The position numbers were made by a program, and so were the translations under genes. Positions 1 to 32,000 of a stretch of 32,000 nucleotides of DNA are shown one piece after another. The stretch's first letter is position 1. Each line of letters starts with the position of its first letter. The notes under the pieces were generated by a model, which did no database searches, was not told the origin of the DNA, and saw only the letters and a program-made list of their open reading frames with translations. Where the stretch lies: assembly GCF_000025925.1 (NCBI RefSeq), contig NC_014033.1:2880001-2912000 (forward strand), written 5' to 3'. Source of the DNA: Xylanibacter ruminicola 23 (lineage in GTDB: Bacteria; Bacteroidota; Bacteroidia; Bacteroidales; Bacteroidaceae).

Positions 1-721
1 CATTATCGCCACCTAAGGCCAGGTTCAGAAGGATATACTGCGGACGGTTGAAGGGATTGGTATATTGGCCAATCTTACCGTTCTGCGTGCTACTGAGAGG
101 AATCTCGTTCAGCAGCTCATCATCCAGATAAAGTCGGATAGCCATTTCGTCCCAGTCCATACGCCATATATGAAAATGCTGGGCCCATGCAGGGTCTTTC
201 TCTGTAAAATGGGTAAACGGTGTTTTCTTGCTATTCCACACAGCCTTGTAAGGCTGGTCGTTACCCCAACAGGCATTGGCTAAGATATGAGGCACTCCAT
301 TGATACGGTAATACTCCATCAAATCAATCTCGCCACACGAGGGCCAAGGCATGTCGTTGCCTAACGTCCAGATGGCAGGCCAGGTACCACCAGCGGTTGG
401 GATGCGGGCGCAAACCTCCAGTCGTCCGTACAGGAAACTGTACTTACCTTTGGTATTTAAACTGGCCGATGTATAGGGAATACCCTCACGACCAGTTTCC
501 TGGCGAGCCTCAATCACCAGCATACCATTGTGCAGGTAGGCATTATCTGCCTGATACCACTGAGCTTCGTGGTTACGCACAAATCCCTGCTCATAGCCCC
601 AGATGGTGCTATCAGGGCGCCCGTTACCATCAAACTCATCGGCAAAAACCAGCTGATACTCCTGTGCCACAAGGGGCACAGCAAGCATACCAAGCAGCAA
701 CGACAGTAAAACCTTTCTCAT
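1..721 (-). CDS. Glycoside hydrolase family 16 (beta-glucanase/laminarinase-like), secreted; 3' end runs off the window
   Basis: Absent from the ORF track because it is open at the window edge. My minus-strand translation from ATG 721-719 reads MRKVLLSLLLGMLAVPLVAQEYQLVFADEFDGNGRPDSTIWGYEQGF...WPAIWTLG...GEIDLMEYY...LALGGDN with no stop down to nt 1. It has a signal peptide and the GH16 ExDxxE motif (EIDLME). Confidence 0.85.
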   Translation of the reverse strand, partial: MRKVLLSLLLGMLAVPLVAQEYQLVFADEFDGNGRPDSTIWGYEQGFVRNHEAQWYQADNAYLHNGMLVIEARQETGREGIPYTSASLNTKGKYSFLYGRLEVCARIPTAGGTWPAIWTLGNDMPWPSCGEIDLMEYYRINGVPHILANACWGNDQPYKAVWNSKKTPFTHFTEKDPAWAQHFHIWRMDWDEMAIRLYLDDELLNEIPLSSTQNGKIGQYTNPFNRPQYILLNLALGGDN

Positions 722-725
722 ACCA

Positions 726-1124
726 TTAAATAAAGTCTTTGAAAGCCTCGTCGTACTCAGGACTATTGGCCAGGCGACCGTTTACCAGGCATACAAGCTC
801 GATATCGCCTTTCCACGACAGCTTCTCATCGCTGGCACGATAGATGGCCTGATGGAATACGTACTTGATGCCCTCCTTGGTGAGCGAGAGGCGTGAGATA
901 AACTCATCGTCGCATCGGAGTGGCGTCTTATACTGCAAGTTCATACGAGCCACAACGGCATCGATACCCTGCTCGTGCAACGCAGCAAAGCTAACGCCCA
1001 GACTGCGAAGAAACAGGTGACGGGTGTGCTCAGCATAGTGCAGATAGTTGGCATTGTTTACGATGCCCTCGATATCGCACTCGTAATCGCGCACCTCCAT
1101 GCGGGTTTCGAAAATATAGTTCAT
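726..1124 (-). CDS. Acyl-CoA thioesterase, 4HBT/YbgC-like hotdog fold
   Basis: 132-aa ORF. The N-terminus RMEVRDYECDIEGIVNNANYLHYAEHTRHLFL is typical of YbgC/4HBT thioesterases. 4-nt overlap with the upstream HAD gene. Confidence 0.8.
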   Translation of the reverse strand: MNYIFETRMEVRDYECDIEGIVNNANYLHYAEHTRHLFLRSLGVSFAALHEQGIDAVVARMNLQYKTPLRCDDEFISRLSLTKEGIKYVFHQAIYRASDEKLSWKGDIELVCLVNGRLANSPEYDEAFKDFI

Positions 1125-1813
1125 AATAGCTTCAATATTTCGTTGAAATGGGTAATCTTTGTCAGTCGTGGATGCACGATATCCTCAGAGTGCTCCAACT
1201 GCCAGGTAACGTGGAAGGGGATATGAATGGCCCAGGCACCGATATTGAGTGCAGGAGCGATGTCGCTCTTCAGCGAGTTACCCACCATAAGGAACTGTGA
1301 GGGCTGAACCTCCAGACGCTCACAGAGCTGCGAGAACTCTGTTTCGGTTTTATTGCTGGTGATTTCTACATGTGAGAAATACTTATCCAGATAGCTGCGA
1401 TACAGCTTATTCTCCTGATCCTGCAACTCGCCTTTGGTAAACACCACAAGACGATAGGGATAGGCCTGCAAACGCTGCAATGTTTCCTCTACCTCAGGCA
1501 ACGGTGTGGCAGGCAGATGCAACAGCTGCTTGCTGTGCGCCAGCAACTCAGCCAGTTGGGTATGTGATAAATGTGCGCCACCAACACGGAGCGCTGTTTC
1601 TATAATCGAAATAGTGAAAGCCTTGCAGCCATAGCCCAAATCGGCCATATTTCCCGATTCGGTAACAAACAACTCGTGGGCAGGGTCGTCGCAATAAGGC
1701 GCAATCAGGTCGTAGAGATGTTTCTCTACTTCCTCGAAATGACTCTGACAATCCCACAAGGTATCATCGGCGTCGAAAGCTATCACACGGAGATTTCTAA
1801 CGTCTATCTTCAT
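1121..1813 (-). CDS. HAD-superfamily hydrolase
   Basis: 230-aa ORF with HAD motif I (VIAFDADDTLWD) and a C-terminal MVGNSLKSD motif. 4-nt overlaps on both sides. Confidence 0.8.
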   Translation of the reverse strand: MKIDVRNLRVIAFDADDTLWDCQSHFEEVEKHLYDLIAPYCDDPAHELFVTESGNMADLGYGCKAFTISIIETALRVGGAHLSHTQLAELLAHSKQLLHLPATPLPEVEETLQRLQAYPYRLVVFTKGELQDQENKLYRSYLDKYFSHVEITSNKTETEFSQLCERLEVQPSQFLMVGNSLKSDIAPALNIGAWAIHIPFHVTWQLEHSEDIVHPRLTKITHFNEILKLL

Positions 1814-2226
1814 TTCTTACAATGTGGACAAGTTCCTTTAATAATATAATTAGATGTATGGGCCTCAAAGCCCTCGGGCAGTTCTACCTTAGGCATCATA
1901 ACGCCATCCAGACAGTAGGTCTGCTGGCACTGCTCACAGTAGAAGTGGGGGTGCACATCATCATCGTGATCGTCGTGATGACTATGGCAGAGCTCAAAAC
2001 GCTGACCATCCACAGCGCCATCAATCACATGCACCAGATGGTGCTCACGGAAAAGCTGCAGCGTACGGAAAATGCCCGATTTATCGATTGTATCGATTCG
2101 GTTCTGCAGCTCGGCCATGGATTGTGGCAGCATGGAAGCTTCGAGCGCCTTTACCACCGTAATACGGTTGGCGGTGGGCTTGATGCCATGCTCTAAAAGC
2201 AGTTGTTCGTAATTCTTAGTATCCAT
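1810..2226 (-). CDS. Fur-family metalloregulator (Fur/Zur/PerR type not resolved)
   Basis: 138-aa ORF with an N-terminal wHTH (KPTANRITVVKAL). The C-terminus has a His/Asp-rich stretch HSHHDDHDDDVHPH and two CxxC pairs (CEQC, CPHC). Confidence 0.85.
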   Translation of the reverse strand: MDTKNYEQLLLEHGIKPTANRITVVKALEASMLPQSMAELQNRIDTIDKSGIFRTLQLFREHHLVHVIDGAVDGQRFELCHSHHDDHDDDVHPHFYCEQCQQTYCLDGVMMPKVELPEGFEAHTSNYIIKGTCPHCKK

Positions 2227-2256
2227 AAGCTATACTTGTATGATAAAAAACCTATT

Positions 2257-3798
2257 TCATCGTTCGCTCCAATCGCCACGATCCAGATTGCGATAGCCGA
2301 TAGCCTCAGCAATATGGTGACTCTGCACGCGCTCTGTACCTTCGATATCGGCAATGGTACGTGCCACCTTCAGAATGCGGTTGTAGGCACGCGCACTCAG
2401 ATGCAGGCGCTCCATAGCCATGCGGAGCATATTCAGACTGGCCTCGTCAGGCTCACAGAACTGGTGAATCATGCGCTCCGACATCTGCGCATTGCAATAT
2501 ACACCCTTGAACGCCTTAAATCGCTCTTCCTGACACTTACGGGCGGCAATCACACGGGCACGAATCACCTCGCTGGGCTCGCCCTGCTGCATCTGCGACA
2601 GCTGGTTGAAGGGAACTACCGGCACTTCAATATGCAGGTCCATTCTGTCGAGAAGCGGACCGGAAATGCGGTTCATATAACGTTGTATCTGTCCTGGCGT
2701 ACATACACAATGGTGCGTTGGGTCGCCATAATAGCCACAAGGGCAGGGATTCATCGAGGCCACAAACATAAACGAGCAGGGGTACTCGATGGTATATTTA
2801 GCACGACTGATGGTAATCTTTCTATCCTCCAATGGTTGGCGTAGAACCTCGAGCGTAGCACGCGAGAATTCAGGTAGCTCATCACAAAAGAGCACCCCGT
2901 TATGGGCCAGACTCACCTCACCAGGCTGCGCTTTCTGCGTACCACCCGTCATGGCCACCTGCGAAATAGTGTGGTGCGGACTGCGGAAAGGGCGCTGCGA
3001 AATCAACGAGGTTCCACTGGGCAGGATGCCTGCTACAGAGTGTATCTGAGTAGTTTCCAAACTCTCGGCCAACGACAATGGGGGCAGGATACTTGGCAAA
3101 CGTTTAGCCATCATCGACTTACCGCTTCCTGGGGGACCAATCAGTATCACATTATGTCCACCAGCAGCAGCCACCTCCAAAGCACGCTTTACGCTTTCCT
3201 GACCACGCACATCGGCAAAGTCGAGATCAAAGGCGTACTGGTGGTCGTAAAACTCCTTACGTGTATCAATAATGGTAGGTTCGCAATTCTCGGCACCATT
3301 CAAAAAGGCAATCACATCAGCGATATTCTCCATGCCGTACACCTCAAGCTGGTTTACCACAGCCGCTTCGCGCACATTCTCCTTGGGAACTATCAAGCCC
3401 TTAAACTTCTCTTTGCGTGCACGGATGGCTACCGACAGCACACCGCTTACGGGTTTCAGTTTGCCATCCAGGCCCAGCTCGCCTACCATCATATAATCCT
3501 TCAGTGCATCTTCTGCTACCTTGCTGTAGGCAGCCAATATACCAATAGCCAATGGCAAATCGTAGCCACTACCCTCTTTACGGATATCGGCAGGACTCAT
3601 ATTAATTGTCAAATCGGCTGTTGGGGATTTATAACCAATATTCTCGATAGCTGCGCGAATACGGTCGTAACTCTCTTTTACTGCGGTGTCGGCCAAGCCA
3701 GACAAGTGGAACGAAGTGCCTCTTGCCAGATTAACCTCGATGGTTATGGTGGTTGCTTCGAGTGCGGTAACGGCTGCACTATAGGTTTTAACAAGCAT
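2257..3798 (-). CDS. comM: YifB/ComM family Mg-chelatase-like ATPase
   Basis: 513-aa ORF with a Lon-protease-like N-terminus, Walker A GPPGSGKS, Walker B VLFCDELPEF and a C-terminal ChlI-like region. Confidence 0.9.
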   Translation of the reverse strand: MLVKTYSAAVTALEATTITIEVNLARGTSFHLSGLADTAVKESYDRIRAAIENIGYKSPTADLTINMSPADIRKEGSGYDLPLAIGILAAYSKVAEDALKDYMMVGELGLDGKLKPVSGVLSVAIRARKEKFKGLIVPKENVREAAVVNQLEVYGMENIADVIAFLNGAENCEPTIIDTRKEFYDHQYAFDLDFADVRGQESVKRALEVAAAGGHNVILIGPPGSGKSMMAKRLPSILPPLSLAESLETTQIHSVAGILPSGTSLISQRPFRSPHHTISQVAMTGGTQKAQPGEVSLAHNGVLFCDELPEFSRATLEVLRQPLEDRKITISRAKYTIEYPCSFMFVASMNPCPCGYYGDPTHHCVCTPGQIQRYMNRISGPLLDRMDLHIEVPVVPFNQLSQMQQGEPSEVIRARVIAARKCQEERFKAFKGVYCNAQMSERMIHQFCEPDEASLNMLRMAMERLHLSARAYNRILKVARTIADIEGTERVQSHHIAEAIGYRNLDRGDWSER

Positions 3799-3800
3799 TG

Positions 3801-4802
3801 CTATTCGATTAATTCCTTGATTTTATCGTTAAGTTTTTGATAATCCAACGTACGGCCTACTATCTTTCCTTGACCGTCTATCACAATGTTGTCAGGCAGA
3901 TAAGTCATACCCAACTGTTGCAGGATTGGCGATTCCCACATGCGCCCATCGCAAACGGTGCTCCATCTAACGGAGTCGCGATTCACAATTTGCTGACAGT
4001 CCTTTACGCTGCCATCCACGCTGATGCTCACTACCTTCAGCTTGCCTGGGTTTTCGCGCTGTAGGCGTGCCAACAGTCCCTGAATGCTCATACTCTCGTA
4101 GTTCCACGAGGCCCAGAGACTGATTACATTTACCTTGGCATTCAAGTCGGCCGACGATACTATCTCGCCTTTCAATCCTTTGGCCGAGAACGAAGGCAGA
4201 TGTGCGCCCTGTTTCACGGCGCGTAAGGCACCTAACTTCTTCAAGAGGGCAGCCACCTCCTTATTATCGGGCTGGGCCTTCATAATCATATTACCCAACT
4301 TCTGAATATTATCATAGTCGGGGTTAGGTACCATTACAAAATATTTGGTAAGCAGATAGGTGCAGATAGGCGACTCAGGACGCTCGTAAATGTACTGCGT
4401 GGCCGTGCCTTTTACACCTGGTGGCATCATCGCACTGGTCTTCAGGCGGAATGCCGTCATTTCTTTGTTGATATTGGTGCCCTTAACTTCGGTTTCCTTC
4501 AGGTGCACAGCGTCGCCTTCCATAGTGATGGTAACGCCAGGCTCAGCAAACACAGGAATCTCAGAGAAGTTAGGGAACACCACGATGAGTGTAGTAGGTT
4601 CGGTGATGTCGGCCTTGTAGGTAAACTCACCCCTACTCACTCCGATGGTATCCAGTTTTTGGGCGCCATTAAGCCCATAGACGTAGAGTTCTCCTTGATT
4701 GAAGCCCTTAAAACTGCCCTCTATCTTAAACTTCTTCTGGCCATCGCCACAAGAACACAGTAAGAATGCTGCTACAAGAGCAAGGAGACACGTCTGTTTC
4801 AT
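3801..4802 (-). CDS. Thioredoxin-fold (TlpA/AhpC-TSA-like) lipoprotein lacking the CxxC active site
   Basis: 333-aa ORF with a lipoprotein signal (LLCSCGDG). The C-terminal thioredoxin-like region reads VISLWASWNYESMS where TlpA-type proteins normally have WASWCxPC. Confidence 0.65.
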   Translation of the reverse strand: MKQTCLLALVAAFLLCSCGDGQKKFKIEGSFKGFNQGELYVYGLNGAQKLDTIGVSRGEFTYKADITEPTTLIVVFPNFSEIPVFAEPGVTITMEGDAVHLKETEVKGTNINKEMTAFRLKTSAMMPPGVKGTATQYIYERPESPICTYLLTKYFVMVPNPDYDNIQKLGNMIMKAQPDNKEVAALLKKLGALRAVKQGAHLPSFSAKGLKGEIVSSADLNAKVNVISLWASWNYESMSIQGLLARLQRENPGKLKVVSISVDGSVKDCQQIVNRDSVRWSTVCDGRMWESPILQQLGMTYLPDNIVIDGQGKIVGRTLDYQKLNDKIKELIE

Positions 4803-4805
4803 TAT

Positions 4806-6467
4806 TTATTTCTCAATATTCTTCAGTTCGATATCGTTAGCTGCATACTTAGCAAAAGCAGGATCCTTCTTGATAGCCTCCTTCAGTGCCTCGGCAGCAT
4901 CGGCATTGTTACCCATACGGGCACTCATCAGCGCCTTCAGATACTCTGACACAGCATCAGGGTTCTTGATGTACTTCAGAGTAACAGCAGCCGATACGTA
5001 ATCGTGGTTCAGGATCTGAGCCAGCACAGCGCTGTTTGAGTAAACCTCTGCAAAGTTCTCCTCAGCCTGAGCATAGTTACCCTTAGCCAGGTTCAGGTTA
5101 CCCATAATCTCAGCCAGTCCGTTAGCATCGGTAGCAGCAGCGATATAACGCTCAGCAGTAGCTACGTCGCCATCCTTCAGAGCCAGAAGTCCAAGGTTTG
5201 CATTAGCCTCAGGAACGTTTGTTGCCTTCTGCAGATACTGCTTGGCAGCCTCGTAGTTACCCTGCTGGTACTCGATGGTAGCCAGGTTGTTGTAAGCACG
5301 ATAGTCGTTAGGATAAACCTTAGCGGCAGTCATGTAAACCTGCTTCTTCTCATCGGCATTAGTCTTCAGAGTAGCACCATACAGAATCTCCTCGATGCTC
5401 AGCTTGGTAGCATCGTCCTGGAGCTGCTCCAGAATCTGCTCGTCGCTACGTCCGATTGTCTCGTAGTTGATAGTGAGACGGGCACGACGCAGTTCAGGCA
5501 GAACGCCATCAGCCAACTCGCGGAAAGCAGTTGAGATATTCTTGATCTGCTGCTCACGCTCCTGTGGATCCTTATACATAGAGAGCACGCGCAGGATAAC
5601 CTCCTTATCCTGGATGTTGCTAGCCTTTACCAACTCCTGGAATCCCTCCCAGTCCTGAGCGGTGTACTTAGCATCAACAGGAGCATCGAGCTTAATCTTC
5701 TTGAGCTCCTGGTTTACATACTTCTCAGAAACCTTCTGACGCTCGCCAGCCAGCTTATCGTTAATGCTGAAACCACCATCAGGTGAAGCATAGGCCGATA
5801 CCTCGATGTTGTCGAGATTCAGCTTCTCGCGATCGTTGTTAATCTGCTTGAGCATACGAACAAACTCCTTAACCGAGTTATTCTTGAGCTCGCTCTTGCG
5901 CAGCTTAGCCTGCTGGATGAGGAACTTAATGTTAGCATCCAACTTCTTCTTGGTGATACGCTGATAAGCATCGGGAGCCACAGCAGCCTGAGTGGTCAGG
6001 ATAGTCTGCTTGTAGAGCTCAGAGGTAGCGATAACGCCATCGGCCACCTTAACGGCAGGCACCTCCATCTTCTTGTTACCAATGCGGGCATCGAATGTAA
6101 GGAACATCTCAGCCTTGTTGTCGCCAGCGTAAGCAAAGCTGGTCTTCATGGTGTAGTTACCACCCATCTTGTAGTTGATGGTCTGGTCGTTACCACGCAC
6201 GCTCTCGCCCTGGAAAGTGGCGGTGGTACCCTTCTCAACCACACCATTTGAATAGCGCAGTTCGGGCACGACTGTAACTACAGCCTTCTTTTTCATATAC
6301 TTCTCGGGGAAATGGCCGTTGATAGTTGCAGGAACGGCACCTTTTTGAGTCTCGAGTGGATTTGGTGTTACGGTGAAGTTATCTGCTGATAATTCGCCAA
6401 GTTTTGAACACGATGTAAACATCATCAGCGTAGCTGCTGACAGTAATAGAATTTCTTTTTTTTGCAT
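4806..6467 (-). CDS. TPR-repeat lipoprotein (conserved Bacteroidota protein of unknown function)
   Basis: The track ORF 4806..6536 is trimmed to Met24 (ATG 6467-6465, MQKKEILLLSAATLMMFTSCSK, lipobox) because its first 23 codons overlap the tRNA. The C-terminal half has TPR-like repeats (AYNNLATIEYQQGNYEAAKQYLQKA...). Confidence 0.75.
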   Translation of the reverse strand: MQKKEILLLSAATLMMFTSCSKLGELSADNFTVTPNPLETQKGAVPATINGHFPEKYMKKKAVVTVVPELRYSNGVVEKGTTATFQGESVRGNDQTINYKMGGNYTMKTSFAYAGDNKAEMFLTFDARIGNKKMEVPAVKVADGVIATSELYKQTILTTQAAVAPDAYQRITKKKLDANIKFLIQQAKLRKSELKNNSVKEFVRMLKQINNDREKLNLDNIEVSAYASPDGGFSINDKLAGERQKVSEKYVNQELKKIKLDAPVDAKYTAQDWEGFQELVKASNIQDKEVILRVLSMYKDPQEREQQIKNISTAFRELADGVLPELRRARLTINYETIGRSDEQILEQLQDDATKLSIEEILYGATLKTNADEKKQVYMTAAKVYPNDYRAYNNLATIEYQQGNYEAAKQYLQKATNVPEANANLGLLALKDGDVATAERYIAAATDANGLAEIMGNLNLAKGNYAQAEENFAEVYSNSAVLAQILNHDYVSAAVTLKYIKNPDAVSEYLKALMSARMGNNADAAEALKEAIKKDPAFAKYAANDIELKNIEK

Positions 6468-6492
6468 AAAATAAAGTCTCAGTATTGTTGTG

Positions 6493-6578
6493 TGCCGCGA
6501 GCGGGACTCGAACCCGCACAGCCGTTTAATGGCCAAGGGATTTTAAGTCCCTCGTGTCTACCATTTCACCATCGCGGC
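6493..6578 (-). tRNA. tRNA-Leu, anticodon UAA, class II (long variable arm), no encoded CCA
   Basis: Hand-folded reverse complement: GCCGCGA-TG-GTGAAATGGTAGACAC-G-AGGGA-CTTAAAA-TCCCT-(18-nt variable arm)-GCGGG-TTCGAGT-CCCGC-TCGCGGC-A. All four stems pair and the T-loop is TTCGAGT. Confidence 0.9.
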
Positions 6579-6593
6579 GCCTTTTTTGCGGTG

Positions 6594-6601
6594 CAAAGGT
6601 A
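6594..6601 (-). promoter_or_regulatory. Bacteroidota -7 box TAccTTTG upstream of tRNA-Leu
   Basis: The minus strand reads TACCTTTGCACC about 15 nt upstream of the tRNA 5' end. Confidence 0.45.
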
Positions 6602-6639
6602 AGTTTAATTATTGGAATCACCAAACTTTTTATCTTTTT

Positions 6640-7188
6640 TTAATTCCAAACCCTCAGAATACCGCCATCTAAGCTCACTTTATACCTGTAAAGTGCTATT
6701 CCTGCGTTACCTTCGGCCAATACACCGTTGTTCACATTGTATGTTCGGTTGCATTTGCTACAATGCAGATACAGACCGCTATTCTGCCATGTCAGCGGAT
6801 AATTTCGTCCGCCCAGTTCCTTCAAACAGTTGGCACACTGACCCTCGTAAGCCACCAGTATATTATCATAGCTGCTCACCCCCACAATAATGCAGTTGTT
6901 GGCGCCTAACGCATAAGTCTGTCGCGATTCGCGCTCAGTATTCAGACGAATATCTTCGGTGGCGCCATCAAAATTACGTGTCGTCTTCAGGTGGCGCACG
7001 CCTTGCTGCACACTCGTCTCAATCTTCATAAACTGCCCAGGGGTTGAGAGCATAGCCGTTAGCTGGCAAGGCAGGGGATGCAACGTAGGATCGAACACAA
7101 ACCTACACTCGTACTCGCGATAGATATTCTCATCGCCCACACAAGCCATCAGCAAGGTGCAGAGTAAGAGTGTCAGACAGCGTTTCAT
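6640..7188 (-). CDS. Cys-rich lipoprotein of unknown function
   Basis: 182-aa ORF with a lipoprotein signal (LLMACVGDE) and two CxxC motifs (CANC, CSKC). Its ATG overlaps the argH stop (ATGA). Confidence 0.6.
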   Translation of the reverse strand: MKRCLTLLLCTLLMACVGDENIYREYECRFVFDPTLHPLPCQLTAMLSTPGQFMKIETSVQQGVRHLKTTRNFDGATEDIRLNTERESRQTYALGANNCIIVGVSSYDNILVAYEGQCANCLKELGGRNYPLTWQNSGLYLHCSKCNRTYNVNNGVLAEGNAGIALYRYKVSLDGGILRVWN

Positions 7189-8516
7189 GCCAACAGTTTC
7201 TTTTCGGCCTCGGTCATACGCTCAAAGTTAAAGCCCTTCAGCGTCTGCTCCATCAAAGCCTGAATCTGGTCGTTGCACAGATTGCCGATGCTACCCTCGT
7301 GGGTGTGGTGGATATCATGACTGGCCTTAAACTGACCTGCCTCGATATCAAGACCGACCTTTTTATAGGCATCGCGGAATGGCATGCCATTAGCAGCCAA
7401 GCGGTTCACCTCCTCAACCGAGAACATCGGATCGTACATGGGGTTATCAAGAATATGCTCGTTAACCTCAATCTTATTAATAATGTATGCGCACATCTGC
7501 AGACAGTCCTTCAGTTCGCCAAAGGCAGGCAGGAACACCTCCTTGATAATCTGCAGATCGCGGAAGTAACCTACAGGCAGGTTGTTCATCATCAGCATAA
7601 TCTGCTGGGGCAGCGACTGCAGCTTGTTCGACTTGGCACGGATCAGCTCAAACACATCAGGATTCTTCTTGTGCGGCATGATGCTCGAACCTGTGGTACA
7701 CTCCTTGGGCAACTTAACGAACGAGAAGTTCTGCGAGTTGAACAAGCAGGCATCGAACGCCATCTTAGCGATAGTTCCTGCAATAGTAGCGATGGCAAAA
7801 CCTACGTTACGCTCCATCTTTCCGCGTCCCATCTGGGCATATACCACATTATAATCCATCGAGTCGAAGCCCAACAGATTGGTGGTCATCGTACGGTTCA
7901 AGGGGAACGAACTGCCATAGCCAGCAGCACTACCCAAGGGATTGCGGTTGGTCATCTTATAGGCAGCCTGCAGGAACAGCATATCATCGGCCAAACTCTC
8001 GGCATAAGCACCAAACCACAAGCCAAAGCTTGATGGCATGGCAATCTGCAGATGGGTATAGCCAGGCATCAGCACATCCTTGTACTGATTACTCTTCTGG
8101 ATGAGCTCATCGAAAAGACTTTTCACCTCGTCGGCAATCTCCATCAACTCATGACGTGTAAACAACTTCAGATCTACCAGCACCTGATCGTTACGCGAGC
8201 GACCTGAGTGAATCTTCTTACCCATATCGCCCAACTTACGTGTCAGCAGCATCTCAACCTGCGAGTGTACATCCTCCACATCGTCTTCAATCACAAACTC
8301 ACCACGCTCAGCCAGGTGATAGATGTTCTTCAGCTCGGCCAGCAGCTGGGTCAGTTCGTCCTTCTCCAGCAGTCCGATGCTTTCCAACATGGTGATGTGG
8401 GCCATAGAGCCCAGCACGTCGTACTTAGCCAGATAGAGATCCATCTCGCGGTCGCGACCAACGGTAAAGCGCTCTATCTCCTTGTTGACTTCAAAATTCT
8501 TTTCCCAGAGTTTCAT
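7185..8516 (-). CDS. argH: Argininosuccinate lyase
   Basis: 443-aa ORF with the fumarate-lyase family signature GSSIMPHKKNPD and an ArgH-like N-terminus (LWEKNF...VGRDREMDLYLAKYDVLGSMAHITML). Confidence 0.95.
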   Translation of the reverse strand: MKLWEKNFEVNKEIERFTVGRDREMDLYLAKYDVLGSMAHITMLESIGLLEKDELTQLLAELKNIYHLAERGEFVIEDDVEDVHSQVEMLLTRKLGDMGKKIHSGRSRNDQVLVDLKLFTRHELMEIADEVKSLFDELIQKSNQYKDVLMPGYTHLQIAMPSSFGLWFGAYAESLADDMLFLQAAYKMTNRNPLGSAAGYGSSFPLNRTMTTNLLGFDSMDYNVVYAQMGRGKMERNVGFAIATIAGTIAKMAFDACLFNSQNFSFVKLPKECTTGSSIMPHKKNPDVFELIRAKSNKLQSLPQQIMLMMNNLPVGYFRDLQIIKEVFLPAFGELKDCLQMCAYIINKIEVNEHILDNPMYDPMFSVEEVNRLAANGMPFRDAYKKVGLDIEAGQFKASHDIHHTHEGSIGNLCNDQIQALMEQTLKGFNFERMTEAEKKLLA

Positions 8517-8538
8517 CTCTTAATTCTCAATTTTCAAT

Positions 8539-8970
8539 TTATTCGTAGTGTACCATTGCAAGGGCCTCGGCAATCTTCTCAACGCCTTCCTGCAAAGGTT
8601 TCTCTACCATGCTTTTGATAAATGGGTTCAATTCGGCCTTTACCGTTACCTTCATTTTCGATGAGTTCTCATCTACAGGCAGCACCTGTACCCATACGTT
8701 GAAGGGAACGGGACTCTGAACCGTTTCGAACTTTACGCACTTAGGCTCTTCGCGATCGCAGATACGCAGTTTCAGTTCGCCTACAGGAGCCACATTAAGG
8801 CTCACGGTGTCGGCATCAAAACTAAATCCCTGTACCTTATCCTCGGGCACACGGTCGCGTACCTTCTCCAGATTGGTCAGATCGCTGATATTGTTGTAAA
8901 CAGCCTGCTGCGAGTAAGGAACCAGCTTCACGCTGCTCTCAAACTTACTTTCTCCTCCGAATAATCCCAT
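8539..8970 (-). CDS. SRPBCC/CoxG-like small protein (tentative)
   Basis: 143-aa ORF. The call rests only on length and overall resemblance to CoxG/polyketide-cyclase-like proteins; I see no diagnostic motif. Confidence 0.45.
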   Translation of the reverse strand: MGLFGGESKFESSVKLVPYSQQAVYNNISDLTNLEKVRDRVPEDKVQGFSFDADTVSLNVAPVGELKLRICDREEPKCVKFETVQSPVPFNVWVQVLPVDENSSKMKVTVKAELNPFIKSMVEKPLQEGVEKIAEALAMVHYE

Positions 8971-8977
8971 GGTTTAC

Positions 8978-9026
8978 ATTAAAGATTAAAGATTAAACAT
9001 TAAAAGATTAAACATTAAGATTAATC
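8978..9026. repeat. Degenerate heptamer microsatellite (ATTAAAG-like, 7 units) filling the SRPBCC-pyrE spacer
   Basis: It reads attaaag attaaag attaaac attaaaag attaaac attaag attaatc. The last unit contains the pyrE stop codon. Confidence 0.7.
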
Positions 9027-9653
9027 CTGTTTCCAGGTATCAGGACTCTTACGCCACTCAGCCAGAACGGCCTTGTCCTCTTCCTTAATATAACCAGTCT
9101 TGGCAGCCTCTTCAATCACTGCCTCATAGTTGCTCAGTGTAATCAGTTTCACGCCAGCCTCGGCAAAAGCCTTCTCAGCTACAGGGAATCCGTAGGTAAA
9201 CGAAGCTACCATACCAATCACCTCAACACCATAGTCGCGCAGTGCCTGAACAGCCTTCAGACTGCTCCCGCCAGTAGAAATCAAATCCTCTACTACAACC
9301 ACCTTGGCACCTTTCTTAATCTCGCCTTCTACCTGGTTGCCCATACCATGATCTTTTGGCTTTGGACGAACATAGCTGTATGGCAAGCCCAGCTCCTCGG
9401 CTACGAGTGCACCCTGTGCAATAGCACCAGTGGCCACACCTGCAACAGCCTCAGCCTCAGGGAAGTTCTCCTGAATAGCATGACAGAGCTCCAGCTTTAC
9501 AAACGAACGCAGACGTGGGAACGAGAGCGTCTTACGATTATCAGTATAAATAGGTGACTTCCAACCCGAAGCCCATGTAAACGGGTCGTTTGGCTGCAAC
9601 TTGATGGCCTGAATCTCCATCAGTTTCTGGGCAAATTGATTCTTGATTTCCAT
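9021..9653 (-). CDS. pyrE: Orotate phosphoribosyltransferase
   Basis: The track ORF is trimmed to MEIKNQFAQKL (ATG 9653-9651), which lies downstream of a TAtcTTTG box. PRTase motif VVVVEDLISTGGS. Confidence 0.9.
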   Translation of the reverse strand: MEIKNQFAQKLMEIQAIKLQPNDPFTWASGWKSPIYTDNRKTLSFPRLRSFVKLELCHAIQENFPEAEAVAGVATGAIAQGALVAEELGLPYSYVRPKPKDHGMGNQVEGEIKKGAKVVVVEDLISTGGSSLKAVQALRDYGVEVIGMVASFTYGFPVAEKAFAEAGVKLITLSNYEAVIEEAAKTGYIKEEDKAVLAEWRKSPDTWKQD

Positions 9654-9676
9654 AACGTTATTCTGTATTTTGGGTG

Positions 9677-9684
9677 CAAAGATA
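9677..9684 (-). promoter_or_regulatory. -7 box TAtcTTTG upstream of pyrE
   Basis: The minus strand reads CTATCTTTGCACCC, 23 nt before the ATG. Confidence 0.45.
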
Positions 9685-9715
9685 GTGTAAATCAAGCGAA
9701 TAACCAAATTATTAC

Positions 9716-10414
9716 CTATCTTTTTGTATAGCCAAGTGCCAGAACACTTATCTTTATGCCACCATTCAGGGCTATTTGCTTAGCACAAGCGGTTACAGTA
9801 GCGCCTGTAGTCACCACATCGTCAATCACCAGCAGGTGTTTTGCCCCTGCAGGAATCTGGTTCAGCGCAAACATCTGTTCCACATTCTCAGCACGGCTCC
9901 ATCTGCTTTTCTTGGTCTGACTCTCCACAAAATCCACACGCCGCACCACATCGGTCAAAACAGGCAAACCTGTAATCTCGCTGATACCTTGAGCAATAGC
10001 ATCGCTCTGGTTATAACCACGCTGGCGCAAACGTTTCTTAGCCAATGGTACAGGTACTATGCCATCGATTCCATCGAAGAATCCCGCGCCTTGCATCTCT
10101 TTAGCCAACATACGTCCAAGAATCACACCTACCTCGGGGTGATCCTTGTATTTAAGCTGGTAGATCATGTTGGCGGTATCAGAATGGGCTTCGTAGTAAA
10201 AATAGGCGGCAGCACGCTCGATAGGAATTAGATGCCAGAAGCTTTTCGCCATCTCATTATCATAGGGATCAAGCCAAAAACCGGTACGAGGCAGATGAAA
10301 GTGACATTTCATGCAAAGCACCTCTTCGGTAGCCGACAGTCGGCGACCGCATATCACACAAGTGCGTGGCGAAATAAAATCCAGTAATCGTCGCCAGATA
10401 CTAATCCATTTCAT
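9716..10414 (-). CDS. comF: ComF-family phosphoribosyltransferase-like protein
   Basis: Trimmed to MKWISIWRRLLDFISPRTCVICGRRL (ATG 10414-10412). It has a double Cys finger (CVIC...CMKC) and a PRTase motif LLVIDDVVTTGAT. Confidence 0.8.
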   Translation of the reverse strand: MKWISIWRRLLDFISPRTCVICGRRLSATEEVLCMKCHFHLPRTGFWLDPYDNEMAKSFWHLIPIERAAAYFYYEAHSDTANMIYQLKYKDHPEVGVILGRMLAKEMQGAGFFDGIDGIVPVPLAKKRLRQRGYNQSDAIAQGISEITGLPVLTDVVRRVDFVESQTKKSRWSRAENVEQMFALNQIPAGAKHLLVIDDVVTTGATVTACAKQIALNGGIKISVLALGYTKR

Positions 10415-10892
10415 CGTCAATATCCATCTCTTCGTCAACATCCAGGCATTGACGAATGATACCATAGTCGAAGCCACGACTCAAGGCGAAGCGAACCAGT
10501 TTCTGATTCAACTCATAATCGTTGGCGGCTTTAATGCTTTTGCGTTTCTGTTTCAACAGCGGCACCAGCACCTTCAGGTACTCCTCATCGTCGATTTCAT
10601 CGAGCACCCGCTGCTGTATATCATCATCTATACGCTTCATCCAGAGTGCCTGCTGCACCTTGCGTCGACCCCACTTGTTATAGCGCACCTTATCTTTTAC
10701 AAAAGCACGGGCATAACGTTCATTATCAATATAGCGCTCTTTGGTAAGACGCTCTACCACACGGTTCTGCGCCTCAGGAGCCATTCCCCAACGCTTCATC
10801 TTATCACGCATCTCCTGCTCGCAGTGTTCGGCCTGTGCACAGGCAGCCGCTAACTGCAGGTAAGCCTCTTGTTCTGTTTTCTCCTTTGTCAT
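10401..10892 (-). CDS. recX: RecX-family regulatory protein
   Basis: 163-aa helical-repeat ORF (ERLTKERYIDNERYARAFVKDKVRYNKWGRRKVQQAL) with an acidic C-terminal tail. 4-nt overlap with prmC. Confidence 0.8.
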   Translation of the reverse strand: MTKEKTEQEAYLQLAAACAQAEHCEQEMRDKMKRWGMAPEAQNRVVERLTKERYIDNERYARAFVKDKVRYNKWGRRKVQQALWMKRIDDDIQQRVLDEIDDEEYLKVLVPLLKQKRKSIKAANDYELNQKLVRFALSRGFDYGIIRQCLDVDEEMDIDDEMD

Positions 10893-11749
10893 GCTTTAGT
10901 TGCTTTTATAAATCTTGTTTTGCCGTATTGGTCGTCAATCTTCGCAATATCTACAAAGCCCAAAGTCTGCAGATTTTCTACGATGGAATCGGCATAAATG
11001 GGATTAATTTCGTAATATAATCGTCCTCCCTGCTTTAAGGCCAACTTGGCATAATGCATGATATGACGATAAAACAGTAACGGATCATCGTCGGGCACAA
11101 ACAGGGCTGTATCTGGTTCGTATTTCAGCACATTTTCCTCCATTTCATCGGCTTCCTTCCGACAGATATAAGGTGGATTACTAACGATTACATCCCACCT
11201 GTCGGCCTCTGTCTCTAAAGCCAAGGCATCATGTTTCTCAAACTTCACATCAGCCCCAAGCGCCTGGGCATTATGCCGAGCAATGGCCAGTGCCTCGTCA
11301 GAGATATCCCAAGCTGTAACTTTAGAGTCGGGAATATCCAATGCCAATGTAATAGCAATACAGCCGCTACCGGTACCTATATCCAGCACAGAACACCCCT
11401 TTAACTTCCCTTTATCTTCTGCTAACTTCCCTTTAAATTCCTCTCCGATTAAATGGCATAATTCGGCTGTTTCTGGACGAGGAATCAGCACACCAGGAGC
11501 CACATAGAACTGGCGACCACAGAAGTCGGCCACACCCAAAACATACTGCACAGGCTCGGCTTTTTCGAGTCTTTGCATGATTTTTTCGAGTTCTGCTTGG
11601 TCGTTTGCCGATAATTGTGTAACTTTGCCACAATAAATATCGGCCGTTGACAGACCGAAACGTACATCAAGCACCCAACGGACAAGGGCTTTCGCCTCGC
11701 CGGCATCGTAAATCTTGCAAAGTCTTTGGCAAAGTTCTTCGTAATTCAT
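10889..11749 (-). CDS. prmC: Release-factor glutamine N5-methyltransferase
   Basis: Trimmed to MNYEELCQRL (ATG 11749-11747). It has the SAM motif VLDIGTGSGCIAI and the catalytic NPPY (VSNPPYI). The 69-codon upstream extension in the track overlaps ribD and the intergenic repeats. Confidence 0.9.
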   Translation of the reverse strand: MNYEELCQRLCKIYDAGEAKALVRWVLDVRFGLSTADIYCGKVTQLSANDQAELEKIMQRLEKAEPVQYVLGVADFCGRQFYVAPGVLIPRPETAELCHLIGEEFKGKLAEDKGKLKGCSVLDIGTGSGCIAITLALDIPDSKVTAWDISDEALAIARHNAQALGADVKFEKHDALALETEADRWDVIVSNPPYICRKEADEMEENVLKYEPDTALFVPDDDPLLFYRHIMHYAKLALKQGGRLYYEINPIYADSIVENLQTLGFVDIAKIDDQYGKTRFIKATKA

Positions 11750-11753
11750 GGTG

Positions 11754-11761
11754 CAAAAGTA
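11754..11761 (-). promoter_or_regulatory. -7 box TActTTTG only 4 nt upstream of the prmC ATG (possible leaderless mRNA)
   Basis: The minus strand reads TACTTTTGCACCATG. Confidence 0.3.
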
Positions 11762-11770
11762 CAAAAAAGT

Positions 11771-11791
11771 AGTGAATAGTGAATAGTGAAT
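11771..11791. repeat. Perfect heptamer tandem repeat (AGTGAAT)x3 in the prmC/ribD divergent spacer
   Basis: It reads agtgaat agtgaat agtgaat, followed by the degenerate unit agtaaaa. Confidence 0.8.
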
Positions 11792-11803
11792 AGTAAAAAT
11801 AAT

Positions 11804-12727
11804 ATGATAGACGACAAAAAATTCATGCAACGCTGCATTCAGCTGGCAAAAAACGGACAGCTGAACGCTAAGCCCAACCCCATGGTGGGCGCAGTTATTG
11901 TACATAACGGCCGTATTATTGGCGAGGGTTACCACGTGCGCTGTGGTCTGGCTCATGCCGAGGTAAACGCTTTTGCCTCTGTACGAGCAGAAGACGAGGC
12001 CTTGTTGCCCGAATCAACCATCTACGTATCGCTTGAGCCCTGCTCACATTATGGTAAGACGCCCCCTTGCGCCGACTTGATTATCGAGAAAGGTGTGCGC
12101 CGTGTGGTTGTAGGATGTATCGATGAATTCGCCGAAGTTCAAGGTCGAGGCATCCAGAAACTACGCGATGCAGGCATCGAAGTAGAGGTAGGCGTACTCG
12201 AGGATGAATGCAAGGCATTGAACCGTCGTTTTTTCACATTCCATCGCGAAAAACGTCCTTATATCATCTTGAAATGGGCACAGACCGCCAATGGTTTCAT
12301 CGACGATCATCACCAGCCCGTACAAATCTCAAGCGACTTTACCAAGATGCTTTCGCACAAACTGCGTGCTGAGGAGGATGCTATTCTAGTGGGGCGCGTT
12401 ACCGATGAGCGCGAACATCCGCAGCTGAATGTACGCGAATGGTACGGACCTGATCCCAAACGTATGGTGATAGACCGTGCTCACCCGCTGAACCTCGAGA
12501 GCTTGCATGCTCAGAATATCCAGTCGATTATTGTCGAAGGCGGTACCGAAACGTTACAATCCTTTATCGTGCAAGGTCTTTGGGACGAGCTACGTGTTGA
12601 AACCAACACATCACTGACCGTTAGCGATGGTACGCGTGCACCACAGCTGCCTGCTAGCGCCCAAGTGGCAAGCAGTCATATCTACGGTAAAAATGTGATT
12701 GTGGTTTATCAGCGAAAATACAGATAG
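11804..12727 (+). CDS. ribD: Bifunctional riboflavin biosynthesis deaminase/reductase
   Basis: The start is moved from the track GTG (11786) to ATG 11804 (MIDDKKFMQRCIQLA). Deaminase zinc motifs HAEVNA and PCSHYGKTPPC, with a reductase C-terminal domain. Confidence 0.9.
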   Translation: MIDDKKFMQRCIQLAKNGQLNAKPNPMVGAVIVHNGRIIGEGYHVRCGLAHAEVNAFASVRAEDEALLPESTIYVSLEPCSHYGKTPPCADLIIEKGVRRVVVGCIDEFAEVQGRGIQKLRDAGIEVEVGVLEDECKALNRRFFTFHREKRPYIILKWAQTANGFIDDHHQPVQISSDFTKMLSHKLRAEEDAILVGRVTDEREHPQLNVREWYGPDPKRMVIDRAHPLNLESLHAQNIQSIIVEGGTETLQSFIVQGLWDELRVETNTSLTVSDGTRAPQLPASAQVASSHIYGKNVIVVYQRKYR

Positions 12728-13582
12728 TTATTTTCTACCAAAATCGGCAGGTACCTCACCCCACTTCTGTGTTTCCCATTTTATGATGGGATTACGGTAC
12801 TGGTGGGTACGCAACCAGTTCTCGGCTCTTGCAATAATTTGGAAGAGCTGTTCGGTTTGTGGGGTGCGTTCAAGTGTAGTTTTACATTTGCCTTTCGACA
12901 CCCATAGAATGGCATTATAACTATCCGAATATATGGTTTTATCGTGCCATCCCTTTTGCCAACAAAGTGCCAAGGCATGCACAATAGCCAAGAATTCACC
13001 GATATTATTTGTGCCTTTTACAGGACCAAAATGAAAAACCCTTGCGCCTGTAGTCAGATCAATACCCTGATACTCCATCGGTCCAGGGTTTCCGCTACAA
13101 GCAGCATCTACTGCAAAAGCGTCTGCCCTTACAGCCTCCCCCAACCCCCTCCAAGTAGAGGGGGCTTTAGGTGAATTCTGTACCTTTTTCTTATCCGATG
13201 GTATAATTTCCATAAGTGCTTTCTTAATGTTCCTAAGTACCTCTTGCGTATTTGCGACTACCTCCTCGTTCGTAAAACGAATAACAGTAAAACCGCTTTT
13301 CTGCAAATCCTCTGTCCTACTCTTATCCTTTACTATCTGCTTGTCTTCAAGGTGATACTGACCGTCTATTTCTATTACTAACTTCTTATGCAAGCAAACA
13401 AAATCTACAATATAATCCTTGATGATATGCTGCCTTCTAAACTTATGCCCATCAATACTTCTTGATTTTAGGATCTCCCACACGATACTTTCAGCCTCTG
13501 TAGGATGACTCATGTTGTAATCTGCATAAGCCCTTAGCAAGTCGTAATTGGCATTATCAGCCGTTTCATAAATATAGGTCAT
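12728..13582 (-). CDS. Chimeric ORF: N-terminal DUF559/Vsr-like endonuclease domain fused to a C-terminal RNase H (type 1) core
   Basis: aa 1 to about 125 read HPTEAESIVWEILK...FRRQHIIKDYIVDFVCLHKKLVIEIDGQYH...TVIRFTNEEV (DUF559). aa from about 150 read AVDAACSGNPGPMEYQG...TNNIGEFLAIVHAL...IYSDSYNAILWV (RNase H). The linker KAPSTWRGLGEAV is encoded by the left inverted repeat. Confidence 0.8.
   Translation of the reverse strand: MTYIYETADNANYDLLRAYADYNMSHPTEAESIVWEILKSRSIDGHKFRRQHIIKDYIVDFVCLHKKLVIEIDGQYHLEDKQIVKDKSRTEDLQKSGFTVIRFTNEEVVANTQEVLRNIKKALMEIIPSDKKKVQNSPKAPSTWRGLGEAVRADAFAVDAACSGNPGPMEYQGIDLTTGARVFHFGPVKGTNNIGEFLAIVHALALCWQKGWHDKTIYSDSYNAILWVSKGKCKTTLERTPQTEQLFQIIARAENWLRTHQYRNPIIKWETQKWGEVPADFGRK
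13133..13167. repeat. Left inverted repeat (G/C-rich, self-complementary)
   Basis: agcctcccccaaccccctccaagtagagggggctt. It has an internal stem ccccctc/gaggggg. Confidence 0.85.
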
Positions 13583-13596
13583 CTCACAATATGATT

Positions 13597-13631
13597 AAGC
13601 CCCCTCCCTTTGGAGGGGGATGGGGGAGGCT
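13597..13631. repeat. Right inverted repeat (G/C-rich hairpin), 2 nt downstream of the argS stop
   Basis: The reverse complement agcctcccccatccccctccaaagggagggggctt matches the left repeat at 31/35 positions. It has an internal 8-bp stem ccccctcc/ggaggggg with a 4-nt loop. Confidence 0.85.
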
Positions 13632-13633
13632 TT

Positions 13634-15418
13634 TTACATACGCTCAGGAACTTCGATGCCCAGCAGGCTCATACCGTTCTTGATAATCTTGGCCACATTC
13701 TTAGCCAGCATCAAGCGTACGGCCTTCTTCTGCTCATCGGGTTCGTTCAGAATGCTGTAATCGTGATAGAACTGATTGAACACCTTGGTGAGCTCGTAGC
13801 AGTAGTTAGCGATACCACTTGGTGAGTAATCCTTACCAGCCTGCTCTACAGCAGCACCAAACTCGTTCATCTTCTGAACCAGCTCTACCTCCTTCTCAGC
13901 CAGATCAACCTGAGCATTAGCAGGCTTCAAGCCCTCAGCCTCGGCCTTACGCAGGATCGAACGGATACGAGCGTAGGTGTACTGGATGAAAGGACCAGTA
14001 TTTCCGTTGAAATCGATACTTTCCTCGGGGTTGAACAGCATGTTCTTACGAGCATCAACCTTCAGGATAAAGTACTTCAGGGCACCCATACCAACCACAC
14101 GAGCAATCTCACGGCGCTCCTCTTCGGTCATATCGTCGAACTTACCCAGCTCCATCGAGGTCTTGTAGGCATCCTCTACCATCAGTGCCATCAGGTCGTC
14201 GGCATCAACAACCGTTCCCTCACGACTCTTCATCTTACCGTTTGGCAGTTCTACCATACCATATGAGAAGTGTGTAAGCTCCTTACCCCACTTGAATCCT
14301 AAGCGATCCAACAGGATAGAGAGTACCTGGAAGTGGTAGTTCTGCTCGTTACCTACCACATATATCATCTTATCGATAGGATAATCCTTGAAACGCATCT
14401 CGGCTGTACCGATATCCTGAGTCATATAAACCGAAGTACCATCGCTACGCAGCAGCAGCTTCTGGTCGAGACCCTCGTTAGTCAGGTCGGCCCAAACCGA
14501 GTTGTCCTCGTGGCGCTCAAACAGGCCCTTAGCCAAGCCCTCTTCAACCTTAGCCTTACCCTTCAGGTAGGTCTGACTCTCGTAATAGATCTTATCGAAC
14601 GATACGCCCATCTTCTTGTAGGTCTCGTCGAAACCGGCATATACCCAGTTGTTCATCTTCTCCCACAGAGCGCGTACCTCGGGATCGTTGTTCTCCCACT
14701 TAACCAGCATCTCGTGAGCCTCCTTAATCAGTGGAGCCTCCTGCTTAGCCTTCTCCTCGTCCATACCCTGGGCTACGAGTTCCTTCACCTCCTCGCGGTA
14801 GTGCTTATCGAAAGCTACGTAGTAGTCACCAATCAGGTGGTCGCCCTTCTTGCCCGATGTCTCAGGAGTCTCGCCGTTGCCGTACTTCAGCCAAGCCAGC
14901 ATCGACTTACAGATATGAATACCGCGGTCGTTCACGATATTGGTCTTCACCACCTTGTTACCATTGGCCTCCATAATCTGTGCCAAACTCCAACCCAGCA
15001 GGTTGTTACGTACATGGCCCAGGTGCAAAGGCTTGTTGGTGTTAGGCGAAGAGTATTCGATCATAACCAGAGGCGACTCGTCGGTAACCTGCTTCATGCC
15101 GAAACGCTCATCCTTATCGATAGCATCGAGCAACTGCAACCAGGCACCATCGCCAACGCTCAGGTTCAAGAAACCTTTTACCACATTAAACTTCTCAACA
15201 GCTGCACAGTTAGCAGTCAGGTATTCACCAATCTCCTGTGCTGTCTGCTCCGGACTCTTCTTGGCAGCCTTCACAAAGGGGAATACCACCAGAGTCAAGT
15301 TACCCTCAAACTCACTTCTTGTCTTCTGCAACTGCAGCATCTTCTCTGTGGCATCCATGCCATAGAGGGCCTTTACTGCCTCGCCTGCAGCCTTGCTGAT
15401 TAATGCTTCAATATTCAT
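13634..15418 (-). CDS. argS: Arginine--tRNA ligase
   Basis: 594-aa ORF with the class I HIGH-type motif SPNTNKPLHLGHVRN and a KMSK-like MKSREG. The anticodon-binding C-terminus ends in ...GIEVPERM. Confidence 0.95.
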   Translation of the reverse strand: MNIEALISKAAGEAVKALYGMDATEKMLQLQKTRSEFEGNLTLVVFPFVKAAKKSPEQTAQEIGEYLTANCAAVEKFNVVKGFLNLSVGDGAWLQLLDAIDKDERFGMKQVTDESPLVMIEYSSPNTNKPLHLGHVRNNLLGWSLAQIMEANGNKVVKTNIVNDRGIHICKSMLAWLKYGNGETPETSGKKGDHLIGDYYVAFDKHYREEVKELVAQGMDEEKAKQEAPLIKEAHEMLVKWENNDPEVRALWEKMNNWVYAGFDETYKKMGVSFDKIYYESQTYLKGKAKVEEGLAKGLFERHEDNSVWADLTNEGLDQKLLLRSDGTSVYMTQDIGTAEMRFKDYPIDKMIYVVGNEQNYHFQVLSILLDRLGFKWGKELTHFSYGMVELPNGKMKSREGTVVDADDLMALMVEDAYKTSMELGKFDDMTEEERREIARVVGMGALKYFILKVDARKNMLFNPEESIDFNGNTGPFIQYTYARIRSILRKAEAEGLKPANAQVDLAEKEVELVQKMNEFGAAVEQAGKDYSPSGIANYCYELTKVFNQFYHDYSILNEPDEQKKAVRLMLAKNVAKIIKNGMSLLGIEVPERM

Positions 15419-15437
15419 ATCTTTCGATTTTTGGGTG

Positions 15438-15445
15438 CAAAATTA
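15438..15445 (-). promoter_or_regulatory. -7 box TAatTTTG upstream of argS
   Basis: The minus strand reads TAATTTTGCACCC, 19 nt before the ATG. Confidence 0.45.
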
Positions 15446-15474
15446 ATAAAAATATATGGAAATTAGATACTTAG

Positions 15475-15500
15475 TGTACAAAAAGTTACATCTTTGTACA
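15475..15500. promoter_or_regulatory. 26-bp palindrome TGTACAAA-N10-TTTGTACA in the argS/binding-protein divergent spacer (candidate operator)
   Basis: Perfect 8-bp arms. Each arm contains the self-palindromic TGTACA. Confidence 0.35.
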
Positions 15501-15531
15501 AAAAAAACGCACATAGTTTAAAACTTTTTTG

Positions 15532-15539
15532 TATCTTTG
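15532..15539 (+). promoter_or_regulatory. -7 box TAtcTTTG upstream of the binding-protein/kinase operon
   Basis: It reads TATCTTTGCGCCC, 22 nt before ATG 15562. Confidence 0.45.
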
Positions 15540-15561
15540 CGCCCGACGAGAGAGAAATAGA

Positions 15562-16512
15562 ATGAGACATAGCCTTAAACATATCACCATGGTCTTTGCT
15601 GTGATGCTGGCCTTACCAGTAGCGGCAAAGGGTGAAAGATTTGTGTTTACTACCATCTGGACGGCGCAGGCACAGTTTGCCGGCTATTATGCCGCCAAAG
15701 AGAAAGGATTTTACGACGAAATGGGCCTGGATGTGATTATCCAGCACCCTTCGCTCACCAGTTCGGCCTCCAACCGCTTGAAGACCAACCAGTGCGACGC
15801 AGCCATGTTTTCGATGATGTCGGCCATGGACTTCATTGCCCAAGGCACACCACTGGTAAACATCTTTCAGGACTCCATGAACAGCAGTAACATTTTAGTT
15901 TCGCGCTGGGGTGCTGATCCGTCAAAGATGAAAGGTCAACGTGTGGGCATCTTCAATTCCGACCCCAACTACCTAACCTTTATAATGAGTAAGAAGGAAG
16001 GCATGAATTACGAGTGGGTGCGTTTTACCAGCGACATCAACGTGTTCCTGTCGGGTGCCGTAGATGCCACTATGGTAGTGAGTTACAACGAGTTCTGCCA
16101 GCTGAAGCAGGCCGGATTTAATCTCCCCGAGAGAAGTTTGTATCGTTTTAGCGATCACGATTATAACATACAGGAAAACGGCGTTTACGTAAAACGCCAG
16201 TATTACAACACCCACCGCAGCACCGTGGGTAAGTTTGCAGCCGCCAGTCGCCGTGGCTGGGAGTGGGTAGCCGCCCACCCCGACGAGGCCTTGGAGATTG
16301 TCATGAAGTATGTACGCAAGAACGGTATCCACACCAACCGCGTGATGCAGAAGATGATGCTCGAAGAGGTGTTACGCCTGCAGATTGATCGCGAGTCGAA
16401 ACGCCGCGAGTTCCGTGTACGTGCCGATATGGTACGAAAGGCCAGTAAGATGATGTTCGAAGCCGGCATGCTGAAACGCGAAGTAACCTATAAAGAACTG
16501 ATTGGCTTATGA
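15562..16512 (+). CDS. Periplasmic substrate-binding protein, NMT1/THI5 (NitT/TauA-like) family
   Basis: Trimmed to MRHSLKHITMVFAVMLALPVAAKG (signal peptide). The mature start ERFVFTTIWTAQAQFAGYYAAKEKGFYDEMGLDV is typical of this family. No ABC permease or ATPase gene is nearby. Confidence 0.75.
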   Translation: MRHSLKHITMVFAVMLALPVAAKGERFVFTTIWTAQAQFAGYYAAKEKGFYDEMGLDVIIQHPSLTSSASNRLKTNQCDAAMFSMMSAMDFIAQGTPLVNIFQDSMNSSNILVSRWGADPSKMKGQRVGIFNSDPNYLTFIMSKKEGMNYEWVRFTSDINVFLSGAVDATMVVSYNEFCQLKQAGFNLPERSLYRFSDHDYNIQENGVYVKRQYYNTHRSTVGKFAAASRRGWEWVAAHPDEALEIVMKYVRKNGIHTNRVMQKMMLEEVLRLQIDRESKRREFRVRADMVRKASKMMFEAGMLKREVTYKELIGL

Positions 16513-19500
16513 AAAAGCACCCTTGGATAGCAGCTGCCTTTGGTGCAGCACTCGCACTGTTGCTGGCAGCAGTACTCATCTATAGTCGCCAGATTATACA
16601 GCAGCAGGCGATGGACGATGCCGTAAAATCGCTACAGCAGGTCATGGAGCGTACCGACCGTCATCTGCATCAGATAGAGGCCGCTGCTGACAGTCTGATT
16701 CCAAAGATTGAACAGCATATCGACCAGCCCGACATGATGTTTGCGTATAGCAGAGAGTTGCTGAAGCAGCACCCCGACCTGAAAGGCTGCAGCATCTCGT
16801 TCGATCCCTATTTCTATAAAGAGAAAGGTCAATATTTCTCGGCTTACTCGTATAAAAAAGGTAACCACATCGTAACCGAACAGGAGGGTAACGACAACTA
16901 TCAGTATTTTTATATGGACTGGTACGTTATCCCACGTATGCTGTACCACTCGTACTGGATAGAGCCGTTTGCCGAGAAGAGCACCAGTGGTATTGTGGTT
17001 AATGATATTATGACCTCGTACTGCCAGCCCATACAAGGTGGCCCCGATAAAACAGTGGGTATCCTCTCGGCCGATGTGCCACTGAGCTGGCTGGCCGATC
17101 AGATAGAAAACTATCAGCCCATGCCCAAATCGTATTGCATGCTGTTAGGTCGTGGCGGCTCCTACATTGTTCATCCCGACAGCACCCGTCTGCTGTACGA
17201 AACCATTTTCACCTCTACCATCGAGCATCCCGACACAGCCCTTACCTCATTGGGCCGTGCTATGACCGATGGCGAAACAGGTTACAAGTCATTACGACTG
17301 GATGGCGTAGATAGTCATGTATTCTACATGCCGTTCCGCCAAACAGGTTGGAGCATAGCCCTTGTATGCCCCAACGAGGTTATTCTCAGCAACTATCGCC
17401 TGTTGCTTTATTTCCTATTGCCACTAATTCTATTATCCATTATGCTCATGTTCATGCCTCTATGGCGCTTGCTGTTCCGCCGACGCCACTTTGCAGCCGT
17501 GCTGCTACCCTTGCTTGTACTAACTGCCACCTCGTGCCACAACAACCAGCCGAACAAACAAGAAGCCTCGGACCAACCCAGCCCCGAAGAAAAAGCCAGC
17601 GACAAAATTAGAGAACAGCTGGACGCGTACGAGGGCAACCGCTGGTTCCAAGTACTCGACAGTTTGGAACAGGCAGGCAAGATAGCCACCTGCCAAGCCG
17701 ATTATTTGAGGGCATCGAAATACGACGAAATGGAGCAGTTCCGTTCTGCCTTGATTTTCTACAACAAGGCCATCGAAGGCGACAAATTATTACACATCGA
17801 CAATGCACAATACTACGATGCCGTCATGGGATTGAGTACTATCTACCTGAATAACGATAACAATGTAGAGCTTGCCTTGGGAACTGCCACAAAAGGACAC
17901 GAGACTGCCAGTAAGGATAGTACCCTCATTGGACAAGACCATACAAACCAGTTCATCATGGAAATTGGCATGTGTCAAATGCGATTGGGACGCAACGACG
18001 AAGCAGTACAAACCTTTGAGAATGCCCGTCAGGGGGCCGAACAGCTAGCACAACGCTATCCACAAAGTCCCCGTTGCCAAGAAAGTTGCATACTGCTTGC
18101 CGCAAATATCATCAATTATTACATGAACATAGGCTGGTTCGATCGCGTAGAACCTTGGCTCAATATGATGGAGTTGGCACTTGAACGCTACGCCGCCACC
18201 AATGCACCTACACAAAAATACAGCAATTATCTGGCCACTCTTACTGGCGACAAAGCCATTATGTGGGCCATGACGGGGCATCCTGAAGAAGCCGAAGCCG
18301 CCTATCAGAAATTTCTATCCACCGATTATGCCAAATCTTTCCGTGGCGTATACGATCAGGCCTTTTATCTGGAAATGACCGAACAGTGGGAAAAACTGCT
18401 TTCTATTGCACTTCGTATAGATTCCGCCGAAATAAAAGAAGGCGTAACGCCTACCATCGACTATTTGATAACAAGCCCATCAACCTTATTTAAAGCGATG
18501 CTGAAAACTGGTCGAAAGGAAGAGGCTTTACAAAAAGCTGATCAAATTATCAATTTACTCGATACGGTTAAAGCCGTCCAACATCGTAGCGATGCCGAGG
18601 AGTTGGCTGTAATATACGAAACACAACAGAAAGAAGAAGAGATTGCCGCCCAGCGAGCCTCACTCAACAGTCAGCGCATGCAGGCCATCGTAGTAGTGGT
18701 ACTGTTGCTGTTGATATTCTTGGGTGTGCTGTTCGAGTTCTATCGCAAACTGCGCCGTGCCCACACGCTGCTTGAGATTAGCTATAACAACCTGGTGATA
18801 GCCAACGAACGCGCCGAGGAATCGTCAAAGATGAAGACCAACTTTATCCGTCAGATTTCGCATGAGATACGTACGCCACTGAATATCCTTAGTGGTTTTA
18901 CACAGATTATCACCATGCCCGATATGAAGCTCGACGAGGCTACCCGCACCGATATCAATCATAAGATTGTGGAGAATACCGACCGTATTACCGGTCTGGT
19001 TAACAAGATGCTGGAACTGAGTGACGCCAGCAGCCAGGCCGTTATCGACCGCACCGACAATGTGCTGGCCGTACAGATTGCGGCACAGGCCACCGATGCC
19101 AGCGAGGTTGCCAATGCCAAGCACCTGAAGTTCGACTTACAGGTTGGCGACGCCGAAGGCGCGGTAACCATCACCACCAACGAGCAGGCTGCTACCCGTG
19201 CGCTTACCATGCTGCTTGATAATGCCCGTAAGTTTACCCGTCCGGCCGAGGCTAAGAATGAAAAACAAACTGAACAGCAACAGGTTACGCTTACACTCAA
19301 AAAGACTGATAGCACCATCGAATTCATCGTTGAGGACACAGGTGTTGGTGTGCCCTTAAGCGAAGCAGAACATGTTTTTGATGAGTTTGTACAGTTGGAT
19401 GAGTACTACGAGGGTACAGGTATCGGACTTACCGTAGCACGTTCGTTGGCACGCCGACTGGGTGGCGATGTGGTGCTCGATACCACTTACACCTCGGGTG

Positions 19501-19532
19501 CCCGCTTTGTCATGACGTTGCCTTTGGCCTAA
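16509..19532 (+). CDS. Sensor histidine kinase with Cache-like and TPR-like extracytoplasmic regions (4 predicted TM segments)
   Basis: 1007-aa ORF with H-box FIRQISHEIRTPLN, N-box LLDNARKFT, G1 DTGVGV and G2 GTGIGL. Hydrophobic segments lie at about aa 5-25, 297-320, 327-342 and 724-747. The ATGA overlaps the binding-protein stop. Confidence 0.85.
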   Translation: MKKHPWIAAAFGAALALLLAAVLIYSRQIIQQQAMDDAVKSLQQVMERTDRHLHQIEAAADSLIPKIEQHIDQPDMMFAYSRELLKQHPDLKGCSISFDPYFYKEKGQYFSAYSYKKGNHIVTEQEGNDNYQYFYMDWYVIPRMLYHSYWIEPFAEKSTSGIVVNDIMTSYCQPIQGGPDKTVGILSADVPLSWLADQIENYQPMPKSYCMLLGRGGSYIVHPDSTRLLYETIFTSTIEHPDTALTSLGRAMTDGETGYKSLRLDGVDSHVFYMPFRQTGWSIALVCPNEVILSNYRLLLYFLLPLILLSIMLMFMPLWRLLFRRRHFAAVLLPLLVLTATSCHNNQPNKQEASDQPSPEEKASDKIREQLDAYEGNRWFQVLDSLEQAGKIATCQADYLRASKYDEMEQFRSALIFYNKAIEGDKLLHIDNAQYYDAVMGLSTIYLNNDNNVELALGTATKGHETASKDSTLIGQDHTNQFIMEIGMCQMRLGRNDEAVQTFENARQGAEQLAQRYPQSPRCQESCILLAANIINYYMNIGWFDRVEPWLNMMELALERYAATNAPTQKYSNYLATLTGDKAIMWAMTGHPEEAEAAYQKFLSTDYAKSFRGVYDQAFYLEMTEQWEKLLSIALRIDSAEIKEGVTPTIDYLITSPSTLFKAMLKTGRKEEALQKADQIINLLDTVKAVQHRSDAEELAVIYETQQKEEEIAAQRASLNSQRMQAIVVVVLLLLIFLGVLFEFYRKLRRAHTLLEISYNNLVIANERAEESSKMKTNFIRQISHEIRTPLNILSGFTQIITMPDMKLDEATRTDINHKIVENTDRITGLVNKMLELSDASSQAVIDRTDNVLAVQIAAQATDASEVANAKHLKFDLQVGDAEGAVTITTNEQAATRALTMLLDNARKFTRPAEAKNEKQTEQQQVTLTLKKTDSTIEFIVEDTGVGVPLSEAEHVFDEFVQLDEYYEGTGIGLTVARSLARRLGGDVVLDTTYTSGARFVMTLPLA

Positions 19533-20321
19533 CTAAATCAAGCCAAAGTGCTGCAGGGCCTTGCGCACACCCTCATCGTCAACCGATGCAGTAATGTAGT
19601 CAGCCTCAGCTTTCAGTTCGTCGATGGCATTACCCATGGCTATGCCCACACCAGCCTTGCGCACCATGGTACTGTCATTACCGCCATCACCAAAGGCCAT
19701 GGTATGGTCGGGATTCAGACCTAGATGTTTGGCCATAGCCAGCAGTCCCTCACCCTTATCAGCACCTAATGCGGTTACATCGGTAAATGCCGGATGCCAG
19801 CGCCCTGAGGTACAGCCTGGCACGCGTGCCATCAACTCTGCCTCATAATCCTTACTAAAGAAAGGTGTTATCTGCATAATACGCTGCTGTAGCACCTCCT
19901 CTACAGGCTTGGCTTTATCCAGATTCTCCACCGCTAAATGCTGACGGAAAATCTCATCCACCTGTCCCTGCGGGTCGAGCACAGCCACATCCTTTTCGCC
20001 AACCACTATCACACCATAGTTCTTTTCTATGGCATCATCCACTATCAATCGGGCCTCGTGTGGCGGAATACTCTTACATGCCACTACCTCATCGCCTACA
20101 AAACAGTAAGCGCCATTAGTAGTTACATACCCGTCGATCAGGTGCTCGATAGCACCCAGGTTGGTTATGATAATAGGTGGGCGCCCGGTAGCTATAAACA
20201 CCTTGTGCCCATTGGCCTTGGCCTGTGTAAGTGCCAGGATGGTAGAAGCGGGAATCTGGTGTGTCTCGAAACTCACCAGCGTACCGTCGATATCAAAGAA
20301 TAATGCGTAACTTGTCTGCAT
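19533..20321 (-). CDS. Cof-type HAD-IIB hydrolase
   Basis: 262-aa ORF with motif I FFDIDGTL and C-terminal motifs MAFGDGGNDSTM. Its stop abuts the kinase stop with no spacer. Confidence 0.85.
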   Translation of the reverse strand: MQTSYALFFDIDGTLVSFETHQIPASTILALTQAKANGHKVFIATGRPPIIITNLGAIEHLIDGYVTTNGAYCFVGDEVVACKSIPPHEARLIVDDAIEKNYGVIVVGEKDVAVLDPQGQVDEIFRQHLAVENLDKAKPVEEVLQQRIMQITPFFSKDYEAELMARVPGCTSGRWHPAFTDVTALGADKGEGLLAMAKHLGLNPDHTMAFGDGGNDSTMVRKAGVGIAMGNAIDELKAEADYITASVDDEGVRKALQHFGLI

Positions 20322-20327
20322 ATATGT

Positions 20328-21203
20328 TTATTTTTTAGGTCCCAGTGCCCGTCGGGTTTGCAACAGCACACTGAGCAGTATCAGGGCGATGCCGATATAG
20401 AACGAGAAGTTTATCTCGCGGCCCTCGCCAAAAATCAGGAATGCTAATATAATGGTATAGCAAGGCTCCAGGTTATACGTCAGGTTTACCGTAAAGGCCG
20501 AGAGTCGCTTCAGTGCCTGTATCTGTAGCAGATACATACCCACCGTGCAGAACAGCGCATGACAGAGCATCAGCCACAGGTTAGTACCATCGGGAATAAC
20601 CACCACAGGCTGGTTGCTGGGGAAGAAAGCCAGGTAGATGGGGATGATCATCGATACCAGCACGATACCACCCGACATCTGGTACATCAGCACCGTACGA
20701 CTACGCACACCCACGCTTGCCTTTTTATTGCAGATGGCATAGAGCGCACACACGGCACTCGACACCACACCAATGCCGATACCATAGCGGTAACGGGCAT
20801 CTAATGAAAAAATGCACAGCACACCCAGCACGGTAATGAGCGAGAACACCAACTCGGTAACCGACAGCTTGCGATGGTATATCAGCGGCTCGAAAAGGGC
20901 TGTAAAAAAGCCTACCAACGAGAAACAGATAACACCAATCGACACGTTCGAGGCCTTGATGCTACTGTAAAACAGTATCCAGTGCAAACCTAACAGCGCA
21001 CCGCAACCGCACAGTTGCAGAAACTTACGCCATCCCACACGTGGCAGTCCAGTAAACACCAGCAGGATTGCACTCGTAAACAGCATACGGTACCACACAA
21101 TATCAACCTCGTTCAGGGTAATCAGTCGTCCAAACAGGCCCGTAAAGCCTGCCAACAGCACACTCAGATGCAGTTGTATAAATCCACGTTGTGTTTCGTT
21201 CAT
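20328..21203 (-). CDS. DMT-superfamily (EamA-like) transporter
   Basis: Trimmed to MNETQRGF (ATG 21203-21201; the track start is GTG). It is a roughly 10-TM hydrophobic protein. 1-nt overlap (TGATG) with the upstream symporter. Confidence 0.75.
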   Translation of the reverse strand: MNETQRGFIQLHLSVLLAGFTGLFGRLITLNEVDIVWYRMLFTSAILLVFTGLPRVGWRKFLQLCGCGALLGLHWILFYSSIKASNVSIGVICFSLVGFFTALFEPLIYHRKLSVTELVFSLITVLGVLCIFSLDARYRYGIGIGVVSSAVCALYAICNKKASVGVRSRTVLMYQMSGGIVLVSMIIPIYLAFFPSNQPVVVIPDGTNLWLMLCHALFCTVGMYLLQIQALKRLSAFTVNLTYNLEPCYTIILAFLIFGEGREINFSFYIGIALILLSVLLQTRRALGPKK

Positions 21204-22630
21204 CACTCCCAGCACTCTAATTCGTTTTCTAACTCAGGTAACTGACTGCGGTGGAACATGGGTTCCTTAATGCCTGCACGCTTCTGCTGGCGGTAATCAT
21301 CAAGCAGCCGGAAAGCATAACGTCCCAACAGCACAATCGCTATCAGGTTACAAGCTGTAAGGAAAGCCATAAAAAAGTCAACGATGTTCCACACCAGTTC
21401 AAAGCTGGCCAACGCGCCAAAAATCACCATCACACCAGCCGAACAGATGCGGTAGGTTGTCATCACCTGTGCATTCGACGTAATGAAACGGATATTTGCC
21501 TCGCCGTAATAGTAGTTGCCGATGATACTCGAGAAGGCAAACAGGAAGATGGCAATAGCCACGAATATCGGTCCTAACGCACCTACCTCACTCTGCAAAG
21601 CCGACTGCGTGAGTGCGATACCATTCAGCTCTGGCACCTCGTACAGACCGCTAATCAAAATGATGAACGCCGTACACGAGCAAACCAGCAAGGTATCGGT
21701 AAACACGCCCAAGGCCTGAATCAAGCCCTGCTTAACGGGGTGCGATACAGCTGCTGTAGCAGCCACGTTAGGTGCACTACCCTCGCCCGCCTCGTTCGAG
21801 AACAAGCCACGCTTCACACCATTCATAATCGTAGCACCAATACCACCACCAGCTATCTGGTGTATGCCAAAGGCATCTTCTACAATCACCTTAAACACAT
21901 GTGGTATATGCTCTATGTTCATGGCAATAATCACAATGGCCAGAACCACATAGCCGATAGCCATCACAGGCACCAGCACCGCACTTACATGGGCAATACG
22001 CTGAATACCGCCAAACACGATAAACAAGCCCAGAACTGCCAATGCAATACCCACCCATACAGGATTCCAGCCAAAGGCCTCCTGCATGGCACCACAAATG
22101 GTGTTAGCCTGGATTGAGTTGTTCGACAGTCCGAACTGCAGCGTAATCAGCACCGCAAACGTAATGGCCATCCATCGCTGGTGCAAGCCATGCTGGATAT
22201 AGTACGCAGGACCGCCGATAAACGAGTCCTTATGTTTCTGCTTAAACAGCTGGGCCAAGGTAGATTCTACAAAAGCCGTAGCCGATCCGATAAGGGCGAT
22301 AATCCACATCCAGAACACGGCACCAGGTCCACCGATGGCAATGGCCGAAGCCACACCAGCCAGGTTGCCCGTACCCACACGCGTGGCCACACTCACGGCA
22401 AAAGCCTGAAACGAGGAGATATGCTTACGCTTGCCCTCTGTACCTTGATTCTTAACTTGGTCACCTACTGTATCAACAGCCGAATCGGTTAGCAACCTGA
22501 GCATCTCGCCCACCATCCGGAACTGCACAAAGCGTGTTTTAATAGTAAACCACACGCCACAGCCTACCAGCGCGGCAATCAGCACATAGCCCCAAACGGC
22601 ATCATTAATCTGAGTAATCAGTTCGTTCAT
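21203..22630 (-). CDS. Alanine/glycine:cation symporter (AGCS family)
   Basis: 475-aa ORF with AGCS-typical segments SSFQAFAVSVATRVGTGNLAGVA and GLFSNEAGEGSAP. Confidence 0.9.
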   Translation of the reverse strand: MNELITQINDAVWGYVLIAALVGCGVWFTIKTRFVQFRMVGEMLRLLTDSAVDTVGDQVKNQGTEGKRKHISSFQAFAVSVATRVGTGNLAGVASAIAIGGPGAVFWMWIIALIGSATAFVESTLAQLFKQKHKDSFIGGPAYYIQHGLHQRWMAITFAVLITLQFGLSNNSIQANTICGAMQEAFGWNPVWVGIALAVLGLFIVFGGIQRIAHVSAVLVPVMAIGYVVLAIVIIAMNIEHIPHVFKVIVEDAFGIHQIAGGGIGATIMNGVKRGLFSNEAGEGSAPNVAATAAVSHPVKQGLIQALGVFTDTLLVCSCTAFIILISGLYEVPELNGIALTQSALQSEVGALGPIFVAIAIFLFAFSSIIGNYYYGEANIRFITSNAQVMTTYRICSAGVMVIFGALASFELVWNIVDFFMAFLTACNLIAIVLLGRYAFRLLDDYRQQKRAGIKEPMFHRSQLPELENELECWE

Positions 22631-22650
22631 TTATGTTTAGTTCGTATTGT

Positions 22651-24165
22651 TTATTGCAAGGGTGTTAGTGGATAAATAATGTTCACTATAAATATGTTAG
22701 CTGCCAGTATGATAAGGTTCATCAGCAGTCCTATACGCATAAAATCGCTGAATCGGTAACCACCAGGACCGTACACCAGCATGTGTGTAGGCGATCCGAT
22801 AGGTGTGGCAAAGCTACTGCTCACGCTCACCATCAGGGCTATCAGGAATGGGTATGGCTCGTACCCCAACTTCTCGGCAGCCTCGTACATGATGGGGAAG
22901 AACATGGCACCGGCAGCAGTGTTTGATATAAACTCGGTGATAAACGTACCCACAAAGCAGATGGCAGTCATCACCACTATCGGGTTGGTACCACACACAT
23001 CCAGAATACCCATGGCCAGGCGTTCGGCAATACCCGTTTTCTGGATAGCCAGTCCCAGCACCACGCTACCAGCAAACACCATCAATATGTCCCAGTTAAT
23101 AGCGCGCATGGCCTGGTCGGGCGTACAGCAGTGCAGTATCATCATGGCAGCAGCGGCAATAAAGGCACAGTGCAGCAGTGGCATAATACCCAAGGCCGAT
23201 ACTGTTACCATCGCTATCATAATCAGCGCCGATATCAGTGTTTTGCTACCCACGTTAATCACCTCGTCGCCAACCTGCAAGCCACGCTCCTGGGCCAGCT
23301 GCAGTATATCTTTAATATGTCCGGCGTATGTCAGATGGTCACCTCCCATCACAAACTCGTTCTTGCTCAGCGCTACGGGTACATTATCAAAGTGTCGGAT
23401 CCTGATCAGTCGGCCGCCCTTCACATCGTACAGGCCAGCATAGTCGAGTGTCTCGCCAATAAACTTGTTGCTCGATGGCACCAGTAACTCTACGGTATAT
23501 TCGGCTGTATCCTCAAAATCCGACTCGGGTGCTTTTCTATCGGGCAACAGCTTACGCATGGCAATAATGCTCAGCACACCTACCAGCAAGCAGAACAAGC
23601 CTGGTATCGTAGTTGCCAACACGTTCATCACATGGCCCGTCTTATCGGCATACAGTCCACTGATAATCAGGTTGGGCGGTGTACCAATCAGCGTACACAC
23701 ACCACCCATACCCGAGGCATAACTCAGAGGGATAAGCAGCTTTGAGGGCGAGATGCCCAGCTTTTTCGACCACATTTTCACGATGCCCACAAACATGGCC
23801 ACCACCGTGGTATTACTCAAGAACGAACTCAGTCCGGCCACTGGCAGCATCAGTCGTATCACGGCCTTGCCGTAGCTGTTGGGTTGCCCTAACAGGTTTT
23901 TCACTATCCATTGCAGCACGCCGGTATAGGTAAGACCAGCCACTACCACAAACAATACTCCGATAACCACTACCGACGAAGAACTGAAGCCCGAAAACGC
24001 CTCTTTAGCATCGAGCACCCCTGTAACAAGCAATATGCCGATAGCAGCTAAAAACACTACATCAGCACGTAACTTAGTTACTAACAGCGTCGTAAACATA
24101 CCCAACACTGTAATGATTGTAATCCAAGCATGGAGATTAAACCCCCATAACAGTTCTGTTTCCAT
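22651..24165 (-). CDS. SLC13/DASS-type permease with a central TrkA-C (RCK-C) domain
   Basis: 504-aa polytopic ORF. The central soluble segment (YTVELLVPSSNKFIGETL...GGDHLTYAG) resembles TrkA-C. Confidence 0.8.
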   Translation of the reverse strand: METELLWGFNLHAWITIITVLGMFTTLLVTKLRADVVFLAAIGILLVTGVLDAKEAFSGFSSSSVVVIGVLFVVVAGLTYTGVLQWIVKNLLGQPNSYGKAVIRLMLPVAGLSSFLSNTTVVAMFVGIVKMWSKKLGISPSKLLIPLSYASGMGGVCTLIGTPPNLIISGLYADKTGHVMNVLATTIPGLFCLLVGVLSIIAMRKLLPDRKAPESDFEDTAEYTVELLVPSSNKFIGETLDYAGLYDVKGGRLIRIRHFDNVPVALSKNEFVMGGDHLTYAGHIKDILQLAQERGLQVGDEVINVGSKTLISALIMIAMVTVSALGIMPLLHCAFIAAAAMMILHCCTPDQAMRAINWDILMVFAGSVVLGLAIQKTGIAERLAMGILDVCGTNPIVVMTAICFVGTFITEFISNTAAGAMFFPIMYEAAEKLGYEPYPFLIALMVSVSSSFATPIGSPTHMLVYGPGGYRFSDFMRIGLLMNLIILAANIFIVNIIYPLTPLQ

Positions 24166-24197
24166 GATTTATCAGATTTGCTTATGTAACATGCGGA

Positions 24198-24205
24198 CAA
24201 AGGTA
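24198..24205 (-). promoter_or_regulatory. -7 box TAccTTTG upstream of the SLC13-AGCS-DMT array
   Basis: The minus strand reads GTACCTTTGTCC, 32 nt before ATG 24165. Confidence 0.4.
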
Positions 24206-24268
24206 CGTTTTTTCACCGAAAAGTGCAAGCAAATCTTGCTTTTTTTGCTAAACATGGGAAAATAGTTG

Positions 24269-24276
24269 TATCTTTG
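24269..24276 (+). promoter_or_regulatory. -7 box TAtcTTTG upstream of the DMT transporter
   Basis: It reads TATCTTTGCACCC, 20 nt before ATG 24297. Confidence 0.45.
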
Positions 24277-24296
24277 CACCCATAAACTTACTTAAT

Positions 24297-25193
24297 ATGA
24301 AGCGATTTCTACCTCATCTTATAGCATTTATAGTGGTGGCCATCTGGGGCGTCACGTTTGTGTGCACTAAACTGTTGTTGCTGGGCGGACTAACTGCAGC
24401 CCAGATATTTATTCTGCGATTTATTATCGCCTACTTGCTGTTGTTAGGCTATAGCCTGTCAAAGGGCATCCACTGGCTCAGCAACAGTTGGCGCGACGAG
24501 CTCAACATGATGGCTTTGGGTGTATTTGGCGGATCGCTCTACTTCCTCACCGAGAATAGCGCCATGAACTACACCACAACCACCAACACCAGCATCATCG
24601 TGAGTCTGTGCCCCCTGTTTGCATCAGCCATCATCGGTGCTTTCTATAAAACCGAGCGCCTTAATCGCTGGCAAACCGCTGGCACTGTTATGGCGTCATT
24701 GGGTGTTATCATGGTGGTGATGAACGGTCATTTTGTGCTCCACCTCTCGCCTTTGGGCGATGCGCTGGCCTTTGGTGCCTGCATGTGCTGGGCGTTCTAC
24801 AGTCTGCTGATTATCCCCGTTAGCAAGCGTTACCCCACGGTGTTCATTACCCGCAAGGTATTCTTTTACGGTCTGCTGTCCATGATACCCTATATCATCC
24901 TGCATCCCGACCTCAACATCCAGCTGGTCATCAACAAGCCCACGCTGTTAGCCAACCTATTGTTCCTGGGTTGTGTAGCCTCCATGCTCTGCTACGTGGC
25001 ATGGAACTGGGTACTTAAGCGTTTGGGGGCCGTGGTTGCCACCAACTACGTGTATCTCAATCCCGTTACCACCATCGTGTTTGCCTGGATGGTTCTTAAC
25101 GAGCAGATTACCGTATGGTTTATCATCGGTACTGTACTCATTCTGTACGGCATGTACCTGGTAAACACCAAGCGCCCCAAGTTATCGGCTTAG
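24297..25193 (+). CDS. DMT-superfamily (EamA-like) transporter
   Basis: 298-aa, roughly 10-TM ORF with two EamA-like halves. Its 3' end overlaps the bcp 3' end by 12 nt (convergent genes). Confidence 0.8.
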   Translation: MKRFLPHLIAFIVVAIWGVTFVCTKLLLLGGLTAAQIFILRFIIAYLLLLGYSLSKGIHWLSNSWRDELNMMALGVFGGSLYFLTENSAMNYTTTTNTSIIVSLCPLFASAIIGAFYKTERLNRWQTAGTVMASLGVIMVVMNGHFVLHLSPLGDALAFGACMCWAFYSLLIIPVSKRYPTVFITRKVFFYGLLSMIPYIILHPDLNIQLVINKPTLLANLLFLGCVASMLCYVAWNWVLKRLGAVVATNYVYLNPVTTIVFAWMVLNEQITVWFIIGTVLILYGMYLVNTKRPKLSA

Positions 25194-25640
25194 TATCTGC
25201 TCGGCGTGCTCCTTGGTCTTTACCTGCTTGCCGGCAAATATCTGCTCAATCACACCCTCCTCGTTAATAATAAAGGTGGTACGTATGGTGCCCTCGGTTT
25301 TCTTACCGTACATCACCTTCTCGCCCCAGGCACCCATTGCCTGCAGCAGTTCCTTGTCAACATCCGCAATCAACGGGAAAGGCAGTTCGTGCTTCTCCTT
25401 AAACTTCACGTGCGATGCTGCCGAGTCCTTACTCACACCCACCACCTCGTAGCCTGCCCCTTGCAGTTCGTTATAATGGTCGCGCAAACTACAAGCCTCA
25501 GCCGTACAGCCGCTGGTATTATCTTTTGGATAAAAGTACAACACCAACTTACGTCCACGATAATCACTCAAACGGATATCCCGTCCCTGTTCATCCTTGC
25601 CCAGAATCTCTGGCGCCTTATCACCAATATTCATACGCAT
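25182..25640 (-). CDS. bcp: Thioredoxin-dependent peroxiredoxin Bcp
   Basis: 152-aa ORF reading KLVLYFYPKDNTSGCTAEAC (peroxidatic and resolving Cys). An alternative ATG lies at 25634. Confidence 0.9.
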   Translation of the reverse strand: MRMNIGDKAPEILGKDEQGRDIRLSDYRGRKLVLYFYPKDNTSGCTAEACSLRDHYNELQGAGYEVVGVSKDSAASHVKFKEKHELPFPLIADVDKELLQAMGAWGEKVMYGKKTEGTIRTTFIINEEGVIEQIFAGKQVKTKEHAEQILSR

Positions 25641-25659
25641 TATAGTTTTATGTTCTCAA

Positions 25660-27108
25660 TCAATATTTCTTTTGCTCTATTGTATTATAACCCAATAAAT
25701 AGGCATATAGGGCCGACGGCATGAACGTCAAGTTACAATTCTCCATATTTTTAATTCCATACTTTGTACGAGAAGAGACTATTGCCGACACCAGATGATT
25801 CTTATCCATAAATGAAAGTAAGGATTTTAGTTCACTTGGCACATCGAAATAACGGTCAGACCATTTCATCTCAACAGCCCATATTGGCTTTTGGCGTAGT
25901 CGGTCAAGTCCCACCATATCCACCTCACCATTTTCTCGTCCCATCTTCCAATTTGCATAAAAAACTTCCTCATCATCCCGTTGAATACGCTGGGCAAAAA
26001 GAGCAGTCTCTACCATACTTCCCAAAGTCTTATCTGTCTCCGTCAATGGCGAGAAAAGGGCACATCGTAAAGACGGATTTGTAAGATATATCTTAAACTG
26101 GGTTATTCGCTGCATCCGCTTTGCATTAGCATCAACACGATGAATTACCTTAATAAGGAATGCACTTTCCAAATAACTGATATACTTGCGGATAATATCT
26201 TTACGGATGCCAGACTCCTGAGACATCTCTTCATAAGAAAATTCACAACCAGAGCGATAGGCGATATGGATAAACAAGCGATATAATTCTTGTGTATCAT
26301 TGATACCATAAAGGCTAGGAAGGTCTTTAAGCATCACCTTATCAACAATATCACGTCGCATATAACGTCCTGGGTCTTGCTGAATTTCTTTCGAGAAAAC
26401 AACCTCAGGATAACCACCATAATTAATATAGCGTATGAAATGCTCATTCAATTGTGATATATCTATGGTGTCAAAAGCATTAAACACTTGCTGGTTCCAC
26501 TCTATCTTTTTAGGAACTATCAGTCGATCAAGCTCCTGGAGATGGATATACTCGTTAAAAGTAAGTGGAGGTAATGCAAAGTCATGGAAACGCCCGGCGC
26601 CACTCTCGGTACTCTTCATCTTCAGTGCAGCAGCAGCCGAACCAGATACAATAAACCGAGTTGAACGATAGGTATCAACTAATGATTTTAAATGTAGTTC
26701 CCAATCCTTCAAATACTGAACCTCATCGTAGAACACATACAAACCTTGATCTGTTGGTTGTTTCGCAAGAGATTTCTTTGCGATATTCAACAGCATTTCA
26801 AGCGACATTCCATTATATATAGGTGTATCTATAGAAAGGTAGATAATGCTTTGTGGATTAACACCATCATTTATCAAGCGTTCTACTGTATGATAAATCA
26901 TAATGGTCTTACCTACTCGTCTTGGTCCCATCAGAACTATGCCACGTCTGACATCAACATCCTTAACAACTTTGTAGAAGGAATCGAGGTATAGACGGCT
27001 TTTCATTTGGTGAATATCATCGGGAATTTTCCCAGATGTCCACCAAGGATTATCCATTCTCATCCTTTCAATAACTTGCCTTTCTAACTCTTCAATTTCT
27101 ATTTTCAT
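25660..27108 (-). CDS. Stand-alone P-loop ATPase (AAA_14 + DUF4143-like) with a C-terminal PD-(D/E)XK-like motif
   Basis: Trimmed to MKIEIEELERQ (ATG 27108-27106). Walker A is GPRRVGKT and Walker B is LYVFYDEVQ. The C-terminus GEVDMVGLD...PIWAVEMKW has a D...ExK pattern. GC is low, about 32-40% on the sampled lines. Confidence 0.8.
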   Translation of the reverse strand: MKIEIEELERQVIERMRMDNPWWTSGKIPDDIHQMKSRLYLDSFYKVVKDVDVRRGIVLMGPRRVGKTIMIYHTVERLINDGVNPQSIIYLSIDTPIYNGMSLEMLLNIAKKSLAKQPTDQGLYVFYDEVQYLKDWELHLKSLVDTYRSTRFIVSGSAAAALKMKSTESGAGRFHDFALPPLTFNEYIHLQELDRLIVPKKIEWNQQVFNAFDTIDISQLNEHFIRYINYGGYPEVVFSKEIQQDPGRYMRRDIVDKVMLKDLPSLYGINDTQELYRLFIHIAYRSGCEFSYEEMSQESGIRKDIIRKYISYLESAFLIKVIHRVDANAKRMQRITQFKIYLTNPSLRCALFSPLTETDKTLGSMVETALFAQRIQRDDEEVFYANWKMGRENGEVDMVGLDRLRQKPIWAVEMKWSDRYFDVPSELKSLLSFMDKNHLVSAIVSSRTKYGIKNMENCNLTFMPSALYAYLLGYNTIEQKKY

Positions 27109-27131
27109 AATTATAACACCTTTTTCAATGG

Positions 27132-27139
27132 CAAATATA
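27132..27139 (-). promoter_or_regulatory. -7 box TAtaTTTG upstream of the ATPase
   Basis: The minus strand reads GTATATTTGCCATT, 23 nt before the ATG. Confidence 0.4.
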
Positions 27140-27204
27140 CATAGAATAAGTGACATTTACAAGTAAAAGCATAAAAAACATATCTTAATTTAACATTTTT
27201 GTTG

Positions 27205-27282
27205 AAATAAGACGTTTTTACCGTGCTTATTTTGACAATTTGGTAAAAATAAGCACTAAATATCAAAAATCAAGTCTTATTT
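27205..27282. repeat. Four copies of an AAATAAG(N)AC motif in alternating orientation, forming nested or competing hairpins
   Basis: aaataagac (27205-13), gtgcttattt (27223-32), aaataagcac (27247-56) and gtcttattt (27274-82). The inner 11-bp stem is 27223-33 with 27246-56. A competing 7-bp stem pairs ttttacc (27216-22) with ggtaaaa (27242-48). Confidence 0.7.
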
Positions 27283-27427
27283 TAGCGAGATACAGAAAAG
27301 TGCCCGTGCAACTCGGTATAATGGTCGCGCGGCAAAATTAGTATTACTACTGTCAGGCTACTTCGGCAAACAACCCATCATCAAGTAATAAAACACATAT
27401 AGACTGACTATCAGATAGATAGCCGCC

Positions 27428-27456
27428 TGTCAGACAAATGTCAGACAAATGTCAGG
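27428..27456 (+). promoter_or_regulatory. 11-bp direct repeat TGTCAGACAAA x2.6 (Pho-box-like periodicity) upstream of the outer-membrane protein gene
   Basis: It reads c-tgtcagacaaa-tgtcagacaaa-tgtcagg and ends 31 nt before the -7 box. I see no TTTG -33 element in between. Confidence 0.5.
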
Positions 27457-27487
27457 AAGAAAATTCTTCTAATAACTTATCTCTTCA

Positions 27488-27495
27488 TACCTTTG
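27488..27495 (+). promoter_or_regulatory. -7 box TAccTTTG upstream of the outer-membrane protein gene
   Basis: It reads TACCTTTGCAGG, 18 nt before ATG 27514. Confidence 0.45.
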
Positions 27496-27513
27496 CAGGA
27501 AAAAAGTAAATGT

Positions 27514-29532
27514 ATGAAGAGATTATTGTTTTTATGGATGCTAACTGCATCAATGATGGCTTTTGCACAGAAGGAAGTGGAATTACAGGAAGTTACCGTA
27601 CAGGGCTCTAAGGTAGTGCAACGGGTTGACGGTCAAACCATCCATCCCACACGTCAGCAGTTGGAGAGTAGTACCAACGGCTATTCACTATTGTCGAAAC
27701 TGACGTTACCCCATCTGCGTGTTGACCCCGTGATGCACAGCGTTACCGCACTCTCAAACCTTGGTAGTGTGCAGGTGCGCATCAACGACATCGCGGCATC
27801 GAAAGAGGATCTTCTTGCACTCGACATAAAAGCCGTACAACATATTGATTACATCGACAATCCTGGAGTCAGGTATGGTGAAGGTGTAGCCTATGTCATC
27901 AACATCATCGTGAAGAACCCCGTCAGCGGATACAACATCGGGGCAGACCTTACAAACACACTAACATCCGTGAATGGTGATGAGAGTGTCTATGGAAAAA
28001 TCAACTATGGAAAGAGCGAATTCGGAGTAAACTACTCGCTGGGTTATCAAAACTTTGAGGGAACGGAATATGAAGAAAAGACGACATACGAACTGGAACC
28101 GGGGACGGAGTACAATGTATTACGCCAACAGTTAGAGGGACAGAATAAGAGCCTCGACCACAAAATTCAACTGACGTATAGCCTTAGCGACTCGAACTAC
28201 GTGTTCCAGTCTAAGCTCTCTGCCCATCGAGACATTCAGCCCGAAAGGTCGTTAGCTAAGTTCGAGACTTACGAAGACCATTCCTCGTCCCGTACCTCAT
28301 CTCCCGTACTCGACCTCTATTTCCATCGAGATTTCAAACGTCACCAGTCACTTACTGCCAATGCTGTGGGAACGTATATCCATACCGATAGCTATTCAGA
28401 GCATAACGAAGGCGGCAACTATGCCTATAACGTGATAGGAAAGACGTATTCGCTCTGGACTGAGGCCATCTATGAAAACCGTCTGAAACCCTTTACAATC
28501 TCTTTGGGTACACAGTATGGACAGAAATATATAGATAATGTATATTTTGGCGATGCAAACGCTTCCAACTCAATGCGGTCATCAATGATGTATTTCTTCG
28601 GTCAGTTGAAAGGACGCTTGGGCAAATTCGGATATATGGGAGGCTTGGGCATGAGTACTCGTTACTATCGACAGGCAAATTGGAATGATCGCTTCCTGCT
28701 GTTCCGCCCTAAGATGACGCTTGCCTATCCGTTGGCTAAGCATCTGAAAGTAAAATACGACTTCGAGGTGTCGCAGCACGTATCGCAGATTGCACTCGTC
28801 AGTGATGTCTGTATCAAACAGAATGCGATGGAAACACTGGTGGGCAATCCTGAGATTATGCCGAATCGTGTAACCTCTCACGATCTTCGACTAACCTACT
28901 CCACGCCTAAAATTATGAGCGAACTACAGGGCTACTGGCGACTTAATGCCAACTGTAATATGGAGAAATATACCCGTCAGGATGAACATTTCTATCAGAC
29001 TCAGACAAACGCTGGTAATGAATGTAGTTTCTTCTTCATCCAGAGTTACAACCGATGGGAAGTCATTTCTGAGCATCTCTCCGCAACCGTATATGGCGGC
29101 ATCTACCGTTTCTTCAACTTCACAGACGACTATCGTCATACCTATACAGCTTTCAACGGAGGTGCCAACATAGAAGCCTACCTTGGCAAGTGGACACTGA
29201 CGGCTTACGCTGATAATGGATGGAACTTTATGGAGGGAGAGCATCGTGGCCATCAACCAGCCGCTTGGTATCTCACGGCTTCTTACCAGATGAAGAAGAA
29301 CATCACTCTTTCCCTATATGCCCAGCACCCATTCTGCTCAAATCCGCTCAGACATAAGACGGAAGTTCTTAGCCGATATATCCACAAAGAGGCATCACAG
29401 CACAGCCGCGATTTGGGCAATATGCTAACACTCAATTTCACATGGCGTTTCTCGTCAGGTCGTAAATATCGGGAGATTCAGCGCACTATGAACCATCGGG
29501 ATACAGAGACAGGAATCTTACAAAGCGAATAA
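27514..29532 (+). CDS. Outer-membrane beta-barrel protein, TonB-dependent-receptor-like (plug plus barrel)
   Basis: Trimmed to MKRLLFLWMLTASMMAFAQ (signal peptide; the track start is TTG). It has a plug-like N-terminus (VTVQGSKVV...VQVRINDI...IDYIDNPGVRYGEG) and a long barrel with alternating aromatic residues. Confidence 0.7.
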   Translation: MKRLLFLWMLTASMMAFAQKEVELQEVTVQGSKVVQRVDGQTIHPTRQQLESSTNGYSLLSKLTLPHLRVDPVMHSVTALSNLGSVQVRINDIAASKEDLLALDIKAVQHIDYIDNPGVRYGEGVAYVINIIVKNPVSGYNIGADLTNTLTSVNGDESVYGKINYGKSEFGVNYSLGYQNFEGTEYEEKTTYELEPGTEYNVLRQQLEGQNKSLDHKIQLTYSLSDSNYVFQSKLSAHRDIQPERSLAKFETYEDHSSSRTSSPVLDLYFHRDFKRHQSLTANAVGTYIHTDSYSEHNEGGNYAYNVIGKTYSLWTEAIYENRLKPFTISLGTQYGQKYIDNVYFGDANASNSMRSSMMYFFGQLKGRLGKFGYMGGLGMSTRYYRQANWNDRFLLFRPKMTLAYPLAKHLKVKYDFEVSQHVSQIALVSDVCIKQNAMETLVGNPEIMPNRVTSHDLRLTYSTPKIMSELQGYWRLNANCNMEKYTRQDEHFYQTQTNAGNECSFFFIQSYNRWEVISEHLSATVYGGIYRFFNFTDDYRHTYTAFNGGANIEAYLGKWTLTAYADNGWNFMEGEHRGHQPAAWYLTASYQMKKNITLSLYAQHPFCSNPLRHKTEVLSRYIHKEASQHSRDLGNMLTLNFTWRFSSGRKYREIQRTMNHRDTETGILQSE

Positions 29533-29603
29533 GAAAGGCTATCACCTAATGTTAAAAAATGCAGAAAGTTTCTACATACTATACCTTCGTGTGTCAAATT
29601 TAT

Positions 29604-29633
29604 GATTATCATTTTTTTGATTATCATTTTTTT
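29604..29633. repeat. Perfect 15-bp tandem repeat (GATTATCATTTTTTT)x2, each unit carrying the near-palindrome TGATnATCA
   Basis: Units lie at 29604-18 and 29619-33, followed by a partial unit gata. Confidence 0.8.
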
Positions 29634-29666
29634 GATAAAAAGCTTTGTTTGTATTTGATAATTGCT

Positions 29667-29674
29667 TATCTTTG
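29667..29674 (+). promoter_or_regulatory. -7 box TAtcTTTG upstream of the second ATPase, overlapped by the inverted repeat GATAA-N4-TTATC (29657-29670)
   Basis: It reads TATCTTTGCAGCC, 34 nt before ATG 29709. Confidence 0.45.
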
Positions 29675-29708
29675 CAGCCGAAAAGGTAATTATCAAGGAT
29701 AAAAGAGT

Positions 29709-30830
29709 ATGAAAAATCCGTTTGTAACCAAAGGATATGCAGGGCCCGAATACTTCTGCGACAGAGTACAAGAGACTGTGGATTTGGTAAAGTTGCTTAC
29801 CAATGACAACAACATGGCCTTGATATCTCCTCGGCGACTAGGCAAAACAGATTTGATCCATCATTGTTTTGCACAGCCTGAAATTAAGGAAAAGTACTAT
29901 ACGTTTATCATCGATATATATGCCACAAGCTCTTTAGCCGACTTTGTAAGTCTTCTAGGACAGGCTATACTCGATGAATTAAAACCACGCGGCAGGAAGA
30001 CTTGGGAGAAATTTGTTGGCACCCTTAAGTCCATACAGCAGCAGATTTCTTTCGATATGAATGGCAATCCTGTATGGGGAGTTGGCTTGGGTGCATATAC
30101 TAATCCTGCAATTACTCTCGACGAGATATTCGTCTATCTTAAAACGGCTGACAAGCCTTGTTTGGTTGCTATCGATGAATTTCAGAAGATAACAGAGTAT
30201 CCAGACGGTCAAAATGTAGAAGCTGCACTGAGAACACATATCCAAAGATGCCCAAATGCAACATTTTTGTTTGCAGGTTCCAAGCGACATCTTATGGGTG
30301 AGATTTTCCTGTCGCCGTCACGTCCGTTCTATCAGTCGGTCATTACAATGGGGCTTTCTCCTATTCCCATCGAAAAGTATAAAGAGTTTGCCTGCGCTCA
30401 ATTCGAGAAATGTGGAAAGTCAATCCAGCCTGATGTAGTAGACATCGTTTATCAGCGATTTGATGGAATAACATCTTATCTGCAGCGTCTGATGAACGTG
30501 CTATTTCTAAATACCGCACAAGGCGAAACGTGTAGTAAAGATATGATCGACGTTGCTATCAACTACATCTTGGATCTGTATACAGAGTATTACGACACGC
30601 TGTTGGCCCAGATGTCAGAGAAGCAGCGCAACGTGTTTTTAGCCATAGCCTGCGAGCGAAGAGTGAAGAGCGTATCGGGTGGTGCTTTTGTGCGGAAATA
30701 TCATTTGCAATCGCCAAGTTCTGTTATGTCTGCATTAAGAGGCCTTCTCGACAAAGATCTCATTACCCAGGAAAATGGTGAGTATTTTGTTTACGACCTG
30801 TTCTTCCAATTGTGGATAGAGAGAAAATAA
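29709..30830 (+). CDS. Stand-alone P-loop ATPase (archaeal-ATPase/ATPase_2-like with a DUF234-like wHTH C-terminus)
   Basis: 373-aa ORF with Walker A SPRRLGKT and Walker B CLVAIDEFQ. The C-terminus SALRGLLDKDLITQENGEYFVYDLFF looks like a winged helix. Confidence 0.75.
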   Translation: MKNPFVTKGYAGPEYFCDRVQETVDLVKLLTNDNNMALISPRRLGKTDLIHHCFAQPEIKEKYYTFIIDIYATSSLADFVSLLGQAILDELKPRGRKTWEKFVGTLKSIQQQISFDMNGNPVWGVGLGAYTNPAITLDEIFVYLKTADKPCLVAIDEFQKITEYPDGQNVEAALRTHIQRCPNATFLFAGSKRHLMGEIFLSPSRPFYQSVITMGLSPIPIEKYKEFACAQFEKCGKSIQPDVVDIVYQRFDGITSYLQRLMNVLFLNTAQGETCSKDMIDVAINYILDLYTEYYDTLLAQMSEKQRNVFLAIACERRVKSVSGGAFVRKYHLQSPSSVMSALRGLLDKDLITQENGEYFVYDLFFQLWIERK

Positions 30831-30862
30831 TCTTTGCGGCAGAAAACGTATGAGGACTGACA

Positions 30863-31123
30863 ATGGAACAGAAATTCAGCAATAACAGCATTGACCTTCA
30901 GGTGCTGCGTGCCATCATTGCCGAGCACATTCTCTTCCAGTTCCGTTCGCGTTACCTCGACCTACATTGCGCCACGGCCCGCGAGCGCTACGAATTGCTG
31001 CTACGTCGTTGCCCCGGCATCGTGCATCACCTTGCCTTGCAGGACCTCGCCTCTTTTCTCTGCGTCACGCCCAATTACCTGAGCACCATCCGCAAGGATA
31101 TCACGTTCGAAACGAAAAAATAG
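30863..31123 (+). pseudogene. Truncated Crp/Fnr-family regulator (C-terminal HTH part only)
   Basis: The 86-aa ORF ARERYELLLRRCPGIVHHLALQDLASFLCVTPNYLSTIRK matches the hinge and HTH part of Bacteroidota Crp/Fnr proteins. The roughly 110-aa cNMP-binding barrel is missing, and only 32 nt separate the ORF from the upstream gene. Confidence 0.6.
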
Positions 31124-31134
31124 CGCCACTTTCT

Positions 31135-31821
31135 TTAAGTAGATTCTATCACCTCCAACCTATACCCTCGCTTCTTGAGTGACACGATAGAGATGCTGGT
31201 GTCGGGTTCGAGCATTTTGCGGATATAGGTTATCTGGACGTTGAGGGCGAGGGAGTTGGCGTAACTATCGTTTCCCCAGACATGTTCCAGCAGATAGGAG
31301 CGCTCTACGGTCTGACCGATATGCTGGGCCAGAATGGCGAGGATATCCGACTGGCGGGCAGAGAGGTGCTGCACCGTTCCGGCATACTCAATCGTGGAGA
31401 GGTTGCTGTCGAAAATGGTCTGGCCGATGGTCATGCGCGATGGTAACGAAGCCTGGCGATGCTCGAAACGCTCACGAATCTTGGCAATCAGTTCTTCGGG
31501 ATAGAACGGTTTGGGGATATAGTCATTACCTTTCAAGTCGAAGCCTTTCAGGCGGTCGGCCTTTTCCGTCCGGTCGGTGAGGAAGAAGATTAGCACGTCG
31601 CGGTCTTGCTCACGGATCTTTCGCGCCAACTCGAAACCGTTTATCAGCGGCATATTGATATCGAGCAAGACCAAATCGGGCTTGGTTGTAGTAAATGCTT
31701 CCCAACCTTTATGCCCATTCTCGGCATAGTCCACTTCATAGCCCTCCACCTCCAGGAACTTCCTTAACAACTCCGAGTTCTGGCGGTCATCGTCAACGAG
31801 CAGTATTCTAATCTTTTCCAT
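31135..31821 (-). CDS. OmpR/PhoB-family response regulator (REC plus winged-helix)
   Basis: 228-aa ORF with ILLVDDD, LVLLDINMP, IPKPF and a C-terminal wHTH (LSARQSDILAIL...RGYRL). Confidence 0.9.
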   Translation of the reverse strand: MEKIRILLVDDDRQNSELLRKFLEVEGYEVDYAENGHKGWEAFTTTKPDLVLLDINMPLINGFELARKIREQDRDVLIFFLTDRTEKADRLKGFDLKGNDYIPKPFYPEELIAKIRERFEHRQASLPSRMTIGQTIFDSNLSTIEYAGTVQHLSARQSDILAILAQHIGQTVERSYLLEHVWGNDSYANSLALNVQITYIRKMLEPDTSISIVSLKKRGYRLEVIEST

Positions 31822-32000
31822 CCGTCTGCGGTATTAAAATGGTGAATGTCGTACCCTCGCCCTCAATGCTTTCAAATGTAATCGTTCCGCCATGGGCTTC
31901 GACCAGAAGTTTTACATAACTCAGTCCAAGCCCGATGCCGGGGATGGCCTGGTCCTTTGCCGACTCGCTGCGGTAGAACTTGTCAAACACATAACGCTGG
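31808..32000 (-). CDS. Sensor histidine kinase, C-terminal HATPase part; 5' end lies off the window
   Basis: It reads FDKFYRSE...GIGLGLSYVKLLVEAHGGTITFESIEGEGTTFTILIP (G2 box and lid). 14-nt overlap with the response regulator start. Confidence 0.85.
   Translation of the reverse strand, partial: QRYVFDKFYRSESAKDQAIPGIGLGLSYVKLLVEAHGGTITFESIEGEGTTFTILIPQTDGKD

Follow-up and report, generated by a model that had tools for sequence, protein, structure and literature searches.

The segment at positions 13133-13633 of the Xylanibacter ruminicola 23 window (by which we mean the whole 32-kb stretch of DNA that was analysed) is probably one copy of a selfish, homing-like nuclease element, which is tolerated in its host gene because it is read through. 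The segment apparently belongs to a widespread, seemingly undescribed family of small selfish elements in the Bacteroidota and their relatives. Each element of this family, about 0.43-0.7 kb in length, would consist of an open reading frame (ORF) for a DUF559 endonuclease of ~125 aa placed between two terminal inverted repeats of 26-47 nt, and each repeat would be composed of an outer C-run such as (A)GCCYCCCCC, a spacer of 2-6 nt and a C5-8/G5-8 hairpin. The elements seem to reside in conserved housekeeping genes or at their margins, where the C/G-rich repeats would be translated into Pro/Gly-rich linkers and the nuclease would be added to the host protein as a further domain. In the window, the element would provide the ATG of an RNase H gene, being located between the stop codon of argS and the RNase H core. 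No published description of a repeat-DUF559 element was found in the full-text literature, in which subscription journals are sparsely covered, so an earlier account is possible.

Architecture of the cassette and its two nuclease domains

The upstream neighbour of the cassette is the arginyl-tRNA synthetase gene argS (13634-15418, minus strand), an ORF of 594 aa; Pfam tRNA-synt_1d and DALR_1 match the identical argS in four loci (L001-L004). Between its stop codon and the cassette lie 2 nt. The two arms of the cassette, at 13133-13167 and 13597-13631, are 35 nt long, complementary at 31 of 35 positions (89%) and 429 nt apart, with 499 bp between repeat ends. An earlier note on this DNA had claimed inverted hairpin repeats matching at 31/35 positions, in a unit of 499 bp placed 2 nt after the argS stop; the repeats were confirmed by inverted-repeat search and folding, and the placement by the coordinates. 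This pair is the strongest inverted repeat of the 32-kb window, in which a pattern search and an inverted-repeat search detected no further copies, and the core pattern of the repeat had no match in 100 shuffles. Both arms hold a C/G hairpin of 7-9 bp (-7.4 to -9.8 kcal/mol as DNA), and the single hairpins are unexceptional when compared with shuffles of their own C/G-rich sequence (z of -1 to -2).

The upstream arm, which is untranslated, reads AGCCTCCCCCATCCCCCTCCAAAGGGAGGGGGCTT in gene orientation, with the C-run outermost, then 2 nt of spacer and an 8-bp C/G hairpin. The arm is followed by a spacer of 14 nt (13583-13596, minus strand), in which no Bacteroidota-type promoter motif was found, and then by the ATG (13580-13582) of a single ORF of 284 aa (12728-13582, minus strand), which, according to the ORF search and Pfam, encodes the DUF559 domain, a repeat-encoded linker and RNase H. 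The downstream arm is translated in frame as KAPSTWRGLGEA (aa 139-150), just as the first reading of the sequence had it, and is 34/35 identical to a solo repeat in the argS of another species (L026, 3592-3625). The GC content of the cassette interior is 36-39% in 150-nt windows vs ~45-56% in the flanks; thus the contrast drawn by the earlier note is real, but its figure of 33-35% for the interior was slightly too low. No target-site duplication was seen at the junctions of the cassette, and an Rfam search of positions 12000-14500 (E <= 1) returned no match, so that none of the known introns, riboswitches or repeat RNAs was recognised there. Within the assembly collection, 47 blocks contain a protein identical to the 284-aa one, and the 23 contigs examined include an NCBI genome.

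The interior had been proposed to encode a DUF559/Vsr-like endonuclease, and PF04480 (DUF559) indeed matches aa 26-123 (13214-13507, minus strand) with 110.7 bits against a cut-off of 20.6 (E 4e-32), the domain being of the Vsr-like PD-(D/E)xK nuclease type. Among PDB entries, the DUF559 half is similar to 3HRL (E 1e-21) and to 3R3P, the catalytic domain of I-Bth0305I (E 1.2e-4), and Foldseek aligned it with 3hrl at a target-normalised TM of 0.87. Residues D60, E71, D73, H77, D86 and R89 are invariant across 20 rnh-fused orthologs, and 12 in-frame inserts of other genes show no variation in the corresponding columns either; the conserved acidic and His residues probably correspond to the Vsr active site. 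A Pfam scan of the nuclease part of the protein detected DUF559 only, with no added DNA-binding domain.

The RNase H1 catalytic core (12728-13132, minus strand; aa 151-284 plus the stop codon), also read in frame by the earlier note, was recognised by both profile and structure: RNase_H and RVT_3 match aa 156-264 (PF00075 26.4 bits, cut-off 25.8), and this half aligns with the catalytic domain of B. halodurans RNase H1 at a TM of 0.95 and 46-47% identity. Of the DEDD residues, D159 never varies across 20 aligned sequences, and E196, D220 and D280 reach at least 90% conservation. The resemblance to the B. halodurans-type enzyme is in the catalytic core; unlike that enzyme, the Prevotella forms have no hybrid-binding domain at the N-terminus, which is either a 17-residue peptide (unfused) or the DUF559 cassette (fused). 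In the NCBIfam model NF046109, the Prevotella core covers only positions 77-211, and ~76 model positions lie N-terminal of the core. PF01693, the Cauli_VI hybrid-binding domain, matches neither the fused nor the unfused Prevotella forms, and the unfused RNase H, ~150 aa in length, carries at its N-terminus only a short conserved peptide, MQNPPDYRHDTVLPLPMEV. It had been suggested that the cassette took the position of a hybrid-binding domain; the assignment to the B. halodurans-type subfamily stands, but displacement of such a domain was rejected for this lineage, since the unfused orthologs are without it.

Furthermore, the fusion is not special to this genome; DUF559-RNase H proteins form more than 100 protein clusters, of 59-94% identity, in Prevotella/Xylanibacter. 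The hairpin-type peptide is nearly always retained in the linker of the fused orthologs, and the reading frame is kept in all of them despite variable linker length, which favours translation of a true chimera rather than re-initiation at Met124. The predicted structure contains two confident domains, joined by a disordered linker (aa 127-150, pLDDT <50) that contains the downstream repeat. Since the element replaces the native start and gives the ATG, translation of the window's RNase H most likely yields a DUF559-linker-RNase H chimera, from a transcript shared with argS.

Filled and empty alleles at the argS-rnh site

The earlier note had described the cassette as a small selfish unit giving RNase H its start codon and N-terminus, and had suggested looking for an empty argS-rnh site in close relatives. 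Such a site is found in X. ruminicola D31d (L011), which is without precisely the repeat-to-repeat segment: in a blastn comparison, the flanks are 96.3% identical up to 13634 and 94.3% identical from 13132, and the whole insertion amounts to 501 bp (13133-13633, minus strand), i.e. repeat to repeat plus 2 nt. The RNase H of D31d is 100% identical in protein to the core in the window, but it is unfused. Where the window has 13133-13633, D31d has 55 unrelated bp, native start codon included, so the cassette of the window stands in place of the native ATG and the 17-residue N-peptide. As 501 bp stand opposite 55 bp, the two alleles differ by a replacement rather than by a clean insertion. Ordinary homologous recombination, i.e. 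allele exchange, would yield an identical picture for this pair of strains.

The gene order argS then rnh is present in nearly all of the 80 Prevotella loci compared, and in the majority of them argS is immediately followed by a short RNase H that carries the N-peptide NPPDYRHDTVLPLPMEV; judged from these loci, the short unfused RNase H is the ancestral state in Prevotella. Behind the cassette, the N-peptide NPPDYRHDTVLPLPMEV survives whole in L007 and partly in L005. The ArgS identity to the window is 72-82% in the fused loci, the closest relatives (96-99%) are unfused, and the fused alleles are scattered among Prevotella species. The proteins P0011 and P0012 are 90% identical in DUF559 and 77-79% identical in the RNase H half, while P0004 has the reverse pattern. 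Among the rnh-fused loci, the divergence of DUF559 is correlated with that of ArgS (r = 0.79), which suggests that much of the history at the rnh site is one of vertical residence with loss, and not of frequent transfer. No DUF559 ORFs beyond the rnh-linked ones were found in 686 kb of Prevotella loci, and the cassette is therefore not dense in these genomes.

Some of these observations could also be read as the mark of a domesticated two-nuclease enzyme, i.e. an old, host-beneficial fusion which was inherited vertically and lost repeatedly, in which the repeats are relics, and in which DUF559 replaces the hybrid-binding domain as a DNA-nicking or DNA-binding partner. The B. halodurans-type family does normally bear an N-terminal nucleic-acid-binding domain; however, most Prevotella, the nearest relatives of the window included, manage with a short unfused enzyme. 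Full-length fusions that keep the frame without exception make up more than 100 clusters, the most distant at 59% identity, and the nuclease residues are invariant in both halves; yet the repeats are not decaying as relics would, their arms being 85-100% matched per locus and different between loci. Likewise, the correlation of r = 0.79 and the grouping together of most rnh-linked DUF559s in a neighbour-joining (NJ) tree speak for shared descent with the host gene, but the similarities of cassette and core are discordant in some alleles. Finally, a cassette of identical type with the same termini occurs in unrelated enzymes and between the subunits of POR (see below), which argues that the association with RNase H does not reflect functional specificity. 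We therefore regard domestication as unlikely.

Recurrence of the unit in other genes and hosts

Repeat-DUF559-repeat units in other genomes, for which the earlier note had proposed a search, were found at other loci, together with pairs of repeats that lack DUF559. In Prevotella, a free-standing copy is located between the genes of the alpha and beta subunits of the oxidoreductase POR. Of 80 metagenomic DUF559 loci, 46 have flanking inverted repeats above the shuffled-null maximum, all with a common architecture, in which a C-run and a C/G hairpin are present at either end, inverted, with DUF559 inside. A strict detector identified 116 such termini in 355 kb vs 0 in shuffles. The spans of the repeat pairs are bimodal (73-129 bp and 409-799 bp), and DUF559 is the sole content of every long form.

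More than half of the repeat-flanked elements (28/46) open on both sides into host ORFs, and among 33 gene-associated elements, 28 are in frame on both sides and five on one side. The in-frame hosts include MetH (two sites), a MeaB-methylmalonyl-CoA mutase fusion, MetRS, LeuRS, IleRS, ValRS, an epimerase and a helicase; about half of the best 150 representatives (50% identity) are long proteins with DUF559 in mid-protein. The peptides at the insert-host junctions are Pro/Gly-rich. Pfam scans of the window protein and of 18 host-plus-insert ORFs detected no Hint splicing domain, so the insert is presumably retained in the mature protein. As to carriage by phages, only distant DUF559 relatives were found on viral contigs (<= 43% identity). 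Three JGI entries named 'guanylate kinase', 'methionine synthase' and 'methylmalonyl-CoA mutase' were considered as fractured host genes and rejected, these being names on DUF559 proteins of 123-133 aa; two of them, P0295 and P0362, lie at the POR alpha/beta junction, and the third, P0291, is on a 1.3-kb contig with uninformative neighbours. Such host-gene names on short DUF559 proteins are unreliable.

Miniature repeat pairs without DUF559 are located in frame inside argS in L005, L022 and L029, and the L005 pair shares its left and right loop sequences with the DUF559 cassette of the same genome; in L030, the repeats bound a 340-bp element with a different interior. The arms match at 85-100% within a locus and differ between loci; at the MetH site, the gap in arm similarity is modest (18.5 within a locus vs 14.2 between loci), and some loci there have private variants common to both arms. 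In an NJ tree of ~120 residues, without support values, the DUF559s associated with rnh, GT2 and POR cluster by site. The spacer subtype TAAAT, on the other hand, has no association with DUF559 similarity (53.2% within type, 53.1% between types). No target-site duplication was found among 16 well-preserved elements, and no transposase gene adjoins an element in the loci with gene tables examined.

These last results bear on the idea that the hairpin repeats are ends for a transposase encoded elsewhere (e.g. of the DDE or HUH type), with DUF559 as cargo and the miniatures as the common non-autonomous form. We find this improbable, as 0 of the 16 clean cases has the duplication, no transposase is seen beside the elements in those gene tables, and a preference for housekeeping genes is what one expects of homing elements and inteins rather than of DDE transposons. 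In its favour, the unit is delimited by terminal inverted repeats at dozens of sites, miniature pairs and solo ends exist, and the L030 element has another interior; nevertheless, the long form carries DUF559 alone, always, with spans that fall into two classes. Similarly, the repeat subtype is independent of DUF559 similarity, as for a cargo gene, but the DUF559 lineages follow the host sites.

Even less credible, in our judgement, is an element acting at the RNA level, whose repeats would pair in the transcript so that the DUF559 ORF is looped out and either removed by cleavage and ligation or bypassed by ribosomes. The two repeats of the window are paired over ~32 bp in the minimum-free-energy RNA fold (z = -6.8), but such a fold arises from any inverted repeat. 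The arms do co-vary within loci, and phage bypass cassettes are linked to homing endonucleases, Vsr-type included (bioRxiv 10.1101/2022.08.31.505936). However, with removal from the RNA there would be no need for the in-frame constraint seen in the gene-associated elements (28/33 on both sides, the other 5 on one); no Rfam family, introns included, was matched; and at rnh, removal would take away the sole start codon. Chance or artefact, i.e. coincidental GC-rich hairpins such as terminators next to a fusion created by assembly or annotation error, can be practically discounted, for although the hairpins are singly unexceptional (z -1 to -2), the identical 284-aa protein recurs in 47 assembly blocks, the repeat pattern is absent from shuffles (0 matches), the architecture was found again at 46 of 80 independent loci, and the element boundaries coincide with the indel boundaries relative to a related strain.

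Possible mode of spread and relation to known systems

If the cassette is a homing-like element tolerated by read-through, its nuclease would cut element-free alleles, repair from the filled allele would copy the entire repeat-to-repeat unit, and decay of the DUF559 ORF would leave the miniature repeat pairs. The matched arms might serve as a cis site for the nuclease, or as an RNA or DNA structure. We infer the role of DUF559 in mobility from association alone. Against homing, it can be said that classical homing endonuclease genes do without terminal repeats, and that here a conserved repeat architecture accompanies the ORF into dozens of different genes, a pattern reminiscent of transposons. 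It is conceivable, and we put it forward tentatively, that the elements constitute a new autonomous class of mobile elements, adapted to residence within coding sequence, in which the ~125-aa Vsr-like nuclease is the sole encoded protein and moves the unit via its own termini without target-site duplication. Were this the case, the mobility mechanism would stand apart from the DDE, HUH, serine/tyrosine recombinase, intron and intein systems, and the termini would double as frame-tolerant Pro/Gly linkers, allowing essential host proteins to survive the insertion.

The element shares features with several systems already described. Homing endonucleases of the Vsr-like (EDxHD) type, among them I-Bth0305I and phage Hef (PMC2677866, PMC3239194), have the same catalytic fold, with sequence similarity to 3R3P at E 1.2e-4; they too are selfish genes in conserved genes, precisely bounded, present at a given site in some close relatives but absent from it in others, and not flanked by a target-site duplication. 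These enzymes reside in group I introns or inteins or are free-standing, with an N-terminal NUMOD/HTH region, whereas the present element is without an intron, an intein or a Pfam-detected NUMOD/HTH region, its ORF is read as part of the host protein, and it has hairpin terminal inverted repeats and miniature derivatives. Like inteins, the elements are in frame in housekeeping proteins (aminoacyl-tRNA synthetases, B12 enzymes and helicases), occur in forms with and without the endonuclease, as inteins and mini-inteins do, and form site-specific lineages; unlike inteins, they have no Hint domain, and their edges are nucleotide-level inverted repeats, not splice junction residues.

Palindromic or inverted-repeat DNA in coding regions has reportedly been seen before, in the Rickettsia palindromic elements (RPEs) ascribed to Ogata et al. 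in 2000 and in the Coxiella QMITEs. The present elements resemble RPEs as short palindromic selfish DNA, in frame in genes and tolerated as an extra peptide, and the likeness, which is by description, is closest for the miniature forms (73-129 bp), which include the in-frame pairs in the argS of L005, L022 and L029. RPEs, however, are without an ORF or candidate mobility enzyme, whereas the long form of the window element carries a conserved nuclease; moreover, its termini are C-run plus C/G-hairpin modules. Hairpin-forming ends, small size and the lack of target-site duplication are shared with IS200/IS605 and REP/RAYT elements. Those systems depend on HUH (Y1) transposases and have ends that do not form an inverted pair. 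The present element, by contrast, encodes no HUH protein, and its nuclease is of the PD-(D/E)xK type. With MITEs and DDE transposons it has terminal inverted repeats in common, but no target-site duplication was seen.

Selfish genes are known to persist inside essential genes as introns, which are taken out of the RNA, or as inteins, which are taken out of the protein. If our reading is true, the Bacteroidota and their relatives, including the abundant Prevotella of gut and rumen, would harbour a third way for selfish nuclease genes, in which the element is simply translated, cushioned by hairpin repeats that encode linkers. Many puzzling Pro/Gly-rich inserts, and many cases of the label 'DUF559 domain-containing', in enzymes such as tRNA synthetases and MetH would then be accounted for, and DUF559 would have a defined biological role. 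The insertions would also show, as a natural collection, where conserved proteins tolerate an added domain. Such a very small nuclease-plus-repeat unit might also use a new mobility or targeting mechanism. The argS-rnh site of Prevotella, at which closely related strains have filled, empty or miniature alleles, offers a ready test system.

The cassette and the chimeric ORF

The strongest inverted repeat of the whole 32-kb window consists of two 35-nt arms at 13133-13167 and 13597-13631, which are complementary at 31 of 35 positions, lie 429 nt apart and each contain a C/G hairpin of 7-9 bp. The core pattern of the repeat did not occur in 100 shuffles, and no further copy was found within the window. 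Inside the cassette (13133-13633, minus strand) the GC content is 36-39%, versus about 45-56% in the flanks. A single ORF of 284 aa (12728..13582, minus strand) runs through the repeat at 13133-13167, which is translated as KAPSTWRGLGEA, and profile matches assign aa 26-123 to DUF559 (E 4e-32) and aa 156-264 to RNase H. The earlier note had described inverted repeats, hairpins, and DUF559 joined in frame to RNase H, and the repeat scan, the ORF and the domain matches to the N- and C-terminal halves bear out this description. The AlphaFold model (20 orthologs) comprises two confident domains and a disordered linker (aa 127-150); its C-terminal domain matches the catalytic domain of Bacillus halodurans RNase H1 (TM 0.95, 46-47% identity), and the N-terminal one superposes on 3HRL, a DUF559 structure. 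The invariant acidic and histidine residues of the nuclease are kept in the DUF559 domains of the cassette family. The chimeric ORF and ribD (11786..12727, plus strand) are convergent, with abutting stop codons and no intergenic base (12727/12728), and the same abutment is seen in four relatives (L001-L004).

The motif TTTGCACCCAAAA, which corresponds to the TTTG of the Bacteroidota -7 promoter box (TAnnTTTG) plus a conserved leader, is present at 6585-6597, 9668-9680 and 15429-15441 on the minus strand and at 24273-24285 and 29671-29683 on the plus strand. At four of these five sites, including that of argS, it lies within about 50 nt upstream of a called ORF start; the copy at 9668-9680 falls inside a called TTG-start ORF, the true start of which is probably further downstream. 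The motif search of the window found no Bacteroidota-type promoter motif before the chimeric ORF and one before argS, which suggests that the chimera is co-transcribed with argS. With the native ATG lost, the DUF559-RNase H chimera is most likely the form in which RNase H is produced.

Filled, empty and mosaic alleles at argS-rnh

The identical 284-aa protein was found in 47 indexed blocks of the assembly collection; the NCBI genome GCA_019973335.1 is among the 23 contigs examined. Full-length DUF559-RNase H proteins in Prevotella/Xylanibacter form more than 100 clusters (59-94% identity). Their linkers vary in length and sequence, and nearly every one contains a hairpin-type peptide (APSTWRGLGEA, SPLPLEGVRGR, SPSPFGEGRGGA and similar), sometimes two. 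A scan of one genome per species yielded 80 loci, in nearly all of which rnh directly follows argS. In most of them the RNase H is short, about 150 aa, and has the conserved N-peptide MQNPPDYRHDTVLPLPMEV; these short forms contain neither DUF559 nor a hybrid-binding domain. The proposal that the cassette had displaced a hybrid-binding domain is therefore rejected in this lineage.

The locus of X. ruminicola D31d is unfused, with an RNase H core 100% and an ArgS 99.5% identical to those of the window. At the DNA level the two are homologous up to the argS stop (window 13634; 96.3%) and again from 13132 on (94.3%); between these points the window has the 501-bp cassette, versus 55 bp in D31d that encode the native start and N-peptide. 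The limits of the indel thus coincide exactly with the outer repeat ends. The fused loci are phylogenetically scattered (ArgS 72-82% identical to that of the window), the nearest relatives of the window (96-99% ArgS identity) are unfused, and both states occur in X. brevis (P0052 fused, L030 unfused). The junction also varies among fused alleles, with the N-peptide behind the repeat being whole in L007, partial in L005 and absent in the window. In P0011 and P0012, DUF559 is 90% and the RNase H half 77-79% identical to the window, and the reverse holds for P0004; DUF559 divergence broadly tracks ArgS divergence among fused alleles (r = 0.79). Taken together, this correlation and the discordant halves show that residence at argS-rnh is old, with both vertical descent and exchange.

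At L061 3950-4100, a repeat pair alone occupies the argS-rnh junction where L007 has a full cassette, and supplies a new ATG (MAKETSAKQQKKPSPLRSEGLGEV) before an intact N-peptide; it looks like a cassette decayed in situ. The rnh-linked DUF559 at L059 3875-4848 is split over two frames next to a diverged RNase H motif (CVDG), which reflects either decay of this copy or an error in the MAG sequence. Five Prevotella-type argS-rnh loci labelled Eggerthellaceae, Oscillibacter or Flexilinea (L015, L046, L066 and L068, ArgS 72-84% identical to that of the window, and L078, without argS within the locus) are probably mis-binned MAG contigs.

Related elements in and between other genes

Hairpin termini of this kind also occur away from rnh. 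Stand-alone Prevotella DUF559 genes (P0277, P0295, P0362) sit between the genes for the two subunits, alpha and beta, of a 2-oxoacid:ferredoxin oxidoreductase; there, the alpha gene ends with the left repeat and the beta gene begins with the right one. The DUF559 domain was also searched against 1.84 billion representatives clustered at 50% identity. Of the best 150 matches examined (45-60% identity), about half were long proteins with DUF559 mid-protein, each insert being flanked by Pro-rich and then Gly-rich peptides. The hosts among these best 150 include IleRS, LeuRS, MetH, adenine deaminase, BirA, glycosyltransferases, an epimerase and SpoIIE-type phosphatases. In four different SpoIIE/PP2C-type sensor phosphatases (P0133, P0137, P0144, P0187) the cassette always lies between the GDFYW and DCTGHGVPGA motifs, which suggests recognition of a conserved target sequence. 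P0123 (377 aa) consists of three tandem DUF559 domains, and P0160, a LeuRS of 897 aa, contains, besides its DUF559 insert, a repeat-pair peptide lacking DUF559 (APPPPEGGNTAANDGTANQLPPSGGGGAYEYTTM) in two tandem copies.

Among 80 DUF559 loci from JGI metagenomes, 46 had flanking inverted repeats above the shuffled-control maximum, all with the architecture (A)GCCCCC(C), 2-6 nt, then C5-8-loop-G5-8, located 10-60 bp outside the DUF559 domain and delimiting elements of about 400-700 bp. The host ORF is open in frame on both sides in 28 and on one side in 5, and 13 are free-standing; the host ORFs that were scanned are MetH (two sites), a MeaB-methylmalonyl-CoA mutase fusion, MetRS, LeuRS, IleRS, ValRS, an epimerase and an AAA_11/AAA_12 helicase. 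A stricter detector found 116 termini in 355 kb versus none in shuffles, with left-right spans falling into two classes (73-129 bp and 409-799 bp). No target-site duplication was found in 16 well-preserved elements. The two arms of a locus often have private variants in common, and these vary from locus to locus within one host site; in a neighbor-joining tree of low resolution the DUF559 lineages follow host sites.

Terminal-repeat pairs without DUF559, 79-110 bp long, also occur among the Prevotella argS-rnh loci. Those at L005 3595-3674, L022 3538-3640 and L029 2989-3098 lie in frame inside argS after YARIRSILRK, as does a solo end at L026 3592-3625 that is 34/35 identical to window 13133-13167; another pair (L005 182-260) is in a different gene. 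The argS miniatures add Pro/Gly-rich segments to an essential enzyme. All three L005 elements have the left-arm loop ATAA in common with the DUF559 cassette of that genome, and their right-arm loops are similar to that of the cassette (CTAT, or CCAT in the argS copy). Downstream of the unfused rnh of Xylanibacter brevis ATCC 19188, a 340-bp element (L030 4435-4774) has C-run and hairpin termini of the same kind around an interior of repeated AGTCTAGATTG-like motifs without DUF559; the termini may thus carry other cargo.

Proposed mechanism and relation to known systems

Running from repeat to repeat, the element forms a discrete unit that some strains have and near-identical ones lack; it recurs in many unrelated conserved genes and is usually read through in frame. 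The absence of the unit from D31d and its presence at other loci support the selfish cassette proposed in the earlier note. Beyond that note, the cassette belongs to a widespread family of nuclease elements resident in frame within coding sequences. We infer that the unit is selfish and that the DUF559 nuclease drives or maintains it. A homing-like cycle is favoured, in which the nuclease would cut empty alleles, the filled allele would be copied by repair, and the element would decay to miniature forms and then be lost. This preference draws on the fold, which is that of a known homing endonuclease family, on the low-resolution association of DUF559 lineages with host sites, on the lack of target-site duplication, on hosts that are conserved genes of the kind preferred by inteins and homing endonuclease genes, and on the discordant cassette/core similarity in some rnh alleles.

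A domesticated two-nuclease enzyme fits in part, as it accords with the conservation, but it is at odds with the scattered distribution and with the identical cassette in unrelated genes. Likewise, a transposase acting in trans, with DUF559 as cargo, would account for the terminal repeats and the miniature forms, but not for the absent target-site duplication, the invariable cargo or the site-specific DUF559 lineages. Removal of the insert at the RNA level accords with the pairing of the arms, but the strong in-frame bias contradicts it, as does the argS-rnh locus of the window, where the element supplies the sole start codon. Chance is excluded.

Among known systems, Vsr-like homing endonucleases (PMC2677866, PMC3239194), inteins and mini-inteins, Rickettsia palindromic elements and hairpin-ended IS200/IS605 elements come closest. 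The DUF559 element has features in common with each, yet fails a defining feature of each: unlike Vsr-like homing endonucleases it has no intron, intein or extra DNA-binding region; unlike inteins, no Hint domain; unlike Rickettsia palindromic elements, it carries an ORF; and unlike IS200/IS605 elements and DDE transposons, it comes with no HUH or DDE enzyme in the loci examined. It also has no target-site duplication. A full-text literature search of incomplete coverage, including papers mentioning DUF559, found no description of such an element; given this coverage, we class it with known kinds, namely selfish nuclease elements and in-frame palindromic repeats, and there is a substantial chance that the mechanism itself is new.

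The repeats plausibly make the insertion survivable, since their C- and G-runs are translated into Pro/Gly linkers and structure prediction gives a disordered linker. Such a role does not account for two transposon-like features: the arms are kept as inverted copies, and the repeats accompany the ORF into new genes. Candidate roles are a cis site for the nuclease, or an RNA or DNA structure; in the minimum-free-energy RNA fold the arms are paired over about 32 bp (z = -6.8).
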